DNA of 64,000 nucleotides, from assembly GCA_963730185.1 (NCBI GenBank), contig CAVSQW010000009.1, positions 1 to 64,000 on the forward strand, written 5' to 3'. A model generated the notes under the pieces. The model did not search any database, had not been told where the DNA came from, and worked only from the letters and a program-made list of their open reading frames with translations. Positions 1 through 64,000 of the stretch are shown here, piece after piece (positions within the stretch are counted from its first letter, which is position 1; each line of letters begins with the position of its first letter). The stretch is from an uncultured Gemmatimonadales bacterium (GTDB taxonomy: Bacteria; Gemmatimonadota; Gemmatimonadetes; Gemmatimonadales; GWC2-71-9). The translations under genes were made by a program, and so were the position numbers.

Positions 1-1133
1 GAAGCGCCGCCCCAGTTCTTCATGGCCAGCTCGTTGTGCAGGCGTGCAAGCTTGCCCTTGAGACGGAGCTCGCGGTCCTGAATGAGGCGGCGGACCTGAC
101 GGGCCCAGGGTAACCCTCACGGTTCGGGCCGAGGGCGAGGTTGAACCAGGTGTCGATGAACGCGCGGGTTGTTGCGGTGATCCGCGGATTCACCTTCAGG
201 ACGGTGGCCCAGAAGGCATCGCGGTTCCAGGCCTCATAGGCATCGCGGCGCTCCGCTACGTCGTTGCACCAATCCTGGTATTGCTCACGATAGTCCTCGA
301 TCCAGTCCTCGCGTCTCGCAAACTTCTCGGCCAGCATGAGGTTGTAGGCCAGGACCGCACCGAAGACGAGCTCGCTCAGGTTCCGGGCATGGACGAGCTG
401 GGCTTGGTGTCGTTCACTGAACGAGCCGTACTCGGGGTGTAGCCAGACGAATTCCGCATCCTCGGCCGGCTGACAACGATCGACGAGATGGGCAAGCAGC
501 GATCCGGCGCAGCTGGTTAGAACGCGTTCCTGCAGATATCGCGCCTCATCACCGGTCAGCCGAAGCGGCAGGGGCGCCCGCGGAAATCCTTCCGGTGCCT
601 TCGGGATCCCCGGACGCCAGGCAGGGCGGAATCCATCCGCTACGCGTTCCCCGTCTTCCGTGCGAACCAAGCCGTTCGCCGCCTTGTAGTAGCGGTCGAG
701 CCAGCGATGGTAGTCGTTCTGGCTCCCGGGAAATTGACGAAGCCCCCAGGCCTGGAGCCCAGCCCAGTACATCGTGCTGGGGAGCAGCTTGAGCTTCTTC
801 CGAGCATTCCGTCCCACCACCCCCTGGTCGTCATGCGACGCGAGGATCTCTTCGATCAGATCGGTCTCGAGTCCGCGGGCCTTGGCGGCGATCTCGGCCG
901 ATTTGGTGATGCTTGGCTTCGAGATAGAGGTAGACCCAGGGAACGATGAAGAAGTAGCGGGCGCGGGGTTGCAGTACGGAGGTACCAGGGAAGAGGAGGT
1001 CGGAGATGGCGTCGCGGACGGTGCCAACGCCGAGCTCATCGACCGTGCCTCGTTCCTCGAAGAGCCGGATGATCTCGATCGCCTTGCGGCGTTCGTAGTC
1101 TGAGTGGTCCAGCCAGGATAGCGTCGCTGTCAT
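1..1133 (-). CDS. DUF6361-like protein (two apparent frameshifts; runs off the left edge)
   Basis: ATG at 1133 gives MTATLSWLDHSDYERRKAIEIIRLFEERGTVDELGVGTVRDAISDLLFPGTSVLQPRARYFFIVPW, a DUF6361-type N-terminus. It shifts near 910 into ORF 20..1039 (GVVGRNARKKLKLLPSTMYWAGLQAWG), then near 105 into RRLIQDRELRLKGKLARLHNELAMKNWGGAS at the edge. Confidence 0.75.
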
Positions 1134-1218
1134 CACATCACCTTGTCGCTTGGTCGCTGGGGAGGGTGATGGCGACACCGACTGCAGCTGAAACAGGCAG
1201 CCTTGATCTCCAACGCAT

Positions 1219-1587
1219 CTAGATCCAACCTGCGCGTCTCAATGCTTTGGCAAACGGTTCGCGCATGACCAAGATCCACTCTGAATTCGAGAGGTTCTCC
1301 GCTGAATACCTGGAAGGTGGAACGAACTCGACAAGGAGCGTGATTCGCTGTCCTCGGAGGCCCATTGCCTGGCCAATGCTCTTCGCAAGGAGCCCATAGC
1401 GAAGATTCATCGCTCGCCAACTTGCGTACCGCGCATGCGTGGCTAGCCGGCGCATCGTCAAGGCGCGACCTTTCGCAGCGGCGTGAAACTTGAGAAAGGC
1501 CAGCTGCCTGCCGCCTGGCGTTGGCAGCCGCTTCAGAGCCTTGAGGTAACGTTCCGTTGAGTGCGTTCGCATGTCCGCGCTAGGCAT
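1219..1587 (-). CDS. hypothetical protein (~120 aa, basic, possibly DNA-binding)
   Basis: Protein-like ORF (FLKFHAAAKGRALTMRRLA...NLRYGLLAKSIG...WILVMREPFAKALRRAGWI), co-oriented with both neighbours. Confidence 0.6.
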   Translation of the reverse strand: MPSADMRTHSTERYLKALKRLPTPGGRQLAFLKFHAAAKGRALTMRRLATHARYASWRAMNLRYGLLAKSIGQAMGLRGQRITLLVEFVPPSRYSAENLSNSEWILVMREPFAKALRRAGWI

Positions 1588-1962
1588 GTCCCGACCTCGA
1601 CCAAAGCTCGAGTGGACCCGGTAGTAAGTCGGATGCGTTCCTGAAGATCGGAGCCCTCACCAATCGGCAGGCTGCAGCGTTCGCCTGGCCTCCCGCTCTC
1701 GGACGCACCCTCCCTTCAAGACCCAATAGAAGGCCCCAATCTCGAAATTCGCACTCCTGCCTTCAAGTCGTTTGGTGTGGCGCCGTCAAGACGCCCGGGA
1801 AGCCACCGCCCATTCGGTGTCACACCTCGCCTACCTCACCCCTTCGGCCCAAAATCTCCGGTTCCGCCCCACACACTGCAGCTCATACCCCCCAGCAATC
1901 CAGATCCGGAGATGGCAGATCCTGCACGTGGGACCCGTCGGGGCACAGGCGGGTAAGCCTCA

Positions 1963-4900
1963 CTATGGCCCCGCGCGCTCGATCGCTGACTCAACGGCAG
2001 AGACGAGGCGCCGTAGCTCAGCTCGCGGACGGCCGAACCAGTCGGTCGACCAGATTCGGTAGAGGTTCCAGCCCATGGCCTCCAGGTGTTGCTGGCGCAG
2101 ACGGTCACGGTCACGGGCCGACTTTGACGAGTGATAGGTCGCTCCGTCGCACTCAATCCCGAGCACGAACCTCCCGACTTGCCGTGGGTGTCTAACGGCC
2201 AGATCGACGAAATAGCCCGCAACCCCGATCTGATTGTCCACTTCGAAGCCCTGACCACGTAGCGCCTGAGCCACCTCTATCTCGAATGGCGACTCCGGAG
2301 AACGGCCGGTAACCAATGCCTCAGTCACCCGACCCGTCTCGGCGTATTCGAGGTAATCCCGAAGCGTCCGTACCCCCAGAGAGCTCGACTCGCCAACCCG
2401 GACGTGAGAGCTGCGCATGGACGAGACAACGACAATCCGGTCTCGGGCTCGGGTGAAGAGTACGTTGAGCCGTCGGGCGCCGTAGCTCCCGGTGACCGGT
2501 CCGAACCGCTGGTACACGTTCCCATGTTCGTCTGGTCCGTACGTCACTGACACGATGATGACATCACGCTCGTCGCCCTGAATGTTCTCGAGATTCTTGA
2601 TAATCAGCTTGTCCAGCTGATTGCTATGGTGTTCGAGGAAGGCGGCAACAAATGGATCGTCTTGGGCGGACTGATCGATCAGGTCAGCGATCAGATCGCG
2701 TTGATGAGCGTTCATCGTCACGATGCCAAGTGACTGCTGTGGATGCGTTCGGCAGTGCGCCGCAACCAACTCAGCTACGCGAGTGGCCTCGGCGTGGTTG
2801 ACGGAATTGTGACATACGGCGTTGGTGACGAACTCGAAGTACACGCCAAGATCAGACGTGCTGCGCGGAGACGGAAACACCACCAATCGTCCATCGTAGA
2901 ATCGCTGATTGCTAAAAGCGATGAGTGACTCATGCCGGGATCGGTAGTGCCATCGAAGCATCCTTGGGGGTCTAAGAATGGTGCTGGCGACTTCCAGGAT
3001 ACTTTCGGCTTCTCGTACCCCCTTGGCCAGATCCTCCTCCTCGTCCACGTCGACCGCGTCGTCATCGGCCAGGACCTGGAAAAAGCTCGTTGGGGGCAAC
3101 TGCTGGCGGTCGCCAACAATGACGACTTGGGCTGACCTGGCAATCGCACCGATGGCATCCTCAGGTCGGAGCTGGGACGCCTCGTCCATTATCAGAACAT
3201 CGAAATCCAGGTGGCGAGGATCGCAGAATCGAGCGACGGACAAGGGACTCATCATCCAGCAAGGACAAAGGGACTGCAGAGCTCGGCCCGCCCGTGCGGT
3301 GAGTTGACGAAGCGGGACATGCCGTTTGCTCTTCTCAGATTCGCGTCGAAGGAGGGCGAGATCGGTATGCGTCGCGACTGGCCCGACGTCATTGCCCTCC
3401 GGAACTGGGCGAGCTGCCAATAACTCCGCGACCAAGTCACGATTTGCCTTAAGTAGGTCCTTGTCGGCATCCACAAAGCGGCGTCGAATCTCATCGAGGA
3501 CATCCCCGGTTACACCATCGATCGCCGGATGGCCCCTCAGAGCCGCCCGAACCGCAGCCGCAAGAATCGCCAGGGAATACGCCTCGCCAAGGTGACCGTC
3601 GAGCGAGGCGAATCGCTCGGCTACAGCGGCGACGCTATTTCCTCCCTTACACTCCGCCATGCGTCGCTCGGCGCGGAGATAGGCGATCCAGATTGGTAGG
3701 TCCTCCTGGTGAGCGGCGGCGAAGTTCGCTCGCCGCCAACGCCGGGAATACGCGCGGTCACGATCGGTGAGACCGTCACCGTACCAATCAGCCGGACGGG
3801 CAGCCAGGCTCGTTAGGAGACCGCGTTCGGCGTCGATCAGGGCATGCTGGACAGGATCGAACTCTTGGACCCAAGTGCGAATGGCACTGACCTGGACCGG
3901 TAGGTTCGTCGTCCATAGCCAAGGGAGGAGCTTTTCAAATTCAGGGTAGCGTCGTGCCGCAGCCCGAAGGCGCTCAGCAAGATGCATCGTTTCGACAATG
4001 CTTTGAACGCTCACCTCAAGTGGGTTGTCGTCTGGGGCGATCAACCGCTGGAAGGTCTGATCTCGGCGTAGGCGAGCGGCTCTCGCCTTAAGCTCCGCAA
4101 CACGAGCCAACAGATTGGTCACCCGGTCGATCGTAGCAGAGGCCGGAATGTGTGCCCCGTTCGCCGCTTTGGCACACTCACGAAGTATCCTCGCACCGGC
4201 CCGACAATGATTGGCCACGGCAGCAATCGCATCATTGCCCCGATCACTGTCGGCGAGCCCTATCGAGATGTTATCCGGCATGAACTGACCCAGCGGCCCT
4301 AGGGCGGCCAGCGCCTGACTACAAAGCGAGCCGAGGGCGTCGTTAGCTGCCTTCGCCGTCAGAGCACCGAACCAGGAGTCTGAAGTACCCCAGAGATCGG
4401 TAAGCTCGGAGGCCGACTCCGGCCACTGAATAGCGGCCGCCTCGAGCGCCTGCCACCAGTTGGCGAGCGCGCGTAGATCGGCACATGGGGTCTCCAGACC
4501 CTTGCGGAACGGCCCAGCGACAGCCTCAAGCCCGTCTGCGGCATCCAACCGGGAGACGGCATCAAGGTGCTGATAGAGGGTTCTCAAATCGGCAGCAGCC
4601 TGATCATGCTTCGGTCGGCCGCCCTTCACGAGGCCTCTGTGCAGGCCGCGAGCGGCTCGATACCGTCTGCCAAGCCGTTCCCACCAACGCGCGCCGGCCA
4701 CGACGATGGCGGCCGCCCGTACGTCGCGCACCGATGGCGCGAGATCGAGTGCGAAGGTCTGGCTAAGCCGGTCCTGCTCCAGGCGGAGACGGTTGATTGT
4801 CCCCTCATGGTTCGCTAGCAGGGCAGCCGCCTCGGGAGCCTTCAGACCAGACAACCGCTTGTTTGATGCAGCGATGTCCAGTCCCGCTAGCGGGCGAAGG

Positions 4901-7354
4901 AGGGCAGGAACAAAGGTGAGGTGCCGAACCGTTGGCGTCTGCAGAGATGGGATCGCGTCAGATAAGGCCTGTAGCTCGCGCTCCGCCTTGTCCAGAACCG
5001 CGCCCGCCTCCTCCCAAACGGTTGCCCGGGCCTCGAGCGCATCGATCGTGCACGTGGTTTCGACGTAGGTCCCTGCCTCACGAAGCCGAGCCTCAAGGTC
5101 GGCGGTCGATCCATCCGTTCCAAATGCGTCCGGCCAGCCGCTGGCCACTTCGGCGGCGGCCTTCTGCAGCTTGGTCAGTTCGTCCGCAAACCGTTCGATC
5201 GTGGGCGTCAACTCCGTTGTCGACAGCGCAGCGAACAGCTTGGGCATCGCGGGAACAGGACTCTCCGGCAATGTCGAGAGGGCGTCGGCCAGATCGGAGT
5301 AGGCCGCCGGCGTCACCGCAACCTCAGTTCCGGTAAGTTCATTGACGGCCTCAAGACCCTCGATGACGCCATCGGCAAGCCGGCCCAGCTCCAATAGCGA
5401 CGACCGTAGCATTGGCAGGTCCACGGTCTCGACCGAGGCATTCACACCTTGCCAGGGACGCGTACCCTCTTTGAGGGGCTGCGTCATTGCCTTCTGACGG
5501 AGGGTGCCGTACTCGCCGAGCCTCCTCTTGCCCAAGTGCCAGTCGGCCGACGTGAGGTCCGTCGCGGACGGCACTTGAATTCGTTCGAGATCGTCAGCCG
5601 CTTCGGCAACCTTGCGACGCAACCGTGCGACCTCCCACAGCGCGTCATGGAGGTTGATTCCCAGGGCACCCAGCGGCGAACCGACCAGCCTTGCGTATGC
5701 CGTCAAGCGCGCTCGCTGTTCTAGCAAGTCGTGCCGCACTTGTTCCTGGGCCCCTTGGCTGCGTGCCAAGAATCCGCGCTTCCACGCTCGAGACAGGCCA
5801 TGATCTGTCGGCGGTTGCATCAAGAGCCGCGACGCGAGGTGCTTGGCGACGGCCTTCTTCTGCACTCGATCACTATGAAGCTCGAGGAGGAAGGGTCCTA
5901 GTCCCGAGGAGACCAGGCGGTTGTGCACCACCTCCAGCGCCGCTCGCTTCTCGGCCATGAAGAGCACACGTTTGCCAGCGCCAAGAGCAGCGCCGATCAG
6001 ATTGGCGATGGTTTGTGACTTGCCTGTTCCGGGCGGGCCCTCAATCACGACGTTCTTGCCCTGCATCGCGTCGAGCAGAGCACTATGTTGGGAGCTATCC
6101 GCATCGAGAATGAGATGGGGCTCGGAGATCTCCGTCTCACCCTCAGTTAGGTCGTATTCGGGAGCAAAGCCCGACGTTGACGACCCGCTACTGGGCTCCT
6201 CGTTAAACAGTCTGCGAACGATATGGTGATCGGTTACAGACCGGCCCTTGGGCCACTTCGCCGGATCCAGGTCCTTATACATCAGGATCTTGGCAAACTC
6301 GAGCAGGCAAAGGACGACCTGTCCCCGAACGGCCCACCCCTTTTGACTTGAAATGGCGCGCCTTACTGCTGTGAAGTAGTCGGCAGGCCCAGCGTCCTCG
6401 TCGAAGTCAGGAAGAGTGACACCAAACTGCTGCTTCAGCTTCTCCTGCAGCGAGATGTTGGCGCTGGCGTCGTCGTCCGCGACACGCAGAGTGAAATGAA
6501 AACCTCGCCCCTGCCCCCGGCGACGTTCCAACATCACTGGCAGCAGGATCAGGGGTGCGAGACGCGGCGAACCATCCTCTACTTCTCGCCACTCGAGAAA
6601 CCCGAGAGCTAGCTGCAGGAAGTTGGCGCCCGTCTCTTCGACTAGGAGATTGGCGTCCTTGAACAACCCCGTCGCGGCACGTTCGAGGTCCTCAGGATAG
6701 TGAAGGGTCTGAATCAAGCGGTCGACATGGCGCGGATCGTCTGAATCCTCAGCGGAGTGAAGGGGTAGATCGATAGTAGGGTCTAAGCCGGCCCTTCGAG
6801 CCGCCTCCTCGACAGGGACGTTCGGCCTACGGGACTGTCGTGCACGCGGCCTCCCGGATTCTGGCCTCCCGAACAGGTCACCTGGCTCAGAGTCGCCGTC
6901 CTCGGACTCGTCTGGTGCCGATCGCCGGACATGTGGAACAGCGGTCAGATCCATCGCATCGCCGTTCACCAGCTGACGGTAGAGCTGGTCTGGGAGCTCG
7001 CCGATGACCTGGACCCGCCGGCGACGACGGGAGAATGCCAGCAGTGGGTTCCGGAGGGATAGATCGAGGAGCTTCCTGCGAATAGACTCAATCGCGTCAG
7101 CAAGCCTCCCCCGAGGGCTCGGCTTCACGATCATGAGCCTCGTCCGCGTGGCCGCCATTCGATGCGGGATCAACTGCTGGAGTCATGCGCGAGACCTGAT
7201 CGCCAAGCCGATCCGCGAGCGCCACCGCCCGCCGACCATGGCGCTGGCGGAGTTCCTGTTGGAGCTCGAGGAGTACATCAGCGTTGTCTTGCGCTTTCCG
7301 ACAGAGCTCCTCGAGCTCGTCGATTGAGAATTCCAGGAAAGGGCGTTCCGGCAT
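1963..7354 (-). CDS. DUF4011 domain SF1 (DNA2/UPF1-like) helicase with C-terminal Vsr/MTES_1575-like nuclease; Hhe-type defence architecture
   Basis: LLDLSLRNPLL and EETGANFLQLALGFLEW (DUF4011), Walker A GPPGTGKS, DEASQ, VGDRQQLPP, HYRS, QGDERD, RRLNVLFTRAR, and C-terminal ESPFE...IECDGATYH...RDRDRLRQ..L...GW...RIWSTDW. ORF 7097..7354 joins the main frame if one base is removed from the C5/G5 run near 7110. Confidence 0.85.
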
Positions 7355-7754
7355 GGTTGGTCATCAAGCCTCGAGCTGCTTGGTTCGCGAGACCACCCCA
7401 AATCGCATCTGAGGCCACGTCGGCCACACATAGCGGAAAATCCTGGTACCACCGCGTAGCACCAGAGTCCCCGAGTCCAGATCGATCCGACTCTATTCAA
7501 TACTCTCTCGCGGCCTCGCTACTACCTGATGGCACCGCCGACTCGACCCTACCGTTGCGCGTCCGCGATCTCGGACCAACGCACATTCAAAGGGGTGGTC
7601 GGCGGAGGCGTCCACGAGATCAGGAGTCAGCGGAACTCGGTGCAGCTGGTCCACGGCGTGCCCGTACCGAGGTGCAACGCGCAATAGAATGCCACATACA
7701 GGCAACTTCCCGCCACCGTGGCCGGGCCGGGCACCTACGGGGAGGGCCCTGGCG

Positions 7755-8719
7755 TCACCCGCCGAGGTGACTCACCATCCCCCTCAACCGCCCCACCACC
7801 GCCCCCCTCGCCCCCTCCGGCCCCAGCACCTCCGCCTCCGCCCCATACTGCAACACATACCTGACCAGCCAATCCAAGATCCGCCAACGGCAGCTCCTGC
7901 ACGTACGACCCGTCCGCCTCCACCTCCCCACCCTCCCGCTCGGCGATCCACCGGGCCACCCGCGGCGCGAACCGGATCCGGACTTTGGTCTCGACCTCCG
8001 ACACGAACGCCCGCCCGTCCCGGAACACTTGCCCCGGCTCGAAGCTCGCCGGCACCCGGTAGCGCTCGTCCGTGAGGGTCACCCCCTCGATCCGGTCCAC
8101 CCGGAACACCCGGAGGCCGTCCACCCCGTCGCACCGGGCCACCAGGTACCAGCGGCCCGACGAGAACACGATCGCATAAGGGCAGGCCGGGCGCTCGGAA
8201 GCCTCCTCGGCGTCGGCCTTCCGGTAGCGTAACACGACTTTGCGATGTTCGCGATAGGCCTTCCGGAGCTGGGCCAGACTGGCCGGGTCGGCGGCCGGGC
8301 CCAGATCGGCGTGGCGGAAGCCGTCGGCCGGCTCGTCCTTCGGGCAGGCGGGCCAGGGCCTTGCCCAGCCGGTCCCGGGCACCCCGGAGCGCGGCCTGCT
8401 CCTCGGGCGGGCGCTCGCGCTCGAGCACCGAGAGCCCGAGCTCCAGCGCGGCCAGCTCGGCCACCGTCAGCCGCATGGGCCTCAGGAAATGGGCCGACCG
8501 GACCTCCAGCCGCTCCGGACCCAAAAAGATCTGGACCGCCTCCACGAACCCGCCCGGGTCGTCGAACCGCTCCGACAGGGTCCGGACGTCCTTCAGGAGC
8601 ACCGGCACCGTGGTGCCGGCCCGCCGGGCCAGCTCGGCGAGCGAGTGGGGCCGGTCGTCGGCGCACTCCGGGATCAGGGTCAGGATCCGGCGGAGCTGGA
8701 GGGCGGCGGTGTCGGGCAT
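7755..8719 (-). CDS. WYL-domain transcriptional regulator, PafC-like (frameshifts ~8340 and ~7875)
   Basis: The ATG overlaps the upstream stop (TGATG at 8717-8721). HTH start MPDTAALQLRRILTLIPE, then FLRPMRLTVAELAALELGL, WYL core GRWYLVARCD...LRVFRVDRI and WCX tail DWLVRYVLQYGAEAEVLGP. Confidence 0.8.
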
Positions 8720-9800
8720 CAGCCGGCCCGCTCGTACACCGCCAGCGTCCGGCGCACCTGCTCCCGGTACTCGGCCACCAGCTCGGGCGGCCCGAGCGGC
8801 TCCACCGCCCCGCCGGCGCCCAGGATCCAGCGGGCAAAGGCGTCGAGCCGCCGGACCCGGAACCTCCGCCGGTCCGGGTGGCCCTCCACCGGCTCGCCCA
8901 GCGACGCGGCCTGGAGGGCGGCGCCGGTCCCGCCGTTGACCCGCACCGTCGCCTCGGCCACGTCGCCGCTCCCGAGCTCCCAGGCGTGCCGCTGGGCGGC
9001 GTGGGTCCGGAGGTCGAACCCGGCCGGGATCTCGTAGTCCGGCTGGGCCGGGCCCCGGTTCACCGCGAGGCCGGTCATCCGGCTCAGGCGGAAGTTCTTG
9101 ACCTGTGCCTCGCCCGGCGCCGCCCCGGCCAGGTACCAGTGGTGGCCGAGGAAGAAGAGGCCGTAGGGGTGGAGGGCGCGGTCGGTCACCACGTCGCGGT
9201 CCATCGAGTGGTAGGTGAAGGTCACCCGTTTTCGGTGGGTGAGGGCGTCCGAGAGCTGCTCGAAGACTTCGGGCGTCGGCCGGGGCGCGGGAGCGGGCCA
9301 CGTGGACGCCGTCCTCCTCCTCCGACCCGTCGAGGGCCAAGTCGTGCCCCAGCTTCCGGAGCGCCGAGCGGGCGTCGGCCGCCAGGCTGGGCACGCCCAT
9401 CGACTCCACCCGGCCCGCCGCCTGGAACACGGCCGCCAGCTCGTCGGGCTCGAAGGTGAGGCTCGGGAGGCTCCGGTAGCCGTAGCGGTCGACCCGGGCG
9501 GGCGCGGTCTTCCGGCCGTCTTTCAGGAGCTCCAGGTACGGGAGGTAGAAGCGGGCCCGGTCGAGGCGGTAGCCGAGCTCGCCGTCGCCGATGTCCTGGG
9601 TCTCGATCGGGATGCCGAAGGCGCGGAGGTCCTGCTTGTCGCGCTCGAACATGCGGCGGCGGGACTCGGCCGTCTTGGCGGGCTCGGCGCCGTCCTGGTA
9701 GCCGGGGATCTCCGGCCCGGAGCTCCTCGAACGGGACGGGGGCGTTCCGGCGGAGCAGGGCGGCGAGGAGGTCGATCCAGCGTTGGAGCTTGGCGGTCAT
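8719..9800 (-). CDS. WYL-domain transcriptional regulator, PafB-like (frameshifts ~9712 and ~9272)
   Basis: MTAKLQRWIDLLAALL, PafB-type RRMFERDKQDLRAFGIPIET, and WYL core HPYGLFFLGHHWYLAG...KNFRLSRM. Confidence 0.8.
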
Positions 9801-9984
9801 CTTGTCTCGGTCGGGGCTCGTCTCGGGCGCTGGCTTCTTAGTCTGGGCTCGGGGTGTGACGTTTTGGCTCCGTGATGGGCGAAGCAGGGGTGGCGCGGGG
9901 GATCGGGCGCGGGCTTGGTCTCCCGACGCGGCGCCCCGGCTCGGAACGGCGGCCCAACGAGATAGAAGGCCCCGACGGACCGAT

Positions 9985-10215
9985 TTCCCACCGCGACCCG
10001 ACGCGGCCTGGAGCTTCCGGAGTCCGCGAAAGCCGGATTCGGTCACCGTGCCGGCGGCTTTCACCTCCACTCCTGCGAGCTCCCGCCCGGCCGGCTCCAG
10101 AACCAGGTCCACCTCGTAGCCGTCCCGGTCGCTGTAGTGGTGGAAGCGGATCTCCTCGTCCCGCCCGCTGGCCTGGCGGCGGAGCTCTTGGTAGACGAAG
10201 GCTGATTGCAAGGTT
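9985..10215 (-). pseudogene. remnant of the C-terminus of an AAA ATPase/DUF4143 protein
   Basis: FVYQELRRQ...FHHYSDRDGYEVDLVLE..GRELAGVEVKAAGTV...FRGLRKL (PD-(D/E)XK-like DUF4143 tail). No N-terminal ATPase is present. Confidence 0.65.
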
Positions 10216-10297
10216 TGGTGCCGGCTGATTGAAGCCTGTCCCAGGCCCCGCTCCAGCGACATCGGGACCGCGGCCTCACCCCGCCGCAAGCCGTCCG

Positions 10298-10416
10298 GGT
10301 GGGGCTGGGGTGTTCGGCCCGGAGGGCGCGTCGGGCGCCCCAGAGTATGCTCCCCCCAACCCACCCGTTGCCGGGCGAACGCAGCGCCCGGAGCGGCCGA
10401 ACACCCCAGCCCCACC
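10298..10416. repeat. ~120-bp fold-back repeat, copy 1 (MITE/REPIN-like)
   Basis: 22-bp terminal inverted repeat GGTGGGGCTGGGGTGTTCGGCC...GGCCGAACACCCCAGCCCCACC; similar copies at 11718 and 19840. Confidence 0.9.
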
Positions 10417-10456
10417 AAACCACGAACCCCGCGAGGCGAGCCCCGATGCCCCGCCC

Positions 10457-11554
10457 TCAGACCCCCTCGGGCAGCAGATGCCCGGCAAGCTCCTGGTACA
10501 TCCGGTCGAGCGCCGAGCTCATCATGGCGTCGAAGTTCCGGCCGATGAAATCGTCGCCGTGAGCAAACCGCTCCCGAAACGCCGCCAGGTCGATCTTCGG
10601 CTTGAACTGCTCCAGCGTCATCCCCGGCACATACACCGCCTTGCCCTGACGCGCGATCGACTCGAACAGCTCGGCCAGGTCGGTCAGGTACCGGCCGTCG
10701 CGCAAGACCCTCCCGTGACCCGGCACGTAGGCCACGGCCCCCATCGCCAACAACCGGCGGAGCACGGCGGGCCATTCGCGAATGTACGACTGGGTCGCGA
10801 ACGGGAAGGGCCAGACCACGACGTCGCCGGTGAGCAGCACCTTGCTCTCGGGCAGCCAGGCCACCAGGTCGCCGGCGGTGTTGGCCCGGCCCAGGAAGGA
10901 GAGCTCCACCGTGCGGCCGCCCAGGTCGATCCGGCGCGAGCGAGCGACGGTGCGGTTGGGCCCAACCCAGACGAGGGAGTCGCACTCGGCGCTGGACCGG
11001 TGCATGACCTCCACCGCCCGGCCGATTCGCTCCCGTTGCTGGCCGGTCAGCGGCGTTCCATCGGGCCGTTTGCCCGATTCGAGCAGCTGCTCGAGCCGGG
11101 GAGTGTCGCCGACGTTGTCGCGGCGGCAGCGGTCGCCCGTCAGGCTGTCCTTGCGGGTCGCGATCAGGCGGGCGGTAAAGGGCGTCGCGATGATCTCGAT
11201 CCCCCGATACGCCTCGGCGAAGACCGCGTTCCCGACCCAGTGGTCGTCGTGCCAGTGGGAGTTGACCGCGTACCTGATCGGCCGGTCGGTGAGCGCCCGG
11301 ATGTCCTGGATGATCCGGCGGGTGATGGCGGGGTGGTGGCCGGTGTCGAAGACCAGCACCGCCTTGCTGCCCACCACCGCGACGACGGTGCCGCTCACCA
11401 CCGGGTCGAGGTTCTTCTCGATGAAGGCGTAGACGCCGGGGGCGACCTCCACCCGGTCGTAGTCGAAGGGCGGCGAGGCCGGCGGCCGCTGGGCTCGGCC
11501 AACCGAGGGAACAGCGAGGGCAAGCGCCAGAGCGAGGAAACGAAAGGGCGGCAA
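10457..11554 (-). CDS. secreted MBL-fold metallo-hydrolase (cyclase/glyoxylase-like)
   Basis: VLVFDTG, NSHWHDDHWVGN, LLTGD and VPGHG motifs, with signal peptide LPPFRFLALALALAVPSVGRA. Probable TTG start after GGAG. Confidence 0.8.
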   Translation of the reverse strand: MPPFRFLALALALAVPSVGRAQRPPASPPFDYDRVEVAPGVYAFIEKNLDPVVSGTVVAVVGSKAVLVFDTGHHPAITRRIIQDIRALTDRPIRYAVNSHWHDDHWVGNAVFAEAYRGIEIIATPFTARLIATRKDSLTGDRCRRDNVGDTPRLEQLLESGKRPDGTPLTGQQRERIGRAVEVMHRSSAECDSLVWVGPNRTVARSRRIDLGGRTVELSFLGRANTAGDLVAWLPESKVLLTGDVVVWPFPFATQSYIREWPAVLRRLLAMGAVAYVPGHGRVLRDGRYLTDLAELFESIARQGKAVYVPGMTLEQFKPKIDLAAFRERFAHGDDFIGRNFDAMMSSALDRMYQELAGHLLPEGV

Positions 11555-11717
11555 CGGGACTCCGTCGTCAGGGCCGACCGGAGGATGCCCGGTGGGTCTG
11601 GTAAGGCGCCAGGGCCAGTTCGTTCCCAGACTTGGGTGACGGCGGGCGGGGGCACTCGGGCGGCCCAGTCCTCCGCCGCTCGCAAACACCGGAGCCCCGC
11701 GCGCGCGCAAAGAGCCA

Positions 11718-11837
11718 GGTGGGGCTGGGGTGTCCGGCCCGGAGGGCGCGTCGGGCGCCCCCCCGTATGCTCCCCCCAACCCACCCGTTGCAGGGCGGAC
11801 TTGAGCGCCCGGAGCGGCCGGACACCCCAGCCCCACC
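11718..11837. repeat. ~120-bp fold-back repeat, copy 2
   Basis: GGTGGGGCTGGGGTGTCCGGCC...GGCCGGACACCCCAGCCCCACC. Confidence 0.9.
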
Positions 11838-11845
11838 CAACGACA

Positions 11846-11881
11846 TACATCCCTTGCGGCTATAGCCGGTGTGGATATAAT
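11846..11881 (+). promoter_or_regulatory. sigma70-type promoter (TTGCGG-N16-TATAAT) overlapped by tandem imperfect palindromes (candidate PadR operators)
   Basis: TACATCC-N5-GGCTATA (11846-11864) and TATAGCC-N5-GGATATA (11861-11879). TATAAT at 11876-11881 lies 8 nt before the PadR ATG. Confidence 0.6.
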
Positions 11882-11889
11882 AGAAGCGC

Positions 11890-12249
11890 ATGACCCCTGC
11901 CCGCGACCCCGACGCCCTGCTCCCCCTCCCGCCCGTCACCTTTCACCTCCTGCTCTCGCTGGCCGACGGCGACCGGCACGGCTATGCCATCATCCAGGAC
12001 GTGGCCCGCCGGACCGACGGCGCGGTCCGGCTGGGGCCCGGAACCCTCTACCGGTCCATCCAGCGGATGCTCGAGCAGGGGCTGGTGACGGAACCTCGAA
12101 CCCGGCCCGCGCGGGCGGACGACGACGAGCGCCGCCGCTACTACCGGCTCACGCCGTTCGGGGTGAGCGTGCTCCAGGCCGAGACCAACCGGTTGGCCGG
12201 CCTGGTCCGGATGGCGCGTGCCACCGGGCTCGTCCCCCGGAAGGCCTGA
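11890..12249 (+). CDS. PadR family transcriptional regulator
   Basis: [18 protein letters not shown]...[12 protein letters not shown]...[11 protein letters not shown]. Confidence 0.9.
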
Positions 12250-14833
12250 TGCGCCTCTATCGGGCGTTGCTCCGGCTCTACCCGGCCAGCTTCCGGCGGG
12301 AGTACGGCGAGGAGATGACCGCCGTGTTCGTGGCCCGGCGGCGGGAGGCCCACGGTCCGCTCGCTGCGGCGGGGCTCTGGATCGGCGCCGTCCTCGATAC
12401 CCTCCGGAGCGCCGTCCCGGTCCACCTCGACCTCCTCCGCCAGGATCTCCAGTACGTCGGCCGATCGCTCCGCCGCGCGCCCGGCTTCGCGCTCACGGCC
12501 GTGCTGGTAACGGCGCTCGGGGTCGGCGCCAACGCGGCCGCCTTCTCGGTGACGGACTACGCCCTGATCCGCCCCCTTCCCTTTCCGGAGCCCGGCCGGC
12601 TGGTCAAGCTCTGGCAGCATCCGCCGGGCTACGACGAGATGGAGCTCTCGCCGGGCAACTATCGCGACTGGAAAGCCATGAGCCGGTCGTTCGAGGCGAT
12701 GGGCGCCTACGCCACCTCGGCCATGAATCTGGTCGGCACCGAGCGGCCCGAGCGCCTCGAGGTGGCGCTGGTAACGACTAACCTCTTCCGGGTCCTGGGC
12801 GTTCGCCCCGCGCTGGGTCGCGACTTTACCGAGGCGGACCGGACCCGCGAGGCCGGCTCGGTGATCCTGAGCGATCGGCTCTGGCGCGACCGCTTCTCGG
12901 CCGATCCCGGAGTCCTGGGCCGAGTGGTGCGCCTCGACGGCAAGCCGGTCGAGGTAATCGGCGTGATGCCGCCCACCGTCCAGTTCCCCCACCCGGCGAC
13001 GTCGCTCTGGGTTCCGCTTCGCCTGGCCGAGGCCGACTATCTCGACCGAACCAACAACATGCTCGAGGGCATCGGGCGGCTCGCCCCCGGGGTGACGCTG
13101 GCCGAGGCACGGGCCGACCTGAGTGTGGTGGCGGGGCGGCTGGCGGAGCTCTATCCCGACGCCAACCGAGACACCGGCGCCACGGTCAACGGGCTCCGCG
13201 ACGAGCTGTCCGAGCGCTCCCGGCTCCTCCTGCTGGCCCTGGCCGGCGCATCACTCTGTATCCTGGTGATCGCCTGCGCCAACCTCGGTAGTCTGCTCCT
13301 GGCCCGGGGCCTCGGCCGGGAGCGCGAGCTGGCGGTGCGGACCGCGCTGGGCGCGGGTCGGGAGCGGTTGGTTCGGCAGCTGGTGACCGAGGCGTTGGTC
13401 CTGGTCGGCCTCGGCGGTGCGGTGGGCATCGTCGCCGCCCGTGCCGCGGTGCCGCTCCTGGCCCGGCTGGTGCCGGACGGCCTGCCGCTGGCGGGCGGTC
13501 CGTCGCTCGACTGGCGGGTCCTGGGCCTCGCGGCGGTCGCGACGCTGGTGACCGCGCTCCTCTTCGCCGTGCTGCCGACCCGGCGGATCGGTCGCGGTAC
13601 CGATCTCGAGGCCCTCCGCGAGGGGAGCCGGGCCGGCGGCGGCCGGAAGGAGCGGACCCGGGCGGTGCTGGTGACCGTCGAGATCGCGGCGTCGGTCGTG
13701 CTCCTGGCATCGGCGGGGCTCCTGCTCCGGGCCGATTCAGCGGGTCCAGGAGGTGGACCCCGGCTTCCGGACCGAGGGGGTGCTGACGCTCCGGACCGCG
13801 CTGGCCGGATCGGAGTACGCCCGGGTCGTGGACCGGGAACGGTTCTACGGCCGGGTGCTGACCGAGGTGCGGGCGCTGCCGGGGGTGACGGCCGCGGCCT
13901 ACACCTCGTCGGTGCCGCTGGTCTGGGGTGGCGGGCATCTGGCCGGTGATCGTGAACGGCGAGCCCGACATCAGGGCCCGGGGCAACTCGGCCAGCCTCC
14001 GCTTCGTGACGCCGGGTTACTTTGCCGCCCTGGACATTCCGCTCCGGGCCGGGCGCGACGTGGCCGGGACGGACGGGCAGGCCGCGGGCAACGTGGCGGT
14101 GGTGAGCCAGTCACTGGCCGACCGCTACTGGCCGGGTCAGGACCCGTTGGGCCGGATCTTCACGTTCGGGCTCCGCGAGCGGCGGATCGTGGGCGTGGTC
14201 GGCGACATCAAGGCCCGGGGCCTGGAACGGCCGAGCGAGCCGCAGGTGTATCTCCCGTCGGCCCAGGTGGCCGACTCCAGCCTGATGAACTATGCCCCCA
14301 AGGACCTGGTGATCCGAACGGCCGGCCAACCGGCATCGCTGGTGCCGGCGGTCCGGCGGATCGTCGCCGCGGCGGACCCGACGGTGCCGGTCTCCGACGT
14401 CAGGACCCTGGGCCAGATCGTGGGAGACCAGACCGCCTCGCGCTCGGTCCAGCTCGGCGTCCTCGCGATCCTGGCCTCGATCGCGCTGGTGCTCGCCGCG
14501 GTCGGGATTCACGGGCTGCTCTCCTTCATCGTGGCGCAGCGGGCCCGCGAGATCGGGGTCAGGATGGCGCTGGGGGCCCGGGCGTCGAGCGTGGTGGGCC
14601 TGGTGCTGGGTCGGGCGCTCCTCCTGGCCGGCGTGGGCAGCGCCGTGGGTGTGGTCGTGGCATACCTCGCCGCGGAGGCCATGCGGGCGGTGCTGTTCGG
14701 GGTGCCGGCCGCCGATGCCGTGACCTTCGCGGCGGTGCTGGGCCTCTGTCTGACCATGACCGTCGTCGGGTGCGTCGTGCCGGCGGTTCGGGCGGTGCGG
14801 GTCGACCCGATCGTGGCGCTTCGATCCGAATAG
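12249..14833 (+). CDS. ADOP-family duplicated ABC (MacB/FtsX) permease (frameshifts ~13733 and ~13933)
   Basis: [77 protein letters not shown] and C-terminal [11 protein letters not shown]. Confidence 0.85.
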
Positions 14834-14919
14834 CGAGCGGCTGGTGCGGAGGAATGGTTCTCACCCGGCTCGGTGACCGGCCCAGGTTGGTGCGGTGCCA
14901 CGAGCGTCCGTCCCGCCGC

Positions 14920-16080
14920 TCACGATCGACCTGCCCAGTTACTTCCGGTCCGTCTGGGCCGAGTAGGAGCCGGGAACGACAAGTCTCCCGGATCCTCGGC
15001 GGTGAGCAGCCGCATCAGGCGCGGATTGATGAACAGCTTCTCCCGTCCGGCCTTCACCTCCTCCAGCACCCCGGCGGCCGCCAGCTCTTTCAGGTAGACC
15101 GCGGCCGTCTGGCGCTGGGCCAGCCCCGCCTCCACCACGTTCTTGATCCGACAATACGGTTGGACGAACACCAGCTCGATCAGCTCCCGGCTGTAGGTTG
15201 CGCTCGTTCGCGCTCGCACGTAGTCGGCGGTCTCCTGCATCAGCCGGCCGATCGCTCGGATCCGGTCGGTCGTCCACCTTGCCGTCTCGTCCACCGCGCC
15301 GAGGACGTAGAGGATCCAGTCCTCCCAGGCTCCGGCGGTCGTAACCGAAAGCAGCAGGCGGTAGTAGTCCGGCTTGCGCCGGATGATGGCCCGGCTCAGG
15401 TAGAGGACCGGCAGCTCCAGGAGCTCCTGCTCGACCAGGAACAGAAGGTTCAGAATCCGTCCGGTCCGGCCGTTGCCATCGGTGAAGGGGTGGATCGCCT
15501 CGAACTGGTAGTGGGCCACGGCCATCCGGATCAGCGGATCCAGGTCACGAGCGTCGTGAAGAAAGCGCTCCCAGTTGGCCAGGAGCCGCCGGAGCAGAGC
15601 CTCGCCCTCCGGCGGCGTGTACACGACGTCGCCGGAGCCCGCGTTCGTGAGCTTCGTCCCCGGCACCCGGCGCACGTCGAGATCCACGCCGAGCAGGGTG
15701 CGGCAGACCTCGACGGCGGTGGCCGTCGTGAGCGGCCTCTGCTCCAGCAGCGCCATCCCTCGTCGCAGGGCCGCTCGGTATCTCAGCGCCTCTTTGGTCG
15801 CGGGATCGGCCGACGCCTCCTGACCGGGTTGCGCGTAGCGGAACAGCCGATCGGTCGTGGTGACGATGTTCTCGATTTCCGAGCTGGCCCGGGCCTCGAG
15901 CAACGGGATGGTGTTGATGAGGACGGCCTGGTTGGGCAGGAGGTGGCCTGCCTGCTTGAGCTCCGCGATTGCTGCCCGGGCTTCGATACAGGCTTTGAGG
16001 ACGGTCCGGCCCTCCAGATCCGTCTGGGGCGGAAGCCGAGGGAGATCGTTGTAAGGCCTTGTGGGATCGAAGGTTGCCAT
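14920..16080 (-). CDS. Fic family protein adenylyltransferase (class II, with N-terminal inhibitory motif)
   Basis: Catalytic HPFTDGNGRTGR, inhibitory SSEIEN [(S/T)xxxE(G/N)], PYNDLP N-terminus and C-terminal HTH-like region. Confidence 0.9.
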   Translation of the reverse strand: MATFDPTRPYNDLPRLPPQTDLEGRTVLKACIEARAAIAELKQAGHLLPNQAVLINTIPLLEARASSEIENIVTTTDRLFRYAQPGQEASADPATKEALRYRAALRRGMALLEQRPLTTATAVEVCRTLLGVDLDVRRVPGTKLTNAGSGDVVYTPPEGEALLRRLLANWERFLHDARDLDPLIRMAVAHYQFEAIHPFTDGNGRTGRILNLLFLVEQELLELPVLYLSRAIIRRKPDYYRLLLSVTTAGAWEDWILYVLGAVDETARWTTDRIRAIGRLMQETADYVRARTSATYSRELIELVFVQPYCRIKNVVEAGLAQRQTAAVYLKELAAAGVLEEVKAGREKLFINPRLMRLLTAEDPGDLSFPAPTRPRRTGSNWAGRS

Positions 16081-16443
16081 CGGTAGCCTGGAAGGGATCA
16101 CCGTGTCCAGCACCGGTCGTTCGAATCGACAGGTCGGCTCAATATGTCGAATAAATGGCGATCTGTCGACATATGGCCTGCGGCGGCCTCTCGCCGGAAC
16201 TCCATCGCTGCCCAGGCTCGGGCCGCCAACGAACCGAAGGACGCCCCTTCTTCTATCAGAGTCACGCTACGGGCCTGGGCGCGGGGATGGGCCATCTCAC
16301 CAGTCGCGACGGCGACGTCACCGAGATGATCCAGGAGTTCTGGTGGGCCAACGGGGTGCACCAGCGAACCAAGCACCGCACCGCCGCGGTGCCGGCGAAC
16401 CCACGCCCTGCGGGCCACGCCGGTAGCCGATCCGACAGCTCAG

Positions 16444-16920
16444 CTATCCCGCCCCCTCGTAGGCCGCCCGGATCCAGGCCACGACCTCCTCGTCGACGTC
16501 TCCCGGGTCGGCCAGGCGGACGCGATGGGAGACCATCCCATTGAAGCTCCCGGCATCCTCCAGTCGTCCCTCGGCCCGGACGCCCGGGAGATTCAATCCC
16601 AGATCGACCCGGGTCTTGGTAGAGACTTGCACGAGTCCGAACTGCTTCTGGCGTCTGAGGCTGACGTAGCTCTTCTTGGGTGCGATCTCGGCGTCCTTGC
16701 CAAGCGCCCGTACCTGCTTGATCACGGACTCGTAGATCGGACGGAGATGCGCCTTCTGCGGCGGGAACTGAGCGTCGACCAGCGACGCGTCCCCAACCAC
16801 GGACGAGGCCGCGCCACCCTTCTGGAAGGAATGCACGATCAGCTCGTCCAGTGAACGACCGGTCTTCGCCGGGAGATTCTCGAGCATCGTACGCAGCTGA
16901 TCGTCCGGGCTGACCGCCAT
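16444..16920 (-). CDS. DUF5655-like protein with shortened DUF4287-like N-terminus
   Basis: NLPAKTGRSLDE...LRPIYE...APKKSYVSLRRQKQF...RVDLGL...SHRVRL...DVDEEVVAWIRAAYE, with an AGGAGG RBS upstream. Confidence 0.75.
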   Translation of the reverse strand: MAVSPDDQLRTMLENLPAKTGRSLDELIVHSFQKGGAASSVVGDASLVDAQFPPQKAHLRPIYESVIKQVRALGKDAEIAPKKSYVSLRRQKQFGLVQVSTKTRVDLGLNLPGVRAEGRLEDAGSFNGMVSHRVRLADPGDVDEEVVAWIRAAYEGAG

Positions 16921-16959
16921 GTCTCACCGTCCTCCTTTCGGCTCTCGCCTTCGTGCTCG

Positions 16960-17590
16960 TCAGGTCGGGTCGATCCTCCTGATGACGATCCGTCCCCCGT
17001 GCGCCACGTGGGGCGACGCGGCCGCGATCCGTTGGGCCTCCTCGTAGGATGACGCCCGCACGATGAAGAAGCCAGTGACGACGCCCAAACCGCTGGAAAC
17101 GAGCGGTGAGCTCGCCGGTACCGATCCGCCGACCGCCCCGGTCGGCTCGATCACCCGCGCGTCATCGGTGAGCTTGTCCGCCAGCACCAACGACCGGGAG
17201 TCGTCCAGCGTCCGGGCCCAGGCCGCGTATTCCTGCACGAGCTCCGCTGGGCTCGAGCCCTGGGCCCGGTACTCGGGGCCCTCGTAGAGCAGCAGCACGA
17301 AGCGCGACCGGCCGTCGACCGCCGCGGGCCTCTCGACCGCGGGCTCGCCGCTTCTGGCGCCCCCCCACCATCCCAACCCGCCGCCCACGACCAACGCAAA
17401 GACCAGGCTGGCCACCAGCCGGCCCCTGGTGAGTCCAAACGGAGCCGTACGGGCCTCGCGGAAGCTCAGGACACCGGCGTTCCGTCAGACGGTCGGCAAC
17501 GGCTCCCCGGAGTCCCGGGGGCGGCTCGGCCTCCCGAGGCACGCTCTCCATCCACTCCCGCTCCTCCGGCGTCAGGTCGTCTTCCCTCAT
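16960..17590 (-). CDS. putative anti-sigma factor: short cytoplasmic N-terminus, one TM helix and a C-terminal YciI/DGPF-like domain (frameshift ~17470)
   Basis: MREDDLTPEEREWMESVPREAEPPPGLR, TM segment LVFALVVGGGLGWW, and FVLLLYE...EYAAWA...GFFIVRASSYEEAQRIAAASPHVAHGGRIVIRRI. Confidence 0.6.
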
Positions 17591-17642
17591 GGCCGTTCCT
17601 CGATCTCGGCACCCCGCGACCGACCGCGTGGGTTCACCGTTC

Positions 17643-17705
17643 GTGCCTCGACTCTCCTCAACGTTGCACCGCCCTCGATGCAACCGAGTGGCTCCCCCCG
17701 GACAC
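17643..17705. promoter_or_regulatory. divergent pair of ECF-type promoter motifs
   Basis: Minus strand TGCAACG-N14-GGCAC (17668-17643); plus strand TGCAACC-N15-GACAC (17679-17705). Confidence 0.65.
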
Positions 17706-17751
17706 GGAGTCGGGAGAAGGTAAGCCTCATCCTCCGACCGGAGCCCCGCCC

Positions 17752-18423
17752 ATGTACCGCACTCGGCACGTCGCCTCGGTGGCCGTCCTTCTGGCCCTCT
17801 GGCCTTGCACCACCCTCTCCGGCCAGAGCTCGGACGCCGGGAGCGCGGCCCGAGCGCCGCTCCTGCCCAGGGCGAGGGAGATCGCTCTGGCCAGAAGCGC
17901 GGCACCACCCGAGGTGTCCGACAGCGCCACGGTCCTGGTGCTCGTCCGGGGCGAAGGGTTCGTGGTCGCGGAGCAGGGCACGAATGGCGTGCGCTGCCTG
18001 GTCGACCGATCCTGGCCCGACGCCATCGAACCGCAATGCTTCGACCCCGAGGGAGCCCGGACCATCCTGCCGGTCCGCACCCGGGAGATGGCGCTTCGGG
18101 AACGGGGGCTCTCGAAGGCATCGATCCAGGCCGACATCGCGGAGGGGTATCGGACCGGCCGCTTCGTCGTGCCCGCTCGCCCGGCCGTGACCTGGATGAT
18201 GTCCGCCGGCCAGCTCCTCTTCAACGACGACGGCGCCCGGGTGGGAGCCTGGAAGCCACACCTCATGATCTACTACCCCTTCCTCACGGAGGCGGACTTG
18301 GGCCTGCACGGCGGGGCGCCGGCCAACGGTCCCATGCTGGCGGACCCGGGAAGGCCGACGGCCAACCTGGTGATCGTCCTGCCCGACTTCGTGCCGGTCC
18401 GGTCCGGGGGAGAGGCGCGTTAG
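17752..18423 (+). CDS. secreted hypothetical protein
   Basis: Signal peptide; EIALARSAAP..VS..ATV...GTNGVRCLV...PQCFD...PHLMIYYPF. Confidence 0.75.
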   Translation: MYRTRHVASVAVLLALWPCTTLSGQSSDAGSAARAPLLPRAREIALARSAAPPEVSDSATVLVLVRGEGFVVAEQGTNGVRCLVDRSWPDAIEPQCFDPEGARTILPVRTREMALRERGLSKASIQADIAEGYRTGRFVVPARPAVTWMMSAGQLLFNDDGARVGAWKPHLMIYYPFLTEADLGLHGGAPANGPMLADPGRPTANLVIVLPDFVPVRSGGEAR

Positions 18424-18433
18424 GTGGAGCATC

Positions 18434-18969
18434 CTACTTCCCCAGCGCCCGCCGCAAGGCGGCCCGCGCCCGCGACAATTGGCTCTTCGAGGTTCCCGAC
18501 GCGATCCCGAGCATCTTCCCGATCTCGTCGTGGGTATAGCCGTACACGCCGTAGAGCACCAGCACCGACCGGAACCCGGGGGGAAGCCCTTCGATGGCCC
18601 GGGTCACGTCCACGGCCAGACCCGGGGTTTCAGCCACCCCGGCCGTACCCAGCTCCACCACCTCCCAGTCCGCCCCGCCACGGGCCCGTCGCCGGACTCC
18701 TCGCGCCACACGTTCACGACGAACGCGCCCAGCCAGGTCGAGAGGCTCGACTGCCACCGAAACCGACCCAGCTGGGGCAGGGCACGCACCCACGCCTCCT
18801 GGACGATCTCCGCGGCCTGCGGCTCGTCGCCCGCCGAGAGGCGGAGGGCCAGCCCCATGAGCTTCGGGGTGTGCCTTCCGTACAAGAGGTCGAACGCGGC
18901 CTCGTCCCGTCCCCTCAGGAAGGCGTCGACCGCACCCCGATCGTCCGGACCGTCAGGGGCCACACTCAC
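18434..18969 (-). CDS. ECF RNA polymerase sigma factor (frameshift ~18710)
   Basis: Region 2 AFDLLYGRH...AAEIVQEAWVRA...FRWQSSLSTWL and region 4 AIEGLPPGFRSVLVLYGVYGYTHDEIGKMLGIASGTSKSQLSRAR. Confidence 0.85.
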
Positions 18970-19043
18970 CCCGGGCGAGCCATTGCGTCATGCCTGCTCC
19001 TCGCTTTTCGTCGGTTCAGTCGGTGTCCAGGCACCCCCGCTTG

Positions 19044-19107
19044 GTGTCTGGTGTGCCCCGGAGGTTGCATCGGGGCCGCCCTGCAACCGCATGCCAGCGA
19101 TGGGCAC
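19044..19107. promoter_or_regulatory. second divergent pair of the same ECF-type promoter motifs
   Basis: Minus strand TGCAACC-N14-GACAC (19069-19044) facing the sigma gene; plus strand TGCAACC-N14-GGCAC (19082-19107). Confidence 0.65.
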
Positions 19108-19181
19108 CCAGAGATGTGAGGGACGGACTTCAGGAGGACCATGGATCAGAGACTGAGGCCTGGCCGGTCGATTCTCGCAGA

Positions 19182-19748
19182 CTAGGGCCGGTGGTGTGAC
19201 TCCAGAAACGCGACGGCCTCGTCCACCATCACCTCGAAGTTGGTCGAGCCGTCGAAGTAGCGGAGGCCATGGCGCTCGCACGCCGAGGCGAGGTCCTCGC
19301 TCGTGGCGATACCCGCGCGGACCTCGTCGAGGATGGTGGCGTCGTCGTGCTCGCTGAGCCAGTCGTTGGGAAGCCCGGCAAAGCGGCGGATGTCCGCCAG
19401 CTTTCGAGCTGGCGCGACCCGCCTGTATCCGAGGAAGCAGGCGACGACTTCCCCATCCCCAATCGCTCCGAGTTCCGAGACCTGGTGGGGGAACAGCATG
19501 TCGCCCTCGAAGAGGTAGTCGGTCCCGGCCTCGAGAGCGTTCTCGACCATGGCCCGGACCAGCGGCCACATCACCCGGCCCACCTCCGACGAAGGTGCCT
19601 CCGGATCAACCCCCAAGAACGGAACGGCGCGCGACAGCCCCATCTTGAGCACATCCAGCGACATCAACGGCCACCCGAGGTCGGTTGCCAGCCTCCGGGA
19701 CACCACGCCTTTCCCCGATCGTGTCGCCCCGCCGATCAAGATCACCAT
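19182..19748 (-). CDS. P-loop small-molecule kinase-like protein
   Basis: N-terminal VILIGGATRSGKG Walker A; LDVLKMG and YLFEG. Confidence 0.7.
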   Translation of the reverse strand: MVILIGGATRSGKGVVSRRLATDLGWPLMSLDVLKMGLSRAVPFLGVDPEAPSSEVGRVMWPLVRAMVENALEAGTDYLFEGDMLFPHQVSELGAIGDGEVVACFLGYRRVAPARKLADIRRFAGLPNDWLSEHDDATILDEVRAGIATSEDLASACERHGLRYFDGSTNFEVMVDEAVAFLESHHRP

Positions 19749-19839
19749 TTCTCGTCACCATCTCACCGCGAGCGGTCCAACGAAGCCCGGATCCAAGGCT
19801 GGAACCAAGCGAGGGCCTGGCTGCGTGATCTCAGGACGA

Positions 19840-19957
19840 GTGGGGCTGGGGTGTCCGGTCCGGAGGGCGCGTCGGGCGCCCCCCGGTATGCTCCTGCCAG
19901 CCCACCCGTTGCAGGGCAGACGCAGCGCCCGGAGCGGCCGGACACCCCAGCCCCACC
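19840..19957. repeat. ~120-bp fold-back repeat, copy 3
   Basis: GTGGGGCTGGGGTGTCCGGTC...GGCCGGACACCCCAGCCCCACC. Confidence 0.9.
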
Positions 19958-19972
19958 AAGCAGAAGATCGAG

Positions 19973-20578
19973 CTACTTGGCCTGCTGCAGGTTCCCCCAC
20001 GCCCGGTCGTCGGCCACCAGCCCGACCGCTTCCATCGCCGCCGAGACCTGCTGCCGCATGGCCGTCGCCTTGGCGATCGCGTCGCCCAGCTTCCCGTCCT
20101 GATACTCGGCCACCACCCCGGGCCACGCGGCCTCGGCCTCGGCCTGGATCGCGCGGACCGAGTCCATCGGCATCCCTTTCGGCTGCTTCCGGGCCTTGGT
20201 CAGCCCCTCGATCTTGGTCTTGAGGAGGTCGAGGTTCCGCGGCATCGCCTCGCTGATCGCCGCCCACTGCTTGGTGATCTCCTGCTTCCAGGTCGCCAAC
20301 GTTTTCGCCAGCTCGGCCGCCTGGGCGGGCACGTCCTTGACCGCCGCCGTCGCGCCCGCGAAGTCGTTCTTGGCCAGGTCGTCCTTGGCCGTGGCGACCG
20401 CCGAGGTGAGCCCGGCCAACTTGTCCGGCGCGACGTATCCCGCGTTCGGCCCGAGCGCCGCGACCGCCGAGTCCGCCCCGGCCACGGCGCTCTCCGCCAT
20501 CCGCTTGGCCCCGCCGCACGCGGTCGCCAACATCAACATCGACACTCCACCCAACCGCACCGTCGCTGACATAGACAT
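19973..20578 (-). CDS. helical lipoprotein, hypothetical
   Basis: Lipobox LATAC; Ala/Lys-rich helical sequence. Confidence 0.7.
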   Translation of the reverse strand: MSMSATVRLGGVSMLMLATACGGAKRMAESAVAGADSAVAALGPNAGYVAPDKLAGLTSAVATAKDDLAKNDFAGATAAVKDVPAQAAELAKTLATWKQEITKQWAAISEAMPRNLDLLKTKIEGLTKARKQPKGMPMDSVRAIQAEAEAAWPGVVAEYQDGKLGDAIAKATAMRQQVSAAMEAVGLVADDRAWGNLQQAK

Positions 20579-20729
20579 CCGGCCCCTCCATGGTCCCACG
20601 CCGATGGTCGCCCGCATCCGTCCGCTGCTTCGGGCAGGCCCCGGGAAGCCCCCAGGCCCACCCCGAATCTACCCCCCGCCCGGCCCGAAGCTGGTCCGGG
20701 CTCGAGGGCCCACGGTGAGGTACTCCGTG

Positions 20730-21707
20730 TTAGCGGCCCGGCGGCTTTGCCGTAGCGCTCGATGAGGCAGGTGCGGCGGGAACGGTGAACGGCTTCAGCA
20801 TCCCCTTGGCCCGGGCGTCGGGCACCTCGGCAACCCAGGCGTAGCGCCCAGGGTCGAGCGTCACCCTGAGATACGCGGTGCTCCCGGCCGGCATCTCGTT
20901 CGTCCCGCCCAGAAATTCCGCCGGGCTCGGCGTGTTCAAGCCCTCCGGCCGCCGCCAATCCATCCAGGCCTCCAGCGCGCCCAGGTCGGTGCTGTCCTGG
21001 AGCCGGACCAGATGGACGTCGTGACCCACGAAGTTCTCGTACACCGCCTGATCGGCGAAGTGCACGGCGATCGTCCGGCGTCCCGCCTGGGGGTCGCCCG
21101 CCATCACGATCCCGCTGTCGCCGGACACCGTCACCTGGAGGTCGGCAGTCGGCTCCGGCGCACCCGAGCCGGCGTCGGTGACGGTGAACTGGTGGACCAT
21201 CCCATGGGCGGTCGGGTCACGATTGAACGAGTGGAAGGTGCCGGCCGTCTTCACGTAGCATTCGAGCAGATAGGTACCGGGCGTCAGATTGACGGTCGTT
21301 TCGCTGACGTGACCCGGGGCCGTCAGGCCCGGCCCCCCGTCGAATACCACCTTCCCGAACCAGGGCGGCAGCTTCCCGAACGCGGCCCCCGCACCGGCGG
21401 CGTCTCCGGCCGCCAGCCGGTCCATCCCGGCCTGAAAGGCCGGCGCCACCTCCCGCTGCTGCTGCTCGAGCCCGATCCCGTCGGGCAGCCGCTCCAGGAC
21501 CGCGAAGTGCGTGAACGGGGCCTCATTCCGGAACCGGAACGTGACCCAGCCGCTCGGGATCGTGTCGGGCGCGTTGAAGGTGAGACCGTTGGCGACCACT
21601 TCGACGAGTCCCGGAGTCGGCGGCGCTGCCTTCGGTTGGTCCGAGCTACATCCCCCGGCGACGAGCGCCACCGCCGAAGCGGCGGCGAGCGAGGTGACTG
21701 TCCTCAT
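20730..21707 (-). CDS. lipoprotein with two cupredoxin-like domains
   Basis: Lipobox VAGGC; FNAPDTIPSGWVTFRFRN..PFTH, LTPGTYLLECYV...H...GMV, and a second repeat LDPGRYAWV...KGMLKPFTV. Confidence 0.65.
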   Translation of the reverse strand: MRTVTSLAAASAVALVAGGCSSDQPKAAPPTPGLVEVVANGLTFNAPDTIPSGWVTFRFRNEAPFTHFAVLERLPDGIGLEQQQREVAPAFQAGMDRLAAGDAAGAGAAFGKLPPWFGKVVFDGGPGLTAPGHVSETTVNLTPGTYLLECYVKTAGTFHSFNRDPTAHGMVHQFTVTDAGSGAPEPTADLQVTVSGDSGIVMAGDPQAGRRTIAVHFADQAVYENFVGHDVHLVRLQDSTDLGALEAWMDWRRPEGLNTPSPAEFLGGTNEMPAGSTAYLRVTLDPGRYAWVAEVPDARAKGMLKPFTVPAAPASSSATAKPPGR

Positions 21708-21856
21708 CGTTCCTCTCCTCGGTTGGTGGGGTGGGGTGGGCCCGCGGATCCGCGGGCGCGGTCGAGCCTACCTAGGCATTGTAGGCCACGCGCTCGCCGC
21801 CCGCCAACCAGAGTGGTGATGGCGCCACTCACACTCTCGCCGCTGGCCGTGTCAGT

Positions 21857-22469
21857 ATGATGGACCCACGGCTCTCGGCCTGGGACACCCGGCCCTCGTG
21901 GCCGCTCGAGAGGAAGGTACCCGACGCCCGAACCGGACCCGCGTCCCGACGCCGCACTCGTCGTCCTCGCCCGGGACGGCGACGAGGGCGCCTTCGACGC
22001 CCTGCTCCGCCGCCACGGCCGGACCGCGTTCGTGGTGGCCCGGGCGGTGGTGGGCGATCCCGACCAGGCGGAGGACGTCTGTCAGGACGCCCTCTTCCGA
22101 GTGTGGCAGCGGCTGGGCGACTGCCGCGAGCCGGATCGCTTCGGCGCGTGGCTGGCCCGGGCGGTCCATCGCCACGCGCTCAACGCGATCCGCGGGCGCC
22201 GGGACACCCGGGAGCTCGGGCCCGATCTGCCGCTCGACGCACCATCTCCCGAGCGCTGGGTCGAAACCGCCGACCGACTGACGCGGCTGGAGCGGGCGCT
22301 GGCCGAGCTCCGGCCGGCCGAGCGGGAGGCGGTGCTGCTCCACGACCTCGAGGGCTGGTCGCACCCGGAGATCGCGGAGGTTCTGGGCACCTCGGCGGCC
22401 ATGAGCCGCCAGCACCTCGTCGCCGGACGACGGCGGGTGCGGCAGCTGATGGGCGACGGAGAGGAGTGA
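21857..22469 (+). CDS. ECF RNA polymerase sigma factor (start uncertain; probable 5' indel)
   Basis: The open frame upstream of 22032 reads PDAALVVLARDGDEGAFDALLRRH, then AEDVCQDALFRVW...FGAWL...REAVLLHDLEGWSHPEIAEVLG. Confidence 0.8.
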
Positions 22470-22473
22470 CCGC

Positions 22474-22809
22474 ATGACCCCAGACGACGAGTCCCTCGAC
22501 CTGGCTTCCCTCGGCGCCGATGCGGAGGTCCGCGCGGCCCGAATCACGACCGCGGTCCTGGCCCGGATCTCGGCGCCCGCCCCAAGGCTCCTGGAGGTGA
22601 CCGTCGATCGGCTGGCGCGGATCGCGATCCCGAGCCTGCTCGCGGCCGCCGCGGCCGTGGCGGCCGTGGCCATGACCCGCCCAGCCAAACCCCGGGCCGA
22701 CCCCTTCGTGGCGTGGATCCTCCCCCAGGGGCCGGCTCGACAGTGGGCGATGCTGGATCGGGTGCCGGAGACCGCGGAGCTGACTTTCTTCTTGCGAGGC
22801 AACCGATGA
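22474..22809 (+). CDS. putative anti-sigma factor / small membrane protein
   Basis: Directly follows the sigma gene; single hydrophobic segment IPSLLAAAAAVAAVAM. Confidence 0.6.
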   Translation: MTPDDESLDLASLGADAEVRAARITTAVLARISAPAPRLLEVTVDRLARIAIPSLLAAAAAVAAVAMTRPAKPRADPFVAWILPQGPARQWAMLDRVPETAELTFFLRGNR

Positions 22810-23234
22810 CCGACCCTGGCTCTCGCCGGACGACCGGGCCCCGCGCCGCCGGACTCGCCGTTCTGACGCTTCTCGCGGTGGCGCTGATCGGCGGGGCCGC
22901 AGGCTACGCCCTGGGCCGGCGGCCGCGTCCGCCGGCCTCCAAGCGGATCGACCCCGAGATGACGCTGCTCGGCGATCGCTCGTCGCTGCTCGACCCGCTG
23001 GCACTCTCGCCCCCGCAGCGAGCCGAGATCGACAGCCTGCTCGACGCGGCCCGCGGCCGAGCCGACTCGGCCGTGAACCGGATGGTCACGGAGGTACGGG
23101 AGCTGAGCACCACCACCCGGCTCGCCGTCCGGGCTCGGCTCGAGCCGGTCCAACAGATCCGGTTCGACTCCCTGGTCGCCGTCACGCCGGCCACGAGTCC
23201 CCGGTCGCCGCTGCCGCCGCGACGCTCGCGCTGA
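22806..23234 (+). CDS. Spy/CpxP-like periplasmic protein
   Basis: ATGA overlap; N-terminal TM; LALSPPQRAEIDSLL...VRARLEPVQQIRFD (LTxxQ-like repeats). Confidence 0.6.
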   Translation: MTDPGSRRTTGPRAAGLAVLTLLAVALIGGAAGYALGRRPRPPASKRIDPEMTLLGDRSSLLDPLALSPPQRAEIDSLLDAARGRADSAVNRMVTEVRELSTTTRLAVRARLEPVQQIRFDSLVAVTPATSPRSPLPPRRSR

Positions 23235-23242
23235 GGATCATC

Positions 23243-24682
23243 ATGCCCCGTCCGCGTCTTGCGCTCCTCTTGGCCGCCGCGACCCTGACCCGGACGGTCG
23301 CCCTTGCCGCCCAGACCGACGCCGGCACCCCCCGCGAAGTCGGTCGCACATTCCAGCTGCCGTCACGGGTGTTGGGAGAGACGCGGACCATCGACGTCAC
23401 CCTCCCGCCCGACTACACCCGGAGCGGCGGCCGTCGCTATCCGGTTCTCTTCGTCCTCGACGGCGAATTCGAAGGCGGGATCGCCTCGACCACCGCGACC
23501 TTCCTGGCCTCGGTGGGGCAGCTCCCGCCGACCATCGTGGTGGACGTCCGAAACGTCGACCGGACCCGCGACGACACCCCACCCCCGACGGCCGGGTTCC
23601 AGCGGCCGCCGGAAGCGGCCACCGCCGGCGGCGCCGGGCGGTTCCTCGGCTTCCTGGCAGAGGAGCTGATTCCCTGGGTGGAGGGGCGCTATCGGACCGC
23701 GCCGATGCGAGTGCTGGTCGGTCACTCGCTGGGCGGCCTCTTCGCCTTCTACGCGATGGCGGAGCGGCCGGAGCTCTTCCTGGGCTATCTCGTGATGGAG
23801 CCGTCGGTCTGGTGGAACGATCATCACGAGCTGAAACAGGCGATCGCGGCGCTCCGCCGGCCGGCGGCCGCGCGCGAGCGGGTCGTCACCGTCAACGCCG
23901 AGACCCTCGGTCTCGACACCACCAAGTGGGGCGGGGACGCGCCGATGATCCGGGAGCTGGAGGTCAAGGGCGAGACCCACCAGAGCATGGCCCTCGCCGG
24001 GATGATGAAAGGGCTCCGGGCGATGTTCGCCGATTTCCTCCCGACCGACTGGCGGCCGGGGACTCACCCCATCGCGATGCTCGACCGCTACGACTCGCTC
24101 GCGGCGCGCATTGGGTACCCCGAGCCGATCCCCGAGGCGGCGTTCACGAAGGTGATCCGGATGTCGATCGACGGCCGCTACTTCGACGACGCGGCCCGGG
24201 CCCTGGAACGGCTGGAGCGGACCTTGGGTCCCTCGACCGAGAGCCGGGAGTTCCGCGACCGCCTGGCCCGGGAGCGCGCCGCTCCGGCACCGGCCGGCTG
24301 GGTTCCGCTCGAGATTCCGAGCCATCGGCCCACCCCAAAGGAAGCGGCGGCTTTCCTGGGCCGCTGGCAGGAGATCGGCGCCGACCGGCCGCACGAGATC
24401 GAGGTCCGGGCCTCGGGCGACACGATCGTGGTGCACGACCGGATTCCCTTCCCCAACGGCGACCGGTTCGAGCAGGACGATCCCGTCGTGCAAATCACGG
24501 CCGACGGCGTCCTCGAGTGGGGGCTGCCCTGGTTCCGGGAGCTTCCGGCGCTCCTCGTGCTCCAGGGCCGCCTCGGGACGGACGGGGTGCTGACCGTGAC
24601 CAGGGAGTCGCGAGGCTGGGTCCCGCGCGGGCCCGGTGCCGACCTGCACCGGACGGAGCGGTTTCGTCGGGTGGCGCCCTGA
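23243..24682 (+). CDS. secreted alpha/beta hydrolase (IroE/Fes-like esterase) with C-terminal extension
   Basis: SRVLGETRTIDVTLP..Y...RYPVLFVLDG, FLAEELIPWVE, nucleophile GHSLGG and ETH. Confidence 0.85.
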   Translation: MPRPRLALLLAAATLTRTVALAAQTDAGTPREVGRTFQLPSRVLGETRTIDVTLPPDYTRSGGRRYPVLFVLDGEFEGGIASTTATFLASVGQLPPTIVVDVRNVDRTRDDTPPPTAGFQRPPEAATAGGAGRFLGFLAEELIPWVEGRYRTAPMRVLVGHSLGGLFAFYAMAERPELFLGYLVMEPSVWWNDHHELKQAIAALRRPAAARERVVTVNAETLGLDTTKWGGDAPMIRELEVKGETHQSMALAGMMKGLRAMFADFLPTDWRPGTHPIAMLDRYDSLAARIGYPEPIPEAAFTKVIRMSIDGRYFDDAARALERLERTLGPSTESREFRDRLARERAAPAPAGWVPLEIPSHRPTPKEAAAFLGRWQEIGADRPHEIEVRASGDTIVVHDRIPFPNGDRFEQDDPVVQITADGVLEWGLPWFRELPALLVLQGRLGTDGVLTVTRESRGWVPRGPGADLHRTERFRRVAP

Positions 24683-24770
24683 CCGTAGGCCGGACTAGCG
24701 GGGCCGCGGGCGTGATGTCGGGGCGGCGCCGATTTGCCGATCCGAGGGCAACGGGCGTACCGTCAAGGCC

Positions 24771-25397
24771 ATGCCCGAGCCGCACCCCAGGCTGCCGATC
24801 GCCCTGCTGGCCGCCGTGACCCTGGCGCTGATCTGGTCGGGGCTTCACCCCTACGAGCGCGGCACCTGGTGGCTGGAGGTCTTCCCCATCCTGATCGGCG
24901 CCCCGATCCTGGTCGCCACGGCGCGCCGGTTCCCGTTGACGCCGCTGGTCTACTGGCTCCTGGCCCTCCACGCGCTGATCCTGATCGTCGGCGGGCACTA
25001 CACCTACGCTCGGGTGCCGCTCGGCTTCTGGGTCCGCGACGCGCTCGGCCTGGCCCGGAACGACTACGACCGCTTGGGCCACTTCGCCCAAGGGTTCGTG
25101 CCGGCGCTGTTGGTCCGGGAGCTCCTGCTCCGGACCTCGCCGCTCCGCCGGGGGAAGTGGCTCTTCGTGCTGGTGACGGCGGTGTGCCTGGCCTTCAGCG
25201 CCTGCTACGAGCTCTTCGAGTGGGCCGCCGCGCTCGCCGGCGGTCACGCGGCCGACGCCTTCCTCGGCACCCAGGGCGACCCCTGGGACACTCAGTGGGA
25301 CATGTTCACCGCCCTGATCGGGGCGCTGGCGGCGCAGCTGCTGCTGGCCCGCGCCCAGGACCGTCAGCTGGCCCGCCTCAGTGACTCGTCCCCGTGA
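24771..25397 (+). CDS. DUF2238 / YjdF-like inner membrane protein
   Basis: WWLE, GGHYTYARVPLG, RNDYDRLGHFAQG, YELFEW and FLGTQGDPWDTQWDM. Confidence 0.9.
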   Translation: MPEPHPRLPIALLAAVTLALIWSGLHPYERGTWWLEVFPILIGAPILVATARRFPLTPLVYWLLALHALILIVGGHYTYARVPLGFWVRDALGLARNDYDRLGHFAQGFVPALLVRELLLRTSPLRRGKWLFVLVTAVCLAFSACYELFEWAAALAGGHAADAFLGTQGDPWDTQWDMFTALIGALAAQLLLARAQDRQLARLSDSSP

Positions 25398-25524
25398 TCA
25401 CCACCGTTCCGATCGGCGGCGACGCCGCCTCCAGCCGAACCCAGACGTGGCTCTCGAACGTGCTGCTGGCGGCGAAGCAGAGCCCCAAGCGCCCGAGAGG
25501 GCCCGGCAACGACCCGAACCTGGC

Positions 25525-27323
25525 TCAGGAGCCGGGCTGCACGAGGTAGAAGGCCGCGCGATAGCGCCACCGGGTGAAGGCGATCGACTTCCCGTCGGGC
25601 GACACCGCGGGTTGGGTCTTCCGGGTGGAGTCCGTGGTGAGCTGCTCCGGGCGACCCTGACCCGTGGCCGCGACCCGGAAGAGCTGTAGCACGCCGGCCG
25701 AGTCGGGAGCGGGGTAGACCAGCCAGGCGCCGTCGGGACTCACGCCGAGCCCGTCGTAGTGCTGCGGGCTCTGGTACTCGTGGAGCTCGACCGGCACGCC
25801 GCCGGTCCGGGCCACTCGGTAGATGACGTGGCTCCGGGGCGGACGGTAGGCGGTGAAGACGACCTGATCGCTCCCGCCGAGCCACTCGGAAGCGGTGAGG
25901 TCGTCGTCGAGGCCGCCGAGGGAGATCTCGTGCGCGGGGACGGTCACCCGGCCGCTCTCCTGGTCCACCCCGATGATCCAGAGCGACGAGCGGGCCCGTT
26001 CGCCGCGGGTTCCGTCGCCGTCGAAGATCACCCACCGCCCGTCCCGCGACCATCGGGGCCAGCCCACCTCGGCCCCCCGGCCCAGCTGGCTGATCCGGAC
26101 CGCGGGAGCGGCGGCGCCCGCGGGGCGGAGCCAGACGTCGTCCGAGCCCTGCTGGTGCGAATGAAAGGCGATCCAGCGGCCGTTCGGCGACCAGGTGAGT
26201 CCCTGGTCCTCCGAGACCGAGGCCTGCACCACCGTGGTGGGCGCCGAGGCGGGCGCCGGACCCGAGGCGGGCACGATCCCGGCGTCCTGGGCGATGTCGG
26301 GATAGCGGAAGTCGTCGACGACCCGGCGCCAGGTGCCGTAGGTAACGCCGAGCGAGTCGCCGGTCCAGTTCCAGGACGGCGTCTCGGCCTGGAAGGCGGT
26401 GCGGAGCCGGGCCTCGCCGCCCGCCGCGGGCATCACCAGCACCTCGGTATGGTAGTCCTGCACCTTGAAGAGCACCGACCCGTCGCCCGCGACCGACGGC
26501 GCGTAGGCGTCGCGAGCGAACGACCCGAGCGCGCGGCCGTTGGCCGAGTCGCCGGCGGGGGCGCCGAGCCGCCAGGCCCGGGTCTCGAGGAAGCCCTTCG
26601 AGTCGGGCAGCGCCAGATAGAGCGTCCGGCCGTCGGGCGCGACGCCGATCGGGCCGTAGGCGTCGCGATCGTCCAGGCCCGGCACCGGGGCGCCACCGCA
26701 GGGCAGCGTAACCCGCTGCCGATCGTCAGCCAGCGCCAGACACACGAGCCGCCCGTCCGGGAGCCAGGCCGGATGGCTCAGCTCGGCGCCGGAGCGCGCC
26801 ACCACCGAGCCTCGCCCGGAGGAGTCGACCACCCAGATCCGCGAGCCCGAGTCGCCGAGCTCGGTCCCGGCAACCCGGCCGTCGGCCGACCAGGCGAGCT
26901 GGTTCAGACGGTCGGGGAAACCGAGCGATCGCCGTCCGCCAGCCGCGCGCCGTCGGGCCAGAGCGGCTCCCGGGCTCGCGCCCCGAGATCGTAGCGCCAC
27001 CAACGCGGTCGGCCGCCCCGCTGATCCGTCACCAGCCGACCCTGCCCGTCCCAGGCCAGGTGGACGATCCGCCCGTTGCCGGAGGGCAGCGTGACCGGGC
27101 TCCCGTTGCCAACCAGCGGGCGAACCTGGAGCACCTCGTTCGCGGCCGTGACGAGCCAGCGCCCCGAGGGATCGACCACACCGAGCGGGTCACGGTAGCC
27201 GACCGGGCCGCTCTGGTCGACGGTGGCGACGAGCGTCGGTTGGCGCGCGGCGGGGGGAGAGGAACAGCCGAGGATGAGCAGGCAGACGGCGAGACGGGGG
27301 ACGGCGGTTCGGGAACGCGGCAC
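25525..27323 (-). CDS. TolB-like PD40 beta-propeller lipoprotein (frameshift ~27000)
   Basis: GTG after GGAGG; lipobox LILGC; repeated WSPNGRWIAF, WSRDGRWVIF, VSPDGAWLVY and VSPDGKSIAF. Confidence 0.8.
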
Positions 27324-27373
27324 CTGACCCTCCGGCGGTAGCTGGCTCCGGTAGAGTATACCGGCCGGACCCA

Positions 27374-30067
27374 CTACTCGCCTCGGAGCGCCTCGTTGGG
27401 ATCGGCGGCGGTGGCCCGCCTGGCGGGCACCAGGCTCGCCGCCAGCGCCACGGCCAGGAGCAAACCAGCCACCCCACCGTACACCCACGGGTCGGTCGCC
27501 GACTGCTGGAAGAGGAGCGGCTGGATCGACCGGGCCAAGGCCAGGGCCGCGCCGACACCGAGGAGGATGCCGACGCCGGTGACCCGGATTCCCTGCCCCA
27601 CCACCAGCCGGACCAGGTCGGCGGCCCGGGCGCCGAGGGCGGTGCGAACCCCGAGCTCGTGGCGGCGCTGGGCCACGTCGTAGGTGATGAGCCCGTAGAG
27701 CCCGACCCCGGCCACGAGCAGGGCCAGCACCCCGAACGCCGCGAACATCGTCGCCCCGACCTGCCAGGCGCGGCGTTGGCTCTCGACCACCCGGGCCAGG
27801 GAGGTCACGGTGACGTACCCGTCGCCCGGCATTTCGGCCTGGAGGACCTTCCGGACCGGCTCGGCCAGCTGGCCGGGATCGTTCCGGGTCTGGAGCAGGA
27901 GGGTCTCGGCCTCGCGCCCGTACTGGGCGATCGGGAGGTAATAGCGGAACCGGTCGTCGTGGGTCAGGCTGTTTTGGAAGGCGTCCTCGGCGATGCCAAC
28001 CACCGTGGTACAGGGCACCGTGTCGGCGCCGACCTGCATGCACTGGCCGATGGCGTCCTTGCCCGGCCAGAGGACCCGGGCCATCGCCTCGCTCACCACC
28101 GCCACCAGGGGCGTGCCCTCCCGGTCCTCGGCCGTAAAGGGACGGCCCCGGAGGATCCGGGTGCCCATGGTCTCGAAGTAATCCGGCGACGCGGTCTGGT
28201 ACGTGAACCGGCCCAGCTTCCGGACCGAATCGATGCCCGCGACCCGGAGGCTGGTGCTCGAGGTGCTCCAGAAAGGCACGCTGCTCACCAGGGCGGCGTG
28301 CTCCACGCCCCCGATCCGCTGGGCCCGCTCCAGGAACCGCTGCTGGAAGCTCCAGGTCTCGTCGCCGCTCAGCTTGGCGCCCCGGAAGTTGGGCGACACC
28401 ATCAGCACCCGGTCGGCATCGTAGCCGAGCCGCATGGACCGGACGTGATCGAGGCTCCGGACGAAGAGGCCCGCTCCGATCAGGAGGATCACCGAGAGGG
28501 CACCCTGGAAGATCAGGAGGCCGGTGCGGGTGCGGGAGCGATGGGCGCCGCCCTCCCGGGCGCCGGCCTTGAGTCCGCCGACCAGGTCGCCGCTTCGGCC
28601 GGCCAGGAACGCGGGCCCGACCCCGGTCACGAGCCCAGCCATCACCGCGACGACCGCCGCCAGACCCAGGGTCCGCGAATCGCCGATTACGCCGAGCGCC
28701 TGGTCGCGGAGGAAGAGATGGCGGAGCGCGGCACCTCCCCACTGGGCAATCAGCACCCCGGCGAGACATCCCAACCCGGCCAGCACCAGGCTCTCCGTCA
28801 GGCCCTGGGCCAGTAACCGCCCGCGGCTCACGCCGAGGGCCAACCGGACGGCGGTCTCCCGGCGGCGCCGGAGCATCCGAGCGAGCATCAGGTTGGTCAC
28901 GTTGGCGCAGGCGATCAGCAGGACGATCAGCGCGACCCCACCCACCCAGAGCAAGGTGGTCGACTCGAGGCCGGCCCCTGGTCCGGCCGCGCTCTTGAGC
29001 GGCCCGGCGATTCCGCGCGGGTGGGCCGTGCCGGCCGGCGGCAACGGCCCGAGCACCTTCTCGGCGTTCCAGCTCTGGAGGTAGGCCTGGGTCAGGTCGC
29101 CACTGGCGGCCGCCTCGCTTACCCCGGGCGCACGCCGGGCCATCACCGCCAGCCAGCCCCAGTGATACTGGGTGTAGTAGTCGGTCCCGTCCTCGTTCCG
29201 GAACGACTGGGATCCCGCATAGGTAGTGATTGGGATGAACACGTCGGGCGGCTCGCCCTCCGACACCCCGACGAACCCCCGGGGCGCGACCCCGACGATC
29301 GTGCAGGCGATGTCGCGGACCCGGAGCGTCCGGCCCACCACGTCGTCCCGGCCGCCCATCTGGCTTTGCCAGTAGTCGTACCCCAGCACGGCGACCGGGG
29401 AGCCGGCCGGCAACGAATCGTCGGCCGGGCCGAAGAACCGGCCCAGAGCCGGCTTGGCGTCGAAGAAGTCGAAGAAGCTCCCGCTCACCGCCATCACCGG
29501 GCGCTCGGCCGCGGCGTCGCCGGACCCGACCGCGAGGTGCCGGTCGGCGAAGGCGGCGAGCTGGCTGAACTTGGTCGTCCAGCGGCGGAGATCGAGATAG
29601 CGGGTGTACTCGAAGCCGTCGCCGCTCGTCACCTCGCCGCCGCGTTCGGTCCGCTGGAGGTACACCCGGTTCACGGCGCCGGGATCGTGCAGGTAGGGAA
29701 ACGGCCGGAACATCAGCCGGTCGATCACCCCGAACATCGCGGCATTGGCGCCGATCCCGAGCCCCAAGGTGAGGGCGACGGTCAGAGTGAACCCGGGCGA
29801 CCGGCCCAGACCGCGGAAGGCGTACCGGACGTCCTGCAAGAGGTGGTCGAGCCAGGGCCAGGACCAGCGGTCGCGAGCCTCCTCCCGGGCCCGGGTCACG
29901 TTGCCGAGCCGCCGGCGGGCTGCCTGCTGGGCCTCGACCGTCGTGGCGCCCTCGGCCCGGGCGTCCCGCTCGAGCCGCTCGGCGTGGAAGGCCAGCTCGT
30001 CCCGGAGCTCCCGGTCCAACCGGTCCCGCCGGATCCAGTCCCAGAGTCGGGTCAGCCACTCGCGCAT
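27374..30067 (-). CDS. ADOP-family duplicated ABC permease
   Basis: DRELRDELAFH...ARRRLGN, QDVRYAFRGLGRSPGFT...LGIGANAAMF, IACANV and C-terminal ADPNEALRGE. Confidence 0.9.
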   Translation of the reverse strand: MREWLTRLWDWIRRDRLDRELRDELAFHAERLERDARAEGATTVEAQQAARRRLGNVTRAREEARDRWSWPWLDHLLQDVRYAFRGLGRSPGFTLTVALTLGLGIGANAAMFGVIDRLMFRPFPYLHDPGAVNRVYLQRTERGGEVTSGDGFEYTRYLDLRRWTTKFSQLAAFADRHLAVGSGDAAAERPVMAVSGSFFDFFDAKPALGRFFGPADDSLPAGSPVAVLGYDYWQSQMGGRDDVVGRTLRVRDIACTIVGVAPRGFVGVSEGEPPDVFIPITTYAGSQSFRNEDGTDYYTQYHWGWLAVMARRAPGVSEAAASGDLTQAYLQSWNAEKVLGPLPPAGTAHPRGIAGPLKSAAGPGAGLESTTLLWVGGVALIVLLIACANVTNLMLARMLRRRRETAVRLALGVSRGRLLAQGLTESLVLAGLGCLAGVLIAQWGGAALRHLFLRDQALGVIGDSRTLGLAAVVAVMAGLVTGVGPAFLAGRSGDLVGGLKAGAREGGAHRSRTRTGLLIFQGALSVILLIGAGLFVRSLDHVRSMRLGYDADRVLMVSPNFRGAKLSGDETWSFQQRFLERAQRIGGVEHAALVSSVPFWSTSSTSLRVAGIDSVRKLGRFTYQTASPDYFETMGTRILRGRPFTAEDREGTPLVAVVSEAMARVLWPGKDAIGQCMQVGADTVPCTTVVGIAEDAFQNSLTHDDRFRYYLPIAQYGREAETLLLQTRNDPGQLAEPVRKVLQAEMPGDGYVTVTSLARVVESQRRAWQVGATMFAAFGVLALLVAGVGLYGLITYDVAQRRHELGVRTALGARAADLVRLVVGQGIRVTGVGILLGVGAALALARSIQPLLFQQSATDPWVYGGVAGLLLAVALAASLVPARRATAADPNEALRGE

Positions 30068-30090
30068 GATGATCCTCGTCGCTGGTCGCC

Positions 30091-30426
30091 TCAGGCGGGC
30101 TTGATCACCCGGCGGATGGCGGCCACCAGCTCGTCGAAGCCGGACACCTGGTCGCCCAGGTGGCGCCGGCCCTTGGCGGTGAGGGTGTAGTAGCGAGCCC
30201 GCTGATGGTTCGAGGTGGTCCCCCACTCCGCCTTGAGCCAGCCCTTCTGGCGCATCCGCTGGAGGGCCGGGTAGAGGGAGCCCTCTTCCACCTTGATCAC
30301 GTCGCCGGACACCCGGCGGATGTGCTGGGCGATCCCGTAGCCGTGCATCGCCTGCACGGTGAGGGTGTTGAGGATCAGCATGTCGAGGGTGCCGGGGATC
30401 AGGTCGCGGCGGGCGGTCGAGGTCAT
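30091..30426 (-). CDS. PadR family regulator (acidobacterial ADOP-associated type)
   Basis: LIPGTLDMLIL...MHGYGIAQ...VEEGSLYPALQRM...W...EWG...RARYYTLT. Confidence 0.9.
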   Translation of the reverse strand: MTSTARRDLIPGTLDMLILNTLTVQAMHGYGIAQHIRRVSGDVIKVEEGSLYPALQRMRQKGWLKAEWGTTSNHQRARYYTLTAKGRRHLGDQVSGFDELVAAIRRVIKPA

Positions 30427-30431
30427 GCTCT

Positions 30432-30465
30432 AAGGTATAGATTGTCTATGCCCTAGGCAATCTAT
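30432..30465 (-). promoter_or_regulatory. promoter TTGCCT-N17-TACCTT overlapped by an inverted-repeat operator
   Basis: ATAGATTGTCTA-TGCCC-TAGGCAATCTAT (30437-30465); the -10 box lies 5 nt before the PadR ATG. Confidence 0.65.
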
Positions 30466-30530
30466 GGCTTTGGGCCGTGAAGGTGGGGCGGGGGGTGTTA
30501 CCCGCTCGGGCGCTGCGTTCGGCCGACGAT

Positions 30531-30653
30531 GGCAAGCTCGCCGATGAGATGGACGATTACGTCCTGGTAGACGGCGACCCGCTCGCCAACCTCAAGGACG
30601 TTCGCAAGGTCCAGGTGGTGGCGCAGAGCGGCCGGGTGGTGTTCCGGAAGTAG
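30531..30653 (+). pseudogene. C-terminal remnant of an amidohydrolase
   Basis: Translates to GKLADEMDDYVLVDGDPLANLKDVRKVQVVAQSGRVVFRK*, matching the tail of the intact amidohydrolase at 46991-48415 (GKAADLVVIDGNP...IRKV). Confidence 0.6.
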
Positions 30654-30669
30654 CGCCGTTCGCGACGGG

Positions 30670-31272
30670 TCAGGCGTCCGAGCGGCCTCGCCGGTCGACG
30701 TCTTCCACCCGCCGGCGGGCGAGATCCCAGTCGATGGTCGGCGCCACCTCCTCGTCGGCGAGGGCCAGCGCGGCCCGAGCCCGCTCGACGACCGCCGCTC
30801 CGTCCGGCACCTTGAGCCCGAACTCGACCTCCGCCTCCCGACACCGCCGCTCCTCCTCCGCCGCGGCGACCTTGGTCCCCTCGCGGATTCCGGCCGCGCC
30901 CAGCTTGGCATGCACCGCCTCGTGGACGATCGACGCCCCGACCTGCGCGGACGTGATGTCGGGATGGACCAGGAAGGTCAGCTCGATCAGGCAGACGCCG
31001 AGATCGGGATAGTACGCCGCCCGGCACGCATACCGCCGGACCAGGATGGCAGTGAAGGCCTCGCGAAGATCGGCAAAGCGCTCCGGCGTGTGCTGCTCGA
31101 TCAGGGCAAGCGCCTGGTCGAGCCGGGCGAGGGCGGCCTCGGTCCGGATGTCGGGCCGGGCGTTGTGTACCAGCACCGGCAGCCCGTGGACCGTGTGCTC
31201 CTCGAGCGTCGGCGTGTCCGGATCGCGGCGAAGGGCGGTGATCACGGCGGAGAGGCGGGTTCGGTCCGGCAT
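30670..31272 (-). CDS. hypothetical protein with HExxH motif (possible Zn metallopeptidase)
   Basis: SIVHEAVHA followed by EEERRC; alternative start at 31323. Confidence 0.6.
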   Translation of the reverse strand: MPDRTRLSAVITALRRDPDTPTLEEHTVHGLPVLVHNARPDIRTEAALARLDQALALIEQHTPERFADLREAFTAILVRRYACRAAYYPDLGVCLIELTFLVHPDITSAQVGASIVHEAVHAKLGAAGIREGTKVAAAEEERRCREAEVEFGLKVPDGAAVVERARAALALADEEVAPTIDWDLARRRVEDVDRRGRSDA

Positions 31273-31425
31273 GGCACCTCGCTGGTTCTGGCTCCGGGTC
31301 TCCAGGGGGACCCGGTCGGGCATTCTGTCCTTGAGGCGCTGCCCGAGCAAGGGGCGCCGCACCGACGAGACCGAAACTCATCCGGAGCCCGGTCGTAGGG
31401 AAAGCTCCCATCCCCGACGAATCCG

Positions 31426-33879
31426 ATGATCGAGAGTCTGTGGCTCGACCTTCGCGCGGCCGCCCGCTCCCTGCTCCGTCGCCCGGCCTTCACCGCCGCC
31501 GCCGTCGCCAGCCTCGGGCTCGCGATCGGCGCCGGCACCACCGTCCTCAGCGTCGCCAACGGCGTGTTGCTCCGCGCCGTGCCCGGGATCACCCGGACCG
31601 ACCGCCTGGTCGAGATCGGCGAGCGGCAGGACGGGAGCTCTTCGACCTGAGCTTCCCGATGGTGGAGCGGTTGCGCCGGGAGCGAGGCGCCCTCGAGGAG
31701 GTCGCGGCCTTCGCGCAGGTCTCCGCCTCCGTGGTCGCGGACGAGCAGCCGATCCCCGCCGGCGGTCTGGCCGTCACCGGAAACTACTTCTCGCTGTTCG
31801 GGGTCAGCGCGAGCCGGGGGCGGACGTTCGCCGCAGGTGAGGCCGACTTCCCCTCCGTCGCGCCGGTGGCCGTGGTGAGCGATTTCTTCGCCGAGCGGTA
31901 TCTGGGCGGCGCGGCGGCGTTGGGCCGCACCATTCGAGTCAACGGCACGCCGGTGCAGGTGGTCGGCGTTCTGCCACCGGGCTTCGCCGGCCACCGAGTG
32001 GGGCTCCTGGTCGACGTGTTCCTGCCGCTGGGTCTTCCGATTGGCGGACTCCCGACCCCGGCGGGGCTCCGTCGGGTCGCGAACGCGGGCCTGGAGGCGG
32101 TGGGCCGCCTCGCGCCGGGCATGACGATCCCGCGGGCGGAGCCGATCCTGGCGGCGGCCGGAGACCGGCTGCTCGCCGACGCGGGCGAGCCGGCCGACGC
32201 CCGGTTTACGCCGGAGCTCTCGCCGTGGGGGCCGCTTCCGGCCGTCGTTCGAGGCCCGGCCCAGGCGTTCCTGGCGGTGCTGCTGGTGCTGGTCGTCCTG
32301 GCGGTCGTGATGGGCGGGATCAACCTGACCACAATGTTGCTGGCGCACGCGGCCGAACAGGAGCGGGAGCTGGCGATTCGGCGCGCCTTGGGCGCCAGCC
32401 CCGGTCGTCTGGGCCGTCAAGTCGTGGCCGAATCGGTGCTGGTCTTCCTCCTGGCCGGAGTGGTCGGGGTCCTGATCGCGGGATCGACCACCGGGTCTGG
32501 CCCGGGGACTCCGGCTGCCCCTGCCCGTCCCCGGTCGGCTCGACCTCGACTTCCCCGTAGACCTTCGGGTCCTCATGCTGGCCCTGATCGGGTGTCTCGG
32601 CGGGGGCGCCCTGTTCAGCCTGGCGCCCGCGATCCGGGCGGGACGGTTCCCCCTGCTGGCCGCGCTCAAGGTCGGGAGCGCGACCCCATCGGTCGGGAAG
32701 AACCGGCTTCGCGCCACGCTGGTGGGCGGGCAGGTCGCGGTCACCACCCTGCTGCTGGTCGCCGCCGGGTTGTTCGTCCGGGCGCTGTCGCGATCCGAGC
32801 TGGCGGGCGTCGGGTGGTCGATGGAGGGCGTCTGGGTCGGGTCGTTCGACTTGACGCTCGACGGAACCAACCCCGCGGCGGGCGAGACCTTCTACCAGGC
32901 CCTGGTGGATCGCGCCCGGCGGCTGCCCGGAGTTACCGCTGCCGCCACCGCCGCGAAGCTGCCGTTGGGCGGCCGCTCCTCGTTCGGGACGATCACCGTC
33001 CCGGGCCTCGAGCCCCCGCCGGGCGAGGCGGGATATGAGGCCTACCTCAACCGGGTGTCGCCCGGATACTTCGCCACGCTCGGAATCAGATTGCTGGAAG
33101 GCCGGGACTTCGACCGGACGGACGTCGAGGGCTCACCGCTGGTCGCGATCGTGAACCGGACCATGGCGGCGCGGCTCTGGCCGGGCCAGGACCCGGTCGG
33201 GCGCCGGTTCGACATCGGGAGCGGACCGTTCGCGCACTCCTTCGAGGTGGTCGGCGTGGCCGACGACGTTCGCTCCCAGGGATTCGGCCGGCCGGTCACC
33301 AACTTCTACTACGTGGCCGCCCGGCAGTGGTACAACGCCGAGCAGACCATCCACCTCAAGGTGGCGCCCGGAGCCGAGTCGGGGGTGGTCGCCGGGCTTC
33401 GCGGGGTGGTGCACGAGCTGGATCCGAACCTTCCCGTCCCCGCGATTCGCCCCCTGACCGAGTCGCTCGCCGTGTTCTCGATGCCCCAGCGGATCGCCGC
33501 CCTTGGCGCCGGGGCGATGGGGCTCTTCGGTCTCCTGCTGGCCGTCATCGGCGTCGCCGGGATCACCGCCTTCGCGGCGACCCGACGGAACCGGGAAATC
33601 GGGATCCGGCTGGCGCTCGGCGCGACCCGGTGGCGGATCGTCGGGATGATGATGCGACAGATCGGGCTCGCCCCGGTCGTCGGGACCGTGATCGGCCTCG
33701 CGCTGGGCGCCGGGTTCACGATCGGTGCCGGCATCGCGGTGCCCGGGGTCCAGGCCGGCGACCCGGTGGCCCTCGGCGTCGCCCCGATGGTCGTCGCCGT
33801 CGCCGCCTTCGTCGCGATCGTGGTGCCGGTCTGGCGGGTGCTTCGCCGGAGCCCGATGGGCACCCTCCGCGAGGAGTGA
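31426..33879 (+). CDS. ADOP-family duplicated ABC permease (frameshifts ~31635 and ~32510)
   Basis: DLRAAARSLLRRPAFT...LAIGAGTTVLS, RELAIRRALGAS, REIGIRLALGA and C-terminal SPMGTLREE. Confidence 0.85.
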
Positions 33880-33886
33880 CGGCGCC

Positions 33887-34735
33887 TCAGGCGACCGCGT
33901 CCCGCCCGATCACCGCCAGGTCGAGCGCTCCGTCGCCCGCCGCGATCAGCTCGTCCATCCGGGCCGCGATTCCCGGCAGCACCATCATCGTCCGGTCACC
34001 GGCGGTCTCGAGCATCAGCCGCACGTCTTTCCGCGCCATCGTCAGCTCGAAGCTGGGCGAGAAGTCGCCCGACGCGAGGCTCTTGGCTCGCCCCGACAGA
34101 ATCGCCATCGGATTGAAGAAGTCGAACAAGCTGAGCATGTCGGCCGGCGGCACCTCCGCGCCGTTGGCGATCTGGAATACGTCGGCCAGGAGGGCGGTGA
34201 TCCCGATGATGAAGGCGTTGCCCGAGATCTTGTAGACCGCGGCCAGGTCGGGCCGCTCGCCGAGAAAGATCACCCGCGAGGCTTGCTGGGCGAGCGCCGG
34301 CTCCACCTGGTCGAACAGCGCCTGGGGCCCCGAGGCCAGGATGATCCCCTTCGATTGGCGAGCCGCCGCGGGGCCGATGAACACGGGGCAGTGGAGGTAT
34401 CGCACCCCGGCCGCGTTGAGCCGCGGGGCCCGCTCGGCCGTGAGCTCCGGCTGGGTGGTAGTGTGGTCCACGACGATGGCGTCCTTCTCCAGGCCGGGGC
34501 GGAGCTGGCCGACGATCTCCTCGACCACCGCGTCGTCCTTGAGCACCAGATGGACCCGATCGGCGCCGCGCACGGCATCGGCGGGAGTGGGGGCGACGGC
34601 AGCGCCGAGGGGGGCCAGGGCCGCCGCCTTCGCGGCGGTCCGGTTCCAGACGGTCACCTGGTCTCCTCGCTTCAGGGCGGCTTCGACGAAGGCCGCGCCC
34701 AGGAGGCCGGTTCCGAGATAGGCGATCTTGGTCAT
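33887..34735 (-). CDS. NAD(P)-dependent oxidoreductase, beta-hydroxyacid dehydrogenase family
   Basis: IAYLGTGLLG, VWNRT, catalytic-type AVYKISGN and FELTMARKDVRLM. Confidence 0.9.
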   Translation of the reverse strand: MTKIAYLGTGLLGAAFVEAALKRGDQVTVWNRTAAKAAALAPLGAAVAPTPADAVRGADRVHLVLKDDAVVEEIVGQLRPGLEKDAIVVDHTTTQPELTAERAPRLNAAGVRYLHCPVFIGPAAARQSKGIILASGPQALFDQVEPALAQQASRVIFLGERPDLAAVYKISGNAFIIGITALLADVFQIANGAEVPPADMLSLFDFFNPMAILSGRAKSLASGDFSPSFELTMARKDVRLMLETAGDRTMMVLPGIAARMDELIAAGDGALDLAVIGRDAVA

Positions 34736-34889
34736 GGCTCGGAATCTAGGTGGGGCGCGTCCGAGGTGGTCTCGCGCCGGTGGCTCCGCCGCCCGGGCCA
34801 AGTGGCGACCCGACCGGGAATCCCTGCTCTGGTGACTGCCGTAAGGTCATGGAGATCGACCCCGACCCTTCCCAACCCCAAGGTCCGTC

Positions 34890-35699
34890 ATGACCCAGAC
34901 CGGCGTCGACGACCAGGCCGAGCCCGCTCGAGTCGGACCAGGCCTCAGTCGACGGCAGTTCGTCGGCGCGACCGCGGCGGCGGTGCTCACCGGTCTTGGC
35001 ACCGGCTGCATCTTCGGTCCGGGCCACGGCGACGGGCGGATCGACGCCCGGCCCGGTACCCCCACGCAGAGTGCCAAGCTGGGCCTCTCGGCCCTGGGGC
35101 TCGAGAACGACCGCGACGGCGCCTGGTACGTCCCCGCCAGCTACCGGGCGGACCACCCCATCCCGCTCCTGGTGTTCTGCCACGGTGCCGGTGGGAACGG
35201 CGGCGCCACCGCCGACGCCCTCGGCCCCTACGCGGAGGCGGGCGGCTTTGCCGTGCTGGCACCGGACTCTCGTCAGTCCACCTGGGATCTGATCGACAAG
35301 GGAAGTTTCGGTGACGACGTGGGCTTCCTGGACCGGGCTCTGACCCGGACCTTCGAGCGGCTGGCGGTCGACCCGGCAGGGCTGATCCTGGCCGGCTTTT
35401 CCGATGGCGGCACCTACGCCCTGTCGCTGGGCATCACCAACGGCGACTTCTTCGGTCGACTGATGGCCTTCTCGCCCGGATTTGTCCGGTACGCGAGCCG
35501 ACATGGATCGCCGGCCATCTACCTGGCGCACGGCACCGCCGACACCGTACTCCCGATCAACGCGACCAGTCGGGCGATCGTGCCCGAGCTCCGCGGCCTC
35601 GGGTACCAGGTGGAGTACCGCGAATTCGATGGCGGTCATCAACTGTATGCCAGCGAGGTGCAGGCGGCCGTCGACTGGCTGGGCCTGGGAGGAGCCTGA
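34890..35699 (+). CDS. Tat-exported phospholipase/carboxylesterase family hydrolase
   Basis: Tat motif SRRQFV, GFSDGG nucleophile elbow, HGTADTVLP and FDGGH. Confidence 0.85.
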   Translation: MTQTGVDDQAEPARVGPGLSRRQFVGATAAAVLTGLGTGCIFGPGHGDGRIDARPGTPTQSAKLGLSALGLENDRDGAWYVPASYRADHPIPLLVFCHGAGGNGGATADALGPYAEAGGFAVLAPDSRQSTWDLIDKGSFGDDVGFLDRALTRTFERLAVDPAGLILAGFSDGGTYALSLGITNGDFFGRLMAFSPGFVRYASRHGSPAIYLAHGTADTVLPINATSRAIVPELRGLGYQVEYREFDGGHQLYASEVQAAVDWLGLGGA

Positions 35700-35709
35700 G
35701 GCGACTGGG

Positions 35710-36693
35710 CTACCACTCCACCAGCTGGCCGACCTTCCCTCGCTCCGCCTCGCGGAAGATGTAGTCGGCGGAGACGAGATCCTCGGCCACCATCCCGAGC
35801 GACTTGAAGAGGGTGATGTCCTGGTCGGACGTGCGGCCGGCCGCCTTGCCGGTCAGCACGTCGCCGATCGAGCCGACGATGTGGTCGTCGGTCACGGCCC
35901 CGGCCTCTTTGGCCCGCCGGAAATCGCCGGCCAGGGCCAGAGCGCTGTCCTTGAAATCCACGTACAGTCGCGAGCGCGCCACGGTCTCGACGTCGATCTC
36001 CGACGTGGTCGGGATGCTCGAGCCCACCACGTTGAGGTGGTGACCGGGCCGGAGCCAGCGGGCCTCGAAGAAGGGCTCCGACGCCGCGGTCGTGGTGCAG
36101 AGTACGTCGGCGGCGGCCGCCTCGGCCGGCGTGGCCACGGCATCGACCGGAAAGTCGTGGTGGGCCGATTCGGCGGCGGCGAAGGCCCGCGCCTTGTCGA
36201 GGTCTCGGCCCCATACCAGGGCTCGCTCGAAGCGCCGGACGTGCGGCACCGCCTCCAGGTGGGTGTGCGCCTGCTCGCCGTAGCCGAAGATGCCGAGGGT
36301 CCGCACCGTGGCCGGGGCCAGCACGTCGGTGGCCGCGGCGGTCGAGGCCGCGGTCCGGATCGCGGTGATTTCCCGGCCGTCGAGGATCGCCATCGGCGAG
36401 CCGTTCTCGGGATCGAAGAGGAGCACCAGACCCTGATGGGATCCGAGACCGGTGCCGAAGTTCCCGGGAAAGACGGTGACCACCTTGACCCCGAGCGCCT
36501 CGGGGTCCGCCACGTAGCCGGGCATCAGGCTCATCAGCCCGCGGCGGTCGGGGCGCCAGAGCGCCTGGCGGATGGGCTGGAGGGTGCCGCCTTCGGTGGC
36601 CACCAGCGTCATGGCCTGGCGCATGAGATCGATGCACCGACCCATGGGCAGCAAGGTGCGAACGGCGTCGGCGTTGAGCAGGCGGATGACCAT
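35710..36693 (-). CDS. ornithine cyclodeaminase / mu-crystallin family protein
   Basis: MPGY...GVKVVTVFPGN...SHQG...ITAIRTAA...G.G.QA...ITLFKSLGMVAEDL. Confidence 0.9.
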   Translation of the reverse strand: MVIRLLNADAVRTLLPMGRCIDLMRQAMTLVATEGGTLQPIRQALWRPDRRGLMSLMPGYVADPEALGVKVVTVFPGNFGTGLGSHQGLVLLFDPENGSPMAILDGREITAIRTAASTAAATDVLAPATVRTLGIFGYGEQAHTHLEAVPHVRRFERALVWGRDLDKARAFAAAESAHHDFPVDAVATPAEAAAADVLCTTTAASEPFFEARWLRPGHHLNVVGSSIPTTSEIDVETVARSRLYVDFKDSALALAGDFRRAKEAGAVTDDHIVGSIGDVLTGKAAGRTSDQDITLFKSLGMVAEDLVSADYIFREAERGKVGQLVEW

Positions 36694-36870
36694 GGCGAGC
36701 CCGGCGGAGTGGGAGTAAGGGGAGAAGAGGAAGCAACATAGGCGGCCCGATCCGGTTTCGTCAGCCGGGCCCCGGCTTGCCCATACGCCTCCAGCGACCG
36801 ATGTTCGACCAAACCGGAAGCCCAACGTTCGAGCGCCCGGGCAGACCGCTTACCTCACAGGAGCCCTGTC

Positions 36871-37599
36871 ATGACCCAACCGAGCGGACCGGCCGGCGAG
36901 ACCAAGGCCTCGCGCTGGGAGGACTACATCGACGTCTTCTTCTCGCCCGCCGAGCTCTTCCGGCGGCGCGCGGGCGGAGATTTCGGACTGGCCCTCCTGG
37001 TTTTCTTCATCGCGGCCACGGCCCTCTACTTCGCCACCCGCTCGTTCATGGCGCCGGTCTTCGACGCGGAATGGCAGCGGGCGATCCCGACGATGATGAA
37101 GGCCAACCCCAACCTCACGGCCGATCAGCTCGCCGGGGGCAAGCACATGGCGGAGACGTTCGGCGGGGTGGTCATCATCATCCTGGCGCCGATCGCCGCC
37201 CTCGTGCTCGGCGCCGTCGTGTGGATGATCGGCCGGGTGCTGGGCGCCCCGATGCGCTACGCCCAGGGCGCCACCATCGCGACCTTCGCGATGTTTCCGC
37301 GGCTGCTCGAATCCCTGGTCAATGCGGTCCAGGCGACCTTCATGGACGAGCGGTCGATCACCTCGCGGTTCAGCGTGAGTCTCGGCGTGGGCCGGTTCCT
37401 CCCGGCCGACCAGACGAACCCCCTGGTCCTGGCGCTCCTCGGACGGATCGACCTCTTCACCATCTGGATCACCGTGCTGATCGCGGTGGGGTTCAAGGTC
37501 ATCGGCAAGCGGACCACCGGCCAGGCGGCGTTGGGCGCCGTGCTGGTGTGGCTGATCGGGGCACTGCCGGCCTTGTTTCAGGCCTATCGGTCGATGTAG
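36871..37599 (+). CDS. Yip1 family membrane protein
   Basis: VFFSPAELF...multiple TM helices...IDLFTIW. Confidence 0.75.
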   Translation: MTQPSGPAGETKASRWEDYIDVFFSPAELFRRRAGGDFGLALLVFFIAATALYFATRSFMAPVFDAEWQRAIPTMMKANPNLTADQLAGGKHMAETFGGVVIIILAPIAALVLGAVVWMIGRVLGAPMRYAQGATIATFAMFPRLLESLVNAVQATFMDERSITSRFSVSLGVGRFLPADQTNPLVLALLGRIDLFTIWITVLIAVGFKVIGKRTTGQAALGAVLVWLIGALPALFQAYRSM

Positions 37600-37673
37600 C
37601 GCGGGCCGGCTCCGGGCGCCTCGAAGCAGCATGCGGTCGAGCTGGTGGGTTCGACCCGTCCGCCGGGTCAGGG

Positions 37674-40100
37674 CTACTCCTCGCGGAGCACTCGGACCGG
37701 ATCGACACGGGCCGCCCGCCGCGCCGGAAGCCAGCTCGCCACGGTGGCCACCAGGGCGAGCAGCAAAGCGGCCGCCGCGTACGCTGCGACATCGGTCGGG
37801 GCGACCTCGAAGAGCAGTTGCCCGAAGGTCCGTGCCCCGAGCAGGCCCACCGTGAGTCCAGCTCCCGCCCCGACCGCTGCCAGGATCAGCGCCCGCCGGA
37901 TCACGGCGGCGGCGATCGCCTGGCTCTCGGCCCCGAGCGCCAGCCGGATCCCAAGCTCGCGGGTCCGGGCCGAGACGCTCTGGGAAACCACCCCGTAGAC
38001 GCCCACCGACGCCAAGGTCAGCGCCACCATGGCGAAAAGACCCAACAGGAGTGCGAAGAACCGGGGCTGCGCCAACGCGGAGGCATCCAGCTCACGGAGC
38101 GTCCGCACCTGATCGATCGGGAGGTTGGGATCGAGCTCGCGGAGCGCCGCGCGGGCCGGCCCGAACGCCGGGGGGTTCGAGCCGCCGCGCAGCACGAACG
38201 ACATCGACTCGATCGGCCACTGGTGATGCGCCAGGAACACCATCGGCCGAGGTGGCGCCGCCGGGCTCAGATCGTGCAGGTCGGCCACGACACCGACCAC
38301 CTCGCCACCGACGCGTCCCCGGTTTTGCCCCATCCCCGTGCCGAGCACAAGGTGATGCCCAAGCGGGCTCTGACCCGGCCAGAGGAGCCTGGCCGCCGCC
38401 TCGTTCACCACGAGGACTGGCGGCGCCCCGAAGCGATCCGTGGTCCCGAAGTCTCGACCCTCGACCAAGCGGGAGCCCAGCGCGGCAAAGTAACCCGGCG
38501 ATGCAACCCGAAGCTGGACGCTGAACCGAGCCTGTTCCCGGTCGGCGAGGAGTCGTCCGTCGAGGTCGTGGCCGGAGATCACGTAATCGGTCCCTGAAAG
38601 CGGCAGCCCGAAGCCCTCGCCGGCCGCGACGACCCCCGGCAGGGCCTGGAGCCGATCGAGCGCCGAAGCGAAGAACTGGGCCCGCTTCTCGGGCGTGTCG
38701 TAGGCCATCGCCGGGAGGTTCACTTGAAAGGTGAGCGCGCCCGAAGGCTCGAAGCCGAGATCCACCTGGGTCAAACGGTAGAGGCTTCGGCCGACGAGGC
38801 CCGCTCCGACCAGCAGCGCCGAGGCGAGCGCCAGCTCCGAGACCACCAGGAGATCACGGGTTCGCTGCCGGCCAGCGCCGGCCGTCGTGCCGGCCGCGTC
38901 GTCGCGGAGCCCCAAGCCGATCTCACCGGCGCGGGCACTCTGCCAGGCGGGCAACGCTCCGAACAGGGCACCGATGGCCAGCGAGAGCCCCACCGTGAAG
39001 GCAAGCACCGGTCCGTCGACTCGGGTCAGTTCGAGGAACGGAATCCCGCCCACCCCGAGATGGGCAACGATCCGGGTCCCCCAGAGGGCCAGCACCACGC
39101 CGAGGGCCCCGCCCGCCATCGACAGGAGCAAGCTCTCGACCAGCAGCGACCGGACCAGGGCGCCGCGGCTTGCACCGAGGGCCGCGCGCACGGTCAGCTC
39201 CCGGCGCCGGCGGAGACCCCGAACCAGGAGCAGTCCCGCCACATTGACGCCGGCCACCAGCAGGAGCAGCGCCACCGCACCAAGGGTCACCAGCAGTGGC
39301 CGGCCTACGTCACCCACCATGGCGTCGTGCAGGCCTTCCGCGGTGAGGGTGATATCGGTGTTGACCTGGGGATGGTCGGTCGCGAGACGGTGGCCGAGCC
39401 GGTCCAGGTCGGCCCGCGCCTGGGCCAGGTCCACGCCCGGTCGGAGTCGGCCGATGAGATTCAGGTATTTGGCACCACGCTGGGTCTCGAGGTCGTGCGC
39501 GCTGAAGACCAGCGGCGACCAGAGCTGGGCGCCATGGGGGAAGTCGAAGCCTCGGGGCATGACCCCGACGATCTGATAGGCGGTGCCGTCGAGCGTAATG
39601 GTTCGGCCGATCGCGGAGTCGTGACCGCCGAACCGTCGCTGCCAGAGTCCGTACCCGAGGACCACCGCGGGCCCGGCGCCCTCGCGGTCGTCGGCCTTGG
39701 TCAACGCTCTCCCGTGGCTGGCTCGGACCCCGAGGAGGTCGAAGAATCCACCGGTGACGATGGCAGCGGAGACCTGCTCGGGCTCGCCGTCACCGGTCAG
39801 CGCATACGAATTTTCGTAGTAGGCAACCAGGTCGGCGAGGGTGGTGTTCTGGGCCCGGAGGTCGACGAAATTGGGCGGCGACTGCGACGGATCGAAGTGC
39901 CCGTGGTAGCCGGTGAGCACTTGGACCAGGCGATCCGGCTCGGCAAAGGGCAGCGGACGAAGCAGCACCGCCCGAACCGCGCTGACGATGACCGTGGTCG
40001 CTCCGATACCAAGGGCGAGCGTGGTGAGCGCCACCACGGTGTAGGCGGGGCTCCGGATCAAGGATCGAACGGCGTGGCGGAGCTCGTGTCCGAGGGCCAT
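37674..40100 (-). CDS. ADOP-family duplicated ABC permease
   Basis: ELRHAVRSLIRSPAYT...LGIGATT...LLRPLPF.EPDRLV, RTRELGIRLALGA and C-terminal RVDPVRVLREE. Confidence 0.9.
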   Translation of the reverse strand: MALGHELRHAVRSLIRSPAYTVVALTTLALGIGATTVIVSAVRAVLLRPLPFAEPDRLVQVLTGYHGHFDPSQSPPNFVDLRAQNTTLADLVAYYENSYALTGDGEPEQVSAAIVTGGFFDLLGVRASHGRALTKADDREGAGPAVVLGYGLWQRRFGGHDSAIGRTITLDGTAYQIVGVMPRGFDFPHGAQLWSPLVFSAHDLETQRGAKYLNLIGRLRPGVDLAQARADLDRLGHRLATDHPQVNTDITLTAEGLHDAMVGDVGRPLLVTLGAVALLLLVAGVNVAGLLLVRGLRRRRELTVRAALGASRGALVRSLLVESLLLSMAGGALGVVLALWGTRIVAHLGVGGIPFLELTRVDGPVLAFTVGLSLAIGALFGALPAWQSARAGEIGLGLRDDAAGTTAGAGRQRTRDLLVVSELALASALLVGAGLVGRSLYRLTQVDLGFEPSGALTFQVNLPAMAYDTPEKRAQFFASALDRLQALPGVVAAGEGFGLPLSGTDYVISGHDLDGRLLADREQARFSVQLRVASPGYFAALGSRLVEGRDFGTTDRFGAPPVLVVNEAAARLLWPGQSPLGHHLVLGTGMGQNRGRVGGEVVGVVADLHDLSPAAPPRPMVFLAHHQWPIESMSFVLRGGSNPPAFGPARAALRELDPNLPIDQVRTLRELDASALAQPRFFALLLGLFAMVALTLASVGVYGVVSQSVSARTRELGIRLALGAESQAIAAAVIRRALILAAVGAGAGLTVGLLGARTFGQLLFEVAPTDVAAYAAAALLLALVATVASWLPARRAARVDPVRVLREE

Positions 40101-40516
40101 GACGTGACTCGGCGGTTCAAGGATTGGAGCCCTGAATTGCCAGTCGCGTGCCATCGAGGTAGTCTTACTAGTGTGTTGTCTCCGAAGGAGTTAGGGAAAC
40201 GGGGGCGGCTACCGGGACTGGTCGAGCGTCCCGAATCCGAACGGTCGGTGCCGAACCTGGAATCGAGGCAGGTGGAGGCCGCGATTCACACTGCTACCGA
40301 GCCAGTCATCGTGGTCTCGGCCGGTACCATTGCGGGCTCATCGAGTGGTGAACGGAGGGGTCGCTAGGGTCGGCGCTGCCGCGTCCCGCACGATGTGACC
40401 CCGACCGAGGTCGTCATGTTCCCGTCATCCGGGCCCTCTATCCCTTGACCCGCCGTGGTCGTGCCCGTCCGGGCCGCCCGAGGCGATCGCCGGCACGCTC
40501 GCGCCCAGGACCGGAG

Positions 40517-41968
40517 ATGACGGAGTCGAGACAACCCGCCGAGCTCGCCCGCCGCGGGCGCCACCTCCTGGCGCCCGCGCTGGCCGTGGTGCTGGTGACC
40601 GGGTGCGCGACCTATCACCCCCGACCCATCGCCCCGGCCCAGAGCCTGGAACACTTCGAGGCCCGCCGACTCGATGCCGCCGAGCTGGGTGCCTTTCTCC
40701 AGGCTCGGCGGGAGGCCGGCCAGTGGCCCCTCTCCCGCTGGGATCTCCGCACCCTGACCCTCGCCGCCTTTTTCTACAACCCCGATCTCGACGTCGCTCG
40801 GGCCCAGTGGGCGGTGGCCCGGGGTGGGGTGCTCACCGCCGGCGGCCGCACCAACCCGAACGTCACCGCCAAGGCCGGCTACAACGCCACCACCAACTCC
40901 AACCAGATCAGCCCCTGGATCCCCGAGGTGGCGCTCGAGCTGCCGCTGGGCATCGCGGGCAAGCGCGGCATCCGGGTCAAGGAGGCTCGGCAGCGCTCCG
41001 AGGCGGCCCGGCTCAACATCCTCACCGCGGCCTGGCAGGTCAGAAGCCAGGTGCGCCAGGCGTTTCTGGAGCTCTATGTCGCCCGGCAATCGGACTCGCT
41101 CCTGACCCGGCAGGTCCAGCTCCAGACCGAGATCGTCCGCCTGCTCGAGACCCAGGCCCGGGTGGGTGAGGTGTCGCCCTACGCGGTGACCCAGGCCCGG
41201 GTGGCCCTGGCCAACAGCCGGCTCGCCGGCCTCGACGCGGCCCAGCGGCAGGCCCGAGCCCGGAGCGCGCTCGCCACCGCGGTGGGTGTCCCCCCGGCGG
41301 CGCTCGACAGCCTGGCGTGGTCCTTCGAGCGCCTGGACAGCATCCCGGTGCCCCGCCCGCCGCTGGAGATTCGCCGCCAGGCGCTGGTGAACCGGTCCGA
41401 CGTCCGGGCGTCACTGGCGGAGTACGAAGCGGCCCAGGCCGCGCTCCAGCTCGAGATCCGGAAGCAGTATCCCGACCTCGTGCTCGGTCCCGGCTACCAG
41501 TTGGACCAGACCGACTCCAAGTGGACCCTGTCGCTCTCGTTCCCACTGCCGTTCCTCAACCGCAATCAGGGCCCCATCGCCGAAGCCCGGGCCCGCCGCG
41601 AGGAAGCCGCCGCGCGCTTCCTGTCGCTCCAGTCGCGGGTGCTGGCCGAGCTCGAGGGCGCCCTGGCCGCATCGCAGGCGGCGCTGGCCCAGGTCGACAA
41701 CGCCGCTTCACTGACCTCGAGCCTGACCGACCAGGAGCGCCTCGCCCAGCGATCGTACACCGTCGGGGAGAGTTCGCGGCTCGAGCTCCTCGGCGTCCAG
41801 AGCGAGCTGGTCACCTCCGCGCTCGCCCGGCTCGACGCCATCTCCAAGGCGCAGGAGGCGGTAGGCCAGCTGGAGGATGCGATGCAGAGCCCCCTCGACC
41901 TGGAGCCCTGGACGCTCGAGGCCCCCACCCGGGCGACCGAACCCGACACCAGCCGAGATGAGCGATGA
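40517..41968 (+). CDS. TolC family outer-membrane efflux lipoprotein
   Basis: Lipobox VTGC; NPDL.VARA, LPL...GKR and YPDL..G...LPFLNRNQG.I..A. Confidence 0.85.
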   Translation: MTESRQPAELARRGRHLLAPALAVVLVTGCATYHPRPIAPAQSLEHFEARRLDAAELGAFLQARREAGQWPLSRWDLRTLTLAAFFYNPDLDVARAQWAVARGGVLTAGGRTNPNVTAKAGYNATTNSNQISPWIPEVALELPLGIAGKRGIRVKEARQRSEAARLNILTAAWQVRSQVRQAFLELYVARQSDSLLTRQVQLQTEIVRLLETQARVGEVSPYAVTQARVALANSRLAGLDAAQRQARARSALATAVGVPPAALDSLAWSFERLDSIPVPRPPLEIRRQALVNRSDVRASLAEYEAAQAALQLEIRKQYPDLVLGPGYQLDQTDSKWTLSLSFPLPFLNRNQGPIAEARARREEAAARFLSLQSRVLAELEGALAASQAALAQVDNAASLTSSLTDQERLAQRSYTVGESSRLELLGVQSELVTSALARLDAISKAQEAVGQLEDAMQSPLDLEPWTLEAPTRATEPDTSRDER

Positions 41969-43026
41969 CGAGGCGAAATCTGATCCTGGCCGCCGCCGCC
42001 TTGGCCGTGGTGGTGCTGATCGTCCTCTGGCGCCGGGGCGGCGGCCCGACCGAAGCCGAGATCGTTACCGACGTCGCGGTGCACGTGGCGCCGCTCGAGC
42101 GGGCGACCGTGCGGCGCTATGTCACGGCCTACGGATACGTGCAACCGGAGCCGGCCCACGACGGGGGGCCGGCGGCCGGCGCCGAGCTGTCGCCGTTCAC
42201 CTCGGGCGTCCTGGCCGAGATCGACGCCGTCGAGGGGCGGCGGGTCGCCGCCGGGACGGTGCTCTTCCGGCTCGACAGCCGGATGGCGAAAGTGGCGGTC
42301 GAGCGGGCCCAGCAGGAAGTGGACTTCGCCGACCAGGCCTTTCAGCGTCAGCAGGCCCTCCTCCCCGGCGACGGAACCTCGCAGCGCGTCTTTCAGGAGG
42401 CGAAGCAGCGGCTCGACGACGCCCGGAGCAACCTGGCGACCGCCCGGACCCAGCTCGCCTACCTCGAGATCACGGCGCCGGTCTCGGGCACGATCGGCCA
42501 GGTCAAGGCCCGGGTGGGACAAGCGGTCGACGCGAATACGGTCCTGGCGACCATCGTCGACCTGAACCGGCTGGTCGTGGCCGCCGACGTCCCGGCCGGC
42601 GAGGTCGAGGGACTGAAGGTCGGTAACCCGGTGCTGATCGGCGCGGACAGCGCCGCGCCCCGAGGCCGGTTGATCATCCTCGGCAAGGACGTGGACCCGT
42701 CGACCGGCACCGCCCGGGTCTACGTCTCGGTCCCGGCCAACGCGAGACTCGCGTCGGGGCAGTTCACCGATCTCCGGATCGTGGCGGCCGAACACCCCGA
42801 CGTGCTGGTCGTGCCGGACGTGGCGCTGGTGACCCAGGCCGGGACCGGCAGCTGGGTCATGGTGGCCCGGGGCGACTCCGCGACGCGAACCATGGTGACC
42901 GTCGGGATCCGGGACGGCGGCCGGGTGGAGGTTGCCGGACCGGGACTCGAGCCGGGCACCTCGATCGTCACCGACGAGGCCTACAGCCTTCCGGAGACGA
43001 CCAAGATCCACCTGGTGGAGCGGTAG
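41965..43026 (+). CDS. RND efflux periplasmic adaptor (MFP)
   Basis: N-terminal TM, lipoyl halves (EGRRV.AG..L; ITAPVSG) and VDPSTGT. Confidence 0.9.
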   Translation: MTRRNLILAAAALAVVVLIVLWRRGGGPTEAEIVTDVAVHVAPLERATVRRYVTAYGYVQPEPAHDGGPAAGAELSPFTSGVLAEIDAVEGRRVAAGTVLFRLDSRMAKVAVERAQQEVDFADQAFQRQQALLPGDGTSQRVFQEAKQRLDDARSNLATARTQLAYLEITAPVSGTIGQVKARVGQAVDANTVLATIVDLNRLVVAADVPAGEVEGLKVGNPVLIGADSAAPRGRLIILGKDVDPSTGTARVYVSVPANARLASGQFTDLRIVAAEHPDVLVVPDVALVTQAGTGSWVMVARGDSATRTMVTVGIRDGGRVEVAGPGLEPGTSIVTDEAYSLPETTKIHLVER

Positions 43027-43030
43027 ACCG

Positions 43031-46000
43031 GTGATCGGACGCTTCGCGACCCGCTCGTCGCTCTCGATCGTCTTCATCTGCGCCGCGCTTTGCCTGGCCG
43101 GCGGCTACGCGGCGTTCTCGGTCGCGTCGTCGGTCTTCCCGCAGACCGACTTTCCCCGGGTCGTGATCCTGGTCGACAATGGGGTCATGCCGGGCGACGA
43201 GATGATGGCCCGGATCACCCGCCCGATCGAAGAGGCGATGAAGGACATCCGCGGCGTCACCACGGTGAAGTCCGCCACCGGTCGCGGCTCGGCCGAGATC
43301 AACGTGTTCTTCACCTGGAACGTCGACATGATCCAGTCGGAGCTCTATGTCCTGAGCCGACTGGGCCAAATCCGGAGCACCCTGCCCGCCAGCGCGACCA
43401 CGACCGTCTATCGGCTCACCTTCGCCGCGTTTCCGATCGTCGGCGTCAGCCTCACCAGCGATACCCGGGACATCACCGAGCTCTGGGAGACGGCCCGCTA
43501 CAACCTGAAGCTCCGCTTCCTCCAGATCCCGGGCGTGGCCCGGGTGGATCTGGTGGGCGGCCGGGCCCCCGAATACCACGTCGTCGTCGACCCCCTCCGG
43601 CTCTCGGCGGCCCACCTGAGCCTGAGCGACGTGACCGCCGCGCTCGACGCCAACAACCTGGTGGCCCCGGCCGGGATGCATCAGGAGAACCACACCCTCT
43701 ACCTGACCGTGGTGGATGGACGGGTCCACTCCATCCGGGATCTCGAGGACTTCGTCGTCACTTCCGCGGGCGGCCACCCGGTCCGGATCCGCGATTTCGC
43801 CACCGTGCGGCGGGGACCGGAGCCGGTCTTCAACGTGGTCACGGCCGACGGGCACAACGCCGTCCTGCTCAACGTCCGGAGCCAGCCCGACGGCAGCACG
43901 CTGAACATCGCGAACGCGCTCCGGGCCCAGATCACCGAGCTCCGGCAAGAGCTTCCGCCGGACATGAAGCTCGCCTTCTTCTACGACCAGTCGGAGATCG
44001 TCCGGGCATCGGTCGACAGCGTCTGGGAAGCGATCCTCTTCGGGCTGGTGCTGTCGGTGCTGATCCTCTACTCGTTCCTCAAGAGCTGGAGCACCACCCT
44101 GGTCGCGACCATGGTCATCCCGGTCACGGTGCTGATCACTCTGGTCGCGATGAAGCTCACCGGACTCACCTTCAACCTGATGACGCTCGGCGGGATCGCG
44201 GCCGCCATCGGCCTGGTGATCGACGACGCCATCGTCGTGGTCGAGGCGATTCACACCCGGAGCGCCGGAGGCGGGAGCCGGGAGGAGGCGGTCGAACAGG
44301 GCATCGGCGAGATCTTCCGCCCGCTGGTCGGGTCGACCCTGACCCCAGTGGTGGTCTTCATCCCGCTGGCGTTTCTCTCGGGGATCACCGGTGTGTTTTT
44401 CCGGGCCCTGGCGCTCACCATGGTGGTGTCGCTGCTCACCTCACTGGTGTTGGCGGTGACCCTCACCCCCTCGCTCGCGGCCTGGCTCATCCGCCCCCGG
44501 CGAGGCGCCCCGGCCGGGGAGCCGACCGAGCAGGCCGGACCGATCCTGACCCGGGTGATCGACCTCTACGAGCGCGCGGTCCGCCCCGCGCTCCGGCACC
44601 CGTGGCGCATCATGGGCGCCTCGGCGCTCATTCTCGTCGCCGGCGTCGTGGTCTATCGCCAGCTCGACAGCGAGTTCCTTCCGCCCATGGACGAGGGCGG
44701 GTTCGTGATCGACTACTTCACCCCGCCCGGCACCAGCTTGGAGGAAACCAACCGCCAGCTGCTCGGGGCGGAGCGGATCCTCCGGTCGGTCCCGGAGGTG
44801 GAGAGCTACTCCCGCCGGACCGGCGCGCGGCTGGCCCTCGCGATCGCCGAACCCAACACCGGCGACTTCCTGGTCAAGCTCAGGTCCGACCGGAAGCGGT
44901 CCACCGACGAGGTCATTTCCGAGCTCCGGCACCGGTTCAACACCGAGCTTCCCGGCGCCAACTGGGAGTTTCCCGGAATCCTCGGCGACCTGATCGGCGA
45001 CCTCATGTGGGCCCCCCAACCGATCGAGATCAAGCTCTACTCCACCGATCAGACCTGGCTGGAGCGGAAGGCGCCGGAAGTGGCGGCCCGGCTGGAAAAG
45101 ATGCCCGGAGTCGTCGACGTCTTCGACGGACTGGTCTACACCGGCCCCGACATCAGCCTCCGGACCCGCCCGCTCGACGCCCGCCGCTTCGGCCTCACCG
45201 CCGACGACATCGCCAACGCGGCGAATACGGCGATGCTGGGCCAGACCGCGTCGTCGGTGTTGGAGGGGGATCGGATCGTCGACGTCCGGGTCAAGGTCGA
45301 CACCACCCGGCTCACCCGGCTCGCCGACATCGAGAACCTGCCGATCCGCACCGCGCAGGGGACGCTGGTCAAGCTCTCCCAGGTGGTGGACGTACTGGAG
45401 GAGCCCGGTCAGCTCGAACGGCGGCGCGAGGATGGGCGGCAGGACGTGGCGGTCACCGCGCGGCTCGAGGGCCGGGACATGGGCAGCGCCATGCAGGAGA
45501 TCCGTCAGGTGCTGGGCGCCGACCAGTCCATCCCACCCGGCACCATCGAGTACGGGGGTCTCTATCAGCAGCAGCAGGAGTCGTTTCGGAACCTGGTCGT
45601 CGTCCTGATGATGGCGATCACCTTGGTCTTCACCGTGCTGCTGCTCGAATTCGGTTCCTTCGCCGAGCCCCTGGCGATCGTCTTCGGGGCGGTCCTGGCC
45701 CTCTTCGGGACGGTGCTGGCGCTCTGGCTCACCGGCACGTCCTTCAACGTGGTCTCGTTTCTCGGCGCCATCATCGGGGTCGGCATCGTCGCCAAGAACG
45801 GGATCCTGATGCTCGATTTCGTGAAGCACCTTCGGGCCGACGGGCTCGACCTGGCCGAGGCGCTGGTCCGGTCGGGCCGGCGGCGTCTCCGGCCGGTGCT
45901 GATGACCTCCTTCGCGGCCGCGCTCGGGATGCTGCCGCTGGCGTGGGGCATCGGCTCGGGCGCGGACATGCTCCGGCCCCTGGCCATCGCGGTGATCGGC

Positions 46001-46084
46001 GCCCTGGCGATCTCGGTGCTCTTGTCGCTGGTGGCGACGCCGGCCCTCTACTACCTCCTGGTCCGGCGGCGCGCGGTAGCCTAA
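43031..46084 (+). CDS. RND efflux permease (CusA/CzcA/AcrB-like)
   Basis: NLMTLGGIAAAIGLVIDDAIVVVE, GIVAKNGIL and RRLRPVLMT. Confidence 0.92.
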   Translation: MIGRFATRSSLSIVFICAALCLAGGYAAFSVASSVFPQTDFPRVVILVDNGVMPGDEMMARITRPIEEAMKDIRGVTTVKSATGRGSAEINVFFTWNVDMIQSELYVLSRLGQIRSTLPASATTTVYRLTFAAFPIVGVSLTSDTRDITELWETARYNLKLRFLQIPGVARVDLVGGRAPEYHVVVDPLRLSAAHLSLSDVTAALDANNLVAPAGMHQENHTLYLTVVDGRVHSIRDLEDFVVTSAGGHPVRIRDFATVRRGPEPVFNVVTADGHNAVLLNVRSQPDGSTLNIANALRAQITELRQELPPDMKLAFFYDQSEIVRASVDSVWEAILFGLVLSVLILYSFLKSWSTTLVATMVIPVTVLITLVAMKLTGLTFNLMTLGGIAAAIGLVIDDAIVVVEAIHTRSAGGGSREEAVEQGIGEIFRPLVGSTLTPVVVFIPLAFLSGITGVFFRALALTMVVSLLTSLVLAVTLTPSLAAWLIRPRRGAPAGEPTEQAGPILTRVIDLYERAVRPALRHPWRIMGASALILVAGVVVYRQLDSEFLPPMDEGGFVIDYFTPPGTSLEETNRQLLGAERILRSVPEVESYSRRTGARLALAIAEPNTGDFLVKLRSDRKRSTDEVISELRHRFNTELPGANWEFPGILGDLIGDLMWAPQPIEIKLYSTDQTWLERKAPEVAARLEKMPGVVDVFDGLVYTGPDISLRTRPLDARRFGLTADDIANAANTAMLGQTASSVLEGDRIVDVRVKVDTTRLTRLADIENLPIRTAQGTLVKLSQVVDVLEEPGQLERRREDGRQDVAVTARLEGRDMGSAMQEIRQVLGADQSIPPGTIEYGGLYQQQQESFRNLVVVLMMAITLVFTVLLLEFGSFAEPLAIVFGAVLALFGTVLALWLTGTSFNVVSFLGAIIGVGIVAKNGILMLDFVKHLRADGLDLAEALVRSGRRRLRPVLMTSFAAALGMLPLAWGIGSGADMLRPLAIAVIGALAISVLLSLVATPALYYLLVRRRAVA

Positions 46085-46175
46085 GGGCCGAGAGCCTCGC
46101 CGTGACCCCGCTCGACTAGGCCGAACGAGTTCGCCAAGCGGATCGGGAGGATCGATCGGCGGGGGCGGCCCCTCG

Positions 46176-46952
46176 TCAGGCCCGGGCCGGCCGACGATCG
46201 ATCCAGACCAGCCCCACCCCCAGCACCACTTTGAGCAGCGCGTCGCCCATGGCCGGCCCGAACAGATCGGTGGGAATCACCAGCCCCATGGCGGCGGTCG
46301 CGTTGGTCATGGCGTGCATCATCAGACAGAGAAGGACGCTCCCCGTTCGGGCGTAGAGCCACGCCAGCAGGAAGGCCTGCCCGACCACGCCGACCGCGAA
46401 GACCGCGAAGCTGGTCCCGTACTGGCCCACTCCGGGAATCGAGAACAGCGGCAGGTGCCACGCCGCCCAGACCAGGCCAACCAGCAATGCCGCCCGGGCC
46501 CGGCTCATCCGCCGCTCCAGCTCGGGCTGGGCGACCCCCCGCCAACCCAGCTCCTCCAGGCCACCCCCGATGATCATCGTCAGGAAGAGCGGCACCAGCT
46601 GGCCCCACGGCTTGAACGCGACCCGGTCCGCGAAGCTGGGCTCCACGGCCATGGTGGCCCGGACCGACACGAAGCCAATCGCGAAGGGGAGACCGAGGGC
46701 GACCAGGTACCAGACCGGGTTCACCCGCCACCGGAAGAGCCGCCGGTGGTACTCCGAGAGCGGTGCCTCGGCCCGGGTCGCGATCACCGCCACGTAGGCC
46801 GCGATGGTCGGCCCGAACCCGCCCAAGAGATAGAATGTCATGAAGAGGGGCTGGCCGTAGCTCATCGCGCCCCGGCCGGTGAGCCAGGCGAGCGACCACC
46901 AGCACCCCCAGGTGATCACGAACGTCGTCAGGAAGAAGATCCGAACTCGCAC
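46176..46952 (-). CDS. CPBP (CAAX/Abi) family intramembrane protease
   Basis: EELGWRG, WAAWHLPLF and HAMTN. Confidence 0.9.
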   Translation of the reverse strand: MRVRIFFLTTFVITWGCWWSLAWLTGRGAMSYGQPLFMTFYLLGGFGPTIAAYVAVIATRAEAPLSEYHRRLFRWRVNPVWYLVALGLPFAIGFVSVRATMAVEPSFADRVAFKPWGQLVPLFLTMIIGGGLEELGWRGVAQPELERRMSRARAALLVGLVWAAWHLPLFSIPGVGQYGTSFAVFAVGVVGQAFLLAWLYARTGSVLLCLMMHAMTNATAAMGLVIPTDLFGPAMGDALLKVVLGVGLVWIDRRPARA

Positions 46953-46990
46953 GGTGTCCCCCTCGGCCGCCCGATGCGGCGCTCAGGCGT

Positions 46991-48415
46991 TCAACGGATC
47001 CCGACTTGGCCTTTGGCCGCCGCGATCAGCGCCGGCGAATCGAACCCCCAACCATCCTTCAGAACCAGCTCCACCTTCCGGATGTCCCCGATCCGGACGG
47101 CCGGGTTCCCGTCGATCACGACGAGGTCGGCGGCCTTCCCGGCCTCGACGGTACCGGTCCGGTCCAGGATGCCCAGGGCCCGCGCGCCGTTGGCGGTCGC
47201 GATCCGGATCGCCTCCACCACCGAGAAGCCGCCTTCCACCAGCAGCTCGAGGTTCCGCTGATCGCCGAATCCGAACAAGGCCCCGCCGCTCCCGGTGGGA
47301 TCGACCCCGGCGGCGAGGTTCCCGCCCGCCTTCACGAAGGCCTGCTCGTACCGGCGCCCGGTGTCGAACAGCGACGGCGGCAGGCCGGACTCCGGCTTCG
47401 CCGCCAGGGCAGCCCGCGCGGCCAGGTACTCTTCCCGCGCCTCGGGGGAGAGCGCGTCGAGCACCCGCTGATCCAGCGGGGGCCGATCGGGAAGGTAGAG
47501 CTCGATCACCGCGAGGGTGGAGGTCAGGGTGACGCCGTGCGAGATCAGGTCCCGGAAGGTCGCCTGGACCGGCTCGCTCGTCAGGTCGAGTCCCCTCAGG
47601 CTCGAGATGAGATTCGGCGAGCAGCGATCCGGCGTCCGGGTCCGATCGTAGTCGGCATTCGCGAAGAGGCCGTGCTCCAGGCCGTCGATCCCGAGCGCCA
47701 CCGCCTCCCGGTACGACACCGAGCAGAGATGCCCGGTGAACTTGAGGCCCCGGCGGTGGCCTTCGTCGATGGCCGCCTTCATCGCCGCCCGGCTGATGGT
47801 CGTGTAGAACTTGATCCACTGCACCCCTTCGTCCGCCCAATACGCCACCACCCGACGGGCCTCGTCCTCGCTCGTGATCTCCACCATCGTGCTGCCCCGG
47901 CCGGACCCGGGCCCGGTCAGGTACGGGCCGGTGATGAACATGTGCGGACCGGGAAAGGCGCCAGCATCGATCGACCGCTTGAGGTTGATCTCGGCATAGG
48001 GGCTGTTGGCCCCGGTGGTCCGGATCGTGGTCACGCCGGCGGCGAGATAGAGGAGCGGCGACGTGTAGCTCGACTGGACCACCCGCCCGGCCGTGGTGTA
48101 GAAAGAATGGTCGTGGAGCCCAACCAGGCCCGGGATCACCGTCTTGCCAGTCAGGTCCAGCACCGTGGCGCCGCCCGGGATCCTGGCCGCCCCGGCCGAT
48201 CCCACCCAGGCGATCGATCCGTCGGACACCACCACGGTCTGATCCTCCCGGGGCGGAGCCCCGGTCCCGTCGATCACCCGGACGTGGGTCAGCGCCACGA
48301 CCGGCGCGCCGACCCGGACGTACTTCATCGTCTCGGGCGACAGGGTCGGCCGCTGGGCCCGGATCGGCGAGACGATGGCGGCGACGAGGCCCGCCAGGGC
48401 GAGAGAAGTACGCAT
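46991..48415 (-). CDS. secreted amidohydrolase family protein
   Basis: VIPGLVGLHDH, GVTTIRT, GHL, GLEHG, AGVDP and GKAADLVVIDGNP. Confidence 0.9.
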   Translation of the reverse strand: MRTSLALAGLVAAIVSPIRAQRPTLSPETMKYVRVGAPVVALTHVRVIDGTGAPPREDQTVVVSDGSIAWVGSAGAARIPGGATVLDLTGKTVIPGLVGLHDHSFYTTAGRVVQSSYTSPLLYLAAGVTTIRTTGANSPYAEINLKRSIDAGAFPGPHMFITGPYLTGPGSGRGSTMVEITSEDEARRVVAYWADEGVQWIKFYTTISRAAMKAAIDEGHRRGLKFTGHLCSVSYREAVALGIDGLEHGLFANADYDRTRTPDRCSPNLISSLRGLDLTSEPVQATFRDLISHGVTLTSTLAVIELYLPDRPPLDQRVLDALSPEAREEYLAARAALAAKPESGLPPSLFDTGRRYEQAFVKAGGNLAAGVDPTGSGGALFGFGDQRNLELLVEGGFSVVEAIRIATANGARALGILDRTGTVEAGKAADLVVIDGNPAVRIGDIRKVELVLKDGWGFDSPALIAAAKGQVGIR

Positions 48416-48441
48416 CGAAATAAAGTATCAACTGTTTCTTA

Positions 48442-49077
48442 TTATCGCAATCGACCGCCGGTCGTCCGCCGCGTCGACGGTCGGGTGGGCCGGAACAGCT
48501 TGGCGAGATGGATTCGGATCAACCGCCGCTGCCGGGTGGGCGCGTATCGGTTCGGTTGGGCGACGTGACTTACGCCCAGTCCATCGGTCAGGGCCATGAG
48601 GATGTCGGTCTCGGCGACCAGGTCGAGGCCGTCCCTGAGCTCGCCGGCCGCGGCGAGGGCCTCGAGCTCCTGGAGCACCCGGCCTCGGATCTCGCTCAGG
48701 CGGCTCTGCATCGACCGGCGGAGCCGCTCGTTCTGGGCGGCGGCTTCGAGGTAGGCCAGCCAGATCCGCCAGCCGACCTCGCTCGACTCCTCGAGGGGCA
48801 CCATGGTGTCGAGCAGGGCCACCAGCCGGCGCCGCCCCCGCTTCGGAGCCACGTGCTCGTCGATCGAGGCGATCAGCCGTTCGGCGAAGCGGGTCCCGCC
48901 GAAGAGGATCAGGTCTTCCTTGTCGCGGAAATAGTACGTCACTACCCGGAGCGTCGCCCCGAGCTCGGCGGCTACCGCGCGGAGCGTGGCACCTTGGAGG
49001 CCGTCCCGCCGGATCACCCGCCACGCCGCCCGGGCGACCGCATCACGACTGAAGGTTCGTCCCGCGACTCGGGCCAC
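48442..49077 (-). CDS. TetR family regulator (BetI-like C-terminus)
   Basis: AAWRVIRRDGLQGATLRAVAAELG.....VTYYFRDKEDL. Confidence 0.85.
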   Translation of the reverse strand: MARVAGRTFSRDAVARAAWRVIRRDGLQGATLRAVAAELGATLRVVTYYFRDKEDLILFGGTRFAERLIASIDEHVAPKRGRRRLVALLDTMVPLEESSEVGWRIWLAYLEAAAQNERLRRSMQSRLSEIRGRVLQELEALAAAGELRDGLDLVAETDILMALTDGLGVSHVAQPNRYAPTRQRRLIRIHLAKLFRPTRPSTRRTTGGRLR

Positions 49078-49134
49078 CGGCGTGCTCCAGCAGGAGGATG
49101 CGCCCCAATCTACCAGGGATGGGCGAGGGTCCCG

Positions 49135-49172
49135 AAAAAACCACGACCCCGGTCGTCGGGCGACCAGGGTCG
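49135..49172 (-). terminator. intrinsic terminator downstream of tRNA-Phe
   Basis: Minus strand CGACCCTGGTCG-CCCGA-CGACCGGGGTCG followed by TGGTTTTTT. Confidence 0.75.
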
Positions 49173-49222
49173 ATGCTGCCAATGGGCCTAAGCTGTTTCA
49201 GATCAACGGTCTGTACGACAAG

Positions 49223-49295
<73 letters not shown>

Positions 49296-49401
49296 TCGGG
49301 GGCGGGGAATATATAGAATATCCCCGCTCCTCTGCCAGATCGTCGTACAGGATCGACCGGCCTGCTCCGCCCGGTGACGTTGCCCCCCGAGGGGGAGTCT
49401 C

Positions 49402-50820
49402 TTGAGACACCTACGTCCCGGGAGTGGCGGTCTGCGCCTCCGTATCCCCGTCGTCCAGGTCCTGCTCCTCGCCGCCGGCGCCCTCTTGGCCGGCTGCCAG
49501 GGCCGCGAGCCGACTGCCCCACCACCGCCACCCGGCCCACCGCACCTGAGCGCCGCCGGCGGGGACTTCCAGATCGGCGAGCCGGGTGAGCTCCTGACCG
49601 ACGCGCTGGTGGTCCAAGCCATGGACCCCAAGGGCCGCCCGGTTCCCGGAGTGCCGGTTCGCTGGCAGGCGGAGCTCAACGGCACCCTCGAGTCGGCCGA
49701 CGCAACCACCCGGGCCGACGGCCGGGCCGAGGCTCGGTTCCGCCTCGGCACCACCACCGGGAACGCCGCGGCCTCGGCGGCGATCGAGAGCGCGACCCAG
49801 ACCGCCGCGGCGACCTTCACGTTGGCGGCCGTCCCCACCTCCGCCTCCCTCGAGCCGGGCGAGCGGCTCGGCCTCCATTTCGCCACCTTCGAGGGCTCGG
49901 GTCAGGTGGTCCATCCCGACTACGCCGCGACCCCGGGCTGGCACGTACCCCGCCACCTGGCCATCACCCCCTACCCCAACGGCAGCTCGGCCCGCGAGCT
50001 GCCGTCGCTCTTCGGCAGCTGGAGCGCGGTCGACTGGATCGTCCCGCCCGGCGCGCCCAACCCGGTCATACCAGCCCCCGACGACGGGTATCTCTCGGAC
50101 CCCGATCTGGTCTTCGTGCCGGAGGCCCACGAGCTCTGGCTCTACTACCGGGCCGTGACCATCCGGAACCTGATCTACCTGGTCCGCACCAGCGACGGAG
50201 GCCGGCACTGGACCGAGCCCGAGCTGGTGGTGACCACCCCCAACCACGAGATCATCTCACCGGCCGTGGTCCGGCGGGCGAGCGGCGACTGGTGGATGTG
50301 GTCGGTGAACGGCGGGCCGATCGGCTGCAACGCGAAGACCACCGGTGTGGAGCTCCGCCGCTCGATGGACGGCCACCACTGGGGCCCGCCGGAGCCGCTG
50401 GCGCTGGGCGACCAGACCCTCTGGCCCTGGCACCTCGACGTCCAGTGGATCCCGAGCCGAGAGGAGTTCTGGGCCCTCTACAACGCCAAAATCGCCGGCA
50501 ACTGCGCCACCCCGGCGCTGCTGCTGGCAACCAGTCGCGACGGCCGGATCTGGACCACCGCCGCCCGCCCGGTGATGCTGAAGGGAGACCTCGAGGCTTT
50601 CCGGGACATCGTCTACCGGTCCACGTTCGACTACCGCCCGGCCAGCGACGACGTGATCCTCTGGTACTCGGGGGCCACCTTCATCGGCGGGAGCTGGACC
50701 TGGAGCGCGGTGGTGGAACGGCGGGCGCGGAGCGATCTCTTCGCTCCCCTGACGGCCGGGCCGCTGGCGGCTCGGATCGCCGCGCTCCCACCGTCACCGC
50801 CGCTGGTCGACTGGCCCTGA
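49402..50820 (+). CDS. lipoprotein with Ig-like domain and beta-propeller glycoside-hydrolase-like domain
   Basis: Lipobox LAGC; Ig-like GDFQ.G..G..L...LVV...D..GRPVPGV.V.W; YLSDPDLVF and Asp-box-like TSDGG.HW, SMDG.HW and SRDG..W. Confidence 0.6.
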   Translation: MRHLRPGSGGLRLRIPVVQVLLLAAGALLAGCQGREPTAPPPPPGPPHLSAAGGDFQIGEPGELLTDALVVQAMDPKGRPVPGVPVRWQAELNGTLESADATTRADGRAEARFRLGTTTGNAAASAAIESATQTAAATFTLAAVPTSASLEPGERLGLHFATFEGSGQVVHPDYAATPGWHVPRHLAITPYPNGSSARELPSLFGSWSAVDWIVPPGAPNPVIPAPDDGYLSDPDLVFVPEAHELWLYYRAVTIRNLIYLVRTSDGGRHWTEPELVVTTPNHEIISPAVVRRASGDWWMWSVNGGPIGCNAKTTGVELRRSMDGHHWGPPEPLALGDQTLWPWHLDVQWIPSREEFWALYNAKIAGNCATPALLLATSRDGRIWTTAARPVMLKGDLEAFRDIVYRSTFDYRPASDDVILWYSGATFIGGSWTWSAVVERRARSDLFAPLTAGPLAARIAALPPSPPLVDWP

Positions 50821-50832
50821 GCCAGTCCCGCG

Positions 50833-51972
50833 TTACTGCGCCAGCCGAGCCAGAACCAGCGCCACAGGGTCGTCCGGCCCCGCCGGGGCGGCGCAGGCGC
50901 TCTGACGGGTCTGCCAGATGTGTTCGGCCAGATCCAGGTTGGCTTCGTACGCCCGCCGCTGCCGGGCCGGGCGCACGGTCCTGGCCAGGAACGCCTTGGC
51001 GCTGTCGATCGTGGCCCGGGCCGCCGAGCCGGCCGCCGGCCGGGCGCACCGCTCCAGCTCCTGGCTCGCCAGCTCCAACAGGGTCCGGCTCCGGCGGTGC
51101 TGCTCAGCCGTGGCTAACCCGCGCTGGGTTGGATCGAGCGACAGGACCTCGTCCACCAGAGCCAGCCGCTCCGTGATGGTCGAGTCATCCGGCGCCAGCC
51201 GGGCCGCGGTGAGGAGCGAGGTCCGCGCGGTCCGGTAGTTGCCCCGGGCGAACGCCGCCTCGCCGAGACCGGCGTGGGCGTCGGCGTCGTCCGGGTTGTG
51301 GCGCAGGATGTCCTGGAAGATCGACGTGGCCCGGGTGGGCGACCCGGCCAGCACGAAGAGGTGGCCCAGCCGCTCCCGGAGCGGGAGCGAGTCGGGCGCC
51401 TCGTCGAGCAGGGGCAGGAGCTCTGCCAACAGGTCCTGGCGGGAGTTCTGCCGGACCAGGAGGTCGATCAGCTCGAACCGGGTCCGGACCCGACTCTCGG
51501 CGGCGTCGTTCTCCCATTGGCCGTAGATGGCCCGGTGATAGTACGAGGTGGCCTCCGCGAACCGGCGCTCGTTGACCAGGGTGCGCGCCATGGCCAGGTT
51601 GGCCGGCCCCCAGGTGGCGTTCCGTTGCAGCACCTCGGCGAGCTGGGCCTCGGCGTCCGAGTACTTGCCGGCGTCGACCAGGGCGTCGGCCAACGCCAGC
51701 TGATAGTCGCGGTTGCCTCGGGCCGCGATCGACGCCGAGCGAAACCGGTCGATCGCCTCGCGGTAGTCGCCCGCCGCGGCCAGCCGCGTTCCTTCCTGGT
51801 AGAGGTTGGCGGCTTCGGAGCGGGATTCCCGCTGATCGATCCCCGCCAGGAAGGTGTCGAACGAAAACAGCAGGGCGATACCGACGAAGATCAGGACGAA
51901 CGTCGTCCAGAAAGCCTGCGGGGTCGGGGGCGCCTCCGGTCGCCGGCCGGGGCGGGCGGCGCCGTCAGCCAC
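50833..51972 (-). CDS. membrane-anchored TPR protein
   Basis: N-terminal TM and repeated TPR-like helices (PDDADAHAGLGEAAFARGNY). Confidence 0.8.
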   Translation of the reverse strand: MADGAARPGRRPEAPPTPQAFWTTFVLIFVGIALLFSFDTFLAGIDQRESRSEAANLYQEGTRLAAAGDYREAIDRFRSASIAARGNRDYQLALADALVDAGKYSDAEAQLAEVLQRNATWGPANLAMARTLVNERRFAEATSYYHRAIYGQWENDAAESRVRTRFELIDLLVRQNSRQDLLAELLPLLDEAPDSLPLRERLGHLFVLAGSPTRATSIFQDILRHNPDDADAHAGLGEAAFARGNYRTARTSLLTAARLAPDDSTITERLALVDEVLSLDPTQRGLATAEQHRRSRTLLELASQELERCARPAAGSAARATIDSAKAFLARTVRPARQRRAYEANLDLAEHIWQTRQSACAAPAGPDDPVALVLARLAQ

Positions 51973-53755
51973 CGGGCCCGTCCGGTTTCGGCCCGTCCAC
52001 GCCGTACACCTTGAGCACGTCGTCGAGGGTGATCACCCCGAGGAGCTGACGCACGTTGCCGCGGCTGACGACGGGGAGGACGTTCCGGCGCGTGGTCCCC
52101 ATCCGCTCGAGCGCCACGCTCAGGCTGTGATCGGGATGGAGGTGAGGGAACTCCGGCCCTTCCTCCATCTCCTCGCCCACGGGGAACTCCTCGGCGATCG
52201 TCGCCACCGTCCGGTCGCCCTCGCCCTTGGCCTGGGCTTCGGCCAGGTCGGCGCTGCGGACCACCCCCCGGAGCCCCTGCTGGTCCGAGACCGGCCACGA
52301 GTCGAGCTCCCGATCGCGAATCCGCTCCCAGGCCTCGGAGATCTTCATGTCGGGCGCCAGCACCACCGGGGCGGCCCGGACCGCCGCGCTGACCCGGTGG
52401 CGGCCCAGCCCATCACGCGAAATGGCACCGGGGAGGTGGATCCCATCCTGAAGCGAGAGCGCCTCGTAGATCGGCTCGCGCTGCAACCGGTAGGAGATGA
52501 AGAACGCGATCAGGTTCGCGATCATCAGCGGGACGATGATGGTGTAGTCCCGGGTCACCTCGAAGATCATGATCACCGAGGTGAGCGGCGTCCGCACGAT
52601 CCCCGCGAACGCGGCGCCCATGCCCACCAGCGCGTACGCTCCGGGACCGGCGGTGTATTGCGGCAGGAGCAGGTGCGCCACCTGTCCCACACCCGCGCCC
52701 AGCATCGCCCCGATGAAGAGGCTCGGACCGAAGATGCCGCCCGCGTTACCGGAGGCGTAACAGGCGGCGCTGGCCACCAGCTTGAGCCCGGCCAGGAGCA
52801 GCACGGTCCGGAGGATCAGGTCGCCGTTCAGAGCCTTCTCCACCACGTCGTACCCGACGCCCATGACTTCGGGGAGGAAGAGGCCCATCACCCCGACCAC
52901 CAAGCCCCCGATCGCCGGCTGCCACCACTGGGTGCTGGCCGGCATGGCCATGAACCGGCGGCGGAGATAGAGCAGGAGCTTGACGAACGCCACCGAGCCC
53001 AGGCCACCCACCACCCCGAGGAAGGCGTAGGCGCCGAACTCGATCGGGTTCACCAGGTGGTACCCGGCCACGTGGAACAGCGGCTCGTCGCCCAGCACCA
53101 GGTGGAGCACCATCCACGACGTGGCCGAGCTCAGCACGACCGAGCCGAGCACCGGGGCGTGGAGGTCGCCCATGATCTCTTCGAGGGAGAAGAGCACCGC
53201 GGCGATCGGGGTGTTGAAGGCCGCGGCCAGCGCCGCCGAGCCGCCGATCGGCACCAGCGCCTTGATCTGCTCCTTGCTCAGACCGAGCCGCCGCCCGATG
53301 ACCGAAGCCAGCCCCGCCCCGATCTGCACCGAGGGGCCCTCGCGGCCCAGCGCGATCCCGCTGGCCAGCGACGCCGAGCAGTTGAAGAACTTCCCGAAGG
53401 CGGTCTTGAAGGAGATGTAGCCGTCATTGATGAAGATGGCGGCCTTGGTCTGGGGGACCCCGCTTCCCCGAGCATCGGGGAAGTACTTCTGGATCAGGTA
53501 GCCGGTGCCCAGCGCGCCCAGGATCGGGACCAGGAGCCGCCGGAAGCCGGAGCCGCCGGCCGGGTACATCCTGGCGGCCAGGCGACCGGTGAGCAGGATG
53601 AACGCCACAACCACTAGACCCACGAGCGCACCGATCACCAGACTCATCAGGAGCGCGAGCTGACTCTCCCGCTGGCGGAGCTCGTCGAGCCACGCCCATA
53701 CCCGTTTGGTCCAGTGGTCGCTTGTTTCGGCCGGCGACTGCGGAGAAGATGCCAC
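51965..53755 (-). CDS. ClC family Cl-/H+ antiporter with CBS domains
   Basis: GSGVP, GREGP, AAAFNTPIAAVLFSLEE, GGIFGP, IYE and a C-terminal CBS pair. Confidence 0.92.
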   Translation of the reverse strand: MASSPQSPAETSDHWTKRVWAWLDELRQRESQLALLMSLVIGALVGLVVVAFILLTGRLAARMYPAGGSGFRRLLVPILGALGTGYLIQKYFPDARGSGVPQTKAAIFINDGYISFKTAFGKFFNCSASLASGIALGREGPSVQIGAGLASVIGRRLGLSKEQIKALVPIGGSAALAAAFNTPIAAVLFSLEEIMGDLHAPVLGSVVLSSATSWMVLHLVLGDEPLFHVAGYHLVNPIEFGAYAFLGVVGGLGSVAFVKLLLYLRRRFMAMPASTQWWQPAIGGLVVGVMGLFLPEVMGVGYDVVEKALNGDLILRTVLLLAGLKLVASAACYASGNAGGIFGPSLFIGAMLGAGVGQVAHLLLPQYTAGPGAYALVGMGAAFAGIVRTPLTSVIMIFEVTRDYTIIVPLMIANLIAFFISYRLQREPIYEALSLQDGIHLPGAISRDGLGRHRVSAAVRAAPVVLAPDMKISEAWERIRDRELDSWPVSDQQGLRGVVRSADLAEAQAKGEGDRTVATIAEEFPVGEEMEEGPEFPHLHPDHSLSVALERMGTTRRNVLPVVSRGNVRQLLGVITLDDVLKVYGVDGPKPDGPGG

Positions 53756-53809
53756 GGAGCCAATATAGGTACCCCGCGCGGATATCAAGCCCGCCGCGGG
53801 ATCACGCCC

Positions 53810-54805
53810 TCAGAGTGGACCGCCGGGGCCCGACTTCTCCTGACCTCCGTCGTACCCGCTGGCGGCCAGGAACCGGTCCGCGTCCCTCATCGTGATGATC
53901 TCGGCGATCGCGGCCCGCTTGTCCTCGGCCCGGTCGTAGTAGGCCTCGGTGATCCGGTAGCCGATGTAGTACCCCAGGTCGGGCGGCCGGTCGACCGACT
54001 GGTCGCCTTGGTACATCCACGCACTCACGTCCCGGCCGTGCATCACCTTCCGGAACTCGTCCCAGAGGGCCGCCTCGTGCGCGTCGCCATACAGGTGCTG
54101 GATCCGGTTGATGATCCCGCCGGAGATCAACTGGCCGAGGAAGTCGGCCGAGCCCTCCCGGAGGGCCTGGTCGAGGAGGGTCAGCGATCCCTTCGCCTCC
54201 GGCTGCTGAAAGTGGATCAGCTCGTGGGCGACGATGCTCGGTAGCACGTCGGACGAGGTGACCACCGCCTTCTCCCACGGGGTCAGCTCGTCGGTCGGGG
54301 TGCCCAGGTCACGGGCGTACATCTCCGCCCCGATGATCAGGCCGACCTCGCCCGCCGTTCCCCCCGAGTTGAGCCGGCCGATCACGAAGTAGACGTTCGG
54401 GAACACCGCCTCGGAGTAGAGATCCGCCAGGCGGTGGAAGCTGGCCCGGATTCGGGCTTTCACGGCCCCCGCGGTGTCGACCGCCAGGGTGGTACCCCGG
54501 ATGGCGGCGTAGTAGCGCGGGCGGGCCGCCACCGTACCCGCCAGGGCCCGGGCGTTGACGATCCGGCCCCGAAGAAACGCCTTGAGCCCCGGCGTCCCCG
54601 GCTCGAGGTAGAGGTGTTGGAAGCGATCGGCCCCGTCCAGCAGGGTGGCGCCGTCGAGCGCCGACCAGAACCGGGGAATGTCCTCGGTTACCAGCCGGGC
54701 GGCATCGGGGTCGTGATTTCGGACCGCCTCCTGGGCAGCCACCGGCCGGCCGAAAAACCCCGCCCCGAGGAGCAGAACGAGCCACCCGGACAACCCGGAG
54801 CTCAC
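53810..54805 (-). CDS. secreted DUF2268-like putative Zn-dependent protease
   Basis: Signal peptide; IVAHELIH, EGSADF and DLGYYIGYRI. Confidence 0.75.
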   Translation of the reverse strand: MSSGLSGWLVLLLGAGFFGRPVAAQEAVRNHDPDAARLVTEDIPRFWSALDGATLLDGADRFQHLYLEPGTPGLKAFLRGRIVNARALAGTVAARPRYYAAIRGTTLAVDTAGAVKARIRASFHRLADLYSEAVFPNVYFVIGRLNSGGTAGEVGLIIGAEMYARDLGTPTDELTPWEKAVVTSSDVLPSIVAHELIHFQQPEAKGSLTLLDQALREGSADFLGQLISGGIINRIQHLYGDAHEAALWDEFRKVMHGRDVSAWMYQGDQSVDRPPDLGYYIGYRITEAYYDRAEDKRAAIAEIITMRDADRFLAASGYDGGQEKSGPGGPL

Positions 54806-55146
54806 GACCGCAGCTCGAGCAGCCGCTCCGGCGGCCGCCCCACGACGGCCCGGTCGCCCAGGACGCCGATCGGCCGGGCCAGGAGGGTCGGATGCTTGGC
54901 GATCAGGGGTACGAGCGCCGAGTCGCTCTCGGTGCCGGTCAGGCCCAGCGCCTGGTAGGCGGCATCGTTCTTCCGGAGGAGCGTCCGCGCCGGCACGCCG
55001 AGTAGCCCGACCAGGCGCTTCAGCTCGGCCGCCGACAGCGGCTCCTTCCGGTAGTCCCGGTAGCGATACCCCACCGAGTGTTGGTTCAGCAAGGCGACCG
55101 CCTTGCGGCAGGTGCTTCAGGTCCGGGTGCAGATCAACTCGATCAT
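54802..55146 (-). CDS. ArsC/Spx family thioredoxin-fold protein; candidate selenoprotein (UxxC)
   Basis: AGGAGG RBS, then ATG 55146: MIELICTRT-[TGA 55119-55117]-STCRKAVALL...RDYRKEPLSAAEL...HPTLLARPI...AVVGRPPE, in frame with ORF 54802..55092. Confidence 0.8.
55089..55106 (-). promoter_or_regulatory. bacterial SECIS-like hairpin
   Basis: GCAAGGC-GGUC-GCCUUGC starts 10 nt downstream of the in-frame UGA. Confidence 0.6.
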
Positions 55147-55329
55147 GCCGACGCCTCCTGGTGCGAAACGGGACCATGATGAATTCTAGCCTTGGGCGGA
55201 CCGGTCGTCACGATCCCGGGGGGCGGGCTTGCTCCTTTCCCAGCCCGGGATAGCATTGTCAATCGTTCGGGCGGGCCGGTCCAGCCGGCGACGCCCGGTG
55301 CCCGTTTCGACCCGCCTCCCCGGTGCGTC

Positions 55330-55692
55330 ATGTCCTACCTCCTCAACGCGGTTCCGGTGCTCGCCGTGGACGACCTCGATCAGGCCATCGCGTTCTATCA
55401 GCACCGGCTTGGCTTCGACCTGGTTTGGACCTGGGGCGAGCCGGCCACCGTCGCGGCCGTCGTTCGGGACGACGTGGAGGTGAACCTGGCCCGCCGGGGC
55501 GTCAACGGCTCGCGCGGCGCCTCGAGCGTCTACCTCCGGCTCACGGACGTCGACGAGTTCTACGCCGAGTGCGAGCGGCGGGGTGCCAGCCCGGCGGGGC
55601 CGCCCGAAGACCAGCCCTACGGCATGCGGGAGTTCTCCCTGATCGACTCGAGCGGGAACAAGCTGAGCTTCGGGGAAGCCGTGGTCGAATGA
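55330..55692 (+). CDS. VOC / glyoxalase-bleomycin resistance family protein
   Basis: PVLAVDDLDQAIAFYQHRLGF...DQPYGMREF...D..GN.L.FG. Confidence 0.9.
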   Translation: MSYLLNAVPVLAVDDLDQAIAFYQHRLGFDLVWTWGEPATVAAVVRDDVEVNLARRGVNGSRGASSVYLRLTDVDEFYAECERRGASPAGPPEDQPYGMREFSLIDSSGNKLSFGEAVVE

Positions 55693-56933
55693 GGGGTCGG
55701 CCCGGCGCCCGGATCGGGTGGCTTGGAGCCCTGGTCGGGCTCCTCGCCGCGCTGGTCGGCTGCCGGGGTCCGGCGCCGAGCGTCGCCCCCAAGCAGCCCC
55801 CGACGGTCGTGCTGGTGGGATTGGACGGGTTTCGGGCCGACTACCTCGACCGGCCCGGGGCCGTCACCCTCCGGCGGTTGGCGGACGAAGGCGTCCGGGC
55901 GGTTCGGATGGTGCCATCCTTCCCGACCAAGACCTACCCGAACTTCTATACCCTCGCGACCGGCCTCTACCCCGAGCACCACGGGCTCGTCGCCAACACC
56001 ATGTACGACCCCACCTTCAAGGCCTGGTTTCGGCTGAGCGACCGTTCGGCGGTCCAGGATCCCCGGTGGTGGGGCGGCGAACCGATCTGGAACACGGCCG
56101 TGAAGCAGGGACGGAAGGCCATGGTGTTCTTCTGGCCTGGCTCCGAAGCGCCGGTCCAGGGGATGCACCCGACCGAGTACCGGATCTACGACGAGAAGAT
56201 CCCGAACACGGTCCGGGTCCGGCAGGTGCTCGACTGGGCCTCGCGGACCGGCGCCGAACGGCCGGCGCTGGTGGCGATGTATCTGAACGATACCGACGAC
56301 GCCGGCCACTGGGCCGGGCCCGACTCACCCGCCGTGGACTCGGCGATCGCGCGAATGGACTCCGCCGTGGCCCGGCTGGTCGCGGGCTTCGACGCCCGGG
56401 GCCTCACCGGCAAGATCAATCTGGTGATCGTGGCCGACCACGGAATGACCGCTCTCGACCCGAGCCGCCAGATCTTCCTGGACGACTACCTCCCGCTCTC
56501 GGCCGCCAGGATCGTGGACCTGGCGCCGGTGACCGGGCTGGCGCCCCGCGGCGAGTCGGTCGATCAGATCGTGGCCCGGCTTCGGGGGAAGCCCCACGTC
56601 TCGGTCTACCGCCGGAGCGAAACCCCCGCCCGGTGGCACTATCGCGACAACCCCCGGATTCCCCCGATCATCCTCGTCGCCGACGACGGCTGGCAGCTCA
56701 CCACTCACGCGCTGAGCCGGCGGACCCCGTTCCCCGGCGGGAACCATGGCTACCCGCCCGACTGGCCCTCGATGGGGGCGGTCTTCGTGGCCTGGGGACC
56801 CGCCTTCAAGCGAGGGCTGGTCGTCCCGCCCTTCCAGAACATCCACGTCTATCCGCTGCTGGCCCACCTGATGCACGTCGAGCCGGCCCCAACCGATGGC
56901 CGGCTCGACTCCGTGCGGGCAATGCTGCGTTAG
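55689..56933 (+). CDS. nucleotide pyrophosphatase/phosphodiesterase (alkaline phosphatase superfamily) lipoprotein
   Basis: LDGFRADY, FPTKTYPNFYTLATGLYPEHHG, D..GH..GP, ADHGM and GNHGY. Confidence 0.9.
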   Translation: MRGRPGARIGWLGALVGLLAALVGCRGPAPSVAPKQPPTVVLVGLDGFRADYLDRPGAVTLRRLADEGVRAVRMVPSFPTKTYPNFYTLATGLYPEHHGLVANTMYDPTFKAWFRLSDRSAVQDPRWWGGEPIWNTAVKQGRKAMVFFWPGSEAPVQGMHPTEYRIYDEKIPNTVRVRQVLDWASRTGAERPALVAMYLNDTDDAGHWAGPDSPAVDSAIARMDSAVARLVAGFDARGLTGKINLVIVADHGMTALDPSRQIFLDDYLPLSAARIVDLAPVTGLAPRGESVDQIVARLRGKPHVSVYRRSETPARWHYRDNPRIPPIILVADDGWQLTTHALSRRTPFPGGNHGYPPDWPSMGAVFVAWGPAFKRGLVVPPFQNIHVYPLLAHLMHVEPAPTDGRLDSVRAMLR

Positions 56934-57913
56934 GGGATATGGGGCTTCTTGAAGAGGCCCTTGAGCTTGCTGGTGGCCTTGTGCTTCGCCTCGTCGACCG
57001 CCGCTTGCTTCATCGCCTCCACCATCGCGTTGCCGGCCGCCGCGAGCACCTTGTTCATGTCGAGATTCTTGATGACGTTGCAGGCCGCTTCCATCTGCTG
57101 CTTGTCGGCCTCCGTCATCTCGGTCGGCTTGCCCTCCGCCTGCGCCTTGGCCCGGGCCGCCTCGAGCTCCGTCTTGGCCTTGGCCAGTGAGTCGGAAAGC
57201 TCCTGGCTGGCCAAATAGCCCACGAAGCCCCGGGCCGCGGAGTCGGCGTTCTCGGCGACGGGCGCGACCTCGAACGTCACCCCGGCCGGCTTCTCGAAGG
57301 CCGTCGCCGGTGGCGGCGCCAACGACACCGACGTCGCCGTCTCCTCGAACTTGAAGCAGAGCAGGTTCCCGGAGGTGTGGAGCGAGATCTGGGGCTCCTT
57401 CTTCATGGTGCAGACGTCGAACCCCATCATCTGACGCTCCTCGCACACTTGGCCCGCGTAGGTCTTCTCGCCCATCGACTTGGCGCTGGACGCGATCGAC
57501 GGGACGTCGAAGACCCGGCTGAACATCGTGCCCATTTCCTGGATGTTCTGGTGGAATCGCTGCTTGCCCGACTTGTCGAGCCCGTCGTAAGCCTTGGCCA
57601 TGTGCGGGAGCAGGTTGGGGGCTTGGGTTCCCCGCTTCTTGATCAGGTCGGCGTTGTACATCGAATCCGGCGTGACCAGCATCCAAGTGGACGACTTGGT
57701 CTCCTTCCCCATCATCTTGATGGTCGACGTGTTGGTCGTCACCATCCGGTCCCCGTCGAACGCCCGCGATGCCGTTCCCTTGGAATCGCCCCCGAGCTGG
57801 TACTCGACCTGCCCCTTGAGGTTGGATTTCGGGAGCTTGAAGGGGTTCTGCTGCGCCGCGGCCGGCGCCGCGAGCGCCACCGCGCCCAGGACTGCCATGA
57901 CTTCTCGCCGCAT
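56930..57913 (-). CDS. secreted hypothetical protein (possibly DUF4412-like)
   Basis: GGAG RBS, signal peptide and GEKTYAGQVC motif. Confidence 0.65.
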   Translation of the reverse strand: MRREVMAVLGAVALAAPAAAQQNPFKLPKSNLKGQVEYQLGGDSKGTASRAFDGDRMVTTNTSTIKMMGKETKSSTWMLVTPDSMYNADLIKKRGTQAPNLLPHMAKAYDGLDKSGKQRFHQNIQEMGTMFSRVFDVPSIASSAKSMGEKTYAGQVCEERQMMGFDVCTMKKEPQISLHTSGNLLCFKFEETATSVSLAPPPATAFEKPAGVTFEVAPVAENADSAARGFVGYLASQELSDSLAKAKTELEAARAKAQAEGKPTEMTEADKQQMEAACNVIKNLDMNKVLAAAGNAMVEAMKQAAVDEAKHKATSKLKGLFKKPHIP

Positions 57914-58059
57914 TGCTATCTCCAGTCTTTTCCAATGGTTAGAGGTACTCTGCCACCCGGCGGAAGGCGATCCGGGTGGGCCCATCTCGGGGTAACGAGG
58001 CGGTCGGCCGACCCGATTCCCCTGCCCCGGTCGCGATCCTGGCCCCATATTCTCCCTCC

Positions 58060-58698
58060 ATGTCCGACTACCCCAACCTCACCGTCCTGGATCACCCGCT
58101 GATCCAGCACAAGCTCGCGATCCTCCGGGACCGTTCGACGGCCACGAAGAACTTCCGGCAGTTGGTGGGCGAGATCGCCATGTTGATGACGTATGAGGTT
58201 ACCCGCAATCTACCCACGGAACCCGTCGAGGTCGAAACCCCGCTGGAGGTGATGACGGCCCGGCGGGTGGCGGGGAAGAAGCTCGCGCTGGTCCCGATTC
58301 TCCGGGCCGGTCTGGGCATGGTGGACGGAATCTTGCAGCTCATTCCCTCCGCCCGGGTCGGGCACGTCGGGCTCTTTCGGGACCACGACACCCTGAAGCC
58401 GGTGAGTTACTACTTCAAGGTACCGGCCGCCGAGGCCGATCGGGACTTGCTGGTGCTGGACCCGATGCTCGCCACCGGCGGGTCGGCGGTCGCGGCGATC
58501 AGCACCCTCAAGGAGACCGGCGCCTCGCGGATTCGCTTCCTCTGCCTGGTGGCCGCGCCGGAAGGAGTGAGAACCATGAACCAAGCCCATCCCGACGTGC
58601 CGGTCTACGCGGCCTCCCTGGACCGGAAGCTCAACGACGTCGGCTACATCCTGCCCGGCCTCGGCGACGCCGGCGACCGGCTCTTCGGGACCCGATGA
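58060..58698 (+). CDS. upp: uracil phosphoribosyltransferase
   Basis: [27 protein letters not shown] and [17 protein letters not shown]. Confidence 0.97.
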
Positions 58699-60086
58699 GT
58701 ATTCGAGTCACCTTCTGGGGCGCGGCCGGCGAGGTCACCGGCTCGATGCACCTGCTCGAGGCGGCCGGCGCCCGGATCCTCCTCGACGGTGGGCTGTTCC
58801 AGGGCCGTCGCGCCGAAGCGGCGCGCAAGAACCGCGAGCTCCCGTTCGACGCCCGGCGGATCGACGCCGTGATCCTGAGCCACGCCCACATCGACCATTC
58901 CGGGCGGCTGCCGCTCCTGGTGCGGCACGGATTCCACGGCCCCATCCACGCCACCCCGGCTACCCGTGACCTCTGCGCGGTGATGCTCGCCGACGCGGCC
59001 CACATCCAGATGAAGGATGCCGAGTTTCTGACCCGCCACGGCCGGCCGCGGGGACCGGAGAGCGAGCCGCTCTATACCATCGCCGACGCAATGGGCGTCC
59101 AGGATCTGATGGTCGGCCTGCCCTATCGCCGGGTGAACCACCTCCGGAAACACCTCGCCTTCGAGTTCGCCGAGGCTGGTCACATCCTCGGCTCGGCCTC
59201 GGTGGTGCTCCGGCTCACCGAGGACGGCGGCCGCCGGATCGTCTTCTCCGGCGACATCGGCCGGTTCGGGCTCCCGATCATTCGCGACCCCGATCCGCCC
59301 GCCGGGCCGATCGACGCCTTGATCGTCGAGTCCACCTATGGCAACCGGGAGCACGAGTCCACCGGCGACGCCGAGCGTCGCCTCGGCGAGATCATCCGGA
59401 GGACGGCGGCCCGGGGCGGCAAGGTACTGGTCCCGTCCTTCGCCCTGGGCCGGACCCAGGAGCTGGTCTACGCCCTCCACCAGATGTACCGAGCCGGGAC
59501 CATCCCCGAGATCCCGATCTATGTCGATAGCCCCCTGGCCATCGATGCCACCTCGGTCTTCCGGATGCACCCCGAAGTGTTCGACCGCCGGGAGAAGCTG
59601 ATCGAGCGGACCGACCATATCTTCGACTTCCCCCTGGTCCACTACACCCGCGACGTCGAGGAGTCGAAGCGGCTCAACTCGCTTCACGGACCGGCGGTCA
59701 TCATCGCGGCCTCCGGCATGGCCGAGTCGGGCCGAATCCTCCACCACCTGGCCAACCACATCGGCAACCACCGAAACTGCGTGCTCTTCGTCGGATTCCA
59801 GGCCGAGCACACCCTGGGTCGCCGGATCCTCGAGGGCCAGAAGCAGGTCAAGATCTTCGGTGAGCTGGTCGAGCGCCGGGCCGAGGTGGAGAGCATCGGC
59901 GGGTACTCGGCCCACGCCGACAAGCACGAGCTCCGGACCTGGGTCAAGCGGCTGGGGGGCCCGATCCGAAGGGCATTCGTGGTCCACGGCGAGCCCGACG
60001 CCGCTCAGGCGATGGGTCAGATCCTGACCGAGGAAGGCGTGGGCGAGGTGGTCATTCCCCAACTGGGCCAGTCGTTCGACCTGTGA
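58695..60086 (+). CDS. MBL-fold beta-CASP ribonuclease
   Basis: [46 protein letters not shown] and SAHAD. Confidence 0.92.
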
Positions 60087-60681
60087 GCCGCCGGCTGCTC
60101 CGGCTCGGAGGGCTGGTGCTCGGAGTCCTCGTGGCGGGTTACGTCGCGCTCCTTGGCTGGGTCTACCAGGTGAGCCGGGAAGACCAGGCTCGGCCCGTCG
60201 ACGCCATCGTCGTGCTCGGGGCCGCGCACTACAACGGCAAGCCCTCCCCGTCCTCCGGGGCCGGCTCGACCACGCCCTGAGCCTCTACCGGCAAGGCCTC
60301 GCCCCTCATCTAGTGGTGACCGGCGGCACCCACCCCGGCGACCGGGAGAGCGAAGCCGCCGTCCAGCGCCATTACCTGCTCGAACACCAGGTGCCGGACT
60401 CGGTGATCGTCCCCCTCGACCGGGGCAGCTCGACCGAAGAGTCGATCATCGCCCTCGGTGACTGGATGCACGGCCACGGTCTCCACTCCGCGCTCCTGGT
60501 GAGCGACGGATTCCACCTGGGACGGCTCCGGATCGAAGCCCGCCGGCTCCAGCTCGAGGCGTATACCTCACCCACCCCGGCGAGCGCCATCGCCCCCGGC
60601 AGCCGGCTCGAATGGGACTTCCTGGCCAAGGAAGCCCTCAAGGTACCGGTCGCCTGGGCCCGCCAGGTCACGGGTTGGTAG
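60083..60681 (+). CDS. YdcF/DUF218 family protein (frameshift ~60250)
   Basis: DAIVVLGAA.YNGKPSP, VTGG...SEA and LVSD.FH. Confidence 0.8.
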
Positions 60682-60705
60682 CCCGGAACCCCAACCACGA
60701 CTGCC

Positions 60706-61242
60706 ATGCTGCTCTCCACCGAACGCTGTTATACCGGCCGGGTCATCAACGTCGAGCACGACCAGGTCGAGTTCCCCGACGGCTCCCGGGCCATGCTCGA
60801 GATGGTCCGCCACCCCGGCGCCGCCGCGGTGGTGCCCTTCCTCGACGATCCGGCCGAGGCCGACCCGCGGATCCTCCTGATTCGACAGTTCCGGCATGCG
60901 GCCGACGACTTCATCTGGGAGATCCCGGCGGGTACCCTGGGCCGGGGCGAGGACCCCGAGGCCTGCGCCTACCGGGAGCTGGAGGAGGAGGCCGGCTGGC
61001 GGGCGGCTCAGGTCCGCCACCTCACCACCGTGTATACCACCCCCGGGTTCACCGACGAGAGGATCCATCTCTATCTAGCCACCGGACTCTCGCCGTCCGC
61101 CGCCCAGCCCGAACCCGACGAATTCATCAGCGTGCATGAGGTCCGCTGGTCGGAGGTCGGACGGATGATCCGCCAGGGCGAGATCCGCGACGCCAAGACC
61201 CTCTGCACCCTGTTCTACGTCCAGGCGTTCTTGCGCCGCTGA
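60706..61242 (+). CDS. NUDIX hydrolase (ADP-ribose pyrophosphatase-like)
   Basis: HPGAAAV, EIPAGTL..GEDP..CA.RELEEEAG, TPGFTDE and I.DAKT. Confidence 0.9.
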   Translation: MLLSTERCYTGRVINVEHDQVEFPDGSRAMLEMVRHPGAAAVVPFLDDPAEADPRILLIRQFRHAADDFIWEIPAGTLGRGEDPEACAYRELEEEAGWRAAQVRHLTTVYTTPGFTDERIHLYLATGLSPSAAQPEPDEFISVHEVRWSEVGRMIRQGEIRDAKTLCTLFYVQAFLRR

Positions 61243-61263
61243 TCCGGCTGTAGATTGGCGGGC

Positions 61264-62315
61264 ATGGCGGCGCCTTCCTTCGACTCCTTCTTCCGAGGCC
61301 TCCTCAAGGGCGAGGTCCCACCCGCCGTGTACCTCTACGGACCCGAAGACGTCCTGAAAGAGGAAGCGGTGAGCGAGCTGCTCGAGCGGACGCTCGACCC
61401 CTCGCTCCGCGACTTCAACCTCGACGAAGTCTCGGCCACGTCACTAGATCCGGAACGGGCCGAGACGCTGTGCACCACCCTGCCGATGATGGCCGAGCGG
61501 CGGGTAGTGATCGTCCGGGAGGTCGAAGCCTGGAACCGGCGGGCCAAGGCCAAGGGAGTGATCCTTCGCTATCTGGAGCACCCCGCCCCCGAAACCGTGC
61601 TGGTGTTGGTGCAGAGTGCGGGCGACGCCGCCCCCGACAAGGAGCTCGCGGCCCGGACCATGGCCGTCTCCGCCGACCCGCTGCCGCCCCAACGGGCGCT
61701 CAAGTGGCTTCTCCGGCACGCCAAGCGGCTCGGGGTGACGCTCGACGAGGACGCGGCAGACCACCTGGTCCGGGCCACCGACGCCAGCCTGAGCCTCCTC
61801 CGGACCGAACTGGCCAAGCTCAGTGGACTGGCCGGCGACGAGCCCCTGAGCCTTGACCGGGTGGCTGCGCTCCTGGGTGTTCGCCACGGCGAGACCCAGT
61901 TCGACTGGCGCGATCTCGTCCTCGGGGTCAGACGGCCAAGGCGGTGACGGTACTGCCGCACCTCCTGGCCCAGAGCGGGGTGACCGGGGTGTCGCTGGTG
62001 ATGATGCTCGGGACCAGTCTCGTCGGTCTCGGGTTGGCCCGGGCCCATTACGATCGGGGCGCCCAGGGAAGCGCGCTGGCGGGAGCCGTCAAACGATCGC
62101 TGTTCCAGGCCCGTCCCGCGCGAGTGAGCTACGACGCCGCGGCGCGGGAGTGGAGCGCCTTGGCACCGGAGTGGCCGGCCCGCCGGATCGAAGCGGCTCT
62201 CCGCGCGACGCTCGCCGCCGACGAGCGTCTCAAGAGTACGACCGTGTCGGACGAACGGGGGATCCTGATGGATCTGATTCTCGAGCTGGGCTGGTCCCGG
62301 AAGGCGGCCGCATGA
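61264..62315 (+). CDS. holA: DNA polymerase III subunit delta (frameshift ~61930)
   Basis: PAVYLYGPED, DFNLD, TLPMMAERRVVIV, ELAKL and C-terminal ADERLKS. Confidence 0.85.
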
Positions 62316-63229
62316 CCCGATGGATGTCGATCACCACCGGCGTCGCGCTGGCCCTGATGGGGCTCGCCGCCGGGGGGCGGCCCGCAGTCGCTCAAACCGA
62401 CAGCCGCCTCGCCACCGTGGTGCGCCTGGCCCAAGACGGCCTGGCCGACTCCGCCCGGGCCGAATTGCAGCGGGTCATGGGCGATCTGACTCCCACCGAC
62501 TCGCTCTATCCCCAGGCCCTCTATACCGAGGCTTTGGTGGCCGTGACCGACGGCGAGCGGAGGCTCGCGCTCCGTAAGATCGTCGTCGAGTACTCCCGGT
62601 CGTCCTGGGCGGACGACGCCATCCTCTTGCTCGGTCAGCTGGAGTATGCCAACGGCAACGCCGGCGGTACCGTCACCCAGATCACGAAGCTCCTGAACGA
62701 CTACCCCCTGAGCCCGCTCCGGGCCAGCGCGGCCTTCTGGGGCGCTCGGGCGGCCAGCGACCTGGGCAACGGCCCCCTGGCCTGCAAGTGGGTGGACATC
62801 GGCCTCGGCGCCCCGACCAACGACGTGGAGCTCACGAACCGGCTCGACTACCAGAAGCAGCGGTGCCAAGGCCTCGTGGCGATCGCGGCCGACTCCGCCA
62901 AAAGCGCCCCGACGCCCGTGCCCACGCCGGCTCCACCCCCGGCGCCTGCCCCTGCCCCGGCACCCTCTCCGTCGCCGCCAAGCCGGGCCGGCCCAGCCAA
63001 GGCCGGACCGGGCTACTACGTCCAGATCGTCGCGGCCCCGAGCCGTGACGCGGCCCAGGAACAGGAGAACAAGCTCAAGCGCCTCAATTATCCCAGCGTG
63101 ATCGTCGAGGAGGGTGGCTACTTCAAGGTGCGGGCGGGCCCCTTCACCAACCGGTCCGACGCTCAGAGCGCCCTCGACCGGATCGCTCGGGAGCTCGGCA
63201 TCAAGCCGTTCGTCGTGTCGGTGAAGTAA
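62312..63229 (+). CDS. SPOR domain protein with TPR-like N-terminus
   Basis: Signal peptide, Pro/Ala linker and YYVQIVA...YFKVRAGPF.NR..A. Confidence 0.85.
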   Translation: MTRWMSITTGVALALMGLAAGGRPAVAQTDSRLATVVRLAQDGLADSARAELQRVMGDLTPTDSLYPQALYTEALVAVTDGERRLALRKIVVEYSRSSWADDAILLLGQLEYANGNAGGTVTQITKLLNDYPLSPLRASAAFWGARAASDLGNGPLACKWVDIGLGAPTNDVELTNRLDYQKQRCQGLVAIAADSAKSAPTPVPTPAPPPAPAPAPAPSPSPPSRAGPAKAGPGYYVQIVAAPSRDAAQEQENKLKRLNYPSVIVEEGGYFKVRAGPFTNRSDAQSALDRIARELGIKPFVVSVK

Positions 63230-63230
63230 T

Positions 63231-64000
63231 TCACTCCATCCCGACCACCGTCTCCAGGTGGTCGCGGACCGACTCGTCCGGGGCCGCCGTCGGTGAGACA
63301 GGCGGCCCCTCTTCCTTGAGCAGCAGCCCGGGCAGCAGGGTGTTGCCGAGGGTATAGACGATGAGCCCGCCGAAGAGGTGGGGTGTCAGCCCGAATTGGT
63401 CGCGGAGGATCTCGGCGATCACCAACCCGAACACCAGCGTCGGCACCATCGCCAGGCCGATCCGGACCCCCGGCGTCCACGCCTCCCGGAGCGCCAGGCG
63501 CCGATGGGCCGCCACCAGACCGATCCGGAGCGGGGTGACCAGGGCCAGGAACCCGAAGCCGATCTCGAGCGCCTCGAGCGAGAAGTCGTCTCGGCTCAGG
63601 TGGAGGCCGGCGTTGAAGAAGTAGAACGGCACGAACACCGACGCGAAGACTTCCATGGCGTGGAGCATCTGCTCCGACGCCATCGCCGGGAGCCGCTTCC
63701 GAAAGCTCTGGGCCACCAGTCCCACGACGAAGGCGCCCACCAGGTAGTACACCCCGAGCCGCCGGGTCACCATCGCGGCAAGGGTCGCCAGCATCAGCAG
63801 GAAGGCGAACTCCGACTTGGGGGCGTAGGGCACCACGACCCGCGCGAACCACCGGAAGATCACCGGCAAGAGCGCCACCATCAGCAACAGCACGCCCGTG
63901 GACACGCCCAGCCGGGTCGTACTCTCCGACTGCAGGGTGAAGAAGAGCGCCCCGAACGCGACCAGCTCGGTCGCGATCGCCTTCGACTTGACCCAGAACC
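63231..64000 (-). CDS. cation:proton antiporter (CPA2/Kef-like), 3' part; runs off the right edge
   Basis: LGVYYLVGAFVVG...FVPFYFFNAG with multiple TM helices. Confidence 0.8.
   Translation of the reverse strand, partial: FWVKSKAIATELVAFGALFFTLQSESTTRLGVSTGVLLLMVALLPVIFRWFARVVVPYAPKSEFAFLLMLATLAAMVTRRLGVYYLVGAFVVGLVAQSFRKRLPAMASEQMLHAMEVFASVFVPFYFFNAGLHLSRDDFSLEALEIGFGFLALVTPLRIGLVAAHRRLALREAWTPGVRIGLAMVPTLVFGLVIAEILRDQFGLTPHLFGGLIVYTLGNTLLPGLLLKEEGPPVSPTAAPDESVRDHLETVVGME

What the first reader, a model, noticed from the sequence alone, without database searches (positions are those of the whole stretch)
54802..55160. Hidden selenoprotein candidate: ArsC/Spx-family gene with UxxC and a SECIS-like hairpin
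Seen: the ORF track truncates this gene. An AGGAGG-preceded ATG at 55146 reads in frame through one TGA (55119-55117), giving MIELICTRT-U-STCRKA. A perfect 7-bp hairpin with a GGUC loop begins 10 nt after the UGA. Known: ArsC/Spx proteins have an N-terminal CxxC or CxxS, so the TGA falls exactly on the first Cys. Bacterial SECIS elements lie just 3' of the UGA with a G-U in the apical loop, as in E. coli fdhF. Inference: this is a Sec-containing redox protein, and the organism encodes Sec machinery.
Basis: partly seen in the sequence, partly recalled or inferred. Interest (0 to 1): 0.8.

Follow-up and report, generated by a model that had tools for sequence, protein, structure and literature searches.

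The report
Selenocysteine ArsC-fold redox enzyme gene
This small gene has a UGA 'stop' codon exactly where its relatives have their catalytic cysteine, followed by a strongly conserved RNA hairpin, so it very likely makes a selenium-containing redox enzyme; the call looks right, but close relatives were already listed as predicted selenoproteins in 2008.

Summary
Observation confirmed. A 114-codon ArsC-fold gene (55146-54802, minus strand) has TGA at the catalytic Cys column and a 7-bp GGUC hairpin that meets all four bacterial SECIS criteria. The genome holds selA, selB, selD and tRNA-Sec. Among 94 distinct close relatives, 86 have TGA and 8 have TGC. The intact hairpin is in 83 of 86 versus 2 of 8, and its synonymous sites are frozen. 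Sec insertion is about 97% likely but untested. The protein resembles E. coli-type ArsC (Arg58/91/104 invariant), not Spx. Its site is Cys6-x3-Sec10-x2-Cys13, with Cys replacing His8 and Ser15. No ars gene was found beside it, so a stand-alone redox enzyme is likelier than a dedicated arsenate reductase. It is not new: two reads of this clade stand under 'Arsenate reductase 2 UxxC' in the 2008 GOS supplement (PMC2398784), and this scan noted it in three other genomes. No NCBIfam model covers the clade, so gene callers truncate it. New member of a known kind; interest 0.25.

The parts
54802..55146 (-). Full coding sequence of the ArsC-fold selenoprotein candidate, 114 aa plus TGA stop
   Evidence: Pfam ArsC 55.4 bits over cut-off 24; model pLDDT 91, best folds 3rdw/3f0i TM 0.88-0.89
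55154..55159 (-). Shine-Dalgarno-like AGGAGG, 7 nt before the ATG
   Evidence: sequence
55129..55131 (-). Cys6, four residues before Sec, at the position of E. coli ArsC His8
   Evidence: Cys in 93 of 93 clade members that cover it; His at this offset in 63 of 66 distant homologues
55117..55119 (-). In-frame TGA, predicted Sec10, at the catalytic Cys column
55108..55110 (-). Cys13, the second residue of UxxC; predicted resolving Cys
   Evidence: 94 of 94 clade members
55089..55106 (-). SECIS-type hairpin: 7-bp stem, GGUC loop at 55099-55096; codons 14-19
   Evidence: criteria from PMC13188914 Fig. 2 legend
54973..54975 (-). Arg58 (E. coli ArsC Arg60 equivalent)
   Evidence: 94 of 94; alignment to ArsC structures
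54874..54876 (-). Arg91 (Arg94 equivalent), followed by Pro92
   Evidence: 94 of 94
54835..54837 (-). Arg104 (Arg107 equivalent), followed by Pro105
   Evidence: 94 of 94
55183..55211 (-). Sigma-70-like promoter match 37 nt before the ATG (consensus match only)
   Evidence: 1 found, 0.1 expected from shuffles

Best explanation
The gene very likely encodes a 114-residue selenoprotein with the ArsC/thioredoxin fold, predicted to work as a stand-alone redox enzyme rather than as part of an arsenic-resistance operon. Shown: the TGA at the catalytic column, the hairpin, their joint conservation, the Sec machinery, and the invariant Arg58/Arg91/Arg104. Inferred from the known pathway: SelB binds the hairpin and delivers Sec-tRNA to the UGA. 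Inferred mechanism: the Sec10 selenolate would attack an oxidised, anionic substrate held by the three arginines; Cys13 would release it by forming a Sec10-Cys13 selenenylsulfide; Cys6, in the place of His8, would relay or stabilise that bond before a cellular thiol system re-reduces it. Sec's low pKa (general knowledge) would make His8 unnecessary. The substrate is not identified; a housekeeping redox role is the likeliest reading. Sec insertion alone: about 0.97.
For: Recoding: selA 518 bits, selB 346 bits, selD 379 bits with its own in-frame TGA, tRNA-Sec 69 bits, all over cut-off. TGA is this genome's main stop (973 of 1,448 long ORFs), so it is not reassigned wholesale. 86 TGA and 8 TGC among 94 distinct clade loci; full stem plus GGUC loop in 83 of 86 versus 2 of 8. 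In TGA forms the top codon is 98-100% at codons 14-19, against 43-95% at the other conserved columns; Leu19 is TTG in 83 of 85, against 127 of 1,316 other Leu codons. Double changes that keep pairing occur at two stem pairs: L036 and L199, and L187. The 8 Cys forms are scattered on the tree (7 changes by parsimony, at least 2 forced by well-supported branches). Stand-alone role: no ars-family Pfam hit among 143 neighbours from 40 loci; no neighbour cluster shared by more than 10 loci. acr3 is in 10 of 19 carrier genomes, on another contig in all 10; in 2 it lies beside an LMWPc-type gene. V. cholerae vc2165 keeps the Cys and arginines, yet the cells made no As(III) (PMC9601151, passages). The His8/Asn9/Ser15 set listed as required for arsenic resistance (PMC5593903, passages) is replaced here.
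Against: No protein, RNA or activity data exist here; Sec insertion and every catalytic step are inferred. The arginine triad is the arsenate site in the one well-studied member, and it is invariant here. The window's own genome has an arsR-arsM-phosphoesterase-acr3 cluster with no arsC in it, and no LMWPc gene was found (81.8% complete), which leaves room for this gene to be its arsenate reductase. Co-occurrence with Sec genes is weak evidence because selA is in 318 of 401 genomes of the phylum sample. One carrier, G061, showed no selA or selB and only a sub-threshold tRNA-Sec hit, though it has a TGA-bearing selD. Covariation in the stem is thin (36 of 500 shuffles as high). Relatives are kin, so the Fisher p of 3e-6 overstates. 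46 of the 143 neighbours had no Pfam hit. Cys6 distances to Sec10 and Cys13 could not be measured.
Confidence: 0.55

Rival explanations
1. It is a true arsenate reductase encoded apart from the ars operon. Sec10 would attack arsenate held by Arg58/91/104, and Cys13 (with Cys6) would replace glutathione and glutaredoxin in releasing arsenite for Acr3 or ArsM.
For: Best family TIGR00014 arsC (79.5 bits). Best folds are ArsC structures, TM 0.88-0.90. Arg60/Arg107/Pro108 and Arg94/Pro95 equivalents are invariant. The own genome's ars cluster lacks arsC, no LMWPc gene was found, and the only other ArsC-family gene shows no Cys.
Against: Below the TIGR00014 cut-off of 106. His8/Asn9/Ser15 set absent. 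No ars neighbour among 143 scanned. acr3 not found in 9 of 19 carriers; 18 of 19 have an LMWPc-family gene, which may be a phosphatase or an ArsC. The vc2165 case shows that the triad does not guarantee activity.
Confidence: 0.28
2. It is a metal or metalloid binder or sensor. Cys6, Sec10 and Cys13 would form a three-ligand site for As(III) or a soft metal, rather than a catalytic redox pair.
For: Three chalcogen residues within eight positions are invariant. As(III) prefers three thiol ligands (general knowledge). A 2026 review notes that Sec may be a metal ligand in some small selenoproteins (PMC13188914, passage).
Against: Sec10 and Cys13 sit at the start of helix 1 as in thioredoxin-fold CxxC enzymes. 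No consistent metal-resistance neighbourhood. Geometry not measured.
Confidence: 0.1
3. It is an Spx-like redox-sensing regulator that binds the RNA polymerase alpha subunit.
For: Shares the N-terminal CxxC pattern and the fold with Spx (TM 0.78-0.80); weak hits to Spx models.
Against: Spx models score 30-54 bits against cut-offs of 75-159. It carries Arg60/Arg107/Pro108, which Spx lacks (PMC5593903). In the alignment to an Spx structure, Pro52 stands where Spx has Gly52 (that residue's role in polymerase binding is recalled). It is shorter than Spx.
Confidence: 0.05
4. The TGA is a real stop or an assembly error, and the gene is a pseudogene or starts at the TTG at 55092.
For: Gene callers do start it at residue 19 or 20; several top database hits are such forms.
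Against: TGA is kept in 86 distinct loci, with named records from at least three phyla. The nine codons before it are conserved. The short form would lack every redox residue. The hairpin relaxes in the TGC forms.
Confidence: 0.02

Closest known systems
GOS predicted selenoproteins filed under 'Arsenate reductase 2 UxxC' (Zhang and Gladyshev 2008, PMC2398784, supplementary file 3): JCVI_READ_1093018614276 and JCVI_READ_2161197
   Same: Same clade: Cys four residues before U, UxxC, CRKAVALL motif. The first read aligns without gaps and matches 69 of 114 residues by my hand count, within the 54-71% range of the clade.
   Different: They are 2 of the 42 sequences in that group. The other entries I saw there are of a different type, so the clade was lumped in by motif and not described separately in what I read.
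ArsC family (seleno)protein NF041106 (ArsC_rel_Se_1; 'arsenate reductase-like protein', UxxC)
   Same: ArsC superfamily, UxxC at the N-terminus, predicted Sec (PMC13188914 table row).
   Different: This protein scores 16.5 bits against a cut-off of 85; three Cys forms of the clade score 21-32. It is not this family.
'Arsenate reductase' selenoprotein, UxxS, TIGR00014 ('ArsC 1'; Sargasso Sea 2005, PMC1088965)
   Same: Same E. coli-type ArsC body with the arginine triad; Sec at the catalytic position.
   Different: Those keep His and Ser around U (entries seen); this clade has Cys at both positions.
E. coli glutaredoxin-coupled ArsC (TIGR00014; PDB 1i9d) and the orphan V. cholerae and Y. pestis homologues (3f0i, 3rdw)
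   Same: Fold (TM 0.88-0.90), catalytic position, Arg60/Arg94/Arg107 equivalents.
   Different: Sec for Cys12, Cys for His8 and Ser15, Thr for Asn9; 28-36% identity; no ars operon found around it.
Spx/MgsR regulators (TIGR01617)
   Same: Fold and CxxC spacing.
   Different: Below cut-off; has the ArsC arginine set that Spx lacks.

Membership tests
Bacterial selenoprotein gene | In-frame UGA aligned to a conserved Cys in homologues | tested here: met
   TGC/TGT in 66 of 66 distant homologues and in 8 of 94 clade members
Bacterial selenoprotein gene | SECIS: 3-9 nt loop on a 4-16 bp stem, G in the first two loop positions, 16-37 nt from UGA, energy at most -7.5 kcal/mol | tested here: met
   4-nt GGUC loop, 7 bp, 17 nt, -12.5 kcal/mol for 26 nt and -11.1 for the bare hairpin; criteria from PMC13188914
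Bacterial selenoprotein gene | selA, selB, selC and selD in the genome | tested here: met
   all four over their cut-offs
Bacterial selenoprotein gene | Sec present in the protein | not testable with these tools
   needs 75Se labelling or mass spectrometry
ArsC superfamily (Pfam PF03960) | Score over gathering cut-off and ArsC fold | tested here: met
   55.4 bits against 24; folds
E. coli-type arsenate reductase (TIGR00014) | Score over curated cut-off 106.05 | tested here: not met
   79.5 bits
E. coli-type arsenate reductase (TIGR00014) | Arg60, Arg94, Arg107, Pro108 | tested here: met
   94 of 94 for each
E. coli-type arsenate reductase (TIGR00014) | His8, Asn9, Ser15 | tested here: not met
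   Cys6, Thr7, Cys13 instead
E. coli-type arsenate reductase (TIGR00014) | As(V) to As(III) activity | not testable with these tools
   no assay possible
NF041106 ArsC family (seleno)protein | Score over cut-off 85 | tested here: not met
   16.5 bits
GOS 'Arsenate reductase 2 (UxxC)' list | ArsC-like protein with UxxC; close likeness to listed sequences | tested here: met
   two listed reads share the clade motif; compared by eye, not by program
Spx/MgsR regulators | Score over cut-off (TIGR01617 75; Spx models 123-159) | tested here: not met
   54 bits and 30-43 bits
Spx/MgsR regulators | Binding to the RNA polymerase alpha C-terminal domain | not tested
   no complex job was run

The most novel reading that the evidence does not exclude
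This clade is an unmodelled ArsC subfamily that is mostly Sec-using (86 of 94 loci) and has a three-chalcogen active site, Cys-x3-Sec-x2-Cys, next to an intact arsenate-type arginine triad. It would be a natural selenium-dependent arsenate reductase that resolves its intermediate internally, without glutathione or glutaredoxin, linking selenium supply to arsenic detoxification. I found no biochemical study of any natural Sec ArsC in searches.
Probability: 0.12. Interest if true: 0.55.

Novelty: new member of a known kind. Interest (0 to 1): 0.25.

Why it matters
Mainly an annotation fix. Gene callers start these proteins at a TTG inside the SECIS hairpin and lose the whole active site, and no NCBIfam model passes cut-off for the clade. 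The set of 86 Sec and 8 Cys forms is a clean natural control for SECIS function. A small, well-folded natural Sec/Cys pair would make it easy to test whether any 'arsenate reductase' selenoprotein really reduces arsenate; a 2026 review calls such functions largely uncharacterised (PMC13188914, passage).

Tried and rejected
Genome-wide reassignment of TGA to Trp or Gly: rejected, TGA ends 973 of 1,448 long ORFs and the column is Cys. Hairpin stability as evidence by itself: weak. Covariation test on 15 sequences: 36 of 500 shuffles as high, inconclusive alone. Co-occurrence with selA as a statistical test: weak, base rate 318 of 401 (this tally includes one genome flagged unpublished, G204, and no other claim rests on it). 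Conserved operon: none found. Terminator-like matches at 54781-54758: probably spurious, they lie in the likely signal-peptide codons of the next gene. Expression: no RNA holder listed; only contigs could be laid, and run X1's contig ends about 10 nt past the codon, so it says little. Small-share runs were not used for habitat. ARAGORN gave a second tRNA-SeC call on C6 that the Rfam search did not list; not counted. The tree is the quick version on 113 columns; the clade's branch has SH-aLRT 84 only, so single origin and the number of reversions are not established. Rows dropped: L067 and L101 (no alignment over the site), two duplicate loci, one locus too short to show Cys6. Paper search returned nothing. 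No complex prediction, atlas search or homologous-protein search was run.

Full report
Observation. The sequence matches the finding in every detail: AGGAGG at 55159-55154, ATG at 55146, TGA at codon 10 (55119-55117), a 7-bp stem with a GGUC loop at 55106-55089, and a stop at 54804-54802. The plain ORF list has only a 96-aa form starting at TTG 55092. The hairpin alone is not striking: z -2.2 on 26 nt and about -1.2 on 40-60 nt, and 500 of 107,507 TGA triplets in this 70% GC genome have a similar stem nearby. It does meet the four criteria of the bacterial SECIS model (PMC13188914, Fig. 2 legend).

Machinery. The genome (17 contigs, 81.8% complete) has selA, selB, selD and tRNA-Sec, each over its curated cut-off, and selD has its own in-frame TGA. 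TGA is the main stop codon, 973 of 1,448 long ORFs, so the code is not reassigned. A rough scan returned 24 TGA-plus-hairpin candidates; three besides this gene look by eye like familiar selenoprotein motifs (family names recalled, not scanned).

Relatives. Of 60 related genomes, 3 hold a close homologue, all with TGA. A genome scan returned 80 loci: 12 close ones with TGA (named records from Gemmatimonadota, Myxococcota and Acidobacteriota), 66 distant ones with TGC or TGT, and 2 dropped for lack of alignment at the site. A metagenome scan returned the best 80 of 206 loci: 72 TGA and 8 TGC. One of its two patterns could match only Cys forms, so it does not favour TGA. After removing two duplicates, 94 clade loci remain, 86 TGA and 8 TGC. 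In a phylum sample, 8 of 401 genomes (own included) carry the clade, all with TGA. The host is likely a Gemmatimonadota member (inferred from named close hits).

The hairpin is under selection only where Sec is needed. The full stem plus loop is in 83 of 86 TGA forms and 2 of 8 TGC forms. In TGA forms the top codon at positions 14-19 has a 98-100% share, against 43-95% at other conserved columns. Leu19 is the rare TTG in 83 of 85, against 127 of 1,316 other Leu codons. Paired double changes occur at two stem positions (L036 and L199; L187), though the formal covariation test on 15 sequences is weak. The Cys forms are scattered over the tree, which fits repeated Sec-to-Cys change; support is limited. 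Among 14 carriers from the first set, 12 had selB and 11 selA over cut-off. G061 had neither but has a TGA-bearing selD; its completeness is not given. All 7 other phylum-sample carriers (90-98% complete; two overlap the first set) had both. Since selA is in 318 of 401 genomes of that sample, this is consistent but not strong.

What the protein is. It passes Pfam ArsC but no NCBIfam cut-off: TIGR00014 79.5 of 106, Spx/MgsR 54 of 75, and the ArsC selenoprotein model NF041106 16.5 of 85. The model (pLDDT 91) is closest to ArsC structures from Y. pestis, V. cholerae and E. coli (TM 0.88-0.90), ahead of Spx (0.78-0.80). Arg58, Arg91-Pro92 and Arg104-Pro105 are invariant in 94 of 94; they match the Arg60, Arg94 and Arg107 set that marks ArsC and that Spx lacks (PMC5593903, passages; PMC3169414, passages). 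The His8/Asn9/Ser15 set is replaced by Cys6/Thr7/Cys13. CxxC with this triad is common in Cys homologues (Cys at 13 in 46 of 148 library proteins), so Cys6 is the clade's own mark (3 of 148, all clade members). Several top library hits begin at residue 19 or 20, the same truncation as in the window.

Context. No neighbour cluster is shared by more than 10 loci. I scanned 143 of 154 chosen neighbours from 40 loci, cut to 330 aa: none hit an ars family, 46 hit nothing, and a few were redox genes (MsrB and a disulfide oxidoreductase in L037, an FMN reductase in L034). In 19 other carrier genomes acr3 was found in 10, always on another contig, and twice next to an LMWPc-type gene. Against this, the own genome has an arsR-arsM-phosphoesterase-acr3 cluster on C12 with no arsC (arsR and arsM named from recalled motifs), no LMWPc gene was found, and its other ArsC-family gene shows no Cys. 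V. cholerae vc2165 has the catalytic Cys and arginines, yet the cells produced no As(III) (PMC9601151, passages), so the triad does not prove the activity.

Mechanism. Inferred: SelB reads the hairpin and Sec enters at codon 10 (about 0.97). Sec10 would attack an anionic oxidised substrate held by the arginines, Cys13 would resolve it, and Cys6 would relay or stabilise the selenenylsulfide. A stand-alone redox role is likeliest (0.55), then true arsenate reduction (0.28), metal or As(III) binding (0.10), an Spx-like role (0.05), and no recoding (0.02).

What is known. ArsC selenoproteins were predicted in 2005 (UxxS; PMC1088965, passages) and 2008 (UxxS and UxxC; PMC2398784, passages), and appear in reviews (PMC9312934 and PMC13188914, table rows). 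Supplementary file 3 of the 2008 paper lists two reads of this very clade under 'Arsenate reductase 2 UxxC' (passages only). PMC4150793 (passages) concerns an engineered Sec form of a different ArsC class. Searches showed no biochemical study of a natural Sec ArsC and no separate description of this clade; subscription papers and preprint supplements were not searchable. The scan's own notes record the same kind of gene in three other genomes, which I saw after finding the supplement.

Verdict. A real and well-supported mis-annotated selenoprotein gene; a new member of a known kind, in a subclade that lacks a model and any biochemistry. Interest 0.25.

Noticed in passing
L202 (G330:C19:55864-56181, minus): A different ArsC-type gene with in-frame TGA at the same column, of the YEKPT-U-xxC type whose relatives here have Cys; a further UxxC selenoprotein candidate, TIGR00014 99 bits, below cut-off.
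   Followed up: partly
G000:C12:29276 (-), C15:645860 (-), C6:249199 (-): Three more TGA-plus-hairpin candidates with CxxU, CxxU and UxxC motifs that look like SelW/Rdx, AhpD-like and peroxiredoxin-like selenoproteins (names recalled, not scanned).
   Followed up: no
G000:C12:294370-297650 (-): ars cluster arsR, arsM, metallophosphoesterase, acr3, with no arsC.
   Followed up: partly
G000:C7:487341-487655 (+), L192: Second ArsC-family gene with no Cys at the catalytic position.
   Followed up: no
phylum sample: selA is over cut-off in 318 of 401 genomes, so Sec use looks common in this phylum; one genus has it in only 1 of 15.
   Followed up: no
window 53810-54805 (-): Downstream gene for a likely secreted DUF2268/GldB-like protein whose likely GTG start overlaps the stop of the selenoprotein gene; the pairing is not conserved in most relatives.
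   Followed up: partly
window 55327-55692 (+): Divergent glyoxalase-family gene upstream; also next to the gene in one close relative.
   Followed up: no
L037:4375-6200: In one lineage (L037, L038, L175) MsrB and a pyridine nucleotide-disulfide oxidoreductase follow the gene on the same strand, a possible redox operon.
   Followed up: no
P0003, P0025: Library proteins with Trp at the Sec column, probably TGA translated under another table by the gene caller.
   Followed up: no
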